Below the pieces are notes generated by a model that worked only from the letters and a program-made list of their open reading frames with translations, did not search any database and was not told the DNA's origin. Positions 1 to 64,000 of a stretch of 64,000 bases of DNA are shown here, piece by piece. The stretch covers positions 512,001 through 576,000 of the forward strand of contig CM000435.1 of the NCBI GenBank assembly GCA_000165345.1, in the 5' to 3' direction. Made by a program: the position numbers and the translations under genes. How positions within the stretch are numbered: the stretch's first letter is position 1; every line of letters starts with the position of its first letter.

Positions 1-66
1 CTATAATTTGTTATACACACATTTTTAGGTTGTGACTTTTATATTTAATATGACATGTAACCGAAC

Positions 67-1560
67 ATGATTCAACAGAAAATTCGTCTTTTCAGACATG
101 TATTAAGAAATATAAGTACACAGGTTCTGAGAACTAAAAAACCTATTTTTAGACAAATAAATGGTTTGAGAAGCATAGAAAGTTACAAAATTGCACCCCA
201 AAATGGAATTGGGCCCATATTTTCCGAACTCAGTAATGGAATGAGAGTAATTACATTGGAAAATAGTAATAAAATAGCATCGCTGGGAATCATCATAAAG
301 ATGGGTTCTAGATTTGAATCAAAGAGTTCATTTGGATCATCAAGAGTTCTTTTTAATATGATACTTTCCCAAGAAGGAAAAACTTCGCAGAATTGCTTGC
401 CAAATAAACTGGCATTAAACGGATTAATGTTGGCAGGTGGCTTCAATAGAGAATATACTTCATTTTTATTGGAATATTTGAAAGACCAGGGAATTGAAAA
501 TACCCAGGAATTCTTCGATGGAATATTTAAATTCTACAAAAAACAATTCAGTGATGAGGAATTAGAACTCGCTAAGAAAAATATTAAAGAGGAATTGTTG
601 TTTGAGTTAGAGAACCCTAGTATTATGCTTAATGAACTTTTGCATTCTACCGCATGGAAAGAAAATTCCCTAGGAAATAATCAATCAACATCTTTTGATC
701 AAGTTTCAGATCTTAATATACAGAATCTAACTGACTTCAGAAATTCAAATTTTCTTTCGCGTAATACTATAATTGTTGGAACTGGTATCAGTCACGACCA
801 TTTAATTAAAAAGATCTTGAATTCATCAAGGAAGTTTGATATAACGGAACAAAATTCTGTCAATAATTTAAAAAATGATGAACAAACTATGAAAATTCCA
901 AAGTATGTTGGTGGCTTAGTAAAAAATAAGTTGCCCCATTACGGTTTTACAGATATATTGATCGCATTTGAAACCAATCTGAATTGGAAAGGACGTGAAT
1001 TGGTTGCATTATCTGTACTCCAGGCTTATCTTGGTGGTGGAAGCTCCTTTAGTGTGGGAGGCCCAGGGAAAGGGATCCATTCAAAACTTTTCTTGGATGT
1101 ATTAAATAAATTTGACTGGGTTGAAAGCTGTAATTGCTTTGTTAACCAATACAGTGATACAGGATTATTTGGGATTCACATTACTTCTTACCCAGGATAC
1201 TCATTAGAATCTATTAAGGTAATAGCAAAGCAGCTTGGTAAAATGAAAAATATCAGTGAAAGGGAGCTTGAAAGAGCTAAGAATCTGGTTCTAAGTACTA
1301 TTTGTACAGCTTACGAAAACAGGAGTCATTATATGGAAGAGATTTCCAAACAAATACTTTCATACTCTGAGTTCATTGAATTGGATGAAATAATCAATTG
1401 TATCAAGAGTATAGGTATAGAAGATATCAAAAAGGTTGCGGATTTAATTCTCTCCAAGGCAGACAGGCCTACAGTAGTCGCAGTTGGGACTGATATGAAT
1501 CAAGTCCCAAATTACAACGAAATTATTTCAATAATATCTAGGCAAGTCAGCAATTATTAA
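67..1560 (+). CDS. Mitochondrial-processing-peptidase alpha-like M16 (insulinase family) protein, non-catalytic form
   Basis: ATG-initiated 497-aa ORF. Basic N-terminus (MIQQKIRLFRHVLRN...) resembles a presequence. M16 N-domain signature ...MGSRFE.... The glycine-rich loop GGGSSFSVGGPGKGIHSKL is the hallmark of MPP-alpha. The position of the HxxEH zinc motif reads RVLFN, so no metal site is present. Confidence 0.8.
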   Translation: MIQQKIRLFRHVLRNISTQVLRTKKPIFRQINGLRSIESYKIAPQNGIGPIFSELSNGMRVITLENSNKIASLGIIIKMGSRFESKSSFGSSRVLFNMILSQEGKTSQNCLPNKLALNGLMLAGGFNREYTSFLLEYLKDQGIENTQEFFDGIFKFYKKQFSDEELELAKKNIKEELLFELENPSIMLNELLHSTAWKENSLGNNQSTSFDQVSDLNIQNLTDFRNSNFLSRNTIIVGTGISHDHLIKKILNSSRKFDITEQNSVNNLKNDEQTMKIPKYVGGLVKNKLPHYGFTDILIAFETNLNWKGRELVALSVLQAYLGGGSSFSVGGPGKGIHSKLFLDVLNKFDWVESCNCFVNQYSDTGLFGIHITSYPGYSLESIKVIAKQLGKMKNISERELERAKNLVLSTICTAYENRSHYMEEISKQILSYSEFIELDEIINCIKSIGIEDIKKVADLILSKADRPTVVAVGTDMNQVPNYNEIISIISRQVSNY

Positions 1561-1771
1561 ATCTAAGAAAAAATAATTGTTAAACCAATACTACTACTCA
1601 TTTAGTTTCTTTTAAATAATTATTTATATTTGTTAATTTCTTACCCACAGCATTTTCTCGCCATTATGGCGGTTCACACTGCCGCCTGAATATTGTCAAA
1701 AGTAGCAACAGTGATGTTTGACAGGCTACTAATACTAATTGTTGTAATTGGAAATTTCGATTTCTTATTAA

Positions 1772-3154
<1,383 letters not shown>

Positions 3155-3259
3155 TTGGAATAATATATAAGTTATTATTTAATAGTTTATAGTCAGATTT
3201 ATGAATGATACTTAAAAAGTTAAAGTCATCTAGCACTTTTTCTAACATAGTTTTATAAG

Positions 3260-6200
3260 CTAATTCTTATCAATAGTGATTGTATAAGTTTTCTTATTTT
3301 CTCTCCTTAATTGCCACTCATCTGTGTTTTTACACGAGATTTTAACAACTTTAAGTCTGTAATATAATGAGCAGCTCAGTGTTCTTGGGGGGAGTTCAAT
3401 GAGATCTATTGTTTTGATACAATTTCCTGAAATCCCGAGCAAACCACCTAATAGTCCTGACTGAGTACATTGCCAAATCCTTAGAGCCTTTTCTACTATT
3501 GAGTACGAAGCGAGGAACTCACCCTCTTTATTAAAACACAACGCATCAACTTGTTGTGTATGTCCCTGTAGTACTCTCCACTTTGTTGCAGTTCTAAGAT
3601 CATAAACAATAATTGAACGATCGAAGCCTATTGCAAATCTTTGTGTATTTTGATGGAAGGTAATCATTGGAAAAGCGCTAACTAATATGAAAAGAACGGA
3701 TGTGACTGCTGTTATTGTTCCTTTGCGTAGTGTGGAGTCAAGTGGATCTAAGAATCCAATAGAAATATCGACCACCATATTTAAATAGGGAAAAGAATAT
3801 TCAGGGAGACTAGATACAAAATATACCAATAATGATAGTACGTTGCAAGTATAGTTTATTCCCATATAGGGATATGCTGTTCTTCCGGCATATCCAAGTA
3901 TATAAATGTATGTTTTTGGATCCAACTGGCCAATTAATTGAAGTAAATGTCTACAAGAAGTCCAAAATGGTGGGTATTGAGCCAACGTGAGCAATCTTAT
4001 ACAAAGGCAAATAATACTATTCGAAACCTTAGTGCTCACATTTTTTTTATTGTTTTTTTGTTCTATTTTGTCACTTAAACTTCCGCTATCCACTTGGAAA
4101 ATATGAGCTGCTATGAATATGTTATTTTCCCAACTAGTAAGACTGTTTCTAAGTAAGTTAGGAACGCATGTATTTTCAATATTTTTTGCTTTTAGAAGAC
4201 TTGTAAAGTTAAGAGAAAAAAGCTCCAATGCAAAAAGGAATCTCAAAGTATCCATAATGCTAATATTATTGTAATAAGAGTTTATATCATAATTTAGGTT
4301 ATCTTTGTATCCAGTGGCTTTAAAACTTCCAGTGTTCCCTAAACTTGAAGTGTTGACTATAATATTTGATTTACTAGAGTCAATGTTTAGGTTTTCCCAA
4401 GAATACCACTGTTCAGTATCATGTCTTCTGGCATATATCGGTTTAAGTAATCTCTTCTTTTCTTGTTGTTTCTCAAAATTCTTTGAGAACTTGATAATAA
4501 TTTCAATATCATAAGTTGTTATGATACTAATCAGAAATGAAAGAATAATCTTTCCTATACAAGCGCTATGAGTTCTTTTGAAAGGATGTTCATATAGAAC
4601 AATACTTAAAAAAAATAGCGAAAGATCTTCTATGCTTAAGTTTGAACAGTAATATTCGCCAGAGTTCATTATTGGAAAGGGAAGTCTATAACCTATCATT
4701 CTGCAAAGTGAAATACTACAGTATGAATAAATTTTAGGATGACCACGCCTGCATGATTCATTCCATGGAGGAATACTTTTTATTTCACTCCCCAGAGTAG
4801 AACATAAAGATCCTCCAACATCCATGTTACTTGAAGTTATGACCTCCTGCTCCAGTAAATGCAAAGACTCATCCTTATTTTCTCCGTTTGTTCTAGGTGC
4901 TGAAATTCTTAAGAATTCTTTAATAATACCAGAAAGAGTATCAATTGCTATTTCTTCGCAATAAGACAATACTTCGCTTGGGAGAGATCTAATAGCCAGC
5001 TGTAAACAATATTTTGCAGAAAGCCTCAAATATGGATTAAATACATCCAATGTCATACCTGTAATTGAAAAGAGATGGAATGGAATAAATCTAATTAAAA
5101 GTTTTTTTTGTTCAACATGTTCAATTATCCACGATAGTAGGAAATTATCCAAAAGCTGTATCGGTAGGTCCAAATTAGAATAATAAGTAAAGTAGTAATG
5201 TAAAATAACCATTTGAAGAGCAATCTGGTGCGCTGAAAAGTGCTCCTGAAGTTCTCTTGATGTATCTTGCTTTCTAAAAGATTCTATTTCATCTTGGTAT
5301 TCTAAGTCCTGTCTAAGTTCGCAAACACTACAGGAATCCACAGGATTTTCAGTTCCAAATGTTTTTTCATTTTGATTTTTAAAGTTTTGGAATTTTTCAT
5401 TTAGGGCTTTCTCACTAATATTTCTCTGGCTTAAAAATCTTTCAAGCCAAATTTTGTCTGAAGCCTCAAAACTAGAGAATACCTCGGTTTGACCATTAGA
5501 AAAGTTTAGGGTTGATTCGTATGTTCTTGATCTAAACAATGGTGCTGAATTTTCACTAGAATCTATAGGTTCTCTTTTTATTAAGTTTCTAGAATCAAAA
5601 GTTTCTCCTCTTTGAAGTGTTGAAGTTGAATTTAAACTTTCCTTTATATTATGTGGGAGCTTCGAATTTTTTCTATTAATACCAGAATTTCTGGATCTGA
5701 CTATTCTATTTACTAAATGAGAGGTACATGGAATTCCAGATAACTCGCCAATATAATAGTCATTTGTATCTATCTCTAAATTTTTTTTCCTTCCTGGTAA
5801 TCTACTCCATTCGAAAAATGGCCTCCCAGGGCAGCTACTAATAATGCTCTTATTATCTGAGATATTTAACCTGTTTTTTAAAGTTCTAACGGAAACTGTT
5901 TTAGTATCCAAATGTCTCATGATATTCTCACTCCAGTTTTCAGAAACTAGGTACCTATATGGAGGAATTCCAGTTCCATCATAAGTATGGGATCTGATCA
6001 TAGATTCCCTTGTGCCAGAATATATACTTCTAGAACGATCAACAGATTCGCATCGCTTTCCATTTCCTTGTTTATTCCTTTTTGATAGGTTGAAATAATA
6101 ATCCACACTGTTCCATATCTTCAGTCTTAGAGACAATTTTGAACTATAAGTCTTCTTTTTTAAAATATTGCAAATTGGGATAGAAATAGCATAATTCACA

Positions 6201-9200
6201 CCTGTAATTAAAGTGCTAAATTTAAGAATTGGTCTAACAGTTAGTGGGGCCATGTCCGCAAAGAGTTTACTCAGAAATTCATTGGTAGATCTCACGAAAA
6301 GAGGAAAAAGATGTTGTAAATATCTCGATGTTTTTGTATTTTTTTGTTTTTTTTTCTCAATACTTACGATATCTGCTGATACATGAGGATTAAATGCCAT
6401 GAATGAGACGCTCATACTAGAACGAACACCTAAACATCCCTGATAATAATTCTTCTCTTTCTGAAAGTCAAGCTTTGGCATATATCCAATTAATACAGAT
6501 CCAAACATAATTCCATGGTCCAAAAATTCAATTCTGTTGCTTGTTTGTATAAATCTATTTAGGCTTGACATAAGACCATAAGATAGATGGTAGTCTTGAT
6601 ATTCGCAAACATTAAGATCTAGGATTGAATTAAAACAAATTTTTGCCAGTAATAAGTGTGAATCTTTATCATATACAAAAACTATATCTCCTTGTAAAAT
6701 AAAAATAAAGTTAGATGGTTTATCAATACCAACTGAATTAATTCTTGATTCTATGGGATCTTGTCTTTTTTCGAGCTCCAAAGATAAGCTTAATATTTCA
6801 TAAGTAACTCCCTGGATTTCTGTATTTGATTGATCCTTTCTTTCGTCCCAAATACATCTATTAGTTGATTTAGGTTCAGATTTTGAAGATATACCATTTG
6901 CTTGATTATCATTTACTTTTATTAAAACACATTTCTTCTCTAAGGAAGAATGAACCAAGATTTGGAACTTGTCGTATTTAGGTGTTCCAAGTTCTCCTAA
7001 TCTATTAACATCAAATACAATAACTTTGTTAAGTGAAATTACATTCGTAAAAAATAAACCATTAATACAAGCTATAAGAGAAAATAAATTATTTGAAACA
7101 ATTTGGCCTTTAATTCCAGGTGAATTAACATTCTTTGAATAATTGGTGTTATAATTATTGCTACAATGCACATCTTTATTTTTAGATTCTCCTGTAGAGA
7201 ATTTATTTACAAAATTCTCCATTAAATCTACCTTCCAAACTAATATATTTCCACAACAAGTTAGTCCAAAAATACAACCATCCGTCACAGATTTTATTTC
7301 AATTACATTTGTTTTATGTCCACAAGAAGGTCTTGGTAGAGGAAGTTGGTAAACTACTCCATTTTCGATATTTCCAAAGAAGTGTTTGTCTTCGTTACAA
7401 TTCATCATGCTAAAAAGTCCAAATTCTCCAGTAAGACACTGCCCCATAATTTTACCATTTGATAGAGAAATTATACAATAGATCGAATTTTTTTGTTCAG
7501 TGATGCAACAAGAAAGGACGGAAATGTTATTTTTCTTATCGTAATCTGTGATATCATCCTCCCAAATTGTTCTCAAAGATTTTGTGGATTTCCAATAGAT
7601 TTCATTTTCAGTTGATCTGTAAATAATTGGATCATTTCTATTCTCAATGCTATTTTGAGAATCCATATTAAGTTTAACAGGGAAAAACATATTTTTGGAG
7701 TCAGATACTTCTACATTGTCTAATATAAAAGAATGAGCGTCATTAAAGCTTTTATAACAGTTTGAAAATGAATTGTTTGGAATAAAAGGAAATTTATAGT
7801 AAGTTGGAAGTTTTTGTTGTGATTCAATAATTGACAAGTCGAAGAATGAGTAAAATATTTTGTCAGAATTCTGCTCAATTGATATAAAATTAGTATTGTG
7901 GAGTGTCTCGCAGCTCTTTTCTAATAGAAATCTGAAATTATTTCTGTGTACCCAAATGATATCGTTATTTCCTTGGTTTTGGAAATTGAGGTCTATATTT
8001 CTACCAGACTTTGGTGATTCCTCTAGGTCATTTTCGTACAAAGTATTTATTTTGAAAAATTGCCAATAACTTGCAAGATGGCCAAGATAATTTAATTGTT
8101 CTTTATCGTTTATTTTAAAATAGTCTCTGGAAATATAGACAGGAACTGCTGTTATGTCACTATAGTTACCATAATTATCAATTTCTCTGAGATCGTGTTC
8201 AGAAAAAGCTATATTGGATTCAAATTTAGGGTTAAAATTTTGGCTAAAAAGGAAGCAAACTACTGAAGGAAGTTGAATACTGTATACTGTAAAGTCAGAT
8301 GACCATGCAAGAAAAGATACACAATGTTTTTGCTTTTCTTCATATTCCATGCTAAGAGTTCTAATAGGTGAATATGTCTTTGTTTTATTAATGCAGGCTT
8401 GTCTAATATTTAATGATATCTGAGAAAACCCAAGCCAAATTTGAAGCTTTTGTTTAATTTCCACATTTTCATTATTTTGATTAATCACATTGAGAGTTAT
8501 CGCTCTTTTTAGAGGTTGCGTTTGATGAATATCATACATTGGATCTTTAAACTCGCTTCCATTTGAAAAATTTTGTGTTGAAATTTCCATTTGTGGATTA
8601 TTTGGATTGGAATCTTCACAAATGGGCGTATTTGGGACGAACAAATCTCCAAAAGGTTGGTACCTTTGGTTTCTATTTTGAAACTGAGGCAGGAAAGTGC
8701 GTTTCCAAATTATAAGTCTGTATTTTGCATTTACGATTAAATAAAAGTCAGTTACAACAATTTGAGTTGAGAACATCTCACTTGAAGGAATAGAATAAAA
8801 ATTGATCGGTTCTGAAACAAAACATGGATGCAAGGAAAAAAATGTTGGAGCTAGCATTGGAGACTTAATTGAACAAAATTGATGAATATAAGGAGTATCA
8901 AAAGAGCTAGACTTGGATTGGTCACTTGCATTACTGCTTGACTCGAAAGCATGATCATACCTTTCAAATGAAGACCCATTAATGTCTTCTATTGAACTTT
9001 CCTGCTTGATTTGCTCATATTTAATATCCAGATCGCCCAAATTGTCCTCTATTATTATTTGATCTTGAGAATAGTTTATTGAAGAGCGAGAAGAGTTTTT
9101 GGCCAAATTATTAAATCCCGTTTCATCCTGGCTATATTTCATAAATGGTTTAGGAACATTATTTTTTTGGGGTTTTGGAACTGGACATGGGATTTCGCAG

Positions 9201-10060
9201 TGAGGAATAGGAATGAAGTGCCACCAAATTCTTATTAAGTTGCTTAAATCCCAAACTAAAACTTGACCAGTATTTAGCATTGCAGCCACAGTGTAAAAGT
9301 GAGCAGTGGGATATCTATTATCTTCACAGTAGTCAAAGAGTGAGATATTTGAAGACCATTTTAAAAGTTCAAAGTAATCATGATTGGTGGAAACATTGAA
9401 TATCATTGATTCTCCATATTCTCCATATGTATTTGTTGGATTAAAGGAGGATTTTTCATTTTTATCTTCGTACGAAAGCTGAACAGTACTTGGAGATTGA
9501 ATTTTATACATGTCTGGAGTGTCGTCATCGATTCTGTTGTTTATTCTACGTTTAGAATATGGACAGCTTGCAATTTTAAGGGCTCCACAATTTAGTCGTG
9601 ACCAAGTGTCTATTATAGTAATACGTTGATGCCCAACAAGCAACACAAACCTTTTGTCTGCGAGACTCACTAGTTGCAATACTTCGTGTTCAGCCGAGTC
9701 TGATAGTTGAGCAATACATCTTCCATTATCCAAAGACCAATATCTCATAATATTATCCGAATGCAATGTTAACAGCAACTCATCTGTACAGCTTTGTAAT
9801 AAAGGAGAGGGCGATAAAACGAAAACCATACCAATAAGTTTAATTGGACATAGAGAGTTAGGAATAAGAACGCAAGAAGGGACCAGCTCTTTCTCTGGTG
9901 AGCCCTCGATGGATTTTTTGTCCACCCTTAAAATATTCCACAAATATACATGACCAGATTTTGTACCAGTTGCGCATATTGAATCCCAACTACTACAACA
10001 AGTTAGAGTGACTTCATCCAAAACGCCTCCATCTGGTGTAATACCACATGAAAGTAGCAT
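3260..10060 (-). CDS. Giant WD40-repeat protein, possibly WDR7/rabconnectin-3-beta-like
   Basis: Uninterrupted 6.9-kb ORF. WD-like repeats occur at both ends (GHVYLWNI near the N-terminus). The C-terminal block FAIGFDRSIIVYDLRTATKWRVLQGHTQQVDALCFNKEGEFLASYS...RIWQ...GLLGGLLG recalls the WDR7 C-terminus, from memory only. The track start at 10141 is a TTG; the first in-frame ATG is at 10060, and I found no upstream ATG exon. Confidence 0.6.
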   Translation of the reverse strand: MLLSCGITPDGGVLDEVTLTCCSSWDSICATGTKSGHVYLWNILRVDKKSIEGSPEKELVPSCVLIPNSLCPIKLIGMVFVLSPSPLLQSCTDELLLTLHSDNIMRYWSLDNGRCIAQLSDSAEHEVLQLVSLADKRFVLLVGHQRITIIDTWSRLNCGALKIASCPYSKRRINNRIDDDTPDMYKIQSPSTVQLSYEDKNEKSSFNPTNTYGEYGESMIFNVSTNHDYFELLKWSSNISLFDYCEDNRYPTAHFYTVAAMLNTGQVLVWDLSNLIRIWWHFIPIPHCEIPCPVPKPQKNNVPKPFMKYSQDETGFNNLAKNSSRSSINYSQDQIIIEDNLGDLDIKYEQIKQESSIEDINGSSFERYDHAFESSSNASDQSKSSSFDTPYIHQFCSIKSPMLAPTFFSLHPCFVSEPINFYSIPSSEMFSTQIVVTDFYLIVNAKYRLIIWKRTFLPQFQNRNQRYQPFGDLFVPNTPICEDSNPNNPQMEISTQNFSNGSEFKDPMYDIHQTQPLKRAITLNVINQNNENVEIKQKLQIWLGFSQISLNIRQACINKTKTYSPIRTLSMEYEEKQKHCVSFLAWSSDFTVYSIQLPSVVCFLFSQNFNPKFESNIAFSEHDLREIDNYGNYSDITAVPVYISRDYFKINDKEQLNYLGHLASYWQFFKINTLYENDLEESPKSGRNIDLNFQNQGNNDIIWVHRNNFRFLLEKSCETLHNTNFISIEQNSDKIFYSFFDLSIIESQQKLPTYYKFPFIPNNSFSNCYKSFNDAHSFILDNVEVSDSKNMFFPVKLNMDSQNSIENRNDPIIYRSTENEIYWKSTKSLRTIWEDDITDYDKKNNISVLSCCITEQKNSIYCIISLSNGKIMGQCLTGEFGLFSMMNCNEDKHFFGNIENGVVYQLPLPRPSCGHKTNVIEIKSVTDGCIFGLTCCGNILVWKVDLMENFVNKFSTGESKNKDVHCSNNYNTNYSKNVNSPGIKGQIVSNNLFSLIACINGLFFTNVISLNKVIVFDVNRLGELGTPKYDKFQILVHSSLEKKCVLIKVNDNQANGISSKSEPKSTNRCIWDERKDQSNTEIQGVTYEILSLSLELEKRQDPIESRINSVGIDKPSNFIFILQGDIVFVYDKDSHLLLAKICFNSILDLNVCEYQDYHLSYGLMSSLNRFIQTSNRIEFLDHGIMFGSVLIGYMPKLDFQKEKNYYQGCLGVRSSMSVSFMAFNPHVSADIVSIEKKKQKNTKTSRYLQHLFPLFVRSTNEFLSKLFADMAPLTVRPILKFSTLITGVNYAISIPICNILKKKTYSSKLSLRLKIWNSVDYYFNLSKRNKQGNGKRCESVDRSRSIYSGTRESMIRSHTYDGTGIPPYRYLVSENWSENIMRHLDTKTVSVRTLKNRLNISDNKSIISSCPGRPFFEWSRLPGRKKNLEIDTNDYYIGELSGIPCTSHLVNRIVRSRNSGINRKNSKLPHNIKESLNSTSTLQRGETFDSRNLIKREPIDSSENSAPLFRSRTYESTLNFSNGQTEVFSSFEASDKIWLERFLSQRNISEKALNEKFQNFKNQNEKTFGTENPVDSCSVCELRQDLEYQDEIESFRKQDTSRELQEHFSAHQIALQMVILHYYFTYYSNLDLPIQLLDNFLLSWIIEHVEQKKLLIRFIPFHLFSITGMTLDVFNPYLRLSAKYCLQLAIRSLPSEVLSYCEEIAIDTLSGIIKEFLRISAPRTNGENKDESLHLLEQEVITSSNMDVGGSLCSTLGSEIKSIPPWNESCRRGHPKIYSYCSISLCRMIGYRLPFPIMNSGEYYCSNLSIEDLSLFFLSIVLYEHPFKRTHSACIGKIILSFLISIITTYDIEIIIKFSKNFEKQQEKKRLLKPIYARRHDTEQWYSWENLNIDSSKSNIIVNTSSLGNTGSFKATGYKDNLNYDINSYYNNISIMDTLRFLFALELFSLNFTSLLKAKNIENTCVPNLLRNSLTSWENNIFIAAHIFQVDSGSLSDKIEQKNNKKNVSTKVSNSIICLCIRLLTLAQYPPFWTSCRHLLQLIGQLDPKTYIYILGYAGRTAYPYMGINYTCNVLSLLVYFVSSLPEYSFPYLNMVVDISIGFLDPLDSTLRKGTITAVTSVLFILVSAFPMITFHQNTQRFAIGFDRSIIVYDLRTATKWRVLQGHTQQVDALCFNKEGEFLASYSIVEKALRIWQCTQSGLLGGLLGISGNCIKTIDLIELPPRTLSCSLYYRLKVVKISCKNTDEWQLRRENKKTYTITIDKN

Positions 10061-10204
10061 TACTTTTTCTATTAACAAAATGAAGTTTTCATTCACCACA
10101 CAATTATAGATGGATCTAATACGAAAAAAAAGCGGCGCCAATATGATTTTTCGAAGTACTTGGTATACAAAAATTCTCGGAAGTAGATTACTTCGAAATT
10201 CAAC

Positions 10205-10220
10205 AAAAAAAAAAAAAAAA
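10205..10220. repeat. A16 homopolymer tract in a divergent promoter
   Basis: Sixteen consecutive A residues, read directly between the WD40 gene and the uL2 gene. Confidence 0.95.
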
Positions 10221-10443
10221 TTAATAAATCCTAAGTATCCGACAAATCACACGCAAATTTCCAAAATCAGCTGAACATATCAATAAATGCCGAAGAAAAT
10301 ATCAAGTATATTTACATGATATATAGACATAAAGAATAATAAACCTAAGTGAGAAATCCAGAAAACTCAACTTTTACTAATATTTGAAGATAACTTTAGC
10401 AAGTTAGATGAGTTTGTTGTTTAAACATGATCATACAAAAATT

Positions 10444-10486
10444 TATGGCGCAGTGGCGCCTTAGACACGTATTTCATGGCGTCTCG
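10444..10486 (+). promoter_or_regulatory. Candidate promoter module upstream of uL2: ATGGCGC, TGGCGCC, CCTTAGAC and ATGGCGTCTCG
   Basis: Sequence ttATGGCGCagTGGCGCCTTAGACacgtatttcATGGCGTCTCGtag lies 290-330 bp upstream of the ATG at 10775. The 8-mer CCTTAGAC and the 11-mer ATGGCGTCTCG recur exactly at 38121-38140. Confidence 0.4.
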
Positions 10487-10774
10487 TAGTTACCATTTAA
10501 TATTAAATTTCTCATAAAGTGTAAAAAAACTCATCGAGACAAGAATTTAGAACAAACAATAGAAAGTTAAAGTAAAAGTTATATAGAAAGATCATTAACA
10601 AAATAGCAAATTAATTATTTACTACAGAGGCGGGCAAAATATATTAGTCATTAATTTTATAATATTAAAATAAGCTGTTAATTTTTATATCGCATTCACA
10701 AGTGACCTTTGGATTATTAAGCAAACAATTTATCTTTAGACTTTTTTCAGAGGATTCAATTTAGATAGAAACTA

Positions 10775-11560
10775 ATGGGTCGCGTTATTAGAGGTCAGCG
10801 TAAGGGTGCAGGTTCAATTTTCAAGGCTAAGGTTTCCAAGAGAAGAGGACCAGTTAAGCTTCGTGCATTGGACTACATTGAACGTCATGGATATATCAAG
10901 GGTTTAGTAAAGGATATCACTACAGATCCAGGTAGAGGCTGTCCAGTTGCACATGTTTCATTCAGAGACCCTTACAGATACAAAATCAAGAAGGAGCTGA
11001 TGATTGCTGTAGAAGGACTTCATACTGGACAATTTGTATACTGTGGAAAGAATGCAACACTTTCTGTAGGAAACGTTTTACCAGTTGGTCAGATTCCTGA
11101 AGGTACTATTATCTCCTCTTGCGAGGAAAAGGCAGGCGATAGAGGCAAACTCGCTAGAACTTCAGGTACCTATGCAATTATTGTTGGCCAATCTGAAGAC
11201 GGAACAAAGACACGTATTAGACTCCCATCTGGTGCAAGAAAAACTATCAGCTCTCAATCTAGAGCAATTATTGGTATTGTAGCTGCTGGAGGAAGAATTG
11301 ACAAACCAGTTTTGAAGGCAGGTAACAATTATCATAAATACAAAGTCAAGAGAAACTGCTGGCCAAAGGTTAGAGGTGTTTCTATGAACCCAGTAGACCA
11401 TCCTCACGGTGGTGGTAACCACCAACATATTGGTCACCCATCTACTGTTTCAAGAAGTGCACCACCAGGTCAGAAGGTCGGTCTCATTGCTGCCAGAAGA
11501 ACTGGTTTATTACGTGGTGGCCGCAAGACAGCTAAGGATAAGGTAGAAAAGGGAGTTTAA
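10775..11560 (+). CDS. RPL8: 60S ribosomal protein L8 (uL2)
   Basis: 261-aa ATG ORF starting [18 protein letters not shown]. Contains the [14 protein letters not shown] motif. Full-length uL2 similarity. Confidence 0.95.
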
Positions 11561-11765
11561 ATTCATAGCGAGGTAACGCATAGATAATTTCTGATCCTCG
11601 ATAATTATTTGCTACCAAGAGCTTGGGGATGATGTTTCCTTTGATGTTATATAGTATTTAATTATTGGTCAGATTTTTAACTCTATTAGTATCTAGTCTA
11701 GGCTATTAAATATTCTAATTGACTAGTTTCTTTTTGCTGCGAATCTTAGCTATAATGAATTTGTC

Positions 11766-12414
11766 TTAATTTTTCTTGTAAATCGTGTTAAGAAGTAGTT
11801 TGATCAAATAACCAACAAACAAAGCCGAGAATGTTGTCAAAAGAGCAACAATCCAGATTGCAAGTTTGCATTCACCAATAGGAATATTTATATAGGGATA
11901 TTTTGGGTCTCCCGTTGGAACCTTAGTAATACTTATCCTGCATTCCTTAAGCTTGAAAAACTCATCTATTCAAATTTTTGCTTTTATGGGTTCTTCAAAG
12001 ATTTTAAAACTTACCTGGAGATGAACATTGACAATGACTTTTATGGACCCACAAACATTGTTTATGGAAATCATGGTCACAAATATAAACTCCAATTTCA
12101 CATCCCTGAGGGAAAAAAGTTGCATGCAAATACGGCAAAATGAAAAAAAATACACTTACCTTTACAGTATCCTTCCCATCAAAGCCTTGAGAATTATAAC
12201 ATTTTGGTCTGGAGTCTATTCTAATCCTATCTGAGAATATTTGAATCTTGAACTTATGAGAAATAATTGGAAGTACTTCCAAAGAAAGACGCGAAAGTTC
12301 GTTGTCTGGGATACCCTCATTAATGGGAATGAACGATGGTATCACTGTAGATTGAGTTGAAATGAAGTCCCATATTAGAACACAAATAATAATAAAGAAA
12401 ATAGTCTTTTTCAT
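11766..12414 (-). CDS. Three-exon type I membrane protein (signal peptide, Cys-rich lumenal domain, C-terminal TM), function unknown
   Basis: Exons 12414-12160, 12105-12015 and 11965-11766, giving 181 aa. Donors GTAAGT at 12159 and 12014; acceptors ...ccctcag and ...gaatag; the frame is kept across both junctions. N-terminus MKKTIFFIIICVLIWDFISTQS, eight Cys, TM LAIWIVALLTTFSALFVGYLI, tail ...IYKKN. Confidence 0.6.
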
Positions 12415-12550
12415 GTTATTATCGAATTTTCATATTTATTAAAGGGAGATCCGCCAAATTTTTTTGCAGAGAAAAAATTAAATGAATGATTGGAGAAAAT
12501 TACAAAACGATTATATTTGACATCTTTTCAAAGTAAAATAAACTCATAAT

Positions 12551-13462
12551 ATGGGCTTCAGCGGAGATAAAATAGAATCTTCGTGTAATATTCGGTCTCA
12601 ACGAAGGCTTAGAACTGATACTGCAGAGGCAGTTTTTGGCAATTTTTGGGAAGCACCAAAAAATTCAAATTTTCACTCCAGGGGAGTGAAAAAAAATAAA
12701 CAAAACTATGAACATGAGATAGCTGAAAATTCTACCCAGAAGTCAGACTCAGATTCCTTAGATAAAAAGTTTAATATTACAAACTTGGACACTCAAGAAA
12801 GATTGAGCTTTTATGAGTCACAAGGAGCAGAGCCATACCTTTCTAAGTACCCAACTATAACTTCTATACTTACAGAAACACAACCTAAAAGGTGGATGAT
12901 AATGTTTAGTAGAGCTCAATCTTCAAGTTCTAGGGATTCTAAAGATGGAAAGAATAATAAAAAGAATTCTAAAATAAATTCTTCAGGTTTAACAAACGAA
13001 GATTTACCGTTTAACAAAATGCAATTTATATGGAGTTCTGAGTTGGATGAACACAAAAGGGTCAAGTTAAATAACAAAAACAGTCCAAGTTCACAATCTT
13101 TATTATCTGACCCAAATGACCTTTCACCAATCGTAATTAATTTTCCCCACCCTATTCAGCTTCAGAATATTTCTATTCCATACGAGGTTCTAGACCCAAG
13201 GTCCGTTCCATGCGGCTCATTTATTTGGTGGGATAGAAGAGTATGGGAATATAATTTTGTTTATATGGCCAGAAGACTATCTACTAACGATGAAAAAAGT
13301 CGTAAAAAACTCAATATAGAAAACCCAGTAACTCCAAAGAAACAGATTAGAGCTTTAGGGGAAAGCAACGGACAAAGTTCTAAGCGTTCAAGACCAAAAG
13401 TAGATGCAAACCCCAAACTAAATCAGAAATCAAAGTCTCCTAAGAATGTAATTAAGCAATAA
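12551..13462 (+). CDS. Hypothetical basic, low-complexity protein
   Basis: 303-aa ATG ORF with K/S/N-rich tracts. It fits between neighbouring genes without overlap. No family recognised. Confidence 0.45.
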   Translation: MGFSGDKIESSCNIRSQRRLRTDTAEAVFGNFWEAPKNSNFHSRGVKKNKQNYEHEIAENSTQKSDSDSLDKKFNITNLDTQERLSFYESQGAEPYLSKYPTITSILTETQPKRWMIMFSRAQSSSSRDSKDGKNNKKNSKINSSGLTNEDLPFNKMQFIWSSELDEHKRVKLNNKNSPSSQSLLSDPNDLSPIVINFPHPIQLQNISIPYEVLDPRSVPCGSFIWWDRRVWEYNFVYMARRLSTNDEKSRKKLNIENPVTPKKQIRALGESNGQSSKRSRPKVDANPKLNQKSKSPKNVIKQ

Positions 13463-13530
13463 AGTCAAAATTTGAGTATTATAGCAACATTTTAATATTC
13501 AGTTTATAATAATCTTCTATAGTTAATAAA

Positions 13531-15086
13531 TTAATCTTCATCGCTTTCACTAATTAATCTGTTTAACTTTCTTTTAACTGGTCTCATTGTAGGCTCGGGC
13601 GATTTAGTCTGTAATGAAGGAGTATTCTCAACAGTAGAAGATTCAGAATCTTTGTTTTCTTCTATCTTGTTCACTTTGATTTCACTCGACTGATTAGGAG
13701 CTTCAGAACTGTTTTCAGCGAGATCTTTTTCAGCTTGACTACTCAAGTTCTTAGATACTGGAGCTCCCCATTCACTAATAATTTTCGTTTCTTCTATTTT
13801 AACCTTCTTTTTATCACAACTCAAAGAAGAATCTACTTCTTTGCGAGTTTCTGACTTTTGTTTTTCTGATAAAGGTGGCCTAGAGGGAGTTTCATGAGTG
13901 TTTTTTCTTTCGTTTGATGCAGTCTTAAAAAAGCCATCCAAACATGTCTGTGAAGTCTTATTTTTGCTTTTCTTGATTCTTTCGCAATAGCTATTGACTC
14001 TAGCCTCATTGAAATTTTGTTCTTTTATAAGCCACTCCATAAGTTCTTCATACTTGGGGTTTGACCACTTAATCAAATCTTTTATTTGATTATTTTTTGA
14101 TACTAGGGGATTCTTAAAGAGCTCTCTGACCTTTGAGAAATCGAAGTTTCCTGGTATAGGATTTTTTGTCTGATCAATGTTTTTTAAAATGCTTTCAATA
14201 TTATGGTATTTTTTGAGTAATTTATAGGCTGTACTTGTTCCTATTCCTCTTATCGTTCCACAATAATCGCACCCACTCAAGATACAAAGATCAATAAATT
14301 GGTCCATATTTATATCAAGCTCAGAAAGGATCAAAGATAGCTTTATAATTTGCATACCATTTTTTTGTTTGCTTGGCGACTTATCAGTTATTTTGTTTGA
14401 AGATTCTGAAAAATTTAATTGTTTTATTTGGATTGGCGTACCAAATGTCAAAGAGTCTGCATCTTCTGTGACAACTCCATAAACTAGACCATCTTTACAT
14501 AGTTCTGCGCACTGTGCTTCCGCCTCTGATGGGGCATCTATACATGGCATTCCAAGAAAACCCAACAGTTTCTTAACATCTTCTACTTGCTTTTTTGTTA
14601 CATGTATAGTTCTAACAGATTGTTTTTTGATAAGCTCTTCATCTCCAATTTCTTGAGCTTTCTCTAGTTCAGCAAGTGCTTTCTCTCTTCTTTCATCTCT
14701 TTTTGTCAGTTCATCTTTCTTCATCTCTGGGGGAGCACCATCAAATACAAATACAGGTTTAATTCCTGCTTCTAGAAGTCTAGTGGTTCTCGAAAGCATC
14801 CCATTTATATGACTTGTGGATTCACCTGAAGAATTGGTTAAGTTACCCCACTGGCTTCCTTCTCTAATTGCTGCCAAAAACTGGTAAATCCACATACTAG
14901 CGTCTATTGCTACTCTTTTCCCTAGCAAGGAGCCGATTCCCTATAAAATTAAAGGAATTAGAAGTAATATTTAATATAGATCTCTAACTTTGTAATATAG
15001 TCTATTTAAAATGTTCAACTTACCTGCTGTTGGATACTTTTCGGAGCATTATCTGCAAGAAACTTAGTTAGGCCTTTAATTCCCAT
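13531..15086 (-). CDS. FEN1: Flap endonuclease 1, two exons, with a long C-terminal tail
   Basis: Exon 1 15086-15024 encodes MGIKGLTKFLADNAPKSIQQQ. An 83-nt intron (GTAAGT...ttttatag) follows. Exon 2 14940-13531 continues GIGSLLGKRVAIDASMWIYQF...; total 490 aa. XPG-N, XPG-I and H3TH blocks are present, with a PIP box QTCLDGFF at 13927-13950. Confidence 0.9.
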
Positions 15087-15182
15087 ATTAAAATAAAGAT
15101 AGATTAAAATATAATTATTAGAGACTAATTTACAGCCTATTTAAATATTTACACTTTTAATGATAATTTCCCACTTTTATGT

Positions 15183-15222
15183 AATTTCACTCACCCTCCC
15201 CCTCACAGTTGTGAGTGAAATT
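15183..15222. repeat. Perfect 12-bp inverted repeat with a 16-nt spacer
   Basis: AATTTCACTCAC (15183-15194) and GTGAGTGAAATT (15211-15222) are exact reverse complements around cctccccctcacagtt. The repeat lies in the 172-bp spacer between the p24 stop and the FEN1 start. Confidence 0.9.
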
Positions 15223-15258
15223 TAAGGATAATTTGAGAAATAATGAAAAAAATAGACG

Positions 15259-15952
15259 CTAAATAATCCTCTGTTTCCTAAGGAAGTTCCTCATATGAAT
15301 GATTGAAAAATATGAAATAACTGATACTAATGTTAGCTGAATTATAGAGTATATTACAATTCTTTTATTTACACTCAATGCTTGCTTTAAAAACATCTCC
15401 TGTTTCTCAAACTCATATTCTCCTTCGGATACTTGGTTATTTACCTTGCTGATTAGAGAGTTAATAAATTCTTCCACATAATTTGCTTCATCCTTGCTTG
15501 CAATTGAGTCCACGTCAAGATGCTCACTTATGTTACCTGTGTCGATCGAAAGTATCCATTTCATTTGTTCTGATTTAAACCAATTAGAAGAGTCACACCT
15601 AATGCATACCTTGTGATCTCCATCTACTTCTGGAAGGTATGCAACACTACCTTTATGGTCATTTTCATTTACATGCCTACTAAAAACTTCAATATTTTCA
15701 GTGTTTTTGAAAATAACTGTGCAGTCAATACCTAAAGAAAGTATATTTTGCCCAAAAACTAAGATTAAACATACCTAAATTATTCACATTCTCATACTTT
15801 ACATGAATTGGAACAGACTTAGGAACTTCTTGAATGAAGCACTTCTCTGTACCTTCTTGAACATAAAAATATATTGCAGAATACACCCTAATACATTTGA
15901 TGATCAAAAAGAGTATTATTGCCTGAATATTAGCACTTTGAAAAGCCTTCAT
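15259..15952 (-). CDS. p24/emp24/GOLD-domain cargo receptor (TMED family), two exons
   Basis: Exons 15952-15775 and 15731-15259, with a 43-nt GTATGT...ctttag intron; 216 aa. It has a signal peptide, a GOLD-like domain, a coiled region, a C-terminal TM and a short basic tail RNFLRKQRII. Confidence 0.85.
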
Positions 15953-16341
15953 AAGTTTAGGTTCATTAAAAATTATGTCTACAATAGATATTTAGGAATT
16001 GTTATACTATAGTTTTATAGGTATTTTAGAAACTATTTAACCTTAATTACTCTAATCTTATTTGGCCAAGTAGTTGAGGGGAGGTCAAAAATAAAATGTT
16101 CAAAATATATTTAGGAATTCAACAATATGATTAATAAGGGAGAAAAAGTGGGTTAGCAATGCACGCAAACAAATAAGTAGCTTGCGGCTTATTTGATAAT
16201 CTTTATTATTAATAATTATAATCATTCAAACCATACATTTTATTAAAATCGAATTGCGGCAACGCTTTTTATGTAGTAATTTTCTTGCACAAAAGTTTTA
16301 ATTATATTTTAGGGATTATAATTTATTGTGGAAATTAAACA

Positions 16342-16645
16342 ATGCACAGCAACTTTAAGGCAGAGCCTTTTCCATTATTCGTCTCTACTCAAAGTTTTCT
16401 TCCAATATCGATGATTCTCTCGCTTATTTGTAAGTTTGATTGTATTTTTTTAAAAATTTGGTTAAGTATTATTTATGTTTTATTCTCCAGCACTGGTATT
16501 TATATCGTTTTTCATTGTATATGAATTCAGATTCCCAAGATTAAAAAGAAGTTTAAAGGATGAACTAATTGTTTCATTTGCAGGATCACTTACTTTAGGC
16601 TTAGGGCTCACTTTTGCATTATTATCATTTGGTCTATATTTTTAG
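16342..16645 (+). CDS. TMEM258: TMEM258/OST5-like small two-TM subunit (oligosaccharyltransferase accessory), two exons
   Basis: Exons 16342-16429 and 16491-16645, with a 61-nt intron (GTAAGT...ttctccag) and phase 1 kept; 80 aa. The product ...FFIVYEF...LKDELIVSFAGSLTLGLGLTFALLSFGLYF aligns colinearly and end to end with the 79-aa human TMEM258 (...FFVYEV...[29 protein letters not shown], recalled from memory). Confidence 0.7.
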
Positions 16646-17039
16646 GTTTTAGATTTAGTTTCTTTAAGTACTTTATCTCAAGCATTACTGTAATTGTTTG
16701 AATTAAGACAAAATTTAAAAAAATTAACTAAAGCAGAAGATCATAGTTAGAGATTATTATGAAAGCAATACTGAAAAAAAAAGAATTACGAATAAATAAC
16801 ACTTTGATTTAAAAAAAAAAAAGAAAAAAAAAGACCAATAGGGATTTTGCGATAGTATGGGTTTAGAAAATTATAACTCTAGAATATTCCAATCTAACTT
16901 CACCTCTTTTCTATTCGCCGAATATACTTGCATTTGACATTTTAAGCATTAATTTGTCCAATTCATTGTCTTAATAACCGGTAACCCCACACATTGAGAC
17001 AATATGTTAACCAATTATGATTTGTTAAATAGTGCGCTA

Positions 17040-17620
17040 AATTTAGTTAACCTTATTTAATTTCTCCTCACACTGGTGTCTCCCAAAAGTTATGATTTCT
17101 TTCGTCACTTTTTCGATTTTATATTTAACAGGCTCGACTCGGAGTATTATTTATCTCCGATAACCTAAACCGACTTAAACTTTTATAGCGGGGGTTTTTG
17201 GCAAGTTATACCTCGTAGCTAGTTACGTCCCTAATTCTGGACTTAGCTGGTTAAATAAACTAAAATTGCTTTAGCCGTGCTAATACTAAATCTCGCTGGA
17301 TGCTCACAACCCACCTGAATTGGCAGGGTTTAGGTTCGCCCTCTACCAGCAAGTCGTATCTACTTGATACGTTTTTTTCGATAAAACCAATGTATCTCTA
17401 ATTCATATTTAGTGCCAGTACTTCGTAGTTTTTGGAATTGTGTGGGCGTCCTCAGCTTGGACAGTTGGGTGAGTCCGCGCAAAGTCTTTTTAGCCTTGTT
17501 GCTTTTGTACCACTTGACTTGTGCCGGCGATGTTGTGAACGTTTAACAACAGTTTGGAGTTAAAGGATCGTTTTCTGCGCAAATATTTGGAAAAGGGGAA
17601 ATCGCGGGATTTTATTTAGA
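17040..17620 (+). ncRNA. Candidate structured non-coding RNA locus (class unresolved, with telomerase-RNA-like features)
   Basis: No ORF of 60 aa or more in any frame from 16525 to 17739. Local G+C is about 40-53% in 60-nt blocks, against about 30% for the window. Hairpin 17139-17160 is followed by AACCTAAACC (17162-17171). GGTTTAGGTT lies at 17327-17336. Hairpin 17355-17371 is followed by T7. An Sm-like AGTTTTTGG lies at 17427-17435. A terminal hairpin with a GCGG loop lies at 17598-17613. The strand is not established. Confidence 0.3.
17355..17378 (+). terminator. Hairpin plus T7 run (possible Pol III-type or 3'-end signal)
   Basis: CGTATC-tactt-GATACG followed immediately by TTTTTTT. Read directly from the sequence; the function is inferred. 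Confidence 0.2.
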
Positions 17621-17739
17621 TATATTTAATGTAGAAATAAATAAAACAAAATTAGATTTACCAAAAGGGTTTGAATCATTATTTTTACTATGTTAGAGTT
17701 TATGAAGTATAGTTTTATCAGAAAACTGAATAAGCAAAC

Positions 17740-19122
17740 ATGAGTAATCAAGTTGGCTTAATTTATCCTCCATTTGAATTAAGAGCTACAATTGACAAGA
17801 CTGCCAGCTTTGTGGCGAAGAATGGGGAGGAGTTCGAGTCGAGAATACTTAGTGAATCAGGGAGTATTAAGTTTACATTTTTGAATAAGGACAATCCCTT
17901 TCATTTGTACTACAAGAAGCGAATTGAGGATTTTAAGAATGGAGTTTCTATTGACAACAGTGGGCCTACGATCCCGAGGGCAATATTGGATATGAATAGT
18001 AGGAAAGAGAAGCAAATAATTGCGGAAAAAGAGGTATTGATGTTAACATCTTTCAGTGGAGGCTTTGGGTTCATGGGAGGGGCTGTTATGGAGCCTGAAG
18101 AGCCTAGGAAGGATCAATATACAATTTCTCATCCTATAATTTCAATAAAGGATGAGTCAGTAATAAAAATTACAGCAATGTATTTGGCCAGGAATGGACA
18201 ATCTTTTTTATCAGATTTGACTGCTAGAGAGTCAAACAACCCTCAGTTTGACTTTTTGAAACCTGGGCACGCATTATTTGGATACTTTGCAGATTTAGTT
18301 GAGGCTTATTCACTCTGTTTAATTCCAAATAAGAGTTATTTGAGGGGAATGAAAAATGAGTCAGAGGATCTACAGGCAATTTTTAGACGTTGCTATAAGA
18401 ATAGTCTTTGGAGAAAGAAGGAAGTTGAAACAAACAGTGGCTTACTTGAATTAGAAAACAGGGATCATGTAGACTTGGAATGGGTCGCAATTAACATCGT
18501 TGAGACAGTTGATTTTGATGATTTGAATTTGGATCTTCCTGAACCAGTTGATTTTTCTATGCTTTCAAAGTTAGTTTTAGAGTCCTCTTTAGACATGCTA
18601 AATGAAAATGATAGGAATGATCTATTAGAAAGTGAAATTCAAAATGAAGAGAGACAGATTAATGTTTTAGTGATTGAGAAAGAACAAATAAATGATAATG
18701 TTTCTGATGAATTAAATAATACAAACAATGATGATGCTTTTGAAGAGGAATTTAAGAATATAAAAATAATTAAGAACTATGTTAGAGTGCCAAAAAAGAG
18801 GGGGCTTGTAACTAAATCAGAACAAAAAAAGAAAGGTAAAATGTACAGATGTCCAATTACAGGCCAATTGATACCTGACGAGGAAATTTCAAACCATATG
18901 AGGATTTTACTGCTAGATCCAAAATGGAAGCAACAGAAAGACCAGCTAGTTCAGAGAGCGCAGCAGGAATCCGCCCTAACAGCATCTTCAAATATAGAAG
19001 AAAACCTCATCGCATTTATTACAAAGCGTCCCGATCTTTTTGGTACAATTGAAGAAGCTGTAGCAGGAACCCATGGCTTTGAAGAGAATGGAGAAAAAAA
19101 TAAAAAGCAAAAATTTCAGTAG
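17740..19122 (+). CDS. SF3A1: Splicing factor 3a subunit 1 (SF3A1/Prp21)
   Basis: 460-aa ATG ORF. Two SURP modules (IYPPFELRATIDKTASFVAKNGEEFE and IKITAMYLARNGQSFL...QFDFLKP) and the PRP21-like C block YRCPITGQLIPDEEISNHMRILLLDPKW. It lacks a C-terminal ubiquitin-like domain, as yeast Prp21 does. Confidence 0.9.
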   Translation: MSNQVGLIYPPFELRATIDKTASFVAKNGEEFESRILSESGSIKFTFLNKDNPFHLYYKKRIEDFKNGVSIDNSGPTIPRAILDMNSRKEKQIIAEKEVLMLTSFSGGFGFMGGAVMEPEEPRKDQYTISHPIISIKDESVIKITAMYLARNGQSFLSDLTARESNNPQFDFLKPGHALFGYFADLVEAYSLCLIPNKSYLRGMKNESEDLQAIFRRCYKNSLWRKKEVETNSGLLELENRDHVDLEWVAINIVETVDFDDLNLDLPEPVDFSMLSKLVLESSLDMLNENDRNDLLESEIQNEERQINVLVIEKEQINDNVSDELNNTNNDDAFEEEFKNIKIIKNYVRVPKKRGLVTKSEQKKKGKMYRCPITGQLIPDEEISNHMRILLLDPKWKQQKDQLVQRAQQESALTASSNIEENLIAFITKRPDLFGTIEEAVAGTHGFEENGEKNKKQKFQ

Positions 19123-19145
19123 GGTATAATTATAGAGCTAGATAG

Positions 19146-21506
19146 CTAATTTTTTGATGTTCCCTTAACTATCAGTTCTTGTAATTCTGAAATAAAATGA
19201 TCGTTGTTTTCCACTCCAACCACATCAGAAATTGAGCTCATAAGAATATTTTTAAGATTTAAGTCATTTGTTGACCTTTGAAGAACACAAAGTACAACTG
19301 GTTCAGAGTCTTTGAGAGCAATAGGTGATAGCTTAATAGGCATTATTGGAGAGTTTTCTGAGTCCTTCTCAAGTAGATAGTTTGTGAATGCTAGCACTAG
19401 TAATCTTGTAATTTGTTTTAAAGCATCTATTTGCCTGGGAACAACTGAAATTGAGTTGTAAAGAAGAGCAAGAAATACCACTCCAGTTGAAATTCCTAAA
19501 AGGCTTTGAATGTACTCCTGATTATAGTATTTAAGAAGCGCTGAAAGGCTTGGGACTAGAGAAGATGTATCTCTATAATTATTAGATTGCATCATTCTAT
19601 TTGCAAGAAGTGCTGTAGTTTCCAGAATTTTTACCCCCAACTTTGCTTTGGCCATCAAGTCTTCTCTAGTAACATATTTTTCATCATATGGGTCATTTCC
19701 TCCATATATATTTCTCCAGTCATCAACAAGCTTATCAATATCTCCAGAGTATCCAAAGCCATCATGAGGTGCCAAAATATCCTGGCCTTGTCGATATCTA
19801 AAAGCTCTGGGTACAAGAGCCATTAATGGAGGCAGAATTATAGATGATGATCTAAAAATCTCAATAATTGGATCGTTACAGGCAATAATAGACTCTAATA
19901 AAACTGTCATGTAACTCTCACTAATATGAGGCATATGGAATAGACTTAACACGAAGTATCTTCCTTTCCTAATATTGAGGATTTTGTTTAAAAGCCAGCG
20001 TCTAGCATTCAAGCATGCAATATTTCTTTCTGCAAAAGAAATCTCAGAAACTTTAAAATGCTCTCCATTTTTATAGTTTGCATCTTCCACACTTGACGCA
20101 CCAAAAGAGTGCTTTGAAAACCCAAATAGTAGCTGAAAGATTAAGTCTATAGTGTCTCTTAATTCCTGATCGAGACGAAGTCTTGCCTGTAAGTGCCCAG
20201 TTGGACAGTTTTCAATTTCATCATCAAAGTAACTAACGTATTGCAAAAGGTCATTACCTGCTTCTATAATAGAATAAACCAGTGGTCCAGGTGCTTGAAC
20301 TTTTTTCTCATCTTGACTCCCAAATTCAGGAGAATTAAAAATATTGCTGTGAAGAACTTCAAAAACTTGCTTTGAAAGCATTTGATAATGTGCATTTCCT
20401 GTTGAAAATGAATAATCTCCATTTATAGAATTCTTTATTTGGTCTCTATTTTCTCCAATGTTTATTTCGTCTCTCATCTCCGAGTTATCATCCTTAGATA
20501 GGTTGTGAACTTTTATAAGTTCCCTAGCTCCTCTGACTGTTGAATATGTGGATTTTCCGAATTTGCGAATTCTATTAGAGTCTTGGTCAGCAATTTGCCC
20601 CTCTTTCAATTTATTTTTTGATCTATCTTCAGCTTCTTGTCCTACTTTTGTATTTAATTTGGACTGATCTTTATCCTCTGAAGAATCACTATTACCTAAG
20701 GGAAGATTATGCTTACGAGCAAGTAGTCTCCTATTCCACTTAGACGAATATGACTGAATTTCTGGCCTTTCCGCCATTTGCTGAAGCTGAATCCTTAAAA
20801 TCATATCAAAATCTCTCGAGGCCATTAGATTATTGTTTCTTGATGGATCATTTGAAAGACCAGAGTGATCCCAGTTTGATGGAGATGATAAGTTACATGA
20901 GATAATTTCAGATATATGTGTTTTTGTCAAAGGAGATATGTAGCTACTAAAAGGAATTTCAGGAACTGGCTCGGGCTCCTTAGAGGTGTCTTGTTCATGG
21001 CTTAAAATGTCTTGGTGGCTTCCTCTATGGCCTCTGCTTCCAGAATAGCTTCTATCATCGTTCCTTTTAGAAGAGGAGTGTTGGTTACTTGTGTTTCTTT
21101 GTTTATGTTGGAATGATGATCCATGTTGGCCTTTATTGTGTGAATAGCCTGAGTTAACTCGACTACGTCTCACATTTTGCTCGGCCTCAAAATCTGCATA
21201 ATTCTGTTGGTGTAACTCTTCTTGGATTTTAGTTGATCCCTGTTCCCTAAAAAAATCTTGATTCATCATCGCTGCTTCTATCTCCTCTACTGTTAAGGGC
21301 GTTTTTGACTTCATCAGCTCCTCAAGCCTTTTCATTTGGTTTGCCCCTTCCCGTTCCTGGTACTCTTGCTTTATATCAAAATGATTCAGGGTAATTGATG
21401 GAACCCAGTCATCGCCTACCTCGCCTACCTCAAATGTCTCATCATTATGACGATCATCATCCAAAAGTTCGTTTTCATTAATCTCAGAGTAATAGTAGCT
21501 TTCCAT
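19146..21506 (-). CDS. PAT1: PAT1-like mRNA decay / decapping activator
   Basis: 786 aa counted from the first ATG (the track start at 21515 is TTG). The N-terminal acidic motif DDDRHNDETFEVGEVGDDW matches the PAT1 DDX6-binding motif (..NDDTFG...DDDW). A Ser/Asn/His-rich middle region and a helical C-terminal domain follow. Confidence 0.65.
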   Translation of the reverse strand: MESYYYSEINENELLDDDRHNDETFEVGEVGDDWVPSITLNHFDIKQEYQEREGANQMKRLEELMKSKTPLTVEEIEAAMMNQDFFREQGSTKIQEELHQQNYADFEAEQNVRRSRVNSGYSHNKGQHGSSFQHKQRNTSNQHSSSKRNDDRSYSGSRGHRGSHQDILSHEQDTSKEPEPVPEIPFSSYISPLTKTHISEIISCNLSSPSNWDHSGLSNDPSRNNNLMASRDFDMILRIQLQQMAERPEIQSYSSKWNRRLLARKHNLPLGNSDSSEDKDQSKLNTKVGQEAEDRSKNKLKEGQIADQDSNRIRKFGKSTYSTVRGARELIKVHNLSKDDNSEMRDEINIGENRDQIKNSINGDYSFSTGNAHYQMLSKQVFEVLHSNIFNSPEFGSQDEKKVQAPGPLVYSIIEAGNDLLQYVSYFDDEIENCPTGHLQARLRLDQELRDTIDLIFQLLFGFSKHSFGASSVEDANYKNGEHFKVSEISFAERNIACLNARRWLLNKILNIRKGRYFVLSLFHMPHISESYMTVLLESIIACNDPIIEIFRSSSIILPPLMALVPRAFRYRQGQDILAPHDGFGYSGDIDKLVDDWRNIYGGNDPYDEKYVTREDLMAKAKLGVKILETTALLANRMMQSNNYRDTSSLVPSLSALLKYYNQEYIQSLLGISTGVVFLALLYNSISVVPRQIDALKQITRLLVLAFTNYLLEKDSENSPIMPIKLSPIALKDSEPVVLCVLQRSTNDLNLKNILMSSISDVVGVENNDHFISELQELIVKGTSKN

Positions 21507-21758
21507 TTTGATCAAAAATTTTCTATTTAAATGGAATTTGCTAAAAATAGCAAGTTAATCTCACTTAGATTTAACTTGTGCTACTAAAATTTCCTCTAAA
21601 CCGAAAGAGAAATTTATTTCTATTATTATATGAATAATTTACAATTGGAAGTTTGTACATTCAAAATAGCGCCAATAAATTGATATTAAGGAAAATAAAG
21701 CAAAGCATTGAATAAATTATTCTTTTCAAATGACTACATAAATTAAAACATAGATATG

Positions 21759-23668
21759 CTATAACCTTTTCTGCTCATTTTTTCCATATTTCATAATGAT
21801 TTCTGAAACCTTGGGGTTGTTAATGGCTATGGACTTTAAAGAAAAAACTGCAGCTTCTCTTAATAGTGGGTGACTTTCATCAACAATAGTTGTACATTCA
21901 ATTAACATGCTGATTCCTTTAGGAAAAGTTAAGAGGTCTAAAATTATATTGAAAACTTACCATCTTGATTTTGAGAGAATGAATTTTGGAGTTGAACGTT
22001 CCCATAGCAAATTGTAGAAATTGCTTGAATAATTGAAGCCATAGAGATTTCCTCGCTGACTAGTTTCCATGTAGCTTTTATCTCTTCAACTATAATATGA
22101 TTGGGACAAATTAAATGTCTCCTAAACTTTAGCATGATTCTCAGCAAGTCTATAAGGCTAATATTGACTTTACTAAAGAAATCAATATTACTTTCATCTT
22201 TAGGGGTACTAATTCTTAAAACAGAAACCCATCCTTTAATATTACCAAGCTTTGATATGCTGAACTTTACTAAATTTTTATTTTCCGATTTTAAGGACCA
22301 ATCTTCAATCTGAAGATTAATAAATTGCTCTAAATAGGAAACTCCCACTTTTAATTCTGAAAGAATTGTATCGAAGATTCCATCTAGAAGGAAAATTTGA
22401 GATATTATATTTTTATCAACCAATTCCTGTACATTTTGTTTCAAGTTAGGATTAGTTTCTATTTCAACACAAATTTCAAGCAAACAGTCTTTAAATTCGT
22501 GTTCAGTTATAATAGAAGTCGAAAGGAGTTTTTGGAGAATAATAATTTCTTTTGTTATTTTCGCATCTGAAATATCTATATAATTATTTTCTAACATTGA
22601 TAATTTAACAAAAGGCTCCTGCATTGTTAGGTAAATAAGTGAAGCATCACATTCGATAGTAGACTCTTCGGAATGTTTATAAAAATATAAATCACGAAAT
22701 GTACATGGATTTTCGGATAGCAAATGCTTGAAAAAAAAGAATATCCATTCTGATGATTTTAAGTTCTGAATAGTCGTATGTTTCAGTGTGTTAAAATACA
22801 TCGAAATTGCGACAAAAATAAAACATCCAAATAGTTCTTTTTTACTTATAATCTCTTCCAAAGTAACTGGCCTGTTTTTAATTAAATTGTAAATAAGATG
22901 AAATGTGCATGCAACAGTAGATGTTTCAATATTAATGCCTTGCAAATGCCCTAGAGACAAAGAAATAAGCTCAAATAAATATATATTAATACAACCAAAT
23001 GGATATATTGTCTTAAACAAGTATTCCTGAAATTTTATTAATCATACGAGCTAACTATTTTGTTACTTACTTGATAATCTGTGTCACTGTCAATAGAAAT
23101 GTTCGCTAATATCTGTAGAAACCTGCAACTGAGAAGCAAGAACTCATTGAAATGATAAGCATTATAGGGCAAGCCTTCTGGGGATCGATGTTCTAATACT
23201 TTTAAAATTTCGTATGAAACTAGGCTTAATAGCCCCGTATTCTCTTCATTCCGGAATTTAATATATATAAAATAGTTCAAATTTTTGAATATCTTAGAAT
23301 TGGAAATTATCTTTCTATTTTCAAAAGAAATAGTTGATATATTTCTAATTATCCCCAGCAAAATAGATAATTCGGATAGGAGCTTTAATTCAATAGGAGT
23401 GAAGCCTTGTAGTTGAAAAGATTCTAGAATAACTTCAGTAAGTTCCAATATAGTCCCTAAATATTTTGAACATTGAAATAGTATAGCTTCTTCGCTAGCA
23501 GATCTCTATACAAAATAAGAGCAAATTATTTATCAATAAGCAAATAATTGGTGCTATAATTCAATATCTTACCTTTAATATTTCCTTTAATACATGAAAC
23601 GGATCACTTTCTTTTCTTCCAAAATAGAGCTTTAGCTCTTCCATGTAATCAAAATATTTCTTTTTCAT
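21759..23668 (-). CDS. ATXN10: Ataxin-10-like armadillo-type protein, four exons
   Basis: Exons 23668-23573, 23505-23071, 23026-21961 and 21916-21759, giving 584 aa. Introns are 67, 44 and 44 nt, all with GTAAGT donors. The last exon encodes ...GISMLIECTTIVDESHPLLREAAVFSLKSIAINNPKVSEII, which resembles the ataxin-10 homology domain. Confidence 0.6.
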
Positions 23669-23764
23669 ACTCGATCCTGTTTCAATTTAATTTATATCGA
23701 GTCAAATATGTATTATCTCACTGATCATCTTAATTTGGTTCGATACTACAGATCTTAAAAGACC

Positions 23765-23772
23765 GGCGCCAA
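23765..23772. promoter_or_regulatory. E2F-like GGCGCCAA site in the divergent ataxin-10 / guanylate kinase promoter
   Basis: GGCGCCAA read directly. The GGCGCC/TGGCGCC class of motif is reported as over-represented upstream of Cryptosporidium genes. Confidence 0.3.
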
Positions 23773-23915
23773 GCTAAGTAATATGGCAAAATGTTGTTAA
23801 TAATACGTAAAAGCGAAAGTAAAATAGTCAAATTTTAATTTAAATTGCTTAAAAAAAGTCGGTAATTACTTTGTAAAAAATAGCTATCAAATAGCCCTTG
23901 TTTCTAATCTTATAA

Positions 23916-24497
23916 ATGAAGGATATTCTAGTCATTTGTGGCCCGAGCGGAGTGGGGAAGGGAACTTTGATTTCTCACCTTATGCAAGAGTTTCCTGACA
24001 AGTTTGGGTTTTCAATTTCCCATACTAGTAGAAGCCCCAGGGGAAAAGAATCTAATGGGGTAGAATATTATTTTTGCTCAAACGAGGAGTTTATAAACAT
24101 GATATCTATGGATGGTTTTGTCGAATATGCTGAAGTACATAAATACTTCTATGGTACCTCTAAGCAAGCAATAGAAGACATCATTAATCAAAGAAAGATT
24201 TGTTTAATTGACATCGATATTCAGGGAGTTGAGCAAATACAAAAGTCATCATTTGGTGATAGGGCATATTACATCGGAATTCTTCCAAAGTCTCAAATGG
24301 ACTTGGAAGAGAGACTTAGAAAGAGAAAAACAGACTCAGAGCAGGCAATTCAGATTAGGTTGCAAAATTCTGTAGAGGAAATTGAGAGGATTAATCGCAA
24401 TCCAAACATTTATAAGTTGGTTAATGACGATTTAAAAACTGCATGCGATGAGATTGCCAGATTAGTTAAATCATATTGGGAAGATATTTCTTATTAA
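23916..24497 (+). CDS. GUK1: Guanylate kinase
   Basis: 193-aa ATG ORF with P-loop GPSGVGKGTL, the GMP-binding block SHTSRSPRGKESNGVEYYF and a full-length guanylate kinase layout. Confidence 0.9.
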   Translation: MKDILVICGPSGVGKGTLISHLMQEFPDKFGFSISHTSRSPRGKESNGVEYYFCSNEEFINMISMDGFVEYAEVHKYFYGTSKQAIEDIINQRKICLIDIDIQGVEQIQKSSFGDRAYYIGILPKSQMDLEERLRKRKTDSEQAIQIRLQNSVEEIERINRNPNIYKLVNDDLKTACDEIARLVKSYWEDISY

Positions 24498-24623
24498 TTT
24501 ATTACTATTTTATAAATACTAATATTTCGTGCCAATTTCAAGAATTATTCCCGCTGCATCAAGCAAAAAAATTTAATTTAATAAATTTATTTTTACGACA
24601 TAAAAACTAGAAATTGATTAGTT

Positions 24624-25220
24624 ATGCGTTCAATCCTCTTCTATTTCATCCTATTGTTTTACCCAATTTCGACTTCATTGGGGAAAGAAAGCGAATTATT
24701 TTGGAAGGTGAAAACTAATTTAATACTTACTACTGATGCTAGATTCGAAGGAGCCCAATTATGTACATCATTGGAAGATGAACTTATGGAAAATGCAGAG
24801 GGTAGCGATATAAAATATGAGGAGAATAATGCTTTGGATTACAATTTAAATTCAAATAATATGATAGAGCTTGTTGTTACGAATTCAAAAGAAGAGGAAG
24901 TTACACTCTTTGTTACCGATGCTGTTTATAATTTGATTTACAAAAAGAAAGATTTAAGAAAAAACCCAAGTATATTTCATAGACCAAAATTCTCAGAAAG
25001 CACAGATGAGTATCAAAATAATAATGTATCTCAAGAAGTAGAGCCCACTGGAAGAATTGTATACATTAAAAAATATTATTCACCTGATGGTGCAAATAAA
25101 CATTTACCAGTTATTCAAAAATTTAATTATTCAAATATTCAGTTTTCCATTAATTCAAGTTCTGTGTCGGTTTCTGCGATGAATACTTTTAATTTTACAA
25201 ATGGTTCTGGAAATGAGTAA
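24624..25220 (+). CDS. Small secreted protein, unknown function
   Basis: 198-aa ATG ORF with an N-terminal signal-like MRSILFYFILLFYPISTSLG and several NxS/T sequons. No family recognised. Confidence 0.5.
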   Translation: MRSILFYFILLFYPISTSLGKESELFWKVKTNLILTTDARFEGAQLCTSLEDELMENAEGSDIKYEENNALDYNLNSNNMIELVVTNSKEEEVTLFVTDAVYNLIYKKKDLRKNPSIFHRPKFSESTDEYQNNNVSQEVEPTGRIVYIKKYYSPDGANKHLPVIQKFNYSNIQFSINSSSVSVSAMNTFNFTNGSGNE

Positions 25221-25550
25221 TTTTCTAAATACGAAAATTCAATTGATTAATGAAACTACTCTTTAAATTCACAATTTGAGCTAAATTTAAATTCTATAAA
25301 TATAAAGTGTTCTTAATTGTTTTGTTATTTTAATCTGTAATTTTACGTAAAATACAGTGTTTAACAGTTATTGTGATGATTTCTAAAGATTATTTATACT
25401 ATTGCTTTGGAAGCTCTATTTTCAAAAATAACTATTTCTAATAAAAAAGACGCAGTTTGGCAATTGATAGATCTAAAGAAAATTTGGTATGTCTTGTTCT
25501 TAACTCTTTTAATTTAGTTATTTGAACTATTTTATTACTTGTATTTGTTG

Positions 25551-28292
25551 CTATTGTAAGTATTCATCAACCTTAAGGTAATCATTCATATTGTTACCAA
25601 ACTCTGAATTTGATCCAAAGTTAAATTTAGAGCTATCAATTATGGCCTCCCTAAAGTTTTTGTCTAGATGGGTCATAGCTGTTGTGTGAGGTCTTTTTAA
25701 CTTCTTAGTTTTGCTATCCTTTTTAGGATTATTTATTTCATCTTCAGAGATGAAATTTGGCGAGCCAAGTAAGATTTTTTTCTTGAATGCAGTTGGCGTT
25801 GTCTTTAAATCAGCTTCGACTTGGTCTTTTTTATCAATAGCATGCGCAATTCTCTTTATTTCAGCCTAAAATTAAAATGATAGAGTAAAAGATATTATTT
25901 TGAAATAGTGAACTAACCTCTCTAGCTAATTTATCTGTCTTTTTAATAAACTCAGGATACATAGACTTTTCATAATTTCTTAGCTTTTGAACTTCTTCAT
26001 CTGAAACTTCAATCTTACCAATCTTCTTATCTGGGGATTTTAATTTTAAATTTGGAACATCTGATGATCTATCTAATGGCAATAGTTGAAGTTTAAATTT
26101 ACGACGATTATGTTCATCATACTCCTCTCGAAGCATTTTCTCTCTTTGTTCCATTTCCCATTCCACTAATTCATCATCATTTGCAGATATAGGAGGAAGT
26201 TCTTTAATTAGTACATGCCTTCTTGCTAATCTAGAATCAAGAGGATCCTCAAAGCTACCTTTAATCCTTTCAGCTTCTATTAGTTCGTTTCTGATTGAAT
26301 TAAGAGTATACTCAAAATCACCCATATTAGGTAGTATTCCTGATGAAGATAAAATAATTAGCTCTTCTACCGGAACTCCTTTGATATCAGGAATATCTTC
26401 AAACTTTAATTGCGGAAACAATTGCCTAGAAAGATGAATATTGAAAAGTTGAGAGTCTCCCGGAAGTGGAGCATCTTCTTTTTTGAGCATTTCCTCAATG
26501 AACTCTAATCTTTGTTTTAGATCTAAATTCATATTTTCATTTTCATTACTATTAAGAGCTTCTTTTATTGCTTTTGGAGAAATGTATTTGTTTGGAGAGA
26601 AGGTGATCATTGGAAATTCGCTATCATATTCACTTGACCATTCAATAATTGCGTTTTTAAGATCCGAGAGAAACTTTTGTTTTGCTTTCCTGGATTTCCT
26701 TCTTAAAAAAATATTTTTAAAACCCTTAGAGATCGATCTGGTCAGTGAAAAAGGCCTATCTTTAACTGTGAGTAAATCTCTTCTTTCCGCGATTAAAACT
26801 TTAACATCTTTCTTTGGTCCCGGATTAATTGAAATTAGATCTTTTAACTAAAAAGTATTAGTCTTGAAAAATAATAAACTGATCATACTCACCTCAGGTT
26901 CCAATATATTTGAGCGATGTAGAGGTAAAATACTCCGAATATTTTTAGTATTTGAATCCAATTCAAAAAAGTGAGCTAAGTAATCAGGAGGATTCACTCT
27001 ATCGCGCTCATAATCAAAAATGGGAAAATCACCCCAGAAGTACTCCTCGACAATATCTCTGATTCCATCGGGAGTATACCCTAATGGCATATCTAATACT
27101 GCCATATCTTCATCATTTAATGGGTCATTAACTCCTTTTCTTACATTTCTAAATGGAGAGCCTGCTGTTTCGAACATATGTTGTGCTTCCTGAGAAGTTT
27201 CAATAACTAAAATCAAGAGTATAAATAAAATCTAATAATGTATAACCACTTACACTCTAACTCCTGATCATGCTTTAACTGCCTCGATTTCATTTCTGAC
27301 AAATCTATGTCACTCTGTTGATATCCTTTAAGTTCAGGATGACTACGAATTGCTATTTTCCTCGGTTTACCAATTTCATATGGATATTTCAATATCCTTT
27401 CTTCTCCAGGTTCAATCTAATATAAAATTTCTAGCTAGATTCTTAATTTTCAACAAAAACAAACTTACCTTTTTATATATTTGTGTGTCATCCCATACTT
27501 GAATCTGTTCTTCTTCTGGTTCTATTATTGAAAATTCTTGTTCCTCTATTCTTTCCTTAGTCTTTTCTTTCCTAAATGCATTTTCAATTGCAATTCTATT
27601 TTTTTCTCTTTCAACAAAATCTTCATTTTCGAGAATTTCCTGAATTGATGAAAGCGATTAATAATATATTGTAGATTTCCGTATACTTACAAGTCTTATA
27701 TCTAAAGGGCGTGACCCATCAGTAACTTGAACTCCTTGATCTTCACCTAGGCTCAATGTTGAAGACACAAGATTAAAAGATCTTTTATCTTGATTTGAAT
27801 TAATTGCTTTGGAAGCGTATTTTTTTTGATTAACATAATTTGATTTTTCTTCATTATTTGAAGGAAAGACTTTAAATTGTCTTTGTTGTAAATTTAAAGT
27901 TGGACTGACCATTTTCAAGGACCTATGCTGTTTTCCAGTTTGTTGATTGCTATTATCGCTTAGTGGCTTTGATGCATTATGTTTTTTAAAAATTGAAAAA
28001 AATCCTGATTTTCCTGTGGCAGGTTGATCAATCTTTGAAATAGTGTTCGATTGTTTTACGTAATCATTTATTTGCTCATCACCTTCAAAATCAATTTTGG
28101 ACTCAGGCCCTAATAAACTAAAACCAGCAAGGCTAGTTTTGAAATTCTCATTTTTTTTTTCGTTAGAATATTCACTTGTTTCATTACAAAATATCAATCC
28201 TGATTATTTAAAGTATATTATTGATATTAAATCAAACTACTTAACTCACCAAGAATGTAGAGTAAAACCAGCGGGGCAATTCTACAATTCAT
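25551..28292 (-). CDS. Seven-exon gene encoding an 814-aa signal-peptide protein of unknown function
   Basis: Exons 28292-28250, 28199-27691, 27639-27469, 27416-27254, 27206-26893, 26847-25918 and 25865-25551. The six introns are 50, 51, 52, 47, 45 and 52 nt, with donors GTGAGT, GTAAGT x3, GTGAGT and GTTAGT. The reading frame is preserved at every junction, and the junctions link four track ORFs. N-terminus MNCRIAPLVLLYILGLIFC. Confidence 0.7.
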
Positions 28293-28400
28293 GTTTTTGA
28301 AGATACCAGACTATATAAACATTATTTTTAGGTTATCTTAGCTCTGCAATTTCACTCTCTAGCCTATACATGCATAAATCTAACAATCATTAGCCCGCCG

Positions 28401-28409
28401 TGGCGCCAA
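28401..28409. promoter_or_regulatory. E2F-like TGGCGCCAA site in a divergent promoter
   Basis: cccgccgTGGCGCCAAtac, lying between the gene starts at 28292 (-) and 28588 (+). Confidence 0.3.
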
Positions 28410-28587
28410 TACAATAGTGGCATGCTTTGTGATTTTATAATATAGTAAAGAGGTTGAATATAAACAGCAAATAAAAGGAAAGTAGTAGATTTAAATAGAT
28501 AGGGGTATTGTATATGCAAGAAATAATATTGCAGGATTAAATTTACAAAGATAATTAAGTAAATAATGCTTTGAACATTTTTTTGAA

Positions 28588-31071
28588 ATGGAAGAAAAAT
28601 TAGACTTGAAGTCCAAATATGAAAAGTTGAGAAAAAAATACGCACAGCTAAAGCAACAAACAGTAGCTTTAAAAGAGTCATTAGAAACTAAGGAGAGTGA
28701 ATATAAATGTCTAAAAGTAAGTTTTGAAGAGCTAGAAAATACACATAAAGAATGTATTTCAAGACTTGATGCTTCGCAATACAAAGAAACGCAACTAAAA
28801 AGAGAAATAGAAGAAATAGTATGCCAACTAGAACAGTTTAAATCGCATGGAAACACAAAGCAGGATCAACCAGTTTGTCCAAATGGTAAAACCGGACAGG
28901 GGATTTTAACAGGGTTGCTTCCGATGAATGGGGTGATAATGAACTTCCAGAAAAATGAAAAATTGGAAGAGAAAGTTAAAGTTCTCCAAGAAGAACTAGA
29001 TTTAAAAATTCTCGAAAATGAACAGCTACACATCAAAGAATTTGATTTGAAAAGGCAACATCAAAAAGCAATTGAAGAACATCTTGCTGATAATGAAAAA
29101 CTTAAAAATGAAATAGAGAATTTGAATTTAGAGATTAATGAATTAAAGCTAAAGAGGGGAAACGAAGATGGCATTATAGATGAAATAAAACAGCTTAAAG
29201 AAAAAGATAAGGTTAATAGCCAAAAGATTAATGAATTATTGGAGAACAATTGTCAGAATGAAAACACTATTAATATTAAGCTAAATATTATGAGAAAGTT
29301 CATTCCCAGAGTCAATCTTTTACAACTAGAAGAAGAACATTCATCTTGGGCAAATATTTGCAAACAAAAGAATTGTTTTGCCTTTCTTAAGTTAGAGTCT
29401 TTAGTTTCTGAATTTCTCAAAAAGATATTAATTGTTGTTGAAAACTGGAGCAATTACATCAATTGCTATATATCAAAGCCCTCTTTACAAGACAAAATCA
29501 CTGAGCGTATTTACAAACAAATACTTATTCTTCTTAAAGAAGGGAATAAAGATTTAACAGATCTTTCCGGGGTAATTTTTCAAAACGGATTCATTTTGGA
29601 GCAGAATATTTCCGAATCAGCATTAAGTTGTATGAACGATCGAGATCAATTTAATAGCATAGAGATCAAAGATATATTAGTTGAAAGGTCAATAAGCGCA
29701 ATGATGTCAATTAAAAATGCACTAAGTTTACAAATTATTGCGTTTAAAATGGAATTTCATAAATTATCCGGATCAAAATTAGCATTTGAATTTCAAAATG
29801 AAAACAAAAAAGCTATCGAAAGATTATTTATTATTATTAGGAATTTACGAAAGTATTTACCCAAACTCAATTGCCTTTTTAACTTTGCTCTAAATCTTGG
29901 AAGAAAACCTGACTTAATCTACTCACACACTTTACGGACAAATTCATTTTATGTTGCGTTCATAGAATTGAGAAGAGAAATAAAAAATCAATTTGATAAC
30001 ATTTGCGTTGAAGTAGAAGAGAAAAAACAATTTTTTGATTTCGTGAAGAGAATATTGATAGAAGATGTAACTCTACAAGATGAAAATATATCTCTGAGCG
30101 AGTCATTTATCAATTCTCACAAAAAAATAATTGAATTAGAATCCATGAGGAAAATTTTACACTCAAAAATAAATTTTAAGATAAAAAATATCATTGAGCT
30201 CATTTCAACAGAATTAAACGATGCCTGTAGGATTTTTGAGTCACTTTTTTTCTCAGATAATATCGCTCATCCATTCTTCAGTGAAACCTCAAAAGATATA
30301 AAAAGCTCCTTCTTCGATTCTATAGTTGATCTATTTTGCTTACTAAATTGCAATAAAGAATTATTTATGAGGTTGGTTTCTTCACTGTATCAACATCCAT
30401 CAATAACTTGTCAAAGTAGCAATAATCTCAGTGAACTACAGATTAATATGAGAGAAACGAAAAGCAAACTCGAAGCTGCCCCTCCAAAGATAACACTTCC
30501 GGAATTGCATATTCTAAATAAAAGAATAGAGCAACTTGAGGAAAGTAAAAATGAACATCTTAAAACAATAAATAATCTAATGAACCAACTCAATACTGTA
30601 AATGAATCTTCAAACTTAAATGATCATAAGTCTGATTTTAAAAATGATTTGACATCTACAGAGATAATTCCTGTAAATTCAAGTTCAGAACCCAGTAAAA
30701 TATCAGAATTGAAGAAACAAAAGTGCGGAAACCAACCTCAGAAATATATTCATGAAGTTTTTGAATCTCAACTTAGAGAAGCAAATGAAACACTCGAAAA
30801 TACTGTAACTAGATTGCAGCATAGAATTAATGATCTGAATGATGATATTGAAGTAACCAGGCAGTCTTATGACGAACAAATTTCTCTATTAAGCCAGCAT
30901 ATCTGTTCGCTATCTGAAAAACTTGCGCTAACAGATGCATCCACATTATCATCTTTCAACCAAGAAATACTTTGTTATTCCTGTGAAAGCTGGTCCACAC
31001 TCGATTTAATTTTGAATAAAACAAAAGGGGCCTGCCAAAAATGTAAAACCAAATTATTAAGGCTAAAATAA
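28588..31071 (+). CDS. PPP1R21: PPP1R21-like coiled-coil protein (KLRAQ / TTKRSYEDQ family) with an extra C-terminal Cys4 motif
   Basis: 827-aa ATG ORF. N-terminal KYEKLRKKYAQLKQQ compares with human GKYQKLAQEYSKLRAQ, ENEQLHIKEF with ENERLHIQFF, and near-C-terminal EVTRQSYDEQISLLSQHICS with TTKRSYEDQLSMMSDHLCS (human sequences recalled from memory). Confidence 0.65.
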   Translation: MEEKLDLKSKYEKLRKKYAQLKQQTVALKESLETKESEYKCLKVSFEELENTHKECISRLDASQYKETQLKREIEEIVCQLEQFKSHGNTKQDQPVCPNGKTGQGILTGLLPMNGVIMNFQKNEKLEEKVKVLQEELDLKILENEQLHIKEFDLKRQHQKAIEEHLADNEKLKNEIENLNLEINELKLKRGNEDGIIDEIKQLKEKDKVNSQKINELLENNCQNENTINIKLNIMRKFIPRVNLLQLEEEHSSWANICKQKNCFAFLKLESLVSEFLKKILIVVENWSNYINCYISKPSLQDKITERIYKQILILLKEGNKDLTDLSGVIFQNGFILEQNISESALSCMNDRDQFNSIEIKDILVERSISAMMSIKNALSLQIIAFKMEFHKLSGSKLAFEFQNENKKAIERLFIIIRNLRKYLPKLNCLFNFALNLGRKPDLIYSHTLRTNSFYVAFIELRREIKNQFDNICVEVEEKKQFFDFVKRILIEDVTLQDENISLSESFINSHKKIIELESMRKILHSKINFKIKNIIELISTELNDACRIFESLFFSDNIAHPFFSETSKDIKSSFFDSIVDLFCLLNCNKELFMRLVSSLYQHPSITCQSSNNLSELQINMRETKSKLEAAPPKITLPELHILNKRIEQLEESKNEHLKTINNLMNQLNTVNESSNLNDHKSDFKNDLTSTEIIPVNSSSEPSKISELKKQKCGNQPQKYIHEVFESQLREANETLENTVTRLQHRINDLNDDIEVTRQSYDEQISLLSQHICSLSEKLALTDASTLSSFNQEILCYSCESWSTLDLILNKTKGACQKCKTKLLRLK

Positions 31072-31346
31072 CTTAAATGTTATTAATTATCATTGTGATT
31101 ATTATAAACGGATATAATTATAATTCAAGCTATTTAATCAAATAAATTATACAAAAATAGTAAAAACATTAAAACCTAAAACCTCTAATTCCTAAAAATT
31201 ATTTAATTTTAGTTGAAATCATTTATTCTGTATGAATATATTTCGAAATAGTTAATTTAAAAAAAAAGTTTCAACAGTCCTGAACAATTTAATCGGAATT
31301 ATGAATAATACTTTATATTAGCGAAATGAATTGAATTTTATACATG

Positions 31347-32981
31347 TTAATCTTCAAAAAATGAAGCAGTAGAAACTCGAGAATAGAAACTTTCTTTATT
31401 GTTATTTCTGGAGTGACACTTGTGAAATATAACTGTTGCTCTATTTTGGTCGGAGAGAACTTTTATATCACTCCAACTACCGTCCTTTTGACATACCCTA
31501 AGTGAAAAGAGAGATTTATATGAAAATAATACAATTGTACCTTCTGGATGTAATCCAAAACAGGATACAGTGGTAATAAAGCCATTATTATAAGAATTAG
31601 GGTTTCTTGGGTTCTTTCCATGAGGAGATATCATACAATGCTGCTTATATTCAGAATTAGAGAAAATTTCACGTTCGTTACAAACATGGTCTTTTCTTTT
31701 ATAATCATTTAAAAACTTTTCAGCTTCAATTGACCAGTAGAATAAAGCCTGCTGAGTTAATAAATCATCTTCATTATCCGCCCTGTTCATTAAAACAGGC
31801 GAACCAATGAAGGATAGTGAGCGGAATTCACTCATTTTAAGGGGAATAAAGGTGGATTGGAATGAAATAAATGGTCTCAGCCTAGAGAATAAAATTCGGC
31901 TTACCCTCGAAACAAGAGTTTTATCATTGCTATTGCTATTCTTTATCAAATTGGAATTGCTTCTGGTCACCTCTGAAAGATAGCAAACCGCATCATCCTT
32001 GAATTCAATAGCAAAATAAATTCCATAATTATTCAAAGACTTTAGTAAGGACTTACTGTCCAAGTCTTCTCTTGATTTGGCCATTAAAAAGTCGTGAATT
32101 TGTTTGTACTTTAAAATGACCCATTCCTTAAGTCTCTGACCAGCAATTTTCGGTATATCAGGAGGAACAAAGTTCGGAAATGTCTTAAATGAAAATCGAT
32201 CATCTTCTTTTATGTAAATAACATGGAGAGGCATAACTTCATTCTCTATTCCAATGAAAGAGATAGATGGAAGCCCATCTGGACGATTCTTCGGTATTGT
32301 TGCTTTTCCCATTTCAGTTTCTACCAAAAGCTCGTTAATTAAAATTCCTCTAGTCGCACCTTCTAATTCACTGTTATTTACACCTTTAATCAAGCTTGGT
32401 ACAACTATTTCTTTAAAGGTTGGCCCGTAAGATTTCTTTTTAGAAATTTCATTACCACCTTTTTTAATAACGCTAAAGAAATCGAGGAATGTTTGAGTTA
32501 TTTGGTTTTGAGAATCTCTTGGAGTTAATTTATCGCGTGCTAAACTATGAGAGACTTTCGTATGAGTACCCCAATCAAACATTTGACTTTTACTTTGTTC
32601 AGGTTTACACGGCTTCCTCAGGTTGCTGGCATTAACATCAGAAACAGCTTCCCTTTTAGCTTTTGGGCTTGGAGTGCTAGTTACAGGTATGCTGGAATTA
32701 TTTTCCGAAGCTGGATTTTCAGGGTCAAAGTATTTTAAGTCTTCAGCATTTAATAACATCCCAAAAAATGTGTCGAATGGATTTTTTCCATGATTATCTG
32801 GCTTTTTCCCCCTATTTAAAATTTCGGAAAGTTTTTGCTTAAAATTTTCTTTACAACCAACATTTGTTTCGTTACTTAATTGATTACTGGAAGAAGTCTT
32901 TGGATTTCCATGAGCAAAGTTCAACAATAATACAAGTCCAATAAATGGCGTCAAAAATCTTAATTTAGAGTTGTATCTCAT
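31347..32981 (-). CDS. Secreted protein, unknown function
   Basis: 544-aa ATG ORF with signal-like MRYNSKLRFLTPFIGLVLLLNFAHG. No family recognised. Confidence 0.55.
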   Translation of the reverse strand: MRYNSKLRFLTPFIGLVLLLNFAHGNPKTSSSNQLSNETNVGCKENFKQKLSEILNRGKKPDNHGKNPFDTFFGMLLNAEDLKYFDPENPASENNSSIPVTSTPSPKAKREAVSDVNASNLRKPCKPEQSKSQMFDWGTHTKVSHSLARDKLTPRDSQNQITQTFLDFFSVIKKGGNEISKKKSYGPTFKEIVVPSLIKGVNNSELEGATRGILINELLVETEMGKATIPKNRPDGLPSISFIGIENEVMPLHVIYIKEDDRFSFKTFPNFVPPDIPKIAGQRLKEWVILKYKQIHDFLMAKSREDLDSKSLLKSLNNYGIYFAIEFKDDAVCYLSEVTRSNSNLIKNSNSNDKTLVSRVSRILFSRLRPFISFQSTFIPLKMSEFRSLSFIGSPVLMNRADNEDDLLTQQALFYWSIEAEKFLNDYKRKDHVCNEREIFSNSEYKQHCMISPHGKNPRNPNSYNNGFITTVSCFGLHPEGTIVLFSYKSLFSLRVCQKDGSWSDIKVLSDQNRATVIFHKCHSRNNNKESFYSRVSTASFFED

Positions 32982-33508
32982 ACTCGCATTTTAGCCTGCT
33001 TCTATATTGTTAAAAGCTCCAGGTATATTGTAATTATAAAAAAGAAAGATACTACTTGAGCAATTTTGACTAAAACAAGTCTATTCAAGAAATTAGACTT
33101 TATTCCTATAATTTATTTCCGTATATTTAAGAGTATCCTTATAGTCAATCCAATACCTGTATTTTTGATTGCGGCGGGAACAATTTTGGACATGCTCAGT
33201 AAAATCTAAAAATATTATTTGAAACATATTTTGGAGCAAATAAATATAAATGTAGTCAAATTAACGCACTAAATCGTATAATAAAGCATTAAAGCAATAC
33301 AAACAATTAGGAGAAGGAACAAAATATTCAACTCCTTGTTGAAATGCAACAGAACTATTAAGGAGAGGCACGGCTAATTTTGTAGAGTTTGGATATTATT
33401 AATGGAATTTATGGCAAATTTACAGTAAGGGCTCAATGGTATTTATAAAATTAGTCAAAGTATTCGAATAAGGAAAAGTAAGCGCCCCTAACAAAAATAA
33501 CTAGTGTT

Positions 33509-33520
33509 GAGACGGCGTCT
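33509..33520. promoter_or_regulatory. GAGACGGCGTCT near-palindrome upstream of uS3
   Basis: It lies 285 bp upstream of the ATG at 33804. It shares the GGCGTCT / GAGACG core with the motifs at 10476-10486 and 38130-38140. Confidence 0.3.
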
Positions 33521-33803
33521 TGTGTCTACAAGTGTATTAAATAAGACGATGGCAGCTAGAGACTATGTGATCATTCAATTAAAGGGGAAAACTGAAGAAT
33601 TTAGTTGAATAATTAGTTGAAGTAATTAAATAACATTATTTTTAAATTATTCAAAGGCGCTAACTCAATACTTTTATTCAAAACACTAATTTTTTCTATT
33701 GAATTAATAACAAAGGAATAAGACGCAAGGAAGACCCATTTTCTTTAAAGCAGGAATTTAGGTAGTTTTATTTAAAAATTGGAAAATTCAAATTTAGGCT
33801 AAA

Positions 33804-34469
33804 ATGGCACCTCAGTTAATTTCCAAGAAGCGTAAATTTATTAATGATGGAGTATTTGAGGCAGAATTGAACGAATTCCTCTCTTGTACTCTTGCAGAGG
33901 ATGGTTATGCAGGCGTTGAAGTAAGAGTAACTCCAATTAAGACTGAGATCATCATTAGAGCAACTCGCACACGAGAAGTTCTTGGTGTTAAGGGCCGTAG
34001 AATTCGTGAATTAACTTCTCTTATTCAAAAGAGATTCAACTTTCCAGAGGGAAGCGTCGAACTTTTCGCTGAACGCATTGAGAATAGAGGACTTTGCGCT
34101 ATGGCTCAGGCTGAGTCCTTACGCTATAAGCTACTCAAGGGTGTTGCCGTTAGAAGAGCATGCTATGGTGTATTACGCCACGTTATGGAATCGGGTGCTA
34201 AGGGATGCGAGGTCATTGTTTCTGGTAAACTCAGAGCTCAGAGAGCAAAGAGCATGAAATTCAGAGATGGTTATATGATTGCTACTGGTCAGCCTTTCAG
34301 AGACTTTGTCGACAAGGCAGTTCGTAATGTTATGATGAAACAGGGTGTATTGGGAGTGCAGGTAAAGATTATGCTTCCATATGACCCAGAAGGTAAAACT
34401 GGTCCATCTAAGCCACTACCTGACGCTGTTATGGTTAGAGAACCTAAAGAATACCCCATTAATCAGTAG
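33804..34469 (+). CDS. RPS3: 40S ribosomal protein S3 (uS3)
   Basis: 221-aa ATG ORF starting [21 protein letters not shown] domain and uS3 C-domain are present, with full-length similarity. Confidence 0.95.
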
Positions 34470-34709
34470 AACGGAATGTTGTCTATCATAACTAGAATTA
34501 TTATTCAAAATTAGGCTAAGGGTCTTTTCTATGAAAAGATCAAGTCATTGTCCCAATTTTAATTCTTATCTCACTTGTTAGTCCCTTTTCGTATATTTTT
34601 ATTTTTGCCCAATTTTTCCTTTTTGAAATGTTTTCCAATTTGTTTAGTGTATTGGTTTGCGTTAACGCGCACTAAACGATAACTCCGAGATCAGTCATAA
34701 GTTTGTAAG

Positions 34710-35708
34710 ATGATTGGGTTACAAGAGCTATGCGAAATTTATTGGATGGAATTAATAGCATTCTGGGTTCTGTTAATTATGGTTATTGTACTGCTAAGAG
34801 GGATTAGGTCAAACTATGAGGTCGCAATTAACTGGTTTAAGTCTTCTCAAGAATTTTTAGAGTCCAATTTTAGCAGATCAGCATTAATAAAAAAATCATT
34901 TTGGCTGGATTCCTGGAGTCAATTCGATATTTTTGCAACAGGAAGAAAAAATTGCCCATTTATGTATATGAATGTCATTTGTAAGCCAAGGCAAGATTTA
35001 CTTACAGGAATTTTATTACAGCCTTTGTTAAGAAACTATGATAAGGTGTATATTGAAATTCCCATTGAGAAAATGGAGCCAATTATGCTATTGGTATGTA
35101 GTAAAGGTGAACTCAAAAGTGCTTTAATTGACTATCCAGAAATAGAAATTCACTGCTCTCAAAAGAAAATAAATCTTTCTAAGAACATTGTTTATGCCAA
35201 CAGCAATGCATGCGTTGAGTATATATTAACTTCTGGTTCATTTTCAAAGTTCATTTCCTCGCAATTAGCAGAAAGGCTTGTAAATTATATTTATATCTCT
35301 GATCAAACTACGTGTCCAAGGCTAACTAATAGCTATTCAAAAATTACAAGCGTGTTAAAGGCATGCATTAGAGTCCCTTCTAAAGATGATATTGATTTTA
35401 TGAGCCATAATAATTTAAACTTGAATTATCTTTTTAAAAATATTTTATCTCTTTGCGAGACTCTTCAAACTCTAGAACTTCCAGAGAAGACAATTCAGCA
35501 TATAAACAACAATAGATTGCAAATTGAAAAAACATTCTCTAAAATGAATAATAATGGGGTAAATGAGAAGGTTGAGGCCAAAAGACGAGAGAAAATTCGA
35601 TCTGAAGCTATTAAAGTAAGCAGAATGAGCCCAAAAGAGCAAAAAAAATATCAAGAGAAAAAGGATAAGCAACAGGCCAGATCTAGAATTAAATTGAAAA
35701 AAGTATAA
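34710..35708 (+). CDS. CCDC47: CCDC47-like (DUF1682) ER membrane protein
   Basis: 332-aa ATG ORF with an N-terminal TM ELIAFWVLLIMVIVLL. The DUF1682-type block NYEVAINWF...FATGRKNCPFMYMNVICKPRQDLL is followed by a lysine-rich coiled C-terminus. Confidence 0.6.
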   Translation: MIGLQELCEIYWMELIAFWVLLIMVIVLLRGIRSNYEVAINWFKSSQEFLESNFSRSALIKKSFWLDSWSQFDIFATGRKNCPFMYMNVICKPRQDLLTGILLQPLLRNYDKVYIEIPIEKMEPIMLLVCSKGELKSALIDYPEIEIHCSQKKINLSKNIVYANSNACVEYILTSGSFSKFISSQLAERLVNYIYISDQTTCPRLTNSYSKITSVLKACIRVPSKDDIDFMSHNNLNLNYLFKNILSLCETLQTLELPEKTIQHINNNRLQIEKTFSKMNNNGVNEKVEAKRREKIRSEAIKVSRMSPKEQKKYQEKKDKQQARSRIKLKKV

Positions 35709-35835
35709 ACTTGACACCTGCGAGCTAATTTTTAGAACATTTGTTATCCTATATAATAAAATTTCAATCCACTATTAATTGTTAGACTTGAATATTTTCT
35801 TAAAGCCTAAAATAACTATGATATGTTGATATTTC

Positions 35836-36954
35836 TCAACCTTTATAGCTGAATGTTAAATTATTGAGATTAGAATTTGGAAGCGTTGTATTATTATTTG
35901 ATCTACTCTGTTGCACATTTTTTCTGTAAGTTGGAGAGGCGAGAGGCGAAAACCCAATCGGAGACGCAAGTCCTTCCGCAGATTTTTGCTCAATATACCT
36001 TACTACGGATGGATTTGGAGTAACTGTGTACTTTGCACTAGAACTTATTTGGCTGTAGCTAGTTGGGGAGAACATTTGCTGTGGACTTGAGGGGCTGAAT
36101 TTGTTTATCGATTTGGCCGATACAGGGGATGCTAATGCATCACCAATTCCTCCATTTGACATAAGATTTGAATTAGGCCATACAGTTCTCCAGGATGTTC
36201 CTTGAACGTTAGTATTGTTGTAAACTCTAGATTGTGGTGAAGTTGCAGGAAAAGCTCCGCTTTTAGCAGTATTTTGTACTCTATATGAATTTATGGAACT
36301 TTCCACAAGATTAGTATTAACTCTCACAAATCTTGGAGAAGATGCCGGAATATTTTTATCTTTAGAGCTTGTTTTGACCTCTTGAAAATTTGACTTGTAG
36401 TTGGATTGAGATTTATTATTAAAAGAAGATGAATTTGAAGAAACATAGTTTTGTTGTCTTGTCTGGGCATTTGATACATTTGGAGAAGCGATTTTTGAAA
36501 GTTCCAAGTTAGGGACGCTTTGAATTTGCCCCTTTTCTATAATACTTGCTGCTTCAGATTCCACATTTCGAGAATTATCTTGGGATTTTGAAGATGAGCT
36601 CGCAAGGTTTTTGCTTTCACTGTTTTTTCGTGAATATTTATTATTATTTGAAGTTTCAGATTTACCATCATATTTCTTTGGCTTATCTCCATTAATTTGG
36701 GAAATACTTTTGTTACCACAAGGCTCTTGCCTTAATTCATTTAAAAGAGAAGCATTGAGAACTAATTGATTTGGAATAAAGCCTGTATTGAAATATGATG
36801 GAGTTCTTTTATTGGAGCTATCTAAAACAGAATTTAGGCTTGAAACTGAGCTTTCAAGCCCTATTTTCGGAATTCTAGACTCATCCAAGCCAACTTTAGC
36901 CTCCATTTCGTATATTAATGTAAATATACTTAAAGCTCTTTCAATAATAAACAT
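35836..36954 (-). CDS. Ser/Asn-rich low-complexity protein, unknown function
   Basis: 372-aa ATG ORF. Its strongly biased composition prevents a family call. An alternative start at MEAKVG (36909) is possible. Confidence 0.45.
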   Translation of the reverse strand: MFIIERALSIFTLIYEMEAKVGLDESRIPKIGLESSVSSLNSVLDSSNKRTPSYFNTGFIPNQLVLNASLLNELRQEPCGNKSISQINGDKPKKYDGKSETSNNNKYSRKNSESKNLASSSSKSQDNSRNVESEAASIIEKGQIQSVPNLELSKIASPNVSNAQTRQQNYVSSNSSSFNNKSQSNYKSNFQEVKTSSKDKNIPASSPRFVRVNTNLVESSINSYRVQNTAKSGAFPATSPQSRVYNNTNVQGTSWRTVWPNSNLMSNGGIGDALASPVSAKSINKFSPSSPQQMFSPTSYSQISSSAKYTVTPNPSVVRYIEQKSAEGLASPIGFSPLASPTYRKNVQQSRSNNNTTLPNSNLNNLTFSYKG

Positions 36955-37132
36955 TTTTAAAGGTTGATTTTTGCAAGCAATATAAACTATTATATCTATA
37001 TTTATATAGATATATAGAATTTTCAGGATTCACTGTGTAAAACTATATTAATTCAAACTTATTTTTGTTTTTCATAACATATTCTTGCAACGTTGGGTCA
37101 CAGATAGACATCACACAACATTAAAGTAATGG

Positions 37133-37141
37133 TTTGGCGCC
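37133..37141. promoter_or_regulatory. E2F-type TTTGGCGCC site
   Basis: ggTTTGGCGCCtat, about 180 bp upstream of the ATG at 36954 on the minus strand. Confidence 0.3.
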
Positions 37142-37623
37142 TATTCATTTTCAGATCAAATTGCATATCTCAAATTTAATGCTTAAATATTAAGAACGAT
37201 TTGTCCTTATTTTGAGCAATCAACATATTACAGATATCATCGAGGCTACTAAGATCTCCGCGGAAATTCCGAAAAAAGAGCAAAACTCATGCAACAAAAG
37301 GCCTGGCTCAGCTACTAGCAGGAGAATCAATAATAGTGTAAAAACCTTTAAAACTAGGTCTCTAAATGACAGATAAGGAAATAAAACTATAGTACAGTAG
37401 AAATTCAGGAGAGGTAGTTTCGTTCAAATAAGAGTTAGTAGTTTCTAGATATAAATTATATCATAATACGAGTACTTCCTGAGATCTGGATCAAGAGTTA
37501 AATCCAACTTCCTGATAAAAGCCGTTGTAAAGCTCATGGTTTGTCATAACCCTAATCCAAAGGATAAATAAGAGGTGGCAAGGCATCTCTGCTCCGAGTA
37601 TTATTAATATCATATTAAGTAGT

Positions 37624-38022
<399 letters not shown>

Positions 38023-38120
38023 CTAGTTTAAAAACAAACTTTCTATTAACAACTTCAATGATAATTCGTCTTGCTTTGAAGCAATTTACTGTCAAGCCCG
38101 CATCTTTTCCGTGTTGAGTT

Positions 38121-38140
38121 CCTTAGACTATGGCGTCTCG
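38121..38140 (+). promoter_or_regulatory. CCTTAGAC + ATGGCGTCTCG module (exact copy of the uL2 promoter elements)
   Basis: ttCCTTAGACtATGGCGTCTCGgagtctcgtc. It lies 111-130 bp upstream of the ubiquitin-eL40 ATG on the opposite strand and about 670 bp upstream of FCF1 on the same strand. Confidence 0.4.
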
Positions 38141-38805
38141 GAGTCTCGTCTTCTGGCGGGTCGTGCTAAATACCTTTTAAAACTTCTTTCTATAGTAACT
38201 GAGTGATTCTTCTTCTTATTCTAGATCAATTATATTTTGTAATCATTTTAGAATTTATATATTTTGAGACTGCCATCTGCGCATTTATCTATGGCATGAA
38301 TCCCAGGGTTTCATCGGACTTTCATGATGGAAACTGAAACTAAAACTGAGTGTTTATACAAGTTTCACAACTTGTACTAAGCAATATTCATGCCGACATT
38401 AAACATAATTGGTGACATTTTGTTTTACATTGCCACCTCAAAGGAGTAATCAGGACCCAATTATTAATCATTTGAGTTATTGAGGTAGTTATTGCTCCTA
38501 AATATTTTTATTCACTTCATTTGAGAAGCCAGATGTTTATGAGATTTCTTAAAATAGATAGGCCAGTCTAGTTATATGTCTTTACTAATATGTTCAATTC
38601 CGAATGATATTGTTTTCTTCTCTAGGCTAAATTTAATTTCTTCTATTGAACTGCATTCCCGCTCGATCCTTCATACATTTCCTTGACCTGCTGAATATTT
38701 TCTGTAGAAATGATAGATTTATTATTCAAACAAATAGTTGGATAATAAAATAAATTAATGATTATAACTATAGTTCAATTGTATTAACTTCTGTTTTTAA
38801 GCTAA

Positions 38806-39542
38806 ATGGTATGTCAAAAAAGTCCACTGAAGATTTTTATTATTAATTTGCAGGGTGTAGCTAAAAGAACTAGAAAATTTGCAGCGGTGAAACGCATTTT
38901 GAACCCCAATGATAGTAGAGTTAAACAGTAAGTTAACCAAGAAGTTCACTTTCAGCAAATATTTCAATTTCATGTAGAAATAAGCAAAGTAACAAAGTAG
39001 ATGCCCGCAATGATAGTAATGATAAACTAAGAGAAGTGTAAGTTTTAAAACTATTAAACCGTTCTTAATAATATTCCTTTAGGCCAAATGTACCTTCTAG
39101 CTTGTTTTTCAATTATAACAATAATTTGGGCCCTCCCTTCCACATCCTACTCGATACCAATTTTATTAACTTTTCTATACAGCATAAACTAGATATATTT
39201 AAGGGAACAATGGATTGCCTCGTAGCTAAGTGTATCCCTTGCATTACTGATTGTGTAATAGGGGAACTCGAAAAGATGGGTCACCGTTACAACTTGGCTT
39301 TGAAACTAGCTAGAGATCCCAGATTCAAACGTCTGCACTGTCTGCATAAAGGGACTTATGCGGACGATTGCATAGTGCAAAGAGTAACTGAACATAAATG
39401 TTACATAGTGGGAACGAATGATACCGAACTAAAGAGGCGCATACGTAGAATACCAGGCGTCCCAATAATGTATGTTACCAACCATAAATATTCGATTGAG
39501 AGACTACCGGAATCACTAGTCTCTGTTCCGCTGAAAAAGTAG
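38806..39542 (+). CDS. FCF1: rRNA-processing PIN-domain protein FCF1, four exons; exon 1 is the ATG only
   Basis: Exons 38806-38808, 38854-38927, 38978-39037 and 39083-39542, giving 198 aa. Introns are 45, 50 and 45 nt (GTATGT, GTAAGT, GTAAGT). The spliced product M|GVAKRTRKFAAVKRILNP...REVPNVPSSLFFNYNNNLGPPFHILLDTNFINFSI... is colinear with the 198-aa human FCF1 (recalled from memory). Confidence 0.85.
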
Positions 39543-50700: not shown

Positions 50701-51395
50701 TTGTTGTCAAAGAACTGAGTTCTGTTACTCTTTTCAATATTAGAAATCACGAACTCTTGAAATTCATCATCCATTCTTGTTTTTTTTGGCAGAGAAACTG
50801 AAACTGCTTTATTTAATAAATGATAAATTTGTTGATAATTGTTATTAGGGTAAAATGAAGTATATTCATTTGATCCCAAATATTTGTCATTCATCCATTT
50901 ATATTTTGTCTTACTTTCTTTGGATTTTTCCGGAACGAATACTTCAATCTTATCACTCCACAGAGCATTCATTAAATTATATCTACCACCTAAAAAAGAA
51001 TAGTAATCTACTCGATTAGCCCTGCTAGCAATATTTTCTTTATTATATTTAGAATTTAATGTATCATTATATTCATTATCTCTCAAATAAATATTTCCAT
51101 AAAATGTTGGTGCATCCTTCCTGGATTTAACAGGTATATTGTCTCTTTTACTTGAATTATTTCTTAAATTTTGAACAGAATGTAGTTTATTTCCATTTCT
51201 AAACTCTCTTGGAACTTTTCTATTTCTATTCCTTGGTGTTCTTTGAGAATGGCTAGTTGCACTTTTATTAGTTTTGTTCGCATTAATTTTGAGCAAAGTT
51301 GTTGTGTCTACAGAATTAATTAAAGAAAGACAAACAATGAATATTGAAGAAATATACACCAAATTTAATAAATAAATAAATCTTTTATGGTGCAT
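44724..51395 (-). CDS. Giant (2223 aa) signal-peptide protein containing an OTU-like domain with Ser at the catalytic Cys position
   Basis: Uninterrupted ATG ORF with N-terminal MHHKRFIYLLNLVYISSIFIVCLSLINS. Internal VRDKWSLYRSLAIQLYGN ... GPALIELIAFSRIYNFKVMVY follows the OTU pattern DGNCLFRA..QLYG ... GG..EL.A.S......I.V. Confidence 0.6.
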   Translation of the reverse strand: MHHKRFIYLLNLVYISSIFIVCLSLINSVDTTTLLKINANKTNKSATSHSQRTPRNRNRKVPREFRNGNKLHSVQNLRNNSSKRDNIPVKSRKDAPTFYGNIYLRDNEYNDTLNSKYNKENIASRANRVDYYSFLGGRYNLMNALWSDKIEVFVPEKSKESKTKYKWMNDKYLGSNEYTSFYPNNNYQQIYHLLNKAVSVSLPKKTRMDDEFQEFVISNIEKSNRTQFFDNNLTELYQNNGSLKYSGFGNGESLKDEISKNKISQKLEVKNITLSNSDPVNLIQEKDNLMPNMKWAQDVLSEIPSSIPENIVNFEYQHINEQETNELDGKEGTLLKEFVKLAVDFSFLSGSSLNGAVCMFKAVLPLMKIRWKTLNLINTSKMDTIIKIMLGIPFFKYFEEKESMISSCINMFFLMDIDSGEGLCLNKSGYEGSIMGVSVADFIVKQYHDNKIKLIKEKETKRESNELKPHDSANLLEMIYDDICNYFYECMDEDISDEVNEYLFQNSRIFGVMENQRINFFKSNHTALFPDTSESKSSIDALPSDWFLAALQQLSQMNAELPELEFPGLNIRDLGRLYFYSGRLGVQLPIRLTLKMIYELSVFANHSSLLRRAFCTESLMKIINFKIANVLCKVSFSPIPLKFDPNELYISLKNILKMISFTPISWKKRPDPICSEAEIVAEKYPNAISPPNFIQYYAVRDKWSLYRSLAIQLYGNLAVEDGETTLSIVSMLHSLIIGYIKLNWDEFRELYLNIGIIDPERYYSLLLSKRRGPALIELIAFSRIYNFKVMVYKKIMRNSRREVHFELDEEITGIFEQSSNKYYHSDEIYHKTLSCKLVRLLVERELPPGFYQGVFKTNISDFNETIRENVKDGSSWTWDAILPVYDSITNKKILSNEIGVQIKYKSIIKEHIDADYEIFDRKNEGNDTFPLFKIIQDEAKYHVDTTNWRRPSNNSFGQILNSGSKKINQADTLNDQQSEFQNISKVNNSIFQLDNEKTSFSEKYYQYNIVIQPLISFHQAGVYESKMFINKVFKFNPQINWEDLPRRLDLEYLQSIIYVGDIYKEKKNLEIDTWKPDEQKNNIINIFPENKLNTETDQEDSEVLKQIPKKENVTLTKNENKTISDGILMENSTLLNGYTNLDPETRTEIIKTRISEKEYGYPNIALISHSKEEKDQDQAKSLNEFDSELEYIIIPTAKPWNNFVSLPKVGVMNSEPEFSFIPLKAGPLLPNKAKENIVFKLDMEILFNMAREFWMIPLNISSRALYCFGKNIAPFLNNPNPIYIPQMFIYDRIISTVISLLPVVDNSMNNIRPIEFVITVCEMALLDPIDLDPFLKISRTNINSSAEINDNIPNELKRIFGQMPAIKNICALVANCLHLSNYGNEYKNLVNKVSRAELFNKFTPSSEQLILIQKLVPRFPEVVVIIRNLLRMIHFIGRKGISLDKDALYQIAKELSITFHSISPYLWKLQINLQELYEIVDKPTGGLRQARRMKKNYFAPIYEEAYWGQYDKELLLFTCASILTSRGALTLVTAIVVCHYSFLRIPLSNRILSTIPNAKDFENDEKLAAETIFFFLRDFIRNPIEILKSKEYNEDPMGTFNKIYSKWQDQNNRELGIDEENIKKEMFGTKFNLFMFITYDKYIDLLLESGQELENAEIKFERKNQEIDRFSKFDLKSYSSKENLYINHRNGKKGFFKEKTYHEEKFSSFWGYKPSPYKKDLRKSHMGSNIDDIFESLSLLLYSTNSYKELIKTTFTSSLSLISKICELERDIIRNSKSNNAYIHVEGVDQEIVLFVFSICNKMKSSRERMRRNMQCARNPENCKPENIDQDDEMHHLEIFEVMQFIYKIPIMVFEMNQEQTIIRDTELNRRIYSLNDTNKLLSSIRIAKIFDSDSKNFRYIPMIPKVTVCDFEDLKNGVGPIPIHAILKGMNSMSKSTYNRESFKFRKRTAFDDATDNFFKRKQISVPFPCANYPKNLQSSTDLVPILRRYIPYVPGDVEGKSLLQFIKISTAVIDLRRRPIKELPDRSMEKTFRSILLDDKDLNGSREYLMKIYGLDVNEIIEKNYLFEKRLIDNKYDKTDLNMFYDDLYMNDKKNIYEYNQYKFLIEYFNIVRHKRINPEVIHSFIDLEETRNRGKKQSRMLSIGERMNDMLKYAALSIFSEFYYYWSKFKYNIRRFSYENPIKVEIIPSDEFKEEKLKKKQISLYIEDRLDEIKLNRNHE

Positions 51396-51738
51396 CTTTT
51401 CAATTTCAAGTTGATCACTGAGAAATAAAACTTTTTTGTTTTAAACATGCAACCAATGGCCGCCATAAGATCTAAATTTCCTATTAGCAATATTATATTA
51501 CCATAGATAAATATTTTTCAAGCAAAATTACATGCATCGGTTATTTGAAAATTACAAAACCTACCCTGAATTTATTAATTGTACTTAATTAGGGCAAAAT
51601 GGAAACACTTTGAAAAAAAACTAGACCAGACCCTATAGGAATATCTGAAATTTTATAAATTTTTTTTGTTCGTCTTCAAGATAGACTAAATATTGCATTG
51701 ATCCAACTCAAATAAATGATCAAAGATATGTAAAATCC

Positions 51739-52038
51739 ATGATGGCTGTCGAAAATATTAACGATAAGAAAGAACACTCTTTGATCAATAATACGAAAAA
51801 ATATAAACGAAAAATTGATAAATCAAAACTCAATAACATTGATATTGTGTTTTTAGACGATTTTGATAAGATTGGATGCACAGAAAATATAGAAGCTCGA
51901 GAGGAAAAAAAATTAAGAGAAAATTTATCTGTTAGTCAGCGTATACAAGTATCTTTTTTAGTTATTCTTGCAATAACTAACTTATTAATTTATACAATAG
52001 CATTTTGTACAGGAAAGAAATTAACCAAATCTAAGTAA
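51739..52038 (+). CDS. Possible small tail-anchored membrane protein
   Basis: 99-aa ATG ORF with a basic N-terminal half and a single C-terminal TM VSFLVILAITNLLIYTIAF. There is no homology support. It overlaps the convergent neighbour by 8 nt. Confidence 0.3.
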   Translation: MMAVENINDKKEHSLINNTKKYKRKIDKSKLNNIDIVFLDDFDKIGCTENIEAREEKKLRENLSVSQRIQVSFLVILAITNLLIYTIAFCTGKKLTKSK

Positions 52039-52558
52039 CTTTAATTGGAACTCGAATATGGTTATGGATAGCATGATACCAATCTTTTACATCAACTGGA
52101 ATTGAAACATTTCGAAATTTTCCATATGCAGGGTAGCCGATTGCTCGAATTGAATTGTAACCAAGCGGATTTTCATAAGATTTTTGACATGATGAATAGA
52201 TTATCCAACCTCCTAGATAAGAATAACATATAAAATCTTTCAAAAATGTGTGCAACTTACCTGGTGGAATAGTAACATCATAATTAATATAGTGTTTACA
52301 GCCATTTCCCACTTGATTAAGTTCATAAATAGGATAATCATACCTTTTATGGCCAACTTTTGTAAATGTTCCATTCAGAAAGGGAGAGGAAAGCACTACT
52401 TCATTTAGGGAAGAAGAAGACTTTGACTTTAATATCATTTTTGGAAGTGAGTACTCTTTATATGGATAACTTTTCCAAGTACTGAGTTCCATCCATGGTA
52501 CATTTCCATACAAAAATGCAAACAAATAAATACTAATAAATAGAGCAAAAAATGACAT
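52031..52558 (-). CDS. Small secreted protein, unknown function
   Basis: 175 aa from the first ATG (the track start at 52573 is TTG), with signal-like MSFFALFISIYLFAFLYG. No family recognised. Confidence 0.45.
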   Translation of the reverse strand: MSFFALFISIYLFAFLYGNVPWMELSTWKSYPYKEYSLPKMILKSKSSSSLNEVVLSSPFLNGTFTKVGHKRYDYPIYELNQVGNGCKHYINYDVTIPPGKLHTFLKDFICYSYLGGWIIYSSCQKSYENPLGYNSIRAIGYPAYGKFRNVSIPVDVKDWYHAIHNHIRVPIKVT

Positions 52559-53131
52559 TGATAAAACTTTCAATAATTAATCAGAGTTCAATTTTTAATA
52601 AGCGAAAATATCTTACCAGTTATTAATGCGCATTTTCTTAAATATTTAATCTTTGCGATTTTTTTTTTCCTGACAAATGTATTCCTTGTTCTCATAGAAT
52701 ATTTTTTTATTAAGCGGTGAATGATAAGAATTTCAAATTTTCAAGTTAATTAAAACTTTTAAATTAGTAGGCAGACTTAACTTTTCTTCAAAAGCGATTT
52801 CCCCCACATCATTAAGGTTCAAAATTGTGACTTTTCATTGTTTTATATTTACAATATAAATCTTTGCCACACCAATTTTGTTAATTAATTAGAGTAACGA
52901 CTAATTGTAATAATTTACCTTCATTTTTATAAATAGTTGAAACAAATTTTACCTTTACGCAATTAAGCTTTGCAAAAATTCTATTTTTCGTATATCGTTT
53001 TTATTAAAAAAAAAACTTGGCGGCCATAAATGTTTTGATCTTTAATTTGAAGCAGCTCAAATCATTCAAAATTCGTATTAACAAAAAGAATTATTTATAA
53101 TGCTGATATGAATGTCATTTATTGATCTTTT

Positions 53132-54529
53132 ATGGAGCAAATAAAGGATGAAATATTTTTTAAAAAAGATGAATGCTGGAAAGAAAGTGAAAAAAAATTT
53201 CTAGAAAATGAGTGGCGAAATTCAAAAGGATCTTTGGAATCAATTGTTTCTTCCAATTCACCTAATAATTCGGCATTTACAGTACGTTCAAAATTATCTC
53301 AAGATTCTCATTCTGATGAATATTCAGTCATGATAGATGATGATGCCCCTGTAGACGAAGAAATATATTTTCAGTTTTCAGACATATCAATTATCAATCG
53401 AGTTTTTTGCGATATCTCATCAGTTAAATACACAACTTACTCAGAAATAAAACATATCTTTTATTTCTTGAGCTTTTTCTTTTTTATACTTTCCATATTT
53501 TTATTCGAAAGGAGTTGGAATGGAGTTACAAAGGTTAAAGTATACTATGATAATTTTGGAAACTTTCCACTATTATTTAAGAATAATGAATACTCTTCGA
53601 ATTTAAGTGAAATCGAATACGAAAATATTTCTGAAAACAGCAAACTTTATGAGTTTACTGTTGACCGTACTTTACAAGAACCGATTTTTGTATTTTACGG
53701 GATTAATGGGTTTTTTAGCAACACTAAAGAATTTGTGGGTTCTAAACCTCCTGAAATATTTGGGTATGGCTACAAGTGCACCCATATACTATCCATTGAT
53801 GATATTTTAAGGTATAGACCCGATTTTAGGATTCATCTTGCAGAGTTTTTTAGAGTACCCATTAATTTCAACTTCACTCAAATTGACAGTATTTTTTCCA
53901 ATAATAAAAAATCAAGAATTTTCAAAATGAGTAAAAAAAATAATTCTATTAATAGAAATATTCTATGCGGACTTCCAATTTATTCTCTCTTTACAGATGA
54001 ATTCGAGTTAACAAAAAAAGGCTCAAGTAAGGAAAAAATACAAATCAGGGCCATCGATTTTCCAGAAGATCAATGGAAGTATAAAATGCTCCACAGTTTT
54101 AGGCAATTTATTTCTGGAGCAATTAATAGCAAATTCTTAAATCAGTCACATAGATATGAGAAAAAATCAAATGACAAGATTCCAAAATTATCTATGATGT
54201 TGTCAAGATGGTGGAGCCAAAGTATTTCTCCAAACTTCATTAAGCCATATGGTATAATTAGCTCTTCATATGAATATAGCAGTATGGAAGATATGATTTT
54301 GTATCCCGGCTCGTATGAACTTCATTTTATTTCAAATTTATTCCCAAACAATGCGTGGGGGGCTGAAAAGTATGTATTATTTATGAATTTATCAGTGTTT
54401 GGAGGAGAGCAATACTTGGCAGCTGTAATTTGTCTGTTTATAGCAATAGTCTATGCTCTTATTATTTATTTTAATCCAAAACGTGCTCAAATTATAATTA
54501 TCAAAAATAGAATTGATCAAAATATCTAA
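53132..54529 (+). CDS. Divergent CDC50/LEM3-like two-TM protein (candidate P4-ATPase beta subunit)
   Basis: 465-aa ATG ORF. It has TM1 (IFYFLSFFFFILSIFLF), a large loop with sequons and a C-terminal TM (YLAAVICLFIAIVYALIIYF). The loop motif PIFVFYGINGFFSNTKEFVGSK parallels CDC50 PVYVYY.L.NFYQNHRRYVKSR. The pre-TM1 FKQQ motif is absent. Confidence 0.5.
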   Translation: MEQIKDEIFFKKDECWKESEKKFLENEWRNSKGSLESIVSSNSPNNSAFTVRSKLSQDSHSDEYSVMIDDDAPVDEEIYFQFSDISIINRVFCDISSVKYTTYSEIKHIFYFLSFFFFILSIFLFERSWNGVTKVKVYYDNFGNFPLLFKNNEYSSNLSEIEYENISENSKLYEFTVDRTLQEPIFVFYGINGFFSNTKEFVGSKPPEIFGYGYKCTHILSIDDILRYRPDFRIHLAEFFRVPINFNFTQIDSIFSNNKKSRIFKMSKKNNSINRNILCGLPIYSLFTDEFELTKKGSSKEKIQIRAIDFPEDQWKYKMLHSFRQFISGAINSKFLNQSHRYEKKSNDKIPKLSMMLSRWWSQSISPNFIKPYGIISSSYEYSSMEDMILYPGSYELHFISNLFPNNAWGAEKYVLFMNLSVFGGEQYLAAVICLFIAIVYALIIYFNPKRAQIIIIKNRIDQNI

Positions 54530-54816
54530 CTAATAAAAGAACTTCAATACGTTTTAGATGATTAAGTAATAGTTTATATGACTGAATGGTAGATTGAAAT
54601 CTTTTCTTAAATATTATAGTTCATTCAGACATTGGAATTTAATGCTCAGGTGCATGTAGTTACCTTAGAGCTCACATTAGGCGCTTACCCCACACATTGC
54701 ATATTAAGTTTTCTAAAATATTTGTTTTTCGAAGGCAGCGGAAAAAAATCATTAAAAAACATTATTTATTTTGATAGTTATATAAATATATTTATTCTTA
54801 AGATTGTTTTCTAACA

Positions 54817-55674
54817 ATGACTTCTACATATGATTCTATTGGAGGAATGGGCATGATGGATAAATGCTACTTTACAGGGAAAAGCGATCTTCTTAATTGG
54901 CTAAATTCATATTTCAATTTAAATGTTTCTAGAATTGAAGACTGCGCAAGCGGAGCAATTTATTGTCAAATTGCAGATGCAGTATATTATTACCAAGTCC
55001 CAATGAAAAATGTAAATTGGGGTGTCAAACATGATTTTCAATATTTACATAATTATAAACTACTGCAGCAAGTTTTTGGAAAAGTTAATCAGCCAAAATA
55101 TATTGATATTAATAAGCTTATTAAGGGAAAATATCAAGATAATCTAGAGTTTTTGCAATGGATGAAGGGATTATTTGATGAATCTGGAGCAATTGATCGT
55201 GACTATGACGCTATAGGAAGAAGGAGCCTTGGAAAAGGGCCTTTTCCACAATATTCTGGGCAGGTGATTCCTATTGCCAGTATTCAGAATACTTCGGCTG
55301 ATTCCTCATTAAATACAGCAATTAACAATTCTAATCTGGCACCAAACTCCAAAAATTCTAACACTAAAAATATGTTGCCATCAAAAAATACTGAAATAGA
55401 AAAATTAAAAAAGTCGCTTAGGAAAGAAATAGAAGAGAAGGAAATCGTAGATAAGGAAAGGATGTTTTATTTTAATAAACTTAGAGCAATTGAAATATTA
55501 TATGAAGAGTTAAATGAAAAAAAAATTCCTTTCATGTCTTTGAAAGATATCTCTGAAATATTGTACGATAGTAACGATATAGATTTAGAAAGCTTCTCTA
55601 GGAAAATTATCGATTCAGCAACAATTAATAGTAATGGATTAACAAGTACTACTTCTGGGGTGGAAGAGCAATAA
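54817..55674 (+). CDS. EB1: Microtubule plus-end binding protein EB1
   Basis: 285-aa ATG ORF. Calponin-homology N-domain (LLNWLNSYFNLNVSRIEDCASGAIYCQ...QDNLEFLQWMK) and EB1 C-terminal coiled-coil motif ERMFYFNKLRAIEILYEE. Confidence 0.9.
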   Translation: MTSTYDSIGGMGMMDKCYFTGKSDLLNWLNSYFNLNVSRIEDCASGAIYCQIADAVYYYQVPMKNVNWGVKHDFQYLHNYKLLQQVFGKVNQPKYIDINKLIKGKYQDNLEFLQWMKGLFDESGAIDRDYDAIGRRSLGKGPFPQYSGQVIPIASIQNTSADSSLNTAINNSNLAPNSKNSNTKNMLPSKNTEIEKLKKSLRKEIEEKEIVDKERMFYFNKLRAIEILYEELNEKKIPFMSLKDISEILYDSNDIDLESFSRKIIDSATINSNGLTSTTSGVEEQ

Positions 55675-55742
55675 GAGAAGTAATTAAAATAATTGAATAC
55701 ATTTAGTTGCAAAATCTTTGTTAAGTCCAATTAAATTATATC

Positions 55743-56969
55743 TTAACCCTTCTTTCTCTTCTTAATCTTAATATTCGATTTAACTGCATTTAATAGTTCA
55801 ATTGGTTCAACACTTTGATCAAGCTGCACTTGTTCCAGGCTCTCGCAAATACGATCCGAAAAAGAGGCCTTTTCTAATTTAGATTCATGTTGAGTCTCAT
55901 ACTCATCAAACTCGGCATTTTTAATTTCCATATTGCTGGGACTTGAAAAAGCAATGGAACTTGATACTTCATTATCTGATTTATCTGGTTCATTATTAGA
56001 TAAAATTTGCATAATTAAAGGTGGATTCGCATCAAATTCTGTTTCGGTTCTTTTCGAATTTGTATTAAATTGATCTATAACAATTTTCCCTTTATTATCA
56101 GAACATTTTAATCTTTTTAGGTATTCTCCATCAAAAGCTTTTTTAAATTCCTGATGAAGTTTTTCACTGTGTATTGTTGCAATCTGAATTGCAAAATTGA
56201 TTTGATTCAAACTTAACTTGGCACCTCCGAATTTACTGATTCCACAGACTTCTTGTTTATCGTTAATAGATATATGAATTATTGTATCTGAAATGCTTTC
56301 TTCATCTGAATTTGGATCGACAATATATGAGAGCCCTTCCTTGCCATTAATGTACCCTATGGAAATAGAGAGGGGAAAGTGATGAACATTGAAAGGAATC
56401 ATTTCCAACTTTCGAATTGTATTTTCCAACCTTTGATAATCCCTTTCTCCAAATCCTTCGCATTTTGATTTTTTCAGAAAACTATCTACATCTATTTCAT
56501 TATATCTATAGTGCTTTAGTCCCGATAATGTAGCCATTAAACATGCATCAAACAAATTACCATCGTCAAAAAGCACATGTATCTCACATTTTACTGACCA
56601 AACACAAACTCCTGATAATATACATAGAATCTCAGTATCAATCGCTCCAGTTTCTTTCAGTATTCTCTCAATATAATTGGCAATTTCAGTCCCCAAAGTT
56701 GTTCTGTTATGACGAAATGCGTGGCTTGTAGGGTTTATACTTAAAGGACCTATATCCACTGTAAATGAAATAAATCCTTCAGAAGATCTTTCTTGGCTGG
56801 GAGCTACAAGTTCACTTTTTACTACACTTAATACATGAGTTCGACCTATATTAACTTCTACTTCGCCGTAGTTCTTGTTTAAATTAATTTTTACGTTTCT
56901 GTATTCATTCATTGTCCTACCATCAAGCCTAAGGCCGTATTCACGGACAGAAACGATGAAAGTATCCAT
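55743..56969 (-). CDS. RRP45: Exosome RNase PH-like subunit Rrp45 (EXOSC9)
   Basis: 408-aa ATG ORF. LRLDGRTMNEYRNVKINLNKNYGEVEVNIGRTHVLSVVKSELVAPSQERSSEGFISF is colinear with EXOSC9, and there is a C-terminal extension ending in the basic KIKKRKKG. Confidence 0.85.
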   Translation of the reverse strand: MDTFIVSVREYGLRLDGRTMNEYRNVKINLNKNYGEVEVNIGRTHVLSVVKSELVAPSQERSSEGFISFTVDIGPLSINPTSHAFRHNRTTLGTEIANYIERILKETGAIDTEILCILSGVCVWSVKCEIHVLFDDGNLFDACLMATLSGLKHYRYNEIDVDSFLKKSKCEGFGERDYQRLENTIRKLEMIPFNVHHFPLSISIGYINGKEGLSYIVDPNSDEESISDTIIHISINDKQEVCGISKFGGAKLSLNQINFAIQIATIHSEKLHQEFKKAFDGEYLKRLKCSDNKGKIVIDQFNTNSKRTETEFDANPPLIMQILSNNEPDKSDNEVSSSIAFSSPSNMEIKNAEFDEYETQHESKLEKASFSDRICESLEQVQLDQSVEPIELLNAVKSNIKIKKRKKG

Positions 56970-57087
56970 TTTTATGCTTTTAATGAATAATTTCTTACAT
57001 TTGCAATTATTATCTATTTTATAGAAAATTGGCCAAAGGCGCTAAAGGCACAGAATGTTCATTCAAATGTTTTTCTTAAATTAATTT

Positions 57088-58623
57088 ATGGCTGCTAATG
57101 AAAAATTTGATGTATTAAGATCTCCGCATTTTAAAAAACCAAAGTTTGGCTACGATGTCATTGAGATCTCATCTGATTCTTCTATTGAATCTAAATTAGG
57201 GGATATTTCTTCAAATAATTATCTTAAATTAGAAACACCAATTTATTTAAATAAACTCAACTTTGAAAAAAAAAATTTGAAAAATTTATCGTTTAAATCT
57301 TTGTTTGTAGTAAATGATTGCACACCTATTGAGAAATCAGTTTGGAGAATTAAACATATTTTATTTTCAAGTTATTTGGCAGATGTTAACTGGGTAATTA
57401 ATGAAATAGGGGATTCTGAGTTAATTTGTGAAAATATTGAATCCATACTTTTTGTTTCTCATGGTTTTGACAATCCACAAAATTATAAATTGAAAAATTT
57501 CAATAAAGTGAAAAACAAAAAGATTTCAACATATTCTCCATATCTGAAAGTTCCCTACGGCGTATTTCACCCAAAATTTATTTTATTAGTGTTTGAACAT
57601 CTAGTTCAGCCTAAAAAGAACTTTGTTAGGTTCGTTGTTACATCCGCCAATCTTATTCAACAGGACTGGGAGCTAAAGATACAATCAATATGGGTACAGG
57701 ATTTTTTCCATAGTATTGAAAGGAAAGATTGTGAATTCTTAGATTACTTACAAGAATTCCTAAAAAATATTCTTAATGGATCTAAACTGAAAGATTTTTG
57801 GCTGAGCAAAGTTCAAGAATTCAACTTCGAGGATGCAACCGTAAAATTAGTTGCTAGCGTTCCCGGCTATTTTTTTGGTGATGAGATGTTCATGTGGGGG
57901 CATCTTAGAGTTAGATCTTTGATAAAGAGATTTGTTTCAAAAGACCAAGATAAATCAGATGAATTAAGAGAAAAGCGAGAAAGAATTGTCCTTCAGTTTT
58001 CGAGTCTTGGAAGAATATCCGAGAAATGGTTATACACTGAGTTAGCTTCGTCGCTTTCAGAAATACCTGGAACTGAGCTTGAAATTATTTTCCCTACAGT
58101 TGAACAAGTTGTAAACTCGATAGAGGGAATTAATGGCGGTGGGTCTTTACCTGTAAAGAAAGAATATATTTGTAAACCTTGGATAAAAAAGTTACTCCAT
58201 AAATGGGGCACAGGAACTATGAAAAAGAATGCCACAGATGAGAAAGTAATACCTCACATAAAAACTTTTCTTAAATATAAAATATTTGGTAATGCTATTA
58301 AAATTATTTGGCTAGTCCAGGGAAGTTATAATTTAAGTAATGCAGCTTGGGGGCAAATACAAAAAGATGGATCTCAATTCTGCATTAGGAATTATGAGCT
58401 TGGAATATTTATTCATAAGGATCAGTTTGAATTTGAAAGGTATTTTAAACTTAATGAAGAATTTCCAAAGTTTTTTTGGAAAAGAAAAAGTAATTGTTCA
58501 TTAATTTCGGAGATAAATGCCAATCAACCTAATGTACTTTTGAATTTTCCTCTTCCTTTCAAGTTACCTCCGAAAAGATACTCGAATAGTGACCACCCTT
58601 GGAATATAGAGCTATTAATGTAA
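57088..58623 (+). CDS. TDP1: Tyrosyl-DNA phosphodiesterase 1
   Basis: 511-aa ATG ORF. Two HKN motifs of the PLD superfamily: GVFHPKFILLVF...VVTSANLIQQDW and IPHIKTFLKY...WLVQGSYNLSNAAWG. Confidence 0.9.
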   Translation: MAANEKFDVLRSPHFKKPKFGYDVIEISSDSSIESKLGDISSNNYLKLETPIYLNKLNFEKKNLKNLSFKSLFVVNDCTPIEKSVWRIKHILFSSYLADVNWVINEIGDSELICENIESILFVSHGFDNPQNYKLKNFNKVKNKKISTYSPYLKVPYGVFHPKFILLVFEHLVQPKKNFVRFVVTSANLIQQDWELKIQSIWVQDFFHSIERKDCEFLDYLQEFLKNILNGSKLKDFWLSKVQEFNFEDATVKLVASVPGYFFGDEMFMWGHLRVRSLIKRFVSKDQDKSDELREKRERIVLQFSSLGRISEKWLYTELASSLSEIPGTELEIIFPTVEQVVNSIEGINGGGSLPVKKEYICKPWIKKLLHKWGTGTMKKNATDEKVIPHIKTFLKYKIFGNAIKIIWLVQGSYNLSNAAWGQIQKDGSQFCIRNYELGIFIHKDQFEFERYFKLNEEFPKFFWKRKSNCSLISEINANQPNVLLNFPLPFKLPPKRYSNSDHPWNIELLM

Positions 58624-59235
58624 CTTAGAGCCAATTTTAAGTTTTTCAACTTCCTTGTACAGAGTAGCCAGCTCATTCTTATATAAGCTTACTAATCTCT
58701 CATGCTTGCACTTGATATCTACGCCATTATCTTTATTATTAGGGCATTCAGAGTATTTGGTATATTTGGAGCTAATCATTTCATTTATTATAGACCTCCA
58801 TTGAAATAAACGTCTATTTTTGCTGTTCTCCAAAACAGCCGTACTTTCTGGTTTGATTTTTTCAGGTGTTTTAGCAAATCCCGAGTTTGTATCGGCTAAT
58901 TCTGAAAAGTAACTTGCACTGGAAGACCTAGACTCTTTGGGTGTTGACTCATACTTCTCTATCTTTGCTAATAATTCGTGTATTAGCTCTTCACGTCTTT
59001 GAAGTTCTTGTAGAACTCTTTCAAACTCTTTTGCTATATGATCATCATTGTTTTCCTGGAACTTTATCTCTAATAATTCATCAGGCATCCAATATTTTTC
59101 CTTATATTTAGAGCAAATCAAATCAACATTTGAAAAATTCTGATTAAAAAGCAAACCTAACTCTTTCCTTATTTTGTACTGTTCCAATATCAGTTTACCG
59201 AACCTTATATCAATTTGCTCTTGATTTAAATTCAT
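58615..59235 (-). CDS. Coiled-coil protein, unknown function
   Basis: 206-aa ATG ORF with predicted helical heptads at both ends. Its stop region overlaps the TDP1 3' end by 9 nt. No family recognised. Confidence 0.45.
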   Translation of the reverse strand: MNLNQEQIDIRFGKLILEQYKIRKELGLLFNQNFSNVDLICSKYKEKYWMPDELLEIKFQENNDDHIAKEFERVLQELQRREELIHELLAKIEKYESTPKESRSSSASYFSELADTNSGFAKTPEKIKPESTAVLENSKNRRLFQWRSIINEMISSKYTKYSECPNNKDNGVDIKCKHERLVSLYKNELATLYKEVEKLKIGSKLH

Positions 59236-59372
59236 TTCTTACATTTTTTTTTAATAAATATTTTTTAGTACGTGCCCTCATTTTTGTACCCCAGTTCATG
59301 ATAAATGACCAAACAAGTTTCAAATAATAAACGTAGAAGAATAAAAGCTAAATTATAATAATTACTAATAAA

Positions 59373-59793
59373 ATGGTGAGTTGTCTTTGGAGAAAACAAT
59401 ATATAAGATCACTATTAAGCTAGATAGCAGGTAAATAAACTATTAAGGACATTTAGGCCTATCTTTGATAGGGTACTGGTACAGAGAATACATCCAAAAG
59501 CTGTCACGAAAAGCGGAATTTTACTTCCTGAGTCAATAAATAAGGGAGGCAAAGGTTTCTTTATGGCAAAGGTGTTGTCAACTGGAACTGGGAAAATAAA
59601 TCAGTTTACAGGTGAATATAATAAATGTCTCTTGAAACCCGGAGATACAGTGATTGTTCCAGAATATGGTGGAATTCATATTCAACAATTTTACGAAGAA
59701 GTTAATCATGGGACTTCATTAGATTTAATGGTTTATAAAGAAGAAGATATTTTGGGTATTTTTGAAAACGATAGTAAGAATAATGTCAATTAA
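59373..59793 (+). CDS. HSP10: 10-kDa chaperonin (Cpn10/GroES-type), two exons; exon 1 is the ATG only
   Basis: Exons 59373-59375 and 59431-59793, with a 55-nt intron GTGAGT...gatagcag; 121 aa. The product M|VNKLLRTFRPIFDRVLVQRIHPKAVTKSGILLPES...GDTVIVPEYGG...YKEEDILGIFE shows the GroES fold signature. The in-frame codon just upstream of exon 2 is TAG, so splicing is required. Confidence 0.8.
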
Positions 59794-59833
59794 AAGCTCT
59801 AATTAAATTTTTTTTCAAAGAGTGTTTTTGTCA

Positions 59834-61072
59834 CTAAAATTCTTTCAATTCTTCTTCAAGCTTTTTATAATCTTCTAATTCAGCCTCAATAAATCCAATA
59901 TTTTGTTTTGATTCCACAATATTGGTAACATTTATGGTTTTTTTACTAAAGTTCGGCTCTTTTTTTGTATTTTTTAAAAATTCTGAAATATATCTGCCCA
60001 TATTTGAATTTTCATCAGTTTGAATTCCTAGTATTTCACATAGCTCTTTAACCCAGGAGATTATCTTGGTTGTACATCCAATAGATATCTTCTTTCTTTT
60101 AGTTTTCCTTTCTAATGATTTCAATAATGTTTTAATCAATACATTTACATAAAACAAATAGTCGTTTTCTGACTTTACTTTGCTTTTCAGTAGATTAACT
60201 GACGTAACAATATCATATACTGCTACTTTGTTTTTCTCTCCAATTTTATTATTAGATCCTTTCTTTTTTTGCTTAAGGCAAGAAATTCTTATACATGGTT
60301 TAACATTATCAAATATTTGTTCATTAGTTGAATTAAAAATAACATTTATGGATGGGAAAATGTTATTAAAGATTTGAGAATTTATATCCGAATTAGATTC
60401 GGATTTTTTATCAAACATTTTTTCCTTAATTTTTTTGTACGCGTACATTGCATGGTTACTCTTTTTATTATTAATCTCCCAATTAGAAATGATTTCAAGC
60501 GTCTTATTTTCAGCAGCTTGAAATGGATTTATTAACTTTATATCAAGGGTCAAATTCTCAATATTTTTATTTTGATTGTAAATCAAATATATTTCTTGAA
60601 ACAACTCAATTTGGTTGTTTTCATCCAAAGCGCAATATTCAACCCCACTTAAATTAACAAACTTTCCCGATAACAAAATAGAACTTTCATTAGTTGCACC
60701 TCTTTCTATCATTGAAACTATTTTATTATATCCATTTGCTCCATGAAACTCTTTATCGAAGCCGTTTGTAAAGCTAAGCAGTTGGTATGCATTATTAATT
60801 GTTGGAATTGAAGAGCATTCTACATCCAATAGCCTATCTTTGCATTTTTCACAGATCCCAAGTTCTAAATTAAAAAAGAGACGGGTGTCTACTCTTTCGC
60901 ATATTAACACATTTTTGCATCCATCAAAAGTGGGCAGGACTTCGGTATTTTCATTGCTTTTTGTAACTTTGTTTAAAGTTTGGCTTGATGAGTTTAAAAT
61001 ATTAAAAAGTATTAGTTGATACAAAACCAAGATATAAATGCTTCTAAGGTGAAACAAATACAGTGTTTTCAT
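59834..61072 (-). CDS. Signal-anchor / secreted protein, unknown function
   Basis: 412 aa from the first ATG (the track start at 61108 is TTG). Hydrophobic N-terminus MKTLYLFHLRSIYILVLYQLILFNIL. No family recognised. Confidence 0.5.
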   Translation of the reverse strand: MKTLYLFHLRSIYILVLYQLILFNILNSSSQTLNKVTKSNENTEVLPTFDGCKNVLICERVDTRLFFNLELGICEKCKDRLLDVECSSIPTINNAYQLLSFTNGFDKEFHGANGYNKIVSMIERGATNESSILLSGKFVNLSGVEYCALDENNQIELFQEIYLIYNQNKNIENLTLDIKLINPFQAAENKTLEIISNWEINNKKSNHAMYAYKKIKEKMFDKKSESNSDINSQIFNNIFPSINVIFNSTNEQIFDNVKPCIRISCLKQKKKGSNNKIGEKNKVAVYDIVTSVNLLKSKVKSENDYLFYVNVLIKTLLKSLERKTKRKKISIGCTTKIISWVKELCEILGIQTDENSNMGRYISEFLKNTKKEPNFSKKTINVTNIVESKQNIGFIEAELEDYKKLEEELKEF

Positions 61073-61459
61073 AACTGGGAAAAATAAAATAATCCTTAAT
61101 TTGACCAATACTTAGAAATCATATTTTTAGATACCTGTATCCGAATTGAGCGCCACTGCAAACCATGCACCACAGTCGGAAATCGCTGTTTAAATTTTCA
61201 TTAATTAGAGCTGTCAAGTGCTAATTTTACACAAATTAGAGACAAATGATTTATAAAAAGGAAATTAAAACAAATATCTTAAAATTATATGTAAAGTTCC
61301 TAAACTATAGTAAGGATACAATTACAAATTATGATTGATATCCCAGACAAAGCTAAATATTTTTGAAAATAATTGATGTCAATCATTGATATGTTCCGTA
61401 TATTCCTTCCGAGTCATTCATTAAAAGTCAAATATTTTGACCAAGGTTAATCAAAGTAG

Positions 61460-61807
61460 TCACTCTTCACCTGCTTCGTTACTAATATTGAAGTACCTAA
61501 CTTCATAGGAACCTTTGCTTGTTGCAACTACACGTAGAAAGTCTCTAATTTGTTGTTTCTTAAGGTATTTCTTAGTTAGATACTTTAGGTATCTCTTTGA
61601 CATTGGAACTTCGCTCAATACAGTAATACGACCCTTTTGGCGAGAGATCTGAATCTTCGTGCCTAGCTGTCCGCACTTACCATCCACTTTTATGCGATCA
61701 TGGAAGAACTTCTCGAGCCCAGATGCATCGATGATATTATCTTGCATAGGAGCAGTGCAGTCAACAATGAAACGTTGAGTTTTATGAGCCTTTGTTATAG
61801 GAGCCAT
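61460..61807 (-). CDS. RPL22: 60S ribosomal protein L22 (eL22)
   Basis: 115 aa from the first ATG (the track start at 61837 is TTG). [20 protein letters not shown]...[14 protein letters not shown]...[12 protein letters not shown]...VRYFNI matches eL22 over its full length. Confidence 0.9.
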
Positions 61808-62429
61808 TTTATCTCTATAATCAACTTGAAAATGCAATGATAATAATTTTAGTAAAATCTCTATAAAAAATTATCCGACAAGTTTTGTACAATTCTGTAT
61901 AGGCAGCGAAATTTTTCACTACCAAAGCTTAATTCATTAATTTGATATAAATAACTATTATATTCCATTTAATTAATTAATAGTTAGCCGCTATACATTA
62001 ATCTCGTCTCTAATTATTTTTGCGCCATTTATTGTTCAACTTTTAATTATTAAAATAAGACTTTTTGTTATATTTATAGACAAAAACGTGGTGGTACCCA
62101 TAACTTGGGCGCCTTAATATATCTGAATAGTAGTTTATGTTGGGGGAAATCATCATAGGCAAATTGAATATTTTTGAGATTCCAAGTTAAAATTATAAAA
62201 TTTGGATAAGACATTCGTTTTACAAAGAAATTTGGTTCGTATTTTTATATCAGCGTATGAATCTGTATATGAACAAAATTCGTGAATGCAGTATTTTTAT
62301 TTCCAACTTGATGAAGAGTTGAATGCTTTCAAGTATTAGAATATAGCTATCCAATTTTATCCGCATTAATCTCGGAGTTGCAACAATTATTATCTTGTAT
62401 ATTAACAATATTTAAGCTCTCTTTTCAAA

Positions 62430-63812
62430 ATGTTAAACATTCCAAGTACGGTTGACGACCCTAACTATCGTTACAAGATGCCTAAATTGGTATCAAAAAT
62501 TGAAGGCCGCGGAAATGGTATTAGAACGAAAATTGTTAATATGGCAGATATTGCTAGATCGCTTAAAAGACCACCTGCATACCCTACGAAGTTTTTTGGA
62601 TGCGAACTTGGTGCATTAAGCAAATGGGAGGATAAGGAAGAAAAAAGCATCGTAAACGGAGCACATCAACAGAATGATCTCCAACGGTTAATGGACAAGT
62701 TTATTCAAATGTATGTCCTATGCCCAAATTGTGAGCTGCCTGAGATTGACATAATTGTTAAGAAGGAGCGTGTTAGTTGCAAATGTAATGCTTGTGGATA
62801 TATTGGAGCATTGGATAACAATCATAAAATCACCACATATATTTCAAAGAACCCTCCAGGTGGCGTTGAAAGTACAATGGGAAGTAAAAACAAAAAGGAA
62901 AGGAGGGAGAGAGATAAGGATCGCAGTTCTGAGGGCTGCAATAATAGTAATGGCTCTACAGCAGCTGATAATGAGAAACCGTCTAAACATAAATCTAAAA
63001 AGGCAAGTAAGAAGAGCAGCAAAAAATCTCCCCATGAGTTAGATATATTTGAGAAGGATGTCTTGACATTTGAAAGTCCAGAGATAGTCGATGTTATTGA
63101 ACGCCTAACCAATTTCATGCAAAAGAATGAGGAGGTAAGTCCCGAAGACTTTTTTTCCGAGTTACGGGTCTTGCAAGTATCACAAGATTTTGATGAATTT
63201 ATGAGGTTTTCTGTATTATTAGCTGTGCTATTTGGATTGAAAGATCCAATTGATCCAAAAGTATTTAAATTAAGGATCCCTTATATTTCAAAAGCCGTAG
63301 AGGGTTCGTTAAGGTCAAATGCAATTATTTCTATATTTGAATCATATTGTGTTGAAAAGAATCCAAGCACATTAGCAACATATCCATATTTAATACAACA
63401 GCTGTATGATGCTGATATTTTATCCGAGAAAGTGATCTTGAAATATTATCAAAAAGATGCTCCAACATCTTGGGTATCTGGATGTTCTACCCAAGACACA
63501 TTTGAAAAGGCTAAAAAATCTTGTGAGCCGTTTGTCGATTGGTTGCTCGATGGTAGCAACGATGAATCTGATCTGAGCGATGAAAACAATGATGATTATG
63601 ATACAAATAACTCCGATATTGACGAAGACGATTCTCATTCGCCTGTTAGGAGCTCTCGAGTAAAGGTCAAAAGCTTGAATCTTTCAGAAAAACTTGATAG
63701 TTATAAGTTTGAAAGTTGCTCTGGTTCTGAGGATGACGGATCTCTAACTAAAAACGTGGAGAATTCTCAGTCTCAGAATAGTGACTCTGACCTTGATATT
63801 GACAATATCTGA
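62430..63812 (+). CDS. EIF5: Translation initiation factor 5 (eIF5)
   Basis: 460-aa ATG ORF. N-terminal eIF2beta/eIF5 domain (DPNYRYKMPKLVSKIEGRGNGIRTKIVNM, zinc ribbon CPNCELPE...CKCNACG), a basic linker, and a W2/eIF5C domain with an acidic tail. Confidence 0.9.
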   Translation: MLNIPSTVDDPNYRYKMPKLVSKIEGRGNGIRTKIVNMADIARSLKRPPAYPTKFFGCELGALSKWEDKEEKSIVNGAHQQNDLQRLMDKFIQMYVLCPNCELPEIDIIVKKERVSCKCNACGYIGALDNNHKITTYISKNPPGGVESTMGSKNKKERRERDKDRSSEGCNNSNGSTAADNEKPSKHKSKKASKKSSKKSPHELDIFEKDVLTFESPEIVDVIERLTNFMQKNEEVSPEDFFSELRVLQVSQDFDEFMRFSVLLAVLFGLKDPIDPKVFKLRIPYISKAVEGSLRSNAIISIFESYCVEKNPSTLATYPYLIQQLYDADILSEKVILKYYQKDAPTSWVSGCSTQDTFEKAKKSCEPFVDWLLDGSNDESDLSDENNDDYDTNNSDIDEDDSHSPVRSSRVKVKSLNLSEKLDSYKFESCSGSEDDGSLTKNVENSQSQNSDSDLDIDNI

Positions 63813-64000
63813 TTGGGTTGTTATTAGCATTAGTATTATTGATGAACTTTGAATTTAGATAGCTATTTTTAATACTTTTAAAACTTATTAACGTCGTTAA
63901 TTACTTATCCTTCTGTATTGGTTTTTTCTGTCACTTATTTTGCTACTATTTTATTGTTCACAATTCATTCTGTTTTACTTCAATTTGTTACTTTGATGTT

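Follow-up and report, generated by a model that had tools for sequence, protein, structure and literature searches.

A GAGACG-type element conserved upstream of ribosomal-protein genes in Cryptosporidium

A short element with the core GCGTCTC/GAGACG stands upstream of all four ribosomal-protein (RP) genes in a window of 64,000 nucleotides from Cryptosporidium parvum chromosome 7, and in the DNA examined this element is real, conserved and RP-specific. The core reads (T)GGCGTCTC(G), or GAGACG(C/G)C on the other strand, the reverse complement of the 8-mer GGCGTCTC being GAGACGCC; GGCGTCTC or a close variant of it precedes each of uL2, uS3, ubiquitin-eL40 (Ub-eL40) and eL22, in the form of GAGACGAG at eL22 and of a palindrome at uS3. 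The proposal of the initial annotation that RP promoters have a cis-element in common is thereby borne out. It is suggested here, with a probability of roughly 0.7, that the core is an RP-gene-specific promoter element kept across Cryptosporidium, where it would act as the orientation-independent site of a putative RP transcription factor.

Conservation and gene specificity of the core

The window is about 32% G+C and its genes are densely packed; those relevant here are collected in Table 1 together with the sequence features of their spacers, the cgd7 names for uL2, uS3, L40, L22 and FEN1 (cgd7_2140) being taken from a published supplement. Syntenic loci were located with CCDC47, FEN1 and eIF5 as anchors and compared in C. 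ubiquitum, C. canis, C. felis, C. ryanae, C. serpentis, C. bovis and C. muris, and additional sequences were available from C. meleagridis-like and C. hominis-like sources. Gene order is kept throughout the compared Cryptosporidium loci. The FEN1 protein encoded in the window shows 100% identity to that of C. parvum Iowa II, and the uL2 spacer is identical in sequence in assembly GCA_035232765.1. In all that follows, the independent genes are the four RP genes, while their orthologues count as non-independent observations.

Table 1. Genes of the window considered here and sequence features in their spacers (positions from the first nucleotide of the window)
Feature	Position	Strand	Remarks
uL2 (cgd7_2110, L8/L2)	10775-11560	+	Pfam
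uS3 (cgd7_2250, S3)	33804-34469	+	Pfam
Ub-eL40 (cgd7_2280, L40)	37624-38010	-	Pfam
FCF1	39102-39542, plus upstream exon	+	Pfam
eIF5A	39765-40259	+	Pfam
eL22 (cgd7_2420, L22)	ATG at 61807	-	Pfam
eIF5	62430-63812	+	Pfam
ATGGCGC, extra E2F-like half site, uL2	10445-10451	+	Lineage-specific
GTGGCGCC, E2F-like, uL2	10453-10460		GTGGCGGC in C. ryanae; published E2F-like motif [C/G]GCGC[G/C]
TTAGACACGTA block with TAGACACGTA, uL2	10461-10471	+	Resembles FIRE motif 18 (WTAGACR)
Core TGGCGTCTCG, uL2	10477-10486	+	Sense to uL2, 289-298 bp before ATG
CGAGACAAG, second GAGAC(A) copy, uL2	10535-10543	+	Opposite-facing, ~55 bp downstream of core
GGCGGGC, E2F-like (motif 4 type), uL2 leader	10629-10635	+	Conserved in C. 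meleagridis, C. canis, C. ryanae
AAGCGCCCC, E2F-like, uS3	33480-33488		~30 bp upstream of palindrome
Palindrome GAGACG-G-CGTCT, uS3	33509-33520		284-295 bp before uS3 ATG
GTGTCT, flanking GTCT-type repeat, uS3	33522-33527	+	Partly conserved (TGTGTCT, GAGTCT or TGTACCT)
AAGACG, AGAC copy near palindrome, uS3	33543-33548
GAGACT, AGAC copy near palindrome, uS3	33559-33564
CCTTAGAC, Ub-eL40	38121-38128	+	Lineage-specific here
Core TGGCGTCTCG, Ub-eL40	38131-38140	+	Antisense to Ub-eL40, 121-130 bp from ATG
GGAGTCTCGTCTTC, degenerate tandem copies, Ub-eL40	38140-38153	+
CTGGCGGG, E2F-like, Ub-eL40	38153-38160	+	Abuts repeats; TTTTGGCGGT in other species
GAGACGAGA, eL22	62002-62010	-	Sense to eL22, ~195-203 bp from ATG
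GGGCGCCTTA, E2F-like, eL22/eIF5 spacer	62107-62116

In the syntenic loci of eight other Cryptosporidium species, no block but the core is invariant before uS3 and Ub-eL40: AGACG-S-CGTCT is the sole invariant run before uS3 (six species, 58% mean column identity) and TGGCGTCTC the sole one before Ub-eL40 (six species, 49% mean identity). An unbiased footprint, in which the 8-mers present in every species compared were collected spacer by spacer, recovered AGACG[GC]CG and ACG[GC]CGTC for uS3, and GAGACGCC, AGACGCCA and one word without AGACG, AACTTACT, for all six species at Ub-eL40. With four species compared in each case, GAGACGCC is the only 8-mer outside pure A/T sequence common to the uL2 spacers and AGACGAGA the only common 8-mer of any kind in those of eL22. 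AGACG-containing words are thus the only non-A/T shared 8-mers in the uL2, uS3 and eL22 spacers and two of the three in that of Ub-eL40, against an average of 0.15-1.4 shared 8-mers in shuffled spacers. A conserved AGACG word was found in 4/4 RP spacers and in none of the 13 non-RP spacers of the same loci, and a conserved copy of the core was also looked for across species at eIF5A, where there is none. All 13 copies of GGCGTCTC in a sample of 291 kb fall in RP spacers, which make up 5.9% of its bases, as do 17 of the 19 copies of GGCGTCT; within the window, the three copies of the latter are all upstream of RP genes. Strong purifying selection acts on the core, in contrast to the diverging spacer around it. 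Since the eL22 variant GAGACGAG is without the GCC extension and C. muris has GAGACA, the part that is recognized may be only GAGAC(G/A).

The surroundings of the core differ from gene to gene. At uL2, C. meleagridis, C. canis, C. ryanae and C. serpentis also have GGCGTCTC, 272-348 bp before the ATG, and the GAGACA downstream of it is invariant in 5/5 aligned species. Conservation of the neighbouring GTGGCG(C/G)C and of TAGACACGTA extends out to C. ryanae; the TTAGACACGTA block is the same in C. meleagridis and C. canis, becomes TCTAGACACGTA in C. ryanae and has TTTAGAGACAGC at the equivalent place in C. serpentis, and the ATGGCGC at 10445 has GTGGCGC as its counterpart in three close relatives and none in C. 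canis. The uS3 palindrome is perfect, with G or C as its central base according to the species, and lies 264-299 bp before the ATG; AAGAC[GA]ATG recurs in the uS3 upstream region of four species. At Ub-eL40, most other species have a clean array with a phase of 8 bp, GGCGTCTC-GACGTCTC-AGTCT followed by TTTTGGCGG, in place of the degenerate copies of C. parvum. C. parvum, C. felis and C. bovis all have the eL22 form GAGACGAG, in place of which C. muris shows GAGACAGG. When AGAC homotypic clusters were counted in 80-bp windows, the uS3 promoter came first with five copies, which is not significant under a Markov null that itself reaches 4-5.

E2F-like sites accompany the core in all four spacers. 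GCGCC, GGCGC or CCGCC is found 31-55 bp from the uS3 palindrome in 6/6 species, the site next to the Ub-eL40 repeats lies 9-24 bp from the core in 6/6 species, and C. bovis and C. muris retain the GGCGCC of the eL22/eIF5 spacer, at 299-333 bp from the eIF5 ATG. The GGCGCC/GGCGGG neighbours of the core are the known E2F-like motif; GGCGCC/E2F-like motifs of Cryptosporidium had been mentioned in the initial annotation. Such sites are intergenic throughout the window (11/11 for TGGCGC, of which seven lie outside RP spacers, and 4/4 for GGCGGG). The further idea of a fixed E2F plus GAGACG module fares less well: E2F-like pentamers are no closer to the core than random positions, their median distance being 28 bp and random positions in the same spacer being as close in 30% of cases (combined p = 0.08), so that a composite module is at most weakly supported.

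The sequences from which this work started are all present to within one base, namely TGGCGCCTTAGAC (10454-10466), CCTTAGAC (10459-10466) and ATGGCGTCTCG (10476-10486) upstream of uL2, CCTTAGAC-t-ATGGCGTCTCG (38121-38140) in the Ub-eL40/FCF1 spacer, GAGACGGCGTCT (33509-33520) upstream of uS3, and, on the minus strand of the eL22 spacer, GAGACGAG (62003-62010) and ATGGCGC (62022-62028); the ATGGCGC upstream of uL2 is likewise there, but its start had been placed one base away from its position at 10445-10451. It had been argued that an exact 11-mer and 8-mer shared by two short spacers are very unlikely by chance, and this argument is weaker than claimed. The 11-mer ATGGCGTCTCG does occur twice in the window against 0.00 occurrences expected for that word. 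Under a look-elsewhere null, however, in which the best word common to any two of 33 spacers was taken over all k-mers in Markov-shuffled spacers, it is ordinary (7.70 log10 units against a mean of 7.99 for the null best), and the best shared word actually observed among the 33 spacers is not ATGGCGTCTCG but another, G-box-like 13-mer. With the neighbouring 8-mer in the same order added, an analytic estimate gives P ~0.004-0.03. CGTCTC is present in 4/4 RP spacers of the window versus 3/29 others (p = 8.6e-4, uncorrected), and among the 1837 six-mers compared between RP and other window spacers none survives correction, CGTCTC holding rank 2. The top-ranked six-mer, AATGCG, is not conserved across species. 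Window-only statistics fail multiple-test correction, and the window alone is therefore suggestive and not conclusive; it is because of its cross-species conservation that the core is held to be real.

Two details of the original proposal fare less well. An exact bipartite form of 8-mer plus 11-mer is not supported, since CCTTAGAC, conserved upstream of uL2 but not of Ub-eL40, stands beside the Ub-eL40 core only in C. parvum and C. ubiquitum; the TTAGAC in question is absent there from C. canis, C. felis, C. ryanae and C. serpentis. The supposed link to ribosome biogenesis is not upheld either, given that the FCF1 coding start, at ~38806-38854, is ~670 bp from the motif, with the Ub-eL40 ATG ~120 bp away, and that eIF5A is without a conserved copy.

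Relation to catalogued motifs

The core extends an orphan motif that is already catalogued, defines it more sharply and validates it by its evolution; it does not constitute a new class. A FIRE analysis of C. parvum grouped motifs 10 (RMGACG), 17 (VYGTCBC) and 18 (WTAGACR) as 'Unknown set 1', with the remark that they are unlike any known element (Oberstaller et al. 2013, PMC3734150). Organism and core are the same as here, GCGTCTC fitting VYGTCBC, GAGACG fitting RMGACG and TTAGACA fitting WTAGACR. In that work cluster 6 was the only expression cluster with an over-representation of motif 17 (33 genes, 63% of them with the motif, Z 8.5, robustness 10/10; PMC3734150). This RP/translation-rich cluster includes cgd7_2280 (membership 0.97) and cgd7_2420 (0.72), so that the genome-wide enrichment test proposed by the initial annotation has in effect already been published. 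The other two RP genes were assigned to cluster 35 (cgd7_2110) and cluster 20 (cgd7_2250), both RP-containing, and FIRE called no motif 17 there. Matches to VYGTCBC are present upstream of uL2 at 10479 (GCGTCTC), of Ub-eL40 at 38133 (GCGTCTC) and of uS3 at 33509 on the minus strand (CCGTCTC), and the eL22 copy TCGTCTC is no strict match. Whereas the published motif 17 is a degenerate 7-mer from one algorithm, without conservation, architecture or position, the element described here is extended to (T)GGCGTCTC(G), is invariant in the genus, takes palindromic and tandem forms and is found at RP genes of clusters 20 and 35 as well. With regard to candidate binding proteins, 'Unknown set 1' has been listed among non-AP2 binding motifs (Oberstaller 2014) and no C. 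parvum AP2 domain was found to bind this motif family in the published protein-binding arrays; a search of the Plasmodium array paper for an AP2 domain binding AGAC/GTCT gave nothing usable. The set is omitted from the motif table of a 2025 review, and a 2025 ATAC-seq preprint has E2F and poly-T motifs only.

A second resemblance is to the coccidian WGAGACG element, known from SAG1 and other Toxoplasma promoters. It has also been reported as GCGTCDCW (MICA), which enhances the Mic8 promoter, and as GAGACGC, which is enriched in tachyzoite-specific promoters (for the three forms together: Soldati & Boothroyd 1995; Mercier 1996; Mullapudi 2009; Hehl 2015), and AGAGACG was recovered again in 2024, still as an orphan motif. 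The Toxoplasma and Cryptosporidium elements have an identical GAGACG(C) core, are orphan elements found on either strand and often occur in multiple copies. The WGAGACG heptamer is exact in uS3 (TGAGACG), eL22 (AGAGACG) and several orthologues; uL2 and Ub-eL40 of C. parvum read CGAGACG / GCGTCTCG, with C at the W position. Unlike the Cryptosporidium core, however, the Toxoplasma element marks SAG1, GRA, microneme and tachyzoite-specific genes and not RP genes, for which Toxoplasma uses TRP-1/TRP-2 and AP2XII-8. On sequence, then, the link between the two is one of resemblance only.

Other comparisons are of a more general kind. The Cryptosporidium E2F/DP sites (TGGCGCCA, TTTGGCGGG) are found in the same four spacers, 9-55 bp from the core in most species, but their own core is GCGC or GCGG and they occur widely in promoters at large. 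Toxoplasma TRP-2/AP2XII-8 and the Plasmodium G-box follow the same logic of one element for an RP regulon, with unrelated sequences, and represent a functional analogy only. Yeast Rap1 sites and the fission-yeast HomolD box are likewise short elements common to RP promoters, and their sequences are also unrelated.

A broader scenario may be put forward as speculation, and we consider it rather improbable: GAGACG(C) would be an ancient apicomplexan element read by one putative non-AP2 protein in both Cryptosporidium and coccidia, with that protein as dedicated RP driver and start selector in Cryptosporidium. In Toxoplasma the element would have been redeployed to genes for surface, dense-granule and microneme proteins at the time when control of the RP genes passed to AP2XII-8/TGCATGCA. 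In view of the identity of the core with Toxoplasma WGAGACG, an orphan since 1995, a factor identified in one parasite would probably account for the element of the other as well, and its discovery would provide a concrete example of a regulon rewired inside the phylum. From a practical perspective, a sharply defined, genus-invariant site of 8-10 bp with natural palindromic and tandem forms is a practical affinity bait and mutagenesis target which makes the RP-regulon factor of Cryptosporidium directly approachable, and mutagenesis of the core in its promoters is feasible now that C. parvum can be transfected.

Mode of action and alternative readings

The core is sense to uL2, antisense to Ub-eL40, palindromic at uS3 and sense to eL22 as GAGACGAGA, and it comes as a perfect palindrome (uS3), as a tandem with 8-bp phase (Ub-eL40) and as a single copy (eL22). 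The use of both orientations, together with the palindromic and tandem forms, speaks for a protein that reads the element in DNA and can dimerize or bind in arrays, and speaks against an RNA signal. The core is accordingly pictured as a site in DNA for a putative sequence-specific factor binding as a dimer or in arrays, which would work in either orientation, in promoters that also hold E2F/DP sites, and would bring about common RP expression. In addition, it may stand immediately before the transcription start and contribute to placing that start, as the WGAGACG repeats of Toxoplasma SAG1 do.

With respect to position, the ATG-free run before the start codon is on average 187 nt long in RP genes and 59 nt long in 22 others (Mann-Whitney p = 0.0035), and the ATG-free leader of RP orthologues a mean of 165 nt against 80 nt in the antisense control. 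In 4/4 RP genes of C. parvum, 0-75 bp separate the core from the 5' edge of the leader downstream of it, which is free of upstream ATGs (uATGs), and since it is just 5' of this leader it may be promoter-proximal, a placement deduced from uATG depletion only. A literature search for mapped start sites of these RP genes gave nothing usable, and the sigma-70 promoter and terminator scan is irrelevant to a eukaryote. A 5'-UTR intron between motif and ATG is unsupported, the splice signals of the candidates (GTAAAA...TTTTTTCAG in uL2; GT sites in uS3) not being conserved in C. canis, C. felis and C. ryanae.

The alternative closest to this picture is that the element belongs to the core promoter and serves in start-site selection, of the type of the 27-bp repeats of Toxoplasma SAG1 or of fission-yeast HomolD, and not an upstream activator. 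We regard this as possible but doubtful, and it overlaps the RP-factor reading more than it excludes it. [quoted passage not shown] On the other hand, the C. serpentis Ub-eL40 motif lies 100 bp further out, and blocks nearer to the ATG could equally mark the start (GTGACCTTTGG in uL2; an AGACC/T-tract at about -60 in uS3). It is unlikely that the core is a mere variant of the E2F/DP site (a TTTGGCG half site), the RP genes being simply E2F targets. Many copies do combine a T-rich 5' flank with GGCG (TTTTGGCGTCTC in C. canis; TTTTTGGCGTCTC in C. ryanae uL2), and E2F-like motifs of the form [C/G]GCGC[G/C] have been published as over-represented upstream of C. parvum RP genes (Oberstaller 2013, PMC3734150). 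The invariant positions of the core nevertheless extend through GTCTC, outside this consensus, and GGCGTC is without the GCGC core, while the eL22 copy TCTCGTCTC and the downstream GAGACA of uL2 have no GGCG at all and the uS3 palindrome is centred between two AGACG arms. Moreover, canonical E2F-like sites stand separately beside each copy of the core: a GCGC or GGCGGG core with a T/A-rich flank characterizes the sites at 10453-10460, 38153-60 and 62107-13 and not GGCGTCTC. Finally, GAGACG is present in Toxoplasma, yet E2F/DP is reported to be absent from apicomplexans other than Cryptosporidium.

The two remaining readings carry far less weight. A translational control signal in the mRNA leader, comparable to the 5' TOP/TCT element of animals, would suit the long uATG-free leaders of RP genes, and the motif might fall inside the transcript; but the sense strand has GGCGUCUC in uL2 and GAGACGCC/GAGACGAG in Ub-eL40/eL22, so that CGTCTC is on the sense strand in the former and the antisense strand in the latter two, which is not the behaviour of a TCT/5' TOP element. 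An RNA element would not be kept on opposite strands, and palindromic and tandem forms suit DNA binding, which makes this reading highly improbable. The least credible of all is that the likeness between the copies reflects chance or slow neutral decay with no function. The data of the window alone would allow for it, with the shared 11-mer inside the look-elsewhere null and the six-mer enrichment failing correction, but it is already contradicted by the conservation data: the core is the only invariant block at 49-58% identity, reaching the gastric species C. serpentis and C. muris, and recurs in four unlinked promoters with 0/13 among the controls, and the published genome-wide enrichment is independent of the present analysis.

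Other conserved sequences in the window

Several further sequences were observed in the course of the comparison. Blocks closer to the start codons include GTGACCTTTGG at 10702-10712 (-63 to -73 of the uL2 ATG), conserved out to C. ryanae, and a comparable AGACC-plus-T-tract block ~60 bp before the uS3 ATG, both of which are possible start-site regions. In C. parvum, C. ubiquitum, C. canis and C. felis, the uS3 leader at 33550-33609 has an upstream ATG immediately after a conserved AAGAC(G/A). The ORFs that begin with this ATG are short (9-19 codons) and have a weak M-x-x-x-D-Y start; the feature may represent a uORF or a mere DNA-level block. More multi-species blocks are present in the Ub-eL40/FCF1 spacer at 38271-38296, 38387-38416 and 38399-38505, among them TGCCAT...ATGGCA and TTATGCCGAnATTAAACATAATTGGT, and this spacer also gives a sub-threshold H/ACA snoRNA-like match (snoU109, 25.8 bits, E 0.13); these blocks may belong to a small RNA or to the FCF1 promoter. 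Two of the 13 control spacers hold other conserved motifs, namely the G-box-like TGTCGTGGGGT at 42271-42281 on the minus strand, in the divergent spacer between the AAA-ATPase and alpha/beta-hydrolase genes (conserved in 5/5 species), and the E2F-like TTGGCGGC at 53017-53024 upstream of CDC50 (conserved in C. felis and C. bovis). The most informative word common to two spacers of the window is ACCCCACACATTG, at 16984-16996 and 54687-54699, whose reverse complement is G-box-like. As regards gene structure, FCF1 has an upstream coding exon at 38806/38854-38926 (…GVAKRTRKFAAVKRILNPNDSRVK) with a GTAAGT donor at 38927, the 146-aa ORF at 39102 being its second exon only, and the p24/EMP24 gene at 15259-15952 (minus strand) shows up in the ORF list only as small ORFs because it is split into two exons (15259-15564 and 15725-15952).

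RNA-family scans of the window, of 16000-17739 and of 38011-39101 returned no match other than the sub-threshold H/ACA-like one, and no tRNA was found in the window scan. Within the ORF-free stretch 16000-17739, the segment 17128-17378 (plus strand), itself without an Rfam match, qualifies as a candidate for a small non-coding RNA. C. canis and C. ryanae conserve it, and 10-mers of its 3' block also match C. serpentis, where no full orthologue was located. There is little covariation across the three sequences compared. The candidate has a conserved 36-nt block (17327-17362) and, on its 3' side, the hairpin CGTATC...GATACG, after which come seven T in the manner of RNA polymerase III transcripts. 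Also present in it is CCGATAACCTAAACC. Its AACCTAAACC is invariant, and we take this to be the complement of 1.5 telomere repeats (TTTAGG); the candidate could be the telomerase RNA.

Follow-up and report, generated by a model that had tools for sequence, protein, structure and literature searches.

Does the long spacer between the OST5-like gene and SF3A1 in Cryptosporidium parvum encode the RNA component of telomerase? This had been predicted for positions 17040-17620 of the stretch of DNA analysed here (64 000 nucleotides, referred to below as the window), a hairpin-rich region free of open reading frames that contains two 10-mers matching a telomere repeat. The basic description of the region held, as there is no ORF of at least 60 aa in 16646-17739 (the longest is 44 aa) and every sequence feature listed in the original prediction is present at the position given for it. 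The enrichment in G+C is also real, with values slightly lower than the 38-53 % that had been claimed (37-48 % in 60-nt blocks over 17160-17579 versus 32 % for the window), and coding DNA nearby also reaches up to about 40 % G+C.

The region was compared in 13 species, which are all of the Cryptosporidium that could be fetched and include the deep gastric clade; C. muris, C. andersoni and C. serpentis are among them. All 13 share a syntenic block in the order OST5-like gene, RNA, SF3A1, with the block upstream of SF3A1 and on the same strand in every case. The SF3A1 protein encoded in the window is identical to a C. parvum protein, and for the OST5-like gene upstream, confirmation comes from C. 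xiaoi, C. meleagridis and C. muris only. The block corresponds to a candidate RNA gene of 248 nt (17131-17378, + strand) that is unannotated in C. parvum. This interval is narrower than the one originally flagged because 17404-17620 is not conserved between species. Hence, the flagged span merged a conserved RNA gene with an unconserved G+C-rich spacer; conservation past the RNA gene takes the form of a box reaching 17401. The Sm-like AGTTTTTGG (17427-17435), GTGAGT (17469-17474) and two stems (17531-17551 and 17598-17613), previously counted as parts of the RNA and the first of them read as a fungal-type Sm site, all fall in the unconserved spacer and were discarded. The TAACC pentamers at 16975, 16982, 17008, 17048 and 17161, which had also been cited in support, form a cluster specific to C. 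parvum that is absent even from C. meleagridis.

Identity to C. parvum ranges from 52 to 96 % for the RNA, 40-94 % for the SF3A1 CDS, 29-86 % for the upstream flank and 30-80 % for the downstream flank, and the RNA block is conserved about as well as the SF3A1 coding sequence. The spacer flanking the RNA shows 29-54 % alignment identity except in the closest relative. The first hairpin domain ends exactly 87 nt from the 5' G in all ten intestinal species. The elements of the candidate RNA are as follows.

17131-17378, + strand: RNA gene body, starting at the first conserved base (G[GC]C) and finishing at the end of the T-run, with both ends predicted
17139-17160, + strand: hairpin UCGGAG-loop-CUCCGA, candidate template-boundary element, a 6-bp helix in 13/13 species
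17162-17171, + strand: template candidate AACCUAAACC, complementary to TTTAGG, with the core CCUAAACC (17164-17171) invariant in 13/13 species
17188-17216, + strand: hairpin GCGGGG/CCUCGU, candidate first pseudoknot stem, enclosing the loop UUUU(U)GGCAAGUU (17195-17207)
17217-17252, + strand: variable hairpin, diverging in sequence with its fold kept (7/10 pairs change on both sides)
17263-17270, + strand: AAAAUUGCU, candidate 3' strand of the pseudoknot in the A-rich linker, which would pair with the loop GGCAAGUU (17200-17207); tentative
17273-17276, + strand: AGCC, candidate core-closing partner of the 5'-terminal GGCU (17131-17134), from RNAalifold; tentative
17295-17350, + strand: three-way-junction 3' domain with the closing helix GCUGG/CCAGC
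17308-17330, + strand: hairpin AACCC-A-CC / GG-CA-GGGUU in the 3' domain
17332-17342, + strand: invariant mini-hairpin AGG-UUCGC-CCU in the 3' domain
17355-17378, + strand: terminal hairpin CGUAUC/GAUACG with U7 behind it, candidate 3' end, shaped like a Pol III-type terminator or La-binding tail

Compensatory change is seen in the proposed structure across the orthologous spacers of the 13 species. In this structure, 90.2 % of cells were paired compared to 32-48 % in controls in which the partners had been slid, 13 pairs change on both sides (2-6 in the slid controls) and the covariation score is 0.249 (0.05-0.08 in the controls). None of 500 shuffles matched the observed percentage paired or the covariation score. 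When divergent species were folded individually, the same folds were obtained for the variable hairpin and for the three-way junction of the 3' domain, with z-scores for the variable hairpin of -2.2 to -3.7 in seven species. Single-sequence and alifold folding energies did not separate the strands. However, G·U pairs far exceed A·C (65 versus 11 cells) and the RNA must therefore be read from the + strand, as originally claimed for a non-coding RNA gene here.

A telomerase RNA on the minus strand, with the reverse complement of 17327-17336 as its template, is almost certainly not the answer. Though this stretch also reads AACCUAAACC on that strand and the single-sequence folding energies are similar, four species (C. 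canis and three gastric ones) would have AACCUUAACC as the template site, the 65 G·U cells would turn into A·C mismatches, and the conserved hairpin with its T-run is found on the + strand. The absence of any RNA gene is also highly improbable. The block would then be promoter or 5'-UTR DNA of SF3A1 and the telomere-like words 'telobox'-type protein-binding sites, and the fact that it precedes SF3A1 on the same strand in every species fits this, as does the existence of telomere-like promoter words in other eukaryotes. However, compensatory changes, the excess of G·U over A·C and folds kept despite sequence divergence are constraints at the RNA level. Moreover, the block ends 1.3-1.7 kb before the start of SF3A1 in the gastric species, the stretch nearest SF3A1 is unconserved, and the second telomere-like word is altered in four species.

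What, then, identifies the RNA? The first of the 10-mers, AACCTAAACC in the DNA at 17162-17171, corresponds to 1.67 repeats of CCUAAA in the C. parvum RNA. The telomere repeat of C. parvum is TTTAGG (PMC8848321), in agreement with the repeat named when the locus was flagged. Within the 10-mer, the core CCUAAACC is an 8-nt run that is identical in all 13 species compared and is unpaired in the consensus fold (RNAalifold), and around it the 3' flank varies and the 5' pair is AA, AU or GA. The 5' AA is replaced by AU or GA in six species, and the complementarity extends to 10 nt in the remaining 7/13. A single-stranded template complementary to more than one TTTAGG repeat, as expected of a telomerase RNA, is thus available. 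The 13 species presumably all have the same telomere repeat, and co-variation of template and telomere is therefore not available as evidence.

The 10-mer is present twice in the window, once per strand, versus 0.10 expected, and none of 100 dinucleotide shuffles gave two copies. The locus was selected for its telomere match, and the chance of finding the 8-mer in some conserved 250-nt RNA is roughly 0.02, a figure that applies before invariance and single-strandedness are demanded.

The hairpin on the 5' side stops 1 nt short of AACCUAAACC and 3 nt short of the invariant core. Its helix is preserved through changes of G-C to A-U and to G·U, with one mismatch in C. canis, and is extended to 10 bp with one mismatch in the gastric clade. 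In the xiaoi clade the 5' strand has moved by 5 nt; as the 87-nt 5' part is unchanged in length, the helix has merely shifted in register. The predicted layout of a hairpin followed directly by a template is therefore well founded, the hairpin being kept by compensatory changes and the core being invariant in 13/13 species. In its position and covariation the helix is like a template-boundary element, and this is the role we predict for it.

The second 10-mer, GGTTTAGGTT (GGUUUAGGUU as RNA, 17327-17336), lies within the 3' domain. In C. canis and the three gastric species it is GGTTAAGGTT (RNA GGUUAAGGUU), and its 5' half is part of a local helix supported by covariation (the gastric clade has U-A in place of C-G, and the xiaoi clade a U·G wobble). 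It was consequently rejected as a second template. The local fold of the domain is the MFE structure in four divergent species folded separately, and GGUU.AGGUUCG.CCUC.ACCAG is nearly invariant across species.

The two 10-mers might instead pair with one another in a helix that is structural or masks the template, with the likeness to the telomere mattering mainly via that pairing. Chance would rarely produce an exact complement of 10 nt within a stretch of 250 nt, the MFE structure of the single C. parvum sequence does pair the two as a 10-bp helix, and a complementarity of 7-10 nt persists in 13/13 species. Against this, changes on one side are never compensated on the other, neither the AA to AU or GA changes of the template in six species nor the U to A change that C. 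canis and the three gastric species show in the second motif. The local helix takes up the 5' half of this motif, the consensus fold leaves the template unpaired, and the 7/8 matches seen in the gastric outgroup and in C. canis have a chance of about 0.1. We regard this pairing as unlikely, and prefer a free template together with a separately folded 3' domain. The latter would be a second TERT-binding element of the stem-loop IV or CR4/5-like kind.

Between the template and the 3' domain lies the hairpin with the U-rich loop, whose stem ranges from 4 bp in the bovis/xiaoi/ryanae clade to 7 bp in the gastric clade. G-C is replaced by A-U in the gastric clade and G·U by G-C or A-U elsewhere, and the loop sequence UUUUGGC is invariant. 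The loop (GGCAAgUU) and a segment of the downstream linker (AAaUUGCY) could form a pseudoknot beside the invariant U-run. At the homologous site in the gastric clade, loop AA is replaced by UU and partner UU by AA, a double compensation in one lineage. A G-to-U change mends an internal mismatch in chipmunk genotype I, and C. canis has a mismatch. However, when the downstream segment of single sequences was shuffled, 8-nt complements at least as good turned up in 50-80 % of trials, and the pseudoknot is therefore only tentative. A helix closing the core (GGCU/AGCC) is a weak candidate from the folding model; U-A becomes A-U in the gastric clade, and the helix is broken in the xiaoi/bovis/ryanae clade as aligned.

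The 3' end is predicted from a hairpin, CGTATC-tactt-GATACG (17355-17371), that runs into T7 (17372-17378). This hairpin with T6-8 is found at the same place in 13/13 species with one U·G wobble, in C. ryanae, and T runs of at least six occur once per 610 nt in the window. The conserved boxes flanking the RNA are the following.

17032-17042, + strand: upstream box GTGCGCTAAAT, about -99 to -89 from the RNA start, candidate distal promoter element
17064-17082, + strand: upstream box CTCCTCACACTGGTGTCTC, -67 to -49, including the near-palindrome ACACYGGTGT, candidate PSE/USE-type element
17105-17124, + strand: T/A-rich box TCACTTTTTCGATTTTATAT, -26 to -7, candidate TATA-like element, in the parvum-to-Logan clade
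17384-17401, + strand: downstream conserved box AAACCAATGTATCTCTAA, starting 3-6 nt past the T-run in 13/13 species

The downstream box is unique in the window and holds its position whatever the distance to SF3A1, and may be a 3'-end formation signal or some other gene-linked element. Upstream, CTCCTCACACTGGTGTCTC, also unique in the window, keeps its distance to the RNA start in the seven species that make up the parvum-to-Logan clade, and elsewhere only GTCTC-like remnants are seen. [GT]TGCGCTAA is kept in the same clade. The gastric clade has TTATAAAG at about -30 to -23 in place of TCACTTTTTCGATTTTATAT and TTGCGCC at about -80, and ATGCGG is found at about -103 in C. ryanae and at -76 in both C. 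xiaoi and C. bovis. The spacing of the upstream boxes hence differs between clades, with no fixed distance across all of them, and promoter roles are tentatively suggested for them. By analogy, the gene is possibly transcribed by Pol III. Simple Pol III termination is awkward because an invariant U4, extended to U5 in C. parvum and C. meleagridis, lies within the body of the RNA. No tRNA genes were found in the 64-kb window, nor any Rfam families at the gathering score.

For this RNA, searches with the Rfam models at the gathering score gave 0 matches over the whole window and 12 orthologous loci, and none of the other RNA families whose models had been proposed as a check was matched. At E<=10, the region in C. 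parvum and C. muris produced only noise (CRISPR-DR40, mir-9 and Tombus_3_III). By inspection, RNase P/MRP was rejected for want of conserved regions of the GNAANNUC type, H/ACA and C/D snoRNAs were rejected, with no H/ACA layout apparent, and nothing beyond a short resemblance to CUUUUGGC points to U2. The U1, U2, U4, U5, U6, U3, SRP and RNase P RNAs of C. parvum are reported to be encoded by single-copy genes (PMC9465071). The conserved RNA contains no Sm site in a single-stranded context. A telomerase RNA of the fungal Sm class was rejected, as the Sm-like site is outside the RNA and the internal UUUUGG is in a hairpin loop. JGI metagenome contigs scanned with GGTTNAGGTTCGNCCTCNACCAG yielded three matches, which were taken to be chance since all are in G+C-rich contigs without other features of the RNA.

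Could this nevertheless be a conserved structured RNA of another function, for example an anonymous Cryptosporidium-specific intergenic RNA in which the telomere likeness reflects a protein- or RNA-binding site? For C. parvum, about 42 conserved ncRNAs with no assigned function have been reported (PMC9465071), and roughly one would consequently be expected in a window of this size. Moreover, CCTAAACC alone is not rare, with three copies in the window versus 1.32 expected, and the pseudoknot and the polymerase of the candidate are putative. However, the match is invariant and single-stranded, stops exactly where complementarity to the telomere stops and has a covarying helix immediately on its 5' side, and it extends to the 10 nt expected 0.10 times per 64 kb in 7/13 species. 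The size, layout and U-tail fit telomerase RNAs, and there is neither a match to another family model nor any of the RNase P/MRP motifs, H/ACA layout or single-stranded Sm site that might point elsewhere. Another function thus seems quite improbable.

Hence, because the invariant single-stranded core is an exact template for the TTTAGG repeat, we conclude that 17131-17378 (+ strand) is very probably the structured telomerase RNA gene of C. parvum, encoding an RNA of about 250 nt. As far as sequence comparison can tell, every comparative test that was run favours this core of the original prediction. TERT is present in Cryptosporidium (PMC5405514). Computational telomerase RNA candidates have been accepted based on a template, a boundary element, a core-closing helix, a pseudoknot and a T-rich terminator, and the features of the present candidate match these, its pseudoknot and core-closing helix tentatively (PMC8287931).

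If the RNA is expressed as predicted, TERT would hold it with the single-stranded 5'-(AA)CCUAAACC-3' in the active site. The 3' CC (or AACC) of the template stretch would pair with a chromosome end in ...TTTAGG-3', and CCUAAA would be copied into one TTTAGG repeat. Copying would be halted by the helix UCGGAG/CUCCGA, 1-3 nt upstream, and the bases 5' of CCUAAACC would then be free to vary (AA, AU, GA) with the repeat unchanged. The UUUUGGC-loop hairpin and the downstream A-rich linker would form the pseudoknot of the catalytic core and the invariant three-way-junction 3' domain would serve as the second TERT-binding element. The terminal hairpin and U-tail would supply the 3' end and a La/LARP7-type binding site, and may have the shape of a product of RNA polymerase III transcription such as the ciliate and plant telomerase RNAs.

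How does the candidate compare with known telomerase RNAs? Ciliates and apicomplexans are both alveolates, and the Tetrahymena TER is about 159 nt long (Rfam Telomerase-cil). In ciliate TER, a boundary helix is followed by a short template (about 1.5 repeats) close to the 5' end and then by a small pseudoknot, a 3' stem-loop and a terminal U-run, and the Cryptosporidium candidate shares both the small size and this order of elements, with its pseudoknot tentative. In contrast, it has no detectable sequence or covariance-model similarity to ciliate TER, is about 90 nt longer, has internal runs of U4-5 and has a three-way junction as its 3' domain where ciliates have the single stem-loop IV. Ciliate telomerase RNA is transcribed by Pol III from a type-3 gene with a T-rich terminator, and plant and green-algal telomerase RNAs likewise have a type-3 promoter with upstream boxes, Pol III transcription, a size of about 250-300 nt and a U-rich terminator (PMC8287931). 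The candidate is of similar size to the latter. It has discrete upstream boxes, a U-rich terminator, a long stem domain on the 3' side and a core of template and putative pseudoknot that a helix perhaps closes, but there is no sequence homology.

The 3' domain resembles the vertebrate and fungal CR4/5 (P5-P6-P6.1) in its succession of closing helix, long hairpin, short hairpin with a 5-nt loop, and closing strand. The mini-hairpin offers no covariation because its three base pairs are invariant, and the resemblance, an analogy, falls short of homology. A U-run followed by GG, UUUU(U)GG at 17195-17201, recalls the fungal TLC1/TER1 RNAs. However, the U-run of the candidate is inside the loop of a covarying hairpin whereas the fungal one is between hairpins near the 3' end, and the candidate is about five times smaller.

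Within the same phylum, computational searches for telomerase RNA failed for Apicomplexa according to the authors of PMC8287931 (PMC9841428). As far as the citing text (PMC2695484) describes it, the Plasmodium telomerase RNA of Chakrabarti et al. 2007 has a boundary element and template at its 5' end. So far as that description goes, the candidate shares this 5' arrangement. With a length of about 2 kb, the RNA of Plasmodium is very large, and it templates GGGTT(T/C)A. The candidate, of about 250 nt with a U-tail, would thus be in a different size class, and perhaps a different biogenesis class, within Apicomplexa. It is conceivable, though doubtful, that Cryptosporidium has a miniature U-tailed (possibly Pol III) telomerase RNA in the ciliate and plant style as opposed to the giant one of Plasmodium, and that the G-strand copy GGUU[U/A]AGGUU in the TERT-binding 3' domain masks the template or mimics the product as a built-in regulator. 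If this were true, the type of telomerase RNA and its biogenesis would have switched within Apicomplexa.

Telomerase RNAs diverge very fast and, for this reason, the RNA of each new lineage needs to be found from scratch. No Cryptosporidium telomerase RNA was found named in the literature searched, and the C. parvum sRNA-seq study does not mention telomerase (PMC9465071). The candidate would supply the missing core telomerase component of an important diarrhoeal pathogen, and is testable with the existing C. parvum CRISPR tools. The locus may be among the anonymous conserved ncRNAs of C. parvum, one of which would then gain a function, and the 13-species alignment is a basis for a covariance model with which to seek homologues in gregarines and coccidia. 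More broadly, the candidate bears on two evolutionary questions, namely whether a small telomerase RNA with a U-tail is the ancestral type across alveolates and plants, and at what stage the very large RNA of Plasmodium appeared.

The window's SF3A1 product has the same sequence as a C. parvum protein, and the TTTAGG repeat on which the original prediction relied agrees with that by which C. parvum telomeres were found (PMC8848321); TERT sequences from Cryptosporidium were the subject of an earlier analysis (PMC5405514). Between the end of the OST5-like gene (16645) and the start of SF3A1 (17740), a spacer predicted to be ORF-free, the longest ORF is 44 aa. Every feature listed for it was found in the sequence, including the following:

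17139-17160, + strand, hairpin TCGGAG/CTCCGA
17162-17171, + strand, first 10-mer, AACCTAAACC
17327-17336, + strand, second 10-mer, GGTTTAGGTT, the complement of AACCTAAACC
17355-17371, + strand, hairpin CGTATC/GATACG, directly abutting T7 at 17372-17378
Downstream of T7, + strand, Sm-like word AGTTTTTGG and GTGAGT

The 10-mer is present in two copies, one per strand, versus 0.10 expected (none of 100 shuffles gave two); the 8-mer CCTAAACC is by itself unremarkable (3 copies versus 1.32 expected). The G+C enrichment was upheld in part, 60-nt blocks in 17160-17579 having 37-48 % versus 32 % for the window, but adjoining coding DNA also reaches about 40 %. All five TAACC words are present; lying within 190 nt (16975-17165), they form the densest cluster in the window, which holds 31 copies per 64 kb. 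Outside the candidate template (the first 10-mer), even C. meleagridis and chipmunk genotype I lack these copies, and the cluster probably has no function.

Upstream spacers of 12 further species were fetched using SF3A1 orthologues as anchors. The intestinal sample comprised C. meleagridis, chipmunk genotype I, C. ubiquitum, C. canis, two lineages from Logan assemblies, C. xiaoi, C. bovis and C. ryanae (the last three forming the xiaoi clade), and the gastric clade was represented by C. serpentis, C. muris and C. andersoni. The Logan lineages (SRR31860986 and SRR31861040) carry the same locus with an SF3A1 only 76-78 % identical to that of C. parvum, and no named species' protein groups with theirs. 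Whole-spacer multiple alignment revealed one sharply delimited conserved block, from 17131 (GGCTCG) to the T-run ending at 17378, here called the RNA block.

Identity to C. parvum across the 12 species
RNA block, 17131-17378, + strand: 52-96 %
SF3A1 coding sequence: 40-94 %
250 nt upstream of the RNA block: 29-86 %
Spacer from the RNA block towards SF3A1: 30-80 %

The top of both flank ranges is due to C. meleagridis only (flanks 86 % and 80 %, RNA block 96 %). The Sm-like word, GTGAGT and two downstream stems had been proposed as parts of the RNA, but 17404-17620 falls in unconserved spacer. The stem with a GCGG loop corresponds to AATCGCGGG (AAT[CT]GCGGG, 17600-17608), a word shared by most of the parvum-like clade and located some 135 nt upstream of the SF3A1 start codon; it resembles the E2F-type GCGGGA promoter word of Cryptosporidium. 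Three metagenome contigs (L013, L014 and L015) matching a 23-nt 3'-domain pattern were dismissed as chance, being G+C-rich (50-57 %) and devoid of other features.

RNAalifold, run on 9 and on 13 sequences, gave the same architecture both times:

+ strand, possible closing helix of 5' GGCU with AGCC (17273-17276)
+ strand, hairpin directly 5' of the template (boundary helix), then the template, unpaired
+ strand, hairpin with invariant UUUUGGC in its loop
+ strand, variable hairpin, then A-rich linker
+ strand, 3' domain, a three-way junction
+ strand, terminal hairpin and U-run

When helices were checked species by species, the boundary helix comprised 6 bp throughout the 13, with a single mismatch in C. 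canis; the gastric species lengthen it to 10 bp, also with one mismatch. Its changes run from G-C to A-U and G·U, and the xiaoi clade has its 5' strand displaced by 5 nt, total length being unaltered. The UUUUGGC-loop hairpin changes from G-C to A-U and from G·U to G-C or A-U, and the variable hairpin and 3' domain adopt the same fold in divergent species folded individually. Pairs were counted on the uncorrected MAFFT alignment, with partners slid by 1-3 columns as control.

Pairing in the proposed structure and in the slid control
Cells with a standard pair: 90.2 %; control 32-48 %
Pairs changed on both sides: 13; control 2-6
Covariation score: 0.249; control 0.05-0.08

None of 500 column shuffles equalled the real alignment in percentage paired or in covariation score. 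The proposed structure includes 65 G·U cells versus 11 A·C cells, and hence the RNA is read from the + strand; folding energies alone did not separate the strands. It is close to certain that the + strand of 17131-17378 encodes a conserved structured RNA. An SF3A1 promoter or 5'-UTR is contradicted by these RNA-level constraints and by the gastric-clade geometry: the RNA ends 1.3-1.7 kb from the SF3A1 start in the gastric clade versus 0.33-0.40 kb in intestinal species. The order OST5-like gene, RNA, SF3A1 is retained even in C. muris. The C. muris spacer (L009:2657-4000; likewise long in fetched loci L006 and L010) contains no ORF of at least 60 aa.

The predicted order of hairpin then template was sustained in all 13 species, with an invariant core, unpaired in the consensus fold, adjoining a helix that shows compensatory changes. 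The core, CCUAAACC (17164-17171), is one of the longest invariant runs. The two bases 5' of it differ between species: seven have AA, one Logan lineage has GA, and AU is found in the gastric clade as well as in C. xiaoi and C. bovis. The bases 3' of it also vary. Complementarity to the telomere repeat ends exactly at the limits of this 8-10-nt stretch, which fits a telomerase template made up of one repeat and an alignment region of 2-4 nt and bounded immediately 5'.

The 3' domain contains the second 10-mer, GGUUUAGGUU, in place of which C. canis and the three gastric species have GGUUAAGGUU. The bases at its start supply the 3' strand of a local helix, AACCC/GGGUU, where the gastric clade has U-A for C-G and the xiaoi clade a U·G wobble. 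Across the 13 species neither the change to GGUUAAGGUU nor those at the template 5' edge are ever compensated. The second 10-mer is therefore neither a second template nor a demonstrable partner of the template. A minority hypothesis is that 17327-17336 masks the template at 17162-17171 or mimics its product; that template complementarity of 7-10 nt persists in the 3' domain of 13 of 13 species is noteworthy, although changes in either stretch are never compensated.

A pseudoknot between the loop (GGCAAgUU) and the A-rich linker (AAaUUGCY) is suggested by possible pairing. The gastric clade has loop GCUUgUU and AAgAAGC at the homologous downstream site, i.e. A-U has switched to U-A at two adjacent pairs; chipmunk genotype I repairs the internal mismatch by a G-to-U change, and C. 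canis has one mismatch. It was graded down because shuffled downstream segments gave equally good 8-mers in 50-80 % of trials.

No Rfam family matched the window or any orthologous locus at gathering score. Conserved regions of RNase P/MRP, an H/ACA or C/D snoRNA layout, and an Sm site in single-stranded context were not seen in the RNA block. According to a published study, C. parvum has single copies of the U1, U2, U4, U5, U6, U3, SRP and RNase P RNAs (PMC9465071).

A hairpin followed by T6-8 occupies the same place in all 13 species and looks like a Pol III terminator, such as occurs in ciliate and plant telomerase RNAs (PMC8287931). T runs of at least 6 occur once per 610 nt in the window; an internal U4 (U5 in C. 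parvum and C. meleagridis) is invariant, which speaks against termination at short T-runs. In all 13 species a conserved 18-nt box, AAACCAATGTATCTCTAA (CCAAT inside; 17384-17401), starts 3-6 nt past the T-run, the gap being 5 nt in C. parvum. Since this position is held in the gastric clade, with SF3A1 >1.3 kb away, the box is tied to the RNA gene 3' end and may be a 3'-end formation signal or downstream control element. Upstream, the following are kept in the parvum-to-Logan clade (seven species, including C. parvum and the two Logan lineages):

16927-16935, CTTGCATTT, a TGCAT-type word
16980-16991, GGTAACCCCACA
16994-17004, TTGAGACAATA
17032-17042, box GTGCGCTAAAT
17064-17082, box CTCCTCACACTGGTGTCTC
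17105-17124, box TCACTTTTTCGATTTTATAT

The first three could be distal promoter elements of the RNA gene. The boxes have gastric-clade counterparts at similar distances (TTGCGCC, CCGTCTTC and TTATAAAG), and C. xiaoi and C. bovis have upstream spacing that departs by 29 nt. Neither a tRNA nor an Rfam RNA at gathering score occurs in the window to serve as a Pol III reference for the promoter.

Among the papers retrieved on Cryptosporidium telomerase, telomerase RNA and ncRNA, none describes the RNA of 17131-17378, though it may already be among the anonymous conserved intergenic ncRNAs of PMC9465071. A Plasmodium telomerase RNA is known, with boundary element and template at the 5' end (as cited in PMC2695484). 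For Apicomplexa, telomerase RNA inference failed in the hands of the group that found those of plants, ciliates and insects (PMC9841428). A Cryptosporidium telomerase RNA is expected to exist and is apparently unreported. Judged from sequence, 17131-17378 is very probably the C. parvum telomerase RNA, with a candidate telomere template. This assessment weighs a prior of <1 % that the single telomerase RNA gene falls in a 64-kb window and a chance of at most about 0.002 that a conserved RNA of another kind would contain a telomere template that is invariant, unpaired and flanked by a helix. The candidate matters both to parasite biology and to the study of how telomerase RNAs evolve.

Follow-up and report, generated by a model that had tools for sequence, protein, structure and literature searches.

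A seven-exon gene of Cryptosporidium parvum chromosome 7 encoding a genus-restricted protein with a putative signal peptide

The segment 25551-28292 of the window (the whole stretch of 64,000 nucleotides that was analysed, positions 512,001 to 576,000 of contig CM000435.1) raises the question of what it encodes, a single spliced gene or several small ones, and of where in the parasite its product could act. A reading made from the sequence alone (hereafter, the sequence-only reading) had proposed a single intron-rich gene for a secretory-pathway protein of no recognisable family.

Structure and identity of the gene

When the six introns are removed from the minus strand (28292..25551), the seven exons join into a coding sequence that translates into 814 amino acids with zero internal stops. 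The product is identical, residue for residue, to the C. parvum protein QOY40539.1/WRK33393.1 (CPATCC_003402), with the same seven-exon structure and no difference of any kind: it is the same gene. At the DNA level, the window is 100% identical to C. parvum CP141124.1 across 22.7 kb. Both the exon count and the preservation of the frame at every junction, as given in the sequence-only reading, are borne out by the spliced translation and by the identical deposited protein. The features of the locus are the following:

25551..28292, minus strand: whole gene, ATG (at 28292) to TAG; 7 exons, 6 introns, 814 aa
28250..28292, minus strand: exon 1, 43 nt; MNCRIAPLVLLYIL and the first base of the Gly15 codon; most of the putative signal peptide
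28200..28249, minus strand: intron 1, 50 nt, GTGAGT..CAG, phase 1 after codon 14
27691..28199, minus strand: exon 2, 509 nt; end of the putative signal peptide (28186-28199, to about Cys19) and variable region aa 20-180 (27703-28185)
27640..27690, minus strand: intron 2, 51 nt, GTAAGT..CAG, phase 0; retention leads to an in-frame stop
27469..27639, minus strand: exon 3, 171 nt; conserved body begins here, with a predicted long helix at aa 182-217
27417..27468, minus strand: intron 3, 52 nt, GTAAGT..TAG, phase 0
27254..27416, minus strand: exon 4, 163 nt
27207..27253, minus strand: intron 4, 47 nt, GTAAGT..TAG, phase 1
26893..27206, minus strand: exon 5, 314 nt; strongly conserved block AGSPFR...LDMPLGYTPDGIRDIVEEYFWGDFP
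26848..26892, minus strand: intron 5, 45 nt, GTGAGT..TAG, phase 0
25918..26847, minus strand: exon 6, 930 nt; holds the most conserved block, ERRDLLTVKDRPFSLTRSISKGFKNIFLRRKSRK
25866..25917, minus strand: intron 6, 52 nt, GTTAGT..TAG, phase 0
25551..25865, minus strand: exon 7, 315 nt, TAG stop included
25861-26610: ORF of the old 249-aa 'kinesin-like' model cgd7_2210/XP_628395, placed in exon 6
26483..26851, plus strand: antisense ORF, 122 aa, TTG start; by-product of exon 6, no gene
28363..28409, no strand assigned: conserved block some 70-115 nt upstream of the ATG; GC-rich inverted repeat (TGGCGCCACGGCGGG), then TGATTGTTAGATTTATGCATG

The intron lengths (50, 51, 52, 47, 45 and 52 nt) fall in the range of 45-52 nt given by the sequence-only reading, and its description of the splice sites also holds: the donors are GT[AGT]AGT in 6/6 introns, and the AG acceptor, described there as pyrimidine-rich, follows an A/T-rich, mostly T-rich tract. 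The A+T content is 73-81% in the introns vs 67% in the exons, and the retention of any of the six introns leads to an in-frame stop within 8-19 codons. One frame is restored by removing GT..AG introns, which, together with the conservation among orthologues described below, identifies a spliceosomal multi-exon gene. The IOWA-ATCC annotation carries the identical 814-aa model, and according to its authors RNA-seq supports 100% of its introns (PMC8744675). The agreement with the seven-exon model is far more than chance would give.

The gene is the single-copy CPATCC_003402 of C. parvum chromosome 7, that is, cgd7_2213 in CryptoDB. The latter identifier was reached via the landmark genes cgd7_2320, a thioesterase (PMC6568194), and cgd7_2430, coding for eIF5 (PMC7840661), and was then confirmed in the supplements of Tandel et al. 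2019 (PMC6877471). Since public databases carry the gene model, it is not new; a search of literature main texts found no mention of CPATCC_003402(0), XP_628395, EAK90249, CMU_034270 or cgd7_2200-2240. That a splice-aware reading of raw sequence reproduced the curated gene model exactly has value as a validation, and is no discovery.

Conservation and selection within the genus

Orthologues were found in C. hominis (ChUKH1_05040/GY17_00002018), C. meleagridis (CmeUKMEL1_04255), C. muris (CMU_034270), C. ubiquitum, C. canis, C. felis, C. xiaoi and C. bovis (a fragment). They share the gene order (PPP1R21-like gene, target gene, small signal-peptide protein, guanylate kinase), which is conserved across the genus. 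Also common to them are the six intron positions and phases, a signal-like segment at the N-terminus and, in the conserved body, a set of invariant motifs. The comparison of intron positions among related species, suggested in the sequence-only reading, gave a match at 6/6 positions and phases in seven species (C. hominis, C. tyzzeri, C. meleagridis, C. ubiquitum, C. canis, C. xiaoi and the gastric C. muris), between which the intron lengths differ by non-multiples of three. Intron 1, for example, is in phase 1 after codon 14 in all the species checked, C. muris among them, and measures 49 nt in C. hominis vs 50 nt here, a 1-nt indel that is tolerable only in non-coding sequence. The intron set of the gene is older than the split between gastric and intestinal Cryptosporidium.

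Identity to the C. parvum protein ranges from 94% in C. hominis down to 32% in C. muris, and the N-terminal 160 aa are barely alignable among the orthologues. Some models differ in structure: the C. muris orthologue has a seventh intron, within MPLGFTPQ|GLEDLV; the deposited chipmunk-genotype model appears to be intron-retaining, with an insertion in the protein precisely where intron 4 lies; and the C. felis and C. xiaoi models appear N-terminally shortened.

Selection divides the protein into two parts. In comparisons with C. hominis, C. tyzzeri and C. meleagridis, respectively, dN/dS is 1.48, 1.04 and 0.91 for aa 20-180 and 0.26, 0.25 and 0.22 for aa 181-814, and with C. ubiquitum and C. 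canis the body has values as low as 0.10-0.13. The N-terminal region of about 160 aa is near-neutral and the 634-aa body is under purifying selection, a clear two-part evolutionary architecture in which a near-neutral N-terminal spacer precedes a strongly constrained body. The overall dN/dS (0.41) is the highest among 10 local genes.

Outside the genus, the searches gave no named relative. When 1.84 billion protein representatives were searched exhaustively with an HMMER profile, 10 matches were obtained, none of them named outside Cryptosporidium (the unnamed short fragments among the 10 resemble the family closely), and the C. muris orthologue was matched at E=9e-110 by hmmsearch. Two word-indexed protein searches gave no match outside Cryptosporidium. 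At the sensitivity of HMMER profiles, the family thus appears restricted to Cryptosporidium, where it is present in both the intestinal and the gastric clades. Pfam-A hmmscan of the 814-aa protein found 0 families at E<=1, the 11 orthologues at E<=10 gave nothing consistent (four unrelated single-member matches, the best with E 0.11), and a profile of nine orthologues had 0 matches at E<=10 among all PDB chains. Both the lack of a recognisable family and the lineage restriction put forward by the sequence-only reading agree with these results. Structure prediction, which it had also suggested, was carried out with AlphaFold2 and gave no confident fold, either at full length (nine sequences, pLDDT 42.9, pTM 0.22) or for residues 286-486 (eight sequences, C. 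muris included, pLDDT 41.7). Hhalign among six sub-regions showed, as to internal repeats, only overlaps of adjacent pieces.

Expression, localisation and possible function

Transcript data for this gene are available under its older identifiers. In supplementary file 5 of Tandel et al. 2019 (PMC6877471), cgd7_2210 has values of 6.86/6.59/6.84 in sporozoites, 4.68/4.85/5.17 at 24 h and 3.98/3.91/3.78 at 48 h, which we read as log2 because the legends of the paper give log2 fold changes, the header of the sheet stating no units. The trend of cgd7_2220 is the same, and supplementary file 8 (PMC6877471) lists Cgd7_2213 on its sporozoite-specific sheet. The transcripts of the gene are highest in sporozoites; as a sign of organelle cargo this enrichment is weak evidence, since many housekeeping neighbours are in the same list.

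The conserved block at 28363..28409 sits in a 295-nt divergent promoter common to the target gene and the PPP1R21-like gene, and can be made out in C. hominis, C. ubiquitum, C. canis and C. xiaoi and, more loosely, in C. muris. Its GGCGCC motif is one that we take to be a known E2F-like element. Text matching this identity was not found in PMC1779779.

The precursor (814 aa, 94.6 kDa) begins with the n-region MNCR, followed by a hydrophobic core of 15 residues, IAPLVLLYILGLIFC, and then by NETS. The sole 19-mer with a Kyte-Doolittle mean >1.5 lies at this N-terminus, and no second hydrophobic segment was found in the C. parvum protein or its orthologues. All orthologues have an uncharged N-terminal core of 9-15 residues, and that of C. 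muris differs in sequence (MKLCIFIFLLTILLVLANG). A classical ER signal peptide is marked by a short, positive n-region, some 7-15 residues of h-region, a polar c-region whose residues at -1/-3 are small, and the lack of any other membrane span; by a heuristic test on sequence the N-terminal segment fits this pattern, and the feature is conserved in all orthologues including C. muris. It is plausible, on hydrophobicity and flanking charge, that this segment is a signal peptide. The sequence-only reading had exon 1 completed by exon 2 into a signal peptide; the split between the two exons is confirmed and the signal-peptide call is a heuristic one. Likewise, its suggestion of a secretory-pathway protein stands as plausible, given the conserved N-terminal hydrophobic segment with its signal-like charge pattern.

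The mature protein would be cysteine-free and of mixed charge, with only two N-glycosylation sequons, both near the N-terminus, the putative glycosylation sites being Asn20 and Asn89. A motif scan found no KDEL/HDEL, and RxLx[EQD] is not conserved.

Our best explanation, to which we assign a probability of about 0.6, is that this single spliced gene encodes a protein confined to the genus, which belongs to the secretory pathway and is probably carried as cargo in a secretory organelle of the sporozoite. The six short spliceosomal introns are removed from the minus-strand transcript to give the 814-aa precursor. According to this model, the N-terminal segment encoded across exons 1 and 2 would act as a signal peptide and bring the protein into the ER, and cleavage near Cys19 would release a soluble lumenal protein of about 92 kDa. 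The variable, near-neutral stretch of about 160 aa would then serve as a spacer, and the constrained 634-aa acidic body, helix-rich and with proline-containing motifs, would carry the function. This would most probably be protein-protein interaction in a secretory organelle of the sporozoite (dense or small granule, rhoptry) or, alternatively, at the parasite-host interface after discharge. The analysis shows the gene structure and its conservation, the confinement to the genus, the division in selection and the sporozoite bias of the mRNA; entry into the ER, the position of the cleavage, the compartment and the role in interaction are elements that we infer.

Effectors are expected to be less conserved across the genus than the body of this protein. 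The body is kept to C. muris (32% identity), tighter than in typical host-directed effectors, an observation that weighs against the best explanation.

Among the proteins assigned to secretory organelles by hyperLOPIT is DG8 (cgd8_5300), which was selected as a candidate by three criteria, namely signal peptide, high predicted disorder and high transcript level (PMC13241007). With proteins of this kind the target shares the putative signal peptide, a disorder-like low-confidence prediction and the lack of a recognisable domain; no sequence similarity was detected between it and Cryptosporidium dense-granule, small-granule or rhoptry proteins such as DG8. The target gene is absent from the supplements of PMC13241007 and PMC13419397. 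Cryptosporidium has many uncharacterised, genus-specific proteins with a signal peptide, and this is one of them. Should it prove to be located in a secretory organelle or at the interface with the host, its conserved body would offer a candidate marker or target for the whole genus.

A minor but real possibility is that the N-terminal segment is an uncleaved signal anchor, so that the product would be a type II membrane protein of the ER, the Golgi or an organelle membrane, with the body in the lumen, and not a secreted cargo. In C. parvum and C. muris the uncharged core has 15 residues, which is at the upper limit for cleavable signals, and the strongly conserved body suggests a housekeeping role inside the parasite. 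However, the models of C. canis and C. felis have a core of 9-12 residues, too short for a membrane span, C. muris has a canonical small-residue site (VLA-NG), and a retention or retrieval motif is absent.

We judge it unlikely, and offer it tentatively, that the conserved 634-aa body is an unrecognised Cryptosporidium-specific module, structural or for interaction, of a compartment unique to the genus, the six or seven ancient introns being kept, in a genome otherwise poor in introns, because they are important for expression. The compartments that could be named for such a module are the small granules, the feeder organelle and the layered host-parasite interface.

Quite improbable, in our view, is that the protein does not enter the secretory pathway at all, the hydrophobic N-terminus being incidental or peripheral and the body a cytosolic or nuclear scaffold regulated by phosphorylation. 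A body without cysteine, of mixed charge and rich in helices and disorder would fit this, as would the three RxxS sites of the basophilic-kinase type in its most conserved, basic block (aa 431-452), and in the AlphaFold models no compact lumenal domain is predicted. Against it, the hydrophobic N-terminus is retained in every orthologue despite the divergence of its sequence, the flanking charges favour an N-in orientation with translocation of the C-terminal part, and the exon-1 leader has been kept across an intron throughout the history of the genus, which would be hard to explain if it were functionless. The cysteine-free, mixed-charge make-up with its RxxS sites suits a cytosolic scaffold and secretory cargo equally well, and in this respect counts against the latter.

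Earlier annotations of the locus

The older Iowa II annotation split this one gene into cgd7_2210 (249 aa, 'kinesin-like', XP_628395.1) and cgd7_2220, the latter probably derived from exon 5. It is very improbable that the locus consists of several small independent genes, as in that 2004 annotation (cgd7_2210, cgd7_2220 and ORFs such as 27658-28197). Prokaryote-style gene calls on several assemblies do give separate ORFs of 179, 122/109 and 249 aa, and the expression values of cgd7_2210 and cgd7_2220 are about 2 units apart; however, the two share the same stage profile, 6/6 splice junctions keep position and phase genus-wide, the extensions of the ORFs into introns are not conserved, intron lengths shift by non-multiples of three, and a protein of 814-816 aa stands in the curated annotations for C. 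parvum, C. hominis, C. tyzzeri and C. meleagridis. The single gene claimed by the sequence-only reading is supported by the conserved splice sites, frame and gene order and by the IOWA-ATCC model. The antisense ORF at 26483-26851 can reasonably be called an artefact, as had been proposed, because it lies wholly in exon 6, has a stop inside in C. ubiquitum and is disrupted in C. xiaoi.

That the protein is a kinesin-like motor or cytoskeletal protein, as database names imply, is scarcely credible: the name on the 249-aa fragment XP_628395 is the sole likeness to the kinesin superfamily and the only point in favour, while the motor domain (Pfam PF00225) has no match at E<=10 in any of the 11 orthologues, a regular-expression scan found the P-loop GxxxxGK[ST], switch I (SSRSH) and switch II (DxxGSE) all absent, the PDB profile search gave 0 matches despite the many kinesin structures, and an N-terminal signal peptide would be ill-suited to a cytoplasmic motor. 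On sequence, a kinesin identity is already refuted. The name has been copied to the orthologues of C. tyzzeri, C. ubiquitum, C. canis, C. felis, C. xiaoi and C. bovis and, spread as it is through the annotations of at least seven species, should be dropped.

Gene structure and database records

The seven-exon gene proposed in the sequence-only reading was recovered on the minus strand when the spliced coding sequence was rebuilt. Its coordinates, the number of exons, the sizes of the introns, the donor consensus, and the peptide of exon 1 had all been given correctly. A donor scan found exactly six GT[AGT]AGT sites between 28292 and 25551, each followed 45–52 nt further on by an AG acceptor that restores the frame. 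Joined, the seven exons give 814 codons without interruption, ending in TAG.

28292-28250, 28199-27691, 27639-27469, 27416-27254, 27206-26893, 26847-25918, 25865-25551, minus strand: exons of the spliced coding sequence

The introns are 73–81% A+T versus 67% for the exons. Four of the six have a length that is not a multiple of three, and any retained intron brings an in-frame stop within 8–19 codons (6/6). The antisense ORF at 26483-26851, which starts with TTG and lies wholly inside exon 6 on the opposite strand, has gained a stop codon in C. ubiquitum, and in C. xiaoi it is broken; it is an artefact of exon 6, as had been supposed.

Two deposited C. parvum proteins, QOY40539.1 (CPATCC_003402) and WRK33393.1, match the 814-aa product without a difference, and the gene with 22.7 kb of surrounding DNA is 100% identical to C. 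parvum CP141124.1 (~568–591 kb). CPATCC locus tags come from the IOWA-ATCC re-annotation, and the gene model was therefore already public and curated; the authors of that work report 1926 gene-model updates and claim 100% RNA-seq support for its introns (PMC8744675). At this locus the 2004 Iowa II annotation has only a 249-aa fragment named “kinesin-like protein” (XP_628395.1/EAK90249.1), which is the ORF 25861-26610 inside exon 6. The landmarks cgd7_2320 (thioesterase, XP_628405; PMC6568194) and cgd7_2430 (eIF5; PMC7840661) place the neighbourhood on chromosome 7, where the supplements of Tandel et al. 2019 (PMC6877471) name these genes:

cgd7_2190: guanylate kinase
cgd7_2200: uncharacterised
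cgd7_2210: “Kinesin-like protein”
cgd7_2220: without product name
Cgd7_2213: “Kinesin-like protein”, probably a later merged identifier

Conservation of introns and gene order

Orthologue exon structures were recovered by exact spliced matching of deposited proteins to genomic loci. C. hominis, C. tyzzeri, C. meleagridis, C. ubiquitum, and C. canis have six introns each, with matching positions in the alignment, matching phases (1, 0, 0, 1, 0, 0), and lengths varying from 43 to 53 nt. The same six are found in C. xiaoi (48–78 nt) and, with positions and phases unchanged, in the gastric C. muris orthologue CMU_034270 (710 aa, 32% identity), which has one additional intron. Furthermore, all species examined share one order of genes: PPP1R21-like, target, small signal-peptide protein, guanylate kinase, ataxin-10-like. 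Such a pattern cannot be due to chance, and it rules out the alternative that the locus holds several separate small genes. The comparison among relatives, with six sites and phases shared from C. hominis to C. muris, thus upholds the earlier view of one spliced gene. The intron set is no younger than the genus Cryptosporidium.

The extra C. muris intron (5163-5217 of its locus on DS989731.1, 55 nt, GTAAGA donor, phase 1) splits a conserved motif between MPLGFTPQ and GLEDLV and is not present in any intestinal species examined, so that either the intestinal lineage lost it or C. muris gained it. The deposited C. xiaoi model has a doubtful seventh, C-terminal intron with a non-consensus GTGAGG donor, and the N-terminus is shortened in the models of both C. 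felis and C. xiaoi. The chipmunk genotype I protein (ELE39_001102, 841 aa as deposited) carries two insertions, GKLSNFINSNIILQK... and CKLFINHLISILLSFQV, at alignment columns about 14–29 and 371–386, the exact sites of introns 1 and 4 elsewhere; these introns were probably read through in that annotation.

Family, name, and selection

The absence of a recognisable family was borne out: Pfam gave no match at E<=1 for the protein, at E<=10 no family was common to more than one of all 11 orthologues, and a PDB profile search with the family returned nothing. An HMM of nine orthologues, run without word prefilter against 1.84 billion cluster representatives, had ten matches, namely the cluster of C. 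parvum and C. hominis, the C. muris protein (E=9e-110), one fragment from C. bovis, and short ORF fragments without a name that align closely to single exons of the target. Two word-indexed searches gave Cryptosporidium matches only. At HMMER sensitivity, the family is confined to Cryptosporidium, in agreement with the lineage restriction suggested earlier. The gene has one copy per genome, and no paralogue was detected.

The identity as a kinesin-like protein is rejected at the sequence level, with no kinesin motor in Pfam (E<=10, all 11 orthologues), no P-loop or switch motif in the protein, and no PDB match. The unsupported label originates in the 249-aa XP_628395.1 and has spread to the annotations of at least seven species, with copied names in records of C. 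tyzzeri, C. ubiquitum, C. canis, C. felis, C. xiaoi, and C. bovis (TRY50328.1 among them).

Two AlphaFold2 runs predicted isolated helices only and no usable fold (full length, pLDDT 42.9; residues 286–486, pLDDT 41.7). The protein has no internal repeats, and no KDEL/HDEL or conserved RxLxE motif. Past the leader it has no cysteine, 20% Lys+Glu, and two N-glycosylation sequons only (Asn20 and Asn89). Conservation divides it sharply in two: residues 20–180 are poorly conserved and basic (pI 9.2), and the acidic remainder, residues 181–814 (pI 5.4), is well conserved, Pro, Trp, and Asp/Glu being invariant at many positions. Conservation peaks in ERRDLLTVKDRPFSLTRSISKGFKNIFLRRKSRK, a basic block with three RxxS sites. 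The dN/dS ratio was calculated separately for the two parts, and for the whole gene against C. hominis it is 0.41, the top of ten neighbouring genes.

Nei-Gojobori dN/dS of each species versus C. parvum (aa 20–180; aa 181–814)
C. hominis: 1.48; 0.26
C. tyzzeri: 1.04; 0.25
C. meleagridis: 0.91; 0.22
C. ubiquitum: 0.46; 0.13
C. canis: 0.66; 0.10

Expression, interpretation, and neighbouring genes

The gene is expressed and sporozoite-biased. In bulk RNA-seq, the values for cgd7_2210 are 6.86/6.59/6.84 (excysted sporozoites), 4.68/4.85/5.17 (24 h), and 3.98/3.91/3.78 (48 h), drawn from a sheet whose header is without units and taken as log2 because the figure legends give fold changes as log2; the cgd7_2220 fragment follows the same trend, and Cgd7_2213 is among genes up in sporozoites and not common to in vivo females (Tandel et al. 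2019, PMC6877471). The same list also contains many housekeeping neighbours, so the bias does not establish the protein as an organelle cargo.

The sole hydrophobic segment is N-terminal (MNCR, IAPLVLLYILGLIFC, NETSEY). Every orthologue has an equivalent uncharged core of 9–15 residues, different in sequence yet canonical in C. muris (MKLCIFIFLLTILLVLA/NG), and the flanking charges favour translocation of the C-terminal part. What the data show is the structure of the gene, its conservation, its restriction to the lineage, the pattern of selection, and the bias in stage. The reading with the best support is a secretory-pathway protein specific to the genus, whose translocation, cleavage, compartment, and activity we infer. 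The signal peptide encoded across exons 1 and 2 would lead to ER entry; behind a fast-evolving spacer, the constrained body, rich in helices and short motifs, would be the working part, probably through protein–protein interaction, either inside a secretory organelle of the sporozoite or at the interface with the host. On a rival view, the N-terminus is a signal anchor that stays uncleaved, and the protein would be a type II membrane protein resident in its compartment. A cytosolic scaffold with incidental N-terminal hydrophobicity is another rival, made conceivable by the cysteine-free, charged, RxxS-bearing composition. The original observation was confirmed and its interpretation is supported, for a gene that was already annotated; our analysis adds evidence against calling the protein “kinesin-like”, the age of its introns, and an architecture in which selection differs between two parts.

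Neighbouring features are the following.

28588-31071: PPP1R21-like gene, sharing a divergent promoter with the target (intergenic 28293-28587)
24624-25220, plus strand: cgd7_2200, 198 aa, convergent neighbour
10134, 10455, 23765, 28402, 37136, 62108: GGCGCC sites, each within a gap between long ORFs or at the edge of one

The divergent promoter contains a phylogenetic footprint (28363-28409) with a GC-rich inverted repeat and then TGATTGTTAGATTTATGCATG. In C. xiaoi the repeat is the perfect palindrome CCGCCATGGCGG; C. muris has CCGCTTAAGCGG. The centre of the repeat varies between species and its arms remain complementary. The footprint may be the site of a dimeric transcription factor or form a hairpin in the 5' UTR. 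GGCGCC occurs 6 times in the window versus 1.05 expected (0/100 shuffles reached 6), and by comparison with the ORF list these are likely promoter positions; we take the motif to resemble the E2F-like one reported for Cryptosporidium promoters.

The N-terminus of the cgd7_2200 product, MRSILFYFILLFYPISTSLG, is signal-like too, and no Pfam hit is recorded for the protein. Its C. parvum and C. hominis versions share 92% identity (dN/dS 0.30), and synteny holds in every species down to C. muris (173 aa there); it is a second uncharacterised putative secretory protein adjoining the target. Gene spans exceed products by ~155 nt for the ataxin-10-like gene (584 aa; 14625-16534 of matching locus L001, window about 21.8–23.7 kb) and by ~61 nt for the Ost5-like gene (80 aa; L001 21648-21951, about 16.3–16.6 kb), which implies that both also contain introns. 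In keeping with the 18 introns that the sequence-only reading counted in the window, this stretch of chromosome 7 looks relatively intron-rich.

Follow-up and report, generated by a model that had tools for sequence, protein, structure and literature searches.

The window analysed here, a 64,000-nt stretch of Cryptosporidium parvum chromosome 7 with a G+C content of 32 %, contains the locus of FCF1/Utp24, which is arranged in four exons on the forward strand. A four-exon model in which a 45-nt phase-0 intron follows directly on the start codon is, with high confidence, the best explanation of this locus. When the four coding segments are joined (Table 1), a CDS of 597 nt is obtained, which encodes 198 aa beginning MGVAKRTRKFAAVKRIL; the complete product reads MGVAKRTRKFAAVKRILNPNDSRVKQNKQSNK...SLVSVPLKK, followed by the stop. 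The three introns measure 45, 50 and 45 nt, and each starts with GTA(T/A)GT and ends with YAG, so that all are of the GT...AG type. Around the first of them (positions 38804–38877, with vertical bars at the exon–intron boundaries) the window reads aaATG|GTATGTCAAAAAAGTCCACTGAAGATTTTTATTATTAATTTGCAG|GGTGTAGCTAAAAGAACTAGAAAA, which agrees with the aaATG|GTATGT...ttgcag|GGTGTAGCTAAAAGAACTAGAAAA quoted in a preliminary description of this DNA. The intron begins directly after the ATG and is followed at once by codon 2, the junction is unambiguous once GT–AG ends are imposed, and the candidate branch elements CACTGAA and TATTAAT are visible within it.

Table 1. Positions in the window of FCF1/Utp24, its divergent neighbour and the Cpn10 gene
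Feature	Position	Strand	Basis or remark
FCF1/Utp24 exon 1, 5' untranslated part	38727–38805	+	Minimum extent; start of the intron-less contig, colinear to the ATG
FCF1/Utp24 start codon, sole coding bases of exon 1	38806–38808	+	ATG invariant in nine Cryptosporidium assemblies
Intron 1, phase 0, 45 nt, GTATGT...TTGCAG	38809–38853	+	Missing from the intron-less contig; position conserved, 44–60 nt elsewhere
Exon 2, residues 2–26 (GVAKRTRKFAAVKRILNPNDSRVKQ)	38854–38927	+	Spliced model, PDB alignment, intron-less contig
Intron 2, 50 nt, GTAAGT...ATGTAG	38928–38977	+	Spliced model, intron-less contig
Exon 3	38978–39037	+	Spliced model, intron-less contig
Intron 3, 45 nt, GTAAGT...CTTTAG	39038–39082	+	Spliced model, intron-less contig
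Exon 4 through TAG stop, encoding the PIN/Fcf1 domain	39083–39542	+	Pfam matches, intron-less contig
Ubiquitin-L40 gene	37624–38010	-	Divergent neighbour of FCF1
Cpn10/GroES gene, ATG-only first coding exon	59373–59793	+	tblastn and annotated identity
Cpn10 ATG	59373–59375	+	Spliced model
Cpn10 intron, 52 nt, GTGAGT...ATAG, then CAG	59376–59427	+	Spliced model
Cpn10 exon 2	59428–59793	+	Spliced model

An exact-protein look-up recovered a contig of 676 nt (ENA ERZ21845938, NODE_10611) that translates the 198-aa protein uninterrupted. Its sequence corresponds to window positions 38727–38808, 38854–38927, 38978–39037 and 39083–39542 joined end to end, with 676 of 676 bases identical. All three introns are precisely missing, and 79 nt of 5' leader colinear with the genome are present before the ATG. 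The precise absence of the introns is the one feature that points to an RNA origin for this contig, which looks like a spliced transcript, and it likewise suggests that intron 1 is removed from transcripts. The three junctions proposed in the preliminary description (38808/38854, 38927/38978 and 39037/39083) are all present in it, which answers the check suggested there. The description had also held that the start codon makes up the whole of the first coding exon; this stands for the coding sequence but not for the physical exon, which according to the contig comprises at least 82 nt (the 79-nt leader plus the ATG). The 3' end of the contig coincides exactly with the end of the FCF1 TAG stop, which may be due to chance or to the way the assembly was made.

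Within the leader covered by the contig, an upstream ATG at 38758 opens a nine-codon reading frame (38758–38787, MIITIVQLY and a stop) that ends 19 nt before the FCF1 ATG. Further upstream, about 150 nt from the ATG, the element TTCCCGC (E2F-like GCGGGAA) is found at 38656–38662, within the divergent intergenic region of about 800 nt that FCF1 shares with the ubiquitin-L40 gene. We take this candidate element to resemble motifs reported upstream of Cryptosporidium genes.

The identity of the product was established by profile and structure-database comparisons. The Pfam Fcf1 profile (PF04900) matched residues 90–186 with 114.4 bits (gathering threshold 21.4; E=3.3e-33) and was covered over positions 1–99 of 99, and the PIN_9 profile matched residues 67–176. 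In phmmer searches of the PDB, the best match was human FCF1 (7mq8_SL, 198 aa, E=6.4e-83), with query residues 1–190 aligned to chain residues 1–192, and yeast Utp24/Fcf1 (5wlc_SL, E=2.1e-75) was also aligned from residue 1. Joining the ATG to position 38854 therefore gives the conserved FCF1 start, as had been proposed, and the human length of 198 aa given there was likewise borne out. The paralogue Utp23 reached only E=2.3e-07, so that full-length orthology is with FCF1 and not with Utp23. The best 120 database matches were Fcf1-domain (PF04900) proteins, and the functional names given by their sources were FCF1/Utp24.

Compared with FCF1 of animals, fungi, plants and alveolates, the C. parvum protein is about 60 % identical (58–68 % for matches outside Cryptosporidium), and the family motifs DTNF, GELEK, YADDC and TND are retained. 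The residues that would form the acidic set of the PIN domain, D70 (LLDTNF), E107 (IGELEK), D140/D141 (YADDC) and D158 (TND), are identical in the human and yeast proteins. Between its N-terminal basic motif and the PIN domain the protein has a slightly shorter spacer of divergent sequence; otherwise nothing distinguishes it from its family. Its composition includes 9.6 % Lys and 4.5 % Ser. The product is predicted to be a PIN-domain endonuclease of the small-subunit processome and, like its yeast and human orthologues, would act in 18S rRNA processing.

Expression of the gene can be outlined from this model. Exon 1 supplies a leader of at least 79 nt and ends exactly with the ATG, and exon 2 opens with the codon for Gly-2. 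The three short GT–AG introns are presumably excised by the ordinary U2-type spliceosome, after which the mRNA would encode 198 aa starting MGVAKRTRK, the conserved N-terminus of FCF1. Scanning ribosomes would be expected to initiate at the AUG that closes exon 1. The G at position +4 is unchanged by splicing, because intron 1 and exon 2 both begin with G.

The same three-intron model is already present in public annotation. The deposited C. parvum protein CPHLJ_7g2290, labelled 'hypothetical protein', matches the spliced product at 100 % identity over its full length, and in CP141124.1 the gene is annotated over 737 nt, the length of 38806–39542, so that neither protein nor gene span differs from the current model. 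Identical 198-aa C. parvum entries are found under KAL5367545.1, QOY40546.1, TRY50733.1 and WKS78917.1, and the name 'rRNA-processing protein Fcf1/Utp23' is also in use. The gene order ubiquitin-L40, FCF1, eIF-5A, AAA ATPase is shared by the chromosome-7 records of C. parvum and by other Cryptosporidium species. The preliminary description, with its two further introns of 50 and 45 nt and its 198-aa product, thus re-derived an existing model, and its interpretation of the locus is supported with two small corrections, one being the extent of exon 1.

The second correction concerns its statement that reading through from the ATG does not give the FCF1 N-terminus. This was imprecise: in the window, intron 1 is in frame and free of stops, and read-through yields M-VCQKSPLKIFIINLQ-GVAKRTRK..., in which the motif is merely displaced by 15 residues. 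A product of 213 aa, with the 15 extra residues between Met1 and Gly2, could accordingly be proposed as the main one if the intron were kept, or often kept. We consider this very improbable. The contig described above does not contain the 45-nt segment, and the 213-aa protein was not found in a collection of 15 billion proteins. The insert would shift an N-terminus whose alignment to the human and yeast proteins starts at residue 1, and the segment itself carries consensus GTATGT and YAG ends.

Comparison of intron 1 in nine Cryptosporidium assemblies, the window included, bears further on this point. The intron measures 45 nt in the window, 46 nt in GCA_007210665.1 (L001; identical protein), C. 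meleagridis and the chipmunk genotype, 44 nt in C. bovis and C. ryanae, 59 nt in C. muris and 60 nt in C. serpentis and C. andersoni. The ATG|GT donor and the AG|GG acceptor are invariant in all nine, and read-through is disrupted in eight, by a stop or by a frameshift, the window being the exception. Intron 1 varies in length and sequence and gathers indels, unlike exon 2, which shows substitutions without indels and encodes a nearly constant peptide. The difference between the window and L001 is a run of six A (38815–38820) against one of seven (L001:3010–3016), so that a single base separates the in-frame intron of 45 nt from the out-of-frame one of 46 nt. Because of this nine-assembly pattern and the absence of the 213-aa protein from the collection, splicing of intron 1 appears to be the conserved, selected state in Cryptosporidium. 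A retained-intron isoform would nonetheless be translatable in the C. parvum strain of the window, where intron 1 is open and in frame.

A different start was also considered, in which a far-upstream mini-exon is spliced to the acceptor at 38854. Deposited models for C. muris (MKFL-G) and C. andersoni (MSSVK-G) take this form, each joining a distant short exon to the homologous, shared acceptor (L010:1501–1675 and L011:1501–1935, respectively). Both species nevertheless carry the conserved ATG|GTATGA 59–60 nt upstream of that acceptor (L010:1607, L011:1865), and in C. serpentis, a close relative, the annotated first coding exon consists of the ATG only. The MKFL and MSSVK extensions are shared neither with each other nor with any other FCF1, and in the intron-less contig the 79 nt above the ATG follow the genome without a further junction. 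The two deposited first exons are, on these comparisons, probably prediction artefacts, and an upstream mini-exon in C. parvum is very unlikely.

Just as implausible is a shorter gene that starts at an internal Met or in the last-exon reading frame (110 aa from MDCLVAK, or the 156-aa 'partial' protein): GenBank models of this kind exist for C. hominis TU502, C. ubiquitum and C. parvum Iowa II, but such a product would lose the first PIN acidic residue (D70) together with 87 conserved N-terminal residues aligned to human and yeast FCF1, the contig holds the full spliced CDS, and together with the homology of exons 2 and 3 it effectively refutes this reading. In C. hominis and C. ubiquitum the entries start at Met88 and have 110 aa, and the 2004 Iowa II entry (XP_001388385.1, 156 aa) has no start codon and begins with YSFRPNVPSS inside intron 3.

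These truncated entries fit the earlier observation that a naive ORF track fails at the start of this gene. The mechanical ORF list gives a 41-aa ATG-initiated frame at 38806–38931 and, as had been reported, a TTG-started piece at 39102–39542, which encodes 146 aa. Gene starts in which an intron follows the ATG are missed by ORF-based or ab initio calls, and the older FCF1 entries of C. parvum, C. hominis and C. ubiquitum are truncated. RNA-seq-based re-annotation of C. parvum raised the proportion of intron-containing genes from 4.3 % to about 10.8 % (PMC4637869), and a later evidence-based re-annotation introduced more than 1,500 updates (bioRxiv 10.1101/2021.01.29.428682). The FCF1 model belongs to this already completed clean-up. 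Beyond annotation quality, the start-codon intron is of little importance and raises no new biological question.

In three more distant lineages, too, FCF1 has a phase-0 intron between its first two codons. The Cystoisospora suis model has one of 1275 nt (ATG|GTGAGC), that of the sea anemone Actinia tenebrosa one of 88 nt (ATG|GTAAGT...GCTAG|GGA), and in Vitrella brassicaformis an intron of 111 nt (ATG|GTGAGA...CGCAG|GCG) was placed by tblastn and direct reading of the sequence. FCF1 of Babesia microti is intronless. The second intron falls after CDS nt 77 in Cryptosporidium and after nt 71 in Cystoisospora, so that the two positions differ.

The FCF1 intron fits a class that has been described. 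Nielsen & Wernersson (2006) reported that phase-0 introns at the start codon are enriched in short, lysine-rich, conserved proteins, and either a boundary of a 5'-UTR module or an ATG|G proto-splice site has been proposed for them (PMC1626468). The C. parvum intron corresponds in being a phase-0 GT–AG intron directly after the ATG, with a second codon that begins with G, in interrupting the gene for a short, lysine-rich and highly conserved protein of ribosome production, and in a position that is conserved over large distances, here from Cryptosporidium to a cnidarian. It differs in that it lies in a genome with introns in only about 10 % of genes (PMC4637869). The 2006 survey covered vertebrates, arthropods, fungi and plants, with apicomplexans outside it, and FCF1 adds an apicomplexan example to the start-codon introns of short, conserved, ribosome-related proteins. 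The feature is otherwise ordinary, because the model is already annotated and start-codon introns are described and widespread.

The codon-1/2 position, which recurs in these distant lineages, is old and probably ancestral, and not the result of repeated gains at ATG|G proto-splice sites. Extending this, one could speculate that a position of ancient origin, seen in apicomplexans, a chromerid and a cnidarian, has been kept in the intron-poor Cryptosporidium, in which case the exon formed by leader and ATG would be functional, for example in splicing-dependent expression of ribosome-biogenesis genes, and that the A6/A7 change in C. parvum has opened a 45-nt intron whose retention could give a 213-aa isoform. 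We regard this combined proposal as unlikely. Removal of intron 1 to give the 198-aa protein is the reading retained here.

The occurrence of a start codon fused to a splice donor was also assessed over the whole window. The motif ATGGTADGT was found three times, with 1.08 expected, and a count of three was also reached in 7 of 100 shuffles. The motif alone is uninformative, and the case for FCF1 is made by homology, by the intron-less contig and by conservation across species. The two other occurrences, both on the reverse strand, were rejected as gene starts: that at 61675 falls within an RPL22-like coding stretch, and that at 21955 looks like an internal exon–intron junction. The surrounding sequence of the latter (21900–21965, reverse strand) reads ATG|GTAAGT...CCTAAAG, an apparent internal junction of another gene.

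The same ATG|GT architecture had been noted at the Cpn10 gene of the window, and this was confirmed. Human HSPE1 gave a tblastn match at 59431–59763 (E=4.6e-15), and the spliced model, in which the ATG is followed by a 52-nt intron, encodes 122 aa (MQVNKLLRTF...) identical to annotated C. parvum GroES, including QOY40558.1. Read-through of this intron meets several stops, and the 2004 Iowa II model of the gene is without Met. The intron ends in two adjacent acceptor sites, TAG|CAG (59425–59430), of which C. parvum models use the first site (MQVNK..., 122 aa) and C. meleagridis the second (MVNK..., 121 aa); this difference reflects either NAGNAG alternative splicing or inconsistent annotation.

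Follow-up and report, generated by a model that had tools for sequence, protein, structure and literature searches.

Comparative sequence evidence for a start-codon intron with a tandem acceptor in the Cpn10 gene of Cryptosporidium parvum

The Cpn10 locus and its reading frames

The window analysed here is a stretch of 64,000 nt of contig CM000435.1 (GenBank assembly GCA_000165345.1), and a gene for a Cpn10/GroES-type chaperonin lies on its plus strand. The locus belongs to chromosome 7, and 6,421 nt of it are identical to positions 609253-615673 of the C. parvum sequence CP141124.1, and the neighbouring locus tag is CPHLJ_7g2290. The organism is C. parvum; the original prediction had named Cryptosporidium as a possibility. 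The neighbourhood of the gene includes a Tyr-DNA phosphodiesterase gene, an eIF5-like gene and the gene for ribosomal protein L22e, besides a 412-aa ORF and a divergent 206-aa ORF that carries no annotation and lies 137 nt upstream. Regarding the Tyr-DNA phosphodiesterase (locus positions 716-2251, window 57088-58623), it is an unbroken 511-aa ORF in the window, and two C. parvum assemblies differ on its model, which has 511 aa in CP141124.1 and 475 aa in CM109967.1.

The minus-strand upstream gene begins at 59235, and the divergent intergenic region (59236-59372, 137 nt) would contain the promoter and the 5' UTR of Cpn10. It includes two upstream ATGs, at 59298 and 59305, and an in-frame TAA at 59349-59351. 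A GTACCCC block at approximately 59286-59292, around 80 nt 5' of the Cpn10 ATG, is kept in all the aligned loci of intestinal Cryptosporidium while its flanks diverge, and it may be a promoter element common to both divergent genes.

The start codon, ATG 59373-59375, stands in the context ...ctaataaaATG and is directly followed by GTGAGT (59376-59381); it is the entire coding part of exon 1. Read without splicing, the frame from this ATG stops after 16 codons (MVSCLWRKQYIRSLLS). An AG at 59429-59430 closes a 55-nt interval (59376-59430), whose end reads ...GCTAGATAGCAG/GTAAATAAACTATTAAGG (here and below a slash marks an exon boundary). The frame that opens at 59431 with VNKLLRTFRPIFDRVLVQRIHPKAVTKSGILLPESINKGGKGFFMAKVL... 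encodes VNKLLRTFRPIFDRVLVQR...KSGILLPES... and runs to the TAA at 59791-59793, so that a methionine plus 120 codons make a protein of 121 aa. Exon 2 (59431-59793, possibly from 59428) holds the Cpn10 domain, as seen from its translation, its Pfam match, the identity by codon position and the predicted fold. Its first ATG is internal, at 59563-59565, and the ORF that begins there has 76 aa.

The codon directly 5' of 59431 had been described as TAG. Actually it is CAG (59428-59430), and the stop TAG in the frame of exon 2 (59425-59427) lies one codon further, that is, two codons 5' of 59431. The intron therefore ends in a tandem (NAGNAG) acceptor, TAG/CAG at 59425-59430, and a second in-frame junction, 59427/59428, is possible, both junctions being in frame and open. 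The distal acceptor CAG gives the 55-nt intron of the original prediction (59376-59430). The intron of the public C. parvum and C. hominis models runs from the GTGAGT to the proximal acceptor TAG (59376-59427, 52 nt).

We found the motif ATGGTRWGT 4 times in the window, counting both strands, against 1.33 expected. A match on the correct strand, no more than about 150 nt away from a conserved ORF that has no ATG, has a probability of around 0.002 by chance. One further match is the start of an Fcf1-like gene that is described below; the remaining two lie on the minus strand, at 21955 and 61675, and neither is a start codon. A strict scan of the window for ATG/GT with an ORF of 80 or more codons behind it found the Cpn10 gene alone; it missed the Fcf1-like gene because the exon 2 of that gene is short.

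Conservation of the start-codon intron in Cryptosporidium

Orthologous loci were collected from eight named species (C. parvum, C. hominis, C. tyzzeri, C. meleagridis, chipmunk genotype I, C. canis, C. felis and C. andersoni) and from four further lineages present in SRA and ENA assemblies, which makes 12 lineages in all. Nine loci were aligned, namely those of C. parvum, C. hominis, C. tyzzeri, C. meleagridis, chipmunk genotype I, C. canis and three SRA/ENA lineages. All nine share ATG/GTGAGTT without variation, with introns of 53-55 nt. The C. felis equivalent is ATG/GTAAGT with a 53-nt intron. Furthermore, a Logan contig from SRR31860995 (L014, positions 109-177) has an ATG at 109-111 followed by an intron of 66 nt, GTAAGT...TTGCAG. 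The protein called on this contig (P0070, MQKSNII...) was considered as an intron-less orthologue and rejected, since it begins at a TTG within the intron and is an artefact of a prokaryote-style gene caller.

The C. andersoni locus (L012, LRBS01000086.1, positions 1501-1713) has a public HSP10 model with a first exon of two codons (ATGGCG), a weak donor GTATTC and a 207-nt intron, giving MA/VANIIK. An alternative for this locus is a consensus start ATG/GTACGT (1604-1612) inside that 207-nt intron, a branch-like motif TAACTAAC and a TCTTAG acceptor, which delimit an intron of 107 nt and give MVANIIK.... This ATG/GTACGT is the positional homologue of the start-codon intron of C. parvum, and the first exon of the deposited C. 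andersoni model is probably wrong.

Regarding the exon that follows, the first 44 codons of exon 2 showed in every comparison with C. parvum the highest identity at the second codon position, then at the first and then at the third; the values were 0.95, 0.86 and 0.64 at positions two, one and three for chipmunk genotype I and 0.84, 0.75 and 0.48 for C. canis. The coding constraint starts exactly at the proposed exon boundary, because this pattern holds from the first codon of exon 2. No ATG but the one ahead of the GT can serve as its start. The upstream DNA is far less conserved, and the intron is kept mainly at GTGAGTT, at a TAAG block and at its 3' end. The conserved 3' part (59413-59424) is a putative branch-site region. 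Across the nine loci the invariant positions there are T59413, TT59415-59416, AG59418-59419, T59421 and A59424, which suggests a putative branch point unusually near the 3' splice site.

An 8-mer, CTATTAAG, appears twice within 30 nt, at 59412-59419 in the intron and at 59441-59447 in exon 2, where it covers the codons L-L-R. CTATTAA is also present in the third intron of the Fcf1-like gene (around 39052), and such recurrences may have arisen by chance, the DNA being AT-rich.

Protein family and fold

The spliced product matched the Pfam profile PF00166 (Cpn10) with 54 bits (E=1.7e-14; cut-off 21.1 bits) over profile positions 2-92 of 93. Its closest relative of solved structure is the human mitochondrial HSP10 (E=4e-13, around 35% identity), and with the 59431 junction the two N-termini align without gaps, residue 3 opposite residue 3. 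The mobile loop TKSGILLPES is aligned with TKGGIMLPEK of the human protein and is invariant or nearly so across Cryptosporidium. With this full-length profile match and the mobile loop, the product is by its sequence a member of the Cpn10/GroES family.

An AlphaFold model built with 40 homologues as input reached a pLDDT of 73.3. A Foldseek search with this model found 33 Cpn10/GroES chains at E<=1e-3 and no other folds among the matches. The best one was human HSP10 (4pj1, E=2e-9), the HSP10/GroES chains ranged from E=2e-9 to 1e-6 with probability 1.00, and the TM values were 0.59-0.75. The modelled product thus has the GroES beta-barrel fold.

At the N-terminus there are basic residues (K4, R7, R10) and no acidic residue before D14, and a helix is predicted with low confidence at residues 4-8. 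Mammalian HSP10 is imported by means of an uncleaved amphipathic N-terminal segment and characteristically has no cleaved presequence (PMC4221893). The basic N-terminal segment of the Cryptosporidium protein may resemble this targeting signal and is co-linear with the uncleaved targeting helix. Although mammalian HSP10 (HSPE1; PDB 4pj1, 6mrc) is the best match in sequence and fold, the mobile loop included (TKSGILLPE and TKGGIMLPE), the Cryptosporidium protein differs from it by two insertions (GKINQFTGEYNK; QQFYEEVNHGTSLD) and a C-terminal tail. Moreover, unlike the mammalian gene, the Cryptosporidium gene is not arranged head-to-head with Cpn60; its divergent neighbour is the unrelated 206-aa ORF.

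Evidence for an exon consisting of the start codon alone

Taken as a question of sequence, the ATG-only first coding exon of Cpn10 is real and well supported, given the ATG/GT start, an acceptor that opens the frame and the conservation of both. Together with the coding signature, the Pfam match, the fold and the existing GenBank models, this bears out the central claim of the original prediction. We put the probability at about 0.93 that the gene consists of an ATG-only exon 1, a short start-codon intron with a tandem acceptor, and an exon 2, with a product of 121 and/or 122 aa. Exon 1 of the pre-mRNA would comprise the 5' UTR and the ATG at 59373-59375 alone. A phase-0 start-codon intron would then extend from the GTGAGT at 59376 to the tandem acceptor at 59425-59430, and splicing would join the ATG to exon 2 to give a protein of 121 aa (MVNKLL..., junction 59375/59431), of 122 aa (MQVNKLL..., junction 59375/59428), or both. 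We scanned JGI metagenome contigs for either spliced junction and obtained 0 matches. An exact look-up of the spliced products returned the 122-aa form from NCBI-type sources only, with neither the 121-aa form of C. parvum nor any transcript-derived copy from Logan.

Two other gene models were considered, in which the N-terminus of the protein is different. If there were no splicing and translation began at the internal ATG 59563, a protein of 76 aa would result. Such models are deposited for C. hominis TU502, UKH1 and TU502_2012 and for C. tyzzeri, and their product passes the Pfam threshold, although barely (24.3 bits against 21.1). However, it spans profile positions 37-92 only, in agreement with the original remark that a start at this ATG would delete the N-terminal strand and the mobile loop. 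The 44 codons 5' of 59563 hold precisely the first beta-strand and the Cpn60-binding mobile loop, they show amino-acid conservation and a coding pattern of substitution across all lineages, and the ATG/GT donor is invariant. Therefore, we regard this model as extremely improbable. Equally little credit is due to a longer upstream coding exon, with a presequence from ATG 59298 or 59305, or to a non-AUG start inside exon 2. The 137-nt intergenic region does contain these two ATGs, but they open short ORFs that stop before 59373, have no plausible donor and are not conserved in other species; the in-frame TAA at 59349-59351 also stands against an upstream coding exon, and mitochondrial HSP10 typically does without a cleaved presequence (PMC4221893).

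Regarding other acceptors for the ATG-only exon, the AGs at 59418-59419 and 59422-59423 were discarded because they yield MLDSR and MIAGK followed by a stop, those at 59446-59447 and 59455-59456 because they are out of frame, and the in-frame AGs further downstream (exon 2 from 59485 or 59533) because conserved residues are lost.

Phase-0 introns that separate codon 1 from codon 2, called start-codon introns, are over-represented and occur in short, lysine-rich, conserved proteins (Nielsen & Wernersson 2006, PMC1626468). The Cpn10 intron is like them in its position right after the ATG and in its short, lysine-rich and conserved host protein; it is unlike them in its origin, as that survey took vertebrates, arthropods, fungi and plants and left out the apicomplexans. 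We found no paper in the literature that describes start-codon introns in Cryptosporidium.

A second start-codon intron in the window

The original prediction had also pointed to a second ATG-only exon in the window, and it is there, in an Fcf1-like gene on the plus strand (start codon and intron 38806-38853, gene to around 39560). The ATG at 38806-38808 is followed by an intron of 45 nt, GTATGT...TTTGCAG, and the junction is in frame and open. Once this intron and two further ones are removed, the gene encodes an Fcf1/PIN protein of 198 aa (Pfam Fcf1, E=3e-33). The deposited QOY40546.1 has the identical sequence, so that this gene is already annotated. With a length divisible by three and no stop, the intron could be retained, or read through in a naive ORF call, without breaking the frame, and 15 extra residues (MVCQKSPLKIFIINLQ) would result. 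The intron-retained product was absent from the databases searched.

Status of the public annotation

By exact look-up, four C. parvum assemblies carry the 122-aa form (MQVNKLL...) as a deposited protein (QOY40558.1, WKS78929.1, WRK33412.1 and KAL5367557.1). The 122-aa form of C. hominis (OLQ17912.1 and KAL3127034.1, from two assemblies) falls in the same 90% cluster. In the deposited model the gene span is 421 nt and the CDS 369 nt, and the difference leaves an intron of 52 nt behind an exon 1 of the ATG alone. The C. parvum GenBank models (UniRef A0A7S7RF71, "10 kDa chaperonin") have the same locus, the same ATG-only exon 1 and the same exon 2 on identical DNA. However, they use an acceptor 3 nt upstream of the one originally proposed and thus have 122 aa instead of 121. 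Older entries look different: XP_628413 of Iowa II is "partial", lacks the methionine and begins with QVNK, and the models of C. hominis TU502, UKH1 and TU502_2012 and that of C. tyzzeri are truncations of 76 aa.

Thus, the start-codon intron of Cpn10 is not new: the reference annotations in current use already contain it, and its class is known. The original prediction had expected gene finders to miss this architecture systematically. That holds for the older models, which are truncated or partial, but current annotations contain both Cpn10 and the Fcf1-like gene, and the class has been published (PMC1626468).

The choice between the proximal and the distal acceptor

The two junctions differ by three nucleotides and their products by one Gln at position 2. 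The proximal junction sequence is ...AAAATGCAGGTAAAT (CTAATAAAATG/CAGGTAAATAAAC) and the distal one ...AAAATGGTAAATAAA (CTAATAAAATG/GTAAATAAACTAT, AAAATG/GTAAAT). There are four AGs in the last 13 nt of the intron (59418-59419, 59422-59423, 59426-59427 and 59429-59430), and the last two alone are in frame. A NAGNAG with both junctions open is limited to the clade of C. parvum, C. hominis, C. tyzzeri and C. meleagridis. We consider either junction about equally likely as the major one in C. parvum.

The comparative data speak for the distal junction (59430/59431) as the main or only one, with a protein of 121 aa (MVNKLL...) and the 122-aa models 3 nt off. In chipmunk genotype I, C. canis, C. 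felis and three of the SRA/ENA lineages (L005, L006 and L011) exon 2 is preceded by the triplet TAG, and the distal AG, the positional homologue of the one at 59429-59430, is the sole site that yields a protein. The contexts are ATAG/TAG in chipmunk genotype I, ACAG/TAG in L005, L006 and L011, CGT TAG in C. canis and AAA TAG in C. felis. In four of these six a proximal CAG or TAG is retained, and splicing to it would place a TAG stop directly after the ATG, so the spliceosome has to pass over that AG there. Of the two C. parvum sites, the distal CAG is the stronger and the proximal TAG the weaker. The out-of-frame AGs at 59418-59419 and 59422-59423 are tolerated, which fits a branch point at the invariant A59424, 6 nt from the distal AG; such a branch point would sterically exclude the proximal AG. 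Besides, C. meleagridis, whose acceptor sequence is identical to that of C. parvum, is annotated with MVNK, the chipmunk genotype I model is likewise distal, and it is with the distal junction that the Cpn10 N-terminus is co-linear with human HSP10. Nevertheless, the branch point at A59424 is a putative one, mammalian splicing generally prefers the proximal NAG, all the more with a purine at -4, the position of A59424 here (PMC3250501), and the proximal site was chosen in the C. parvum and C. hominis models of two annotation projects that use RNA-seq. Altogether we give the distal junction slightly less than an even chance. Of the original proposal to splice to 59431 and obtain a 121-aa Cpn10, the full-length open frame and the agreement with the sole productive site of six other species stand, while the public C. 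parvum models use 59428.

The proximal junction (59427/59428), with a main product of 122 aa (MQVNKLL...) in the parvum clade and the GenBank model right as deposited, has in our estimation an even chance. A lineage-specific change from T to C would have turned the last triplet of the intron from TAG into CAG and so opened the frame at the proximal site. All the 122-aa entries listed above, from C. parvum and C. hominis, use this site. According to Baptista et al., 100% of the annotated introns of C. parvum IOWA-ATCC are supported by RNA-seq (PMC8744675), and the re-annotation that doubled the number of introns demanded TopHat read support for the models that it changed (PMC4637869). The general preference for the proximal site at NAGNAGs (PMC3250501) points in the same direction. 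On the other hand, 59428 is the first codon past the in-frame stop, where the old "partial" XP_628413 began, and the newer models may have inherited this coordinate. Several of these entries were probably copied from one another and would then not be independent, and in the comparative data the homologous AG is unusable elsewhere. As a tandem acceptor, the Cpn10 intron is like those of Bradley et al. 2012 (PMC3250501) in having two in-frame YAGs 3 nt apart and isoforms that differ by one codon; it is unlike them in that the proximal site leads to an unproductive ATG-TAG in most other Cryptosporidium species, and dual use in C. parvum is putative.

A further reading, which we offer tentatively and consider rather unlikely, is that the distal AG is the conserved acceptor, with A59424 as branch point in a fused arrangement of branch site and 3' splice site. 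The acceptor of the C. parvum and C. hominis reference models would then have to move 3 nt downstream, or else there would be a clade-specific isoform with or without Gln2. Fused arrangements of branch site and 3' splice site occur in the introns of Giardia and Trichomonas. If true for Cpn10, such an arrangement would account for the tolerance of as many as three unusable AGs within the final 13 nt of the intron.

Meaning for Cryptosporidium and the Cpn10 family

The start codon reportedly ends the first exon of human HSP10 too (Hansen et al., 2003), and it is a possibility that the position of the start-codon intron is ancestral and common to animal HSPE1.

The locus would be the nuclear gene for a mitochondrial-type, that is, mitosomal, co-chaperonin Cpn10/Hsp10 of C. 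parvum, and the protein would cap Cpn60 in the mitosome. C. parvum has a Cpn60 partner, which localises to the mitosome; by 2018 the one other protein assigned to this organelle was mtHsp70 (PMC6282951). For Cryptosporidium Cpn10 we found no report of localisation in the literature. The mitosomal Cpn10 proteins of Giardia and Entamoeba are a similar case, a Cpn10 kept in a reduced mitochondrion-related organelle beside Cpn60 and mtHsp70 (PMC3044749, PMC9796589), but theirs were localised by experiment, whereas the mitosomal placement of the Cryptosporidium protein is a predicted one.

Regarding curation, several public Cryptosporidium proteomes still hold a truncated 76-aa or Met-less Cpn10, and the 76-aa form is without the Cpn60-binding loop. 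Furthermore, the right N-terminus is needed when Cpn10 is tagged or expressed for work on the mitosome, because this segment is the likely targeting signal.
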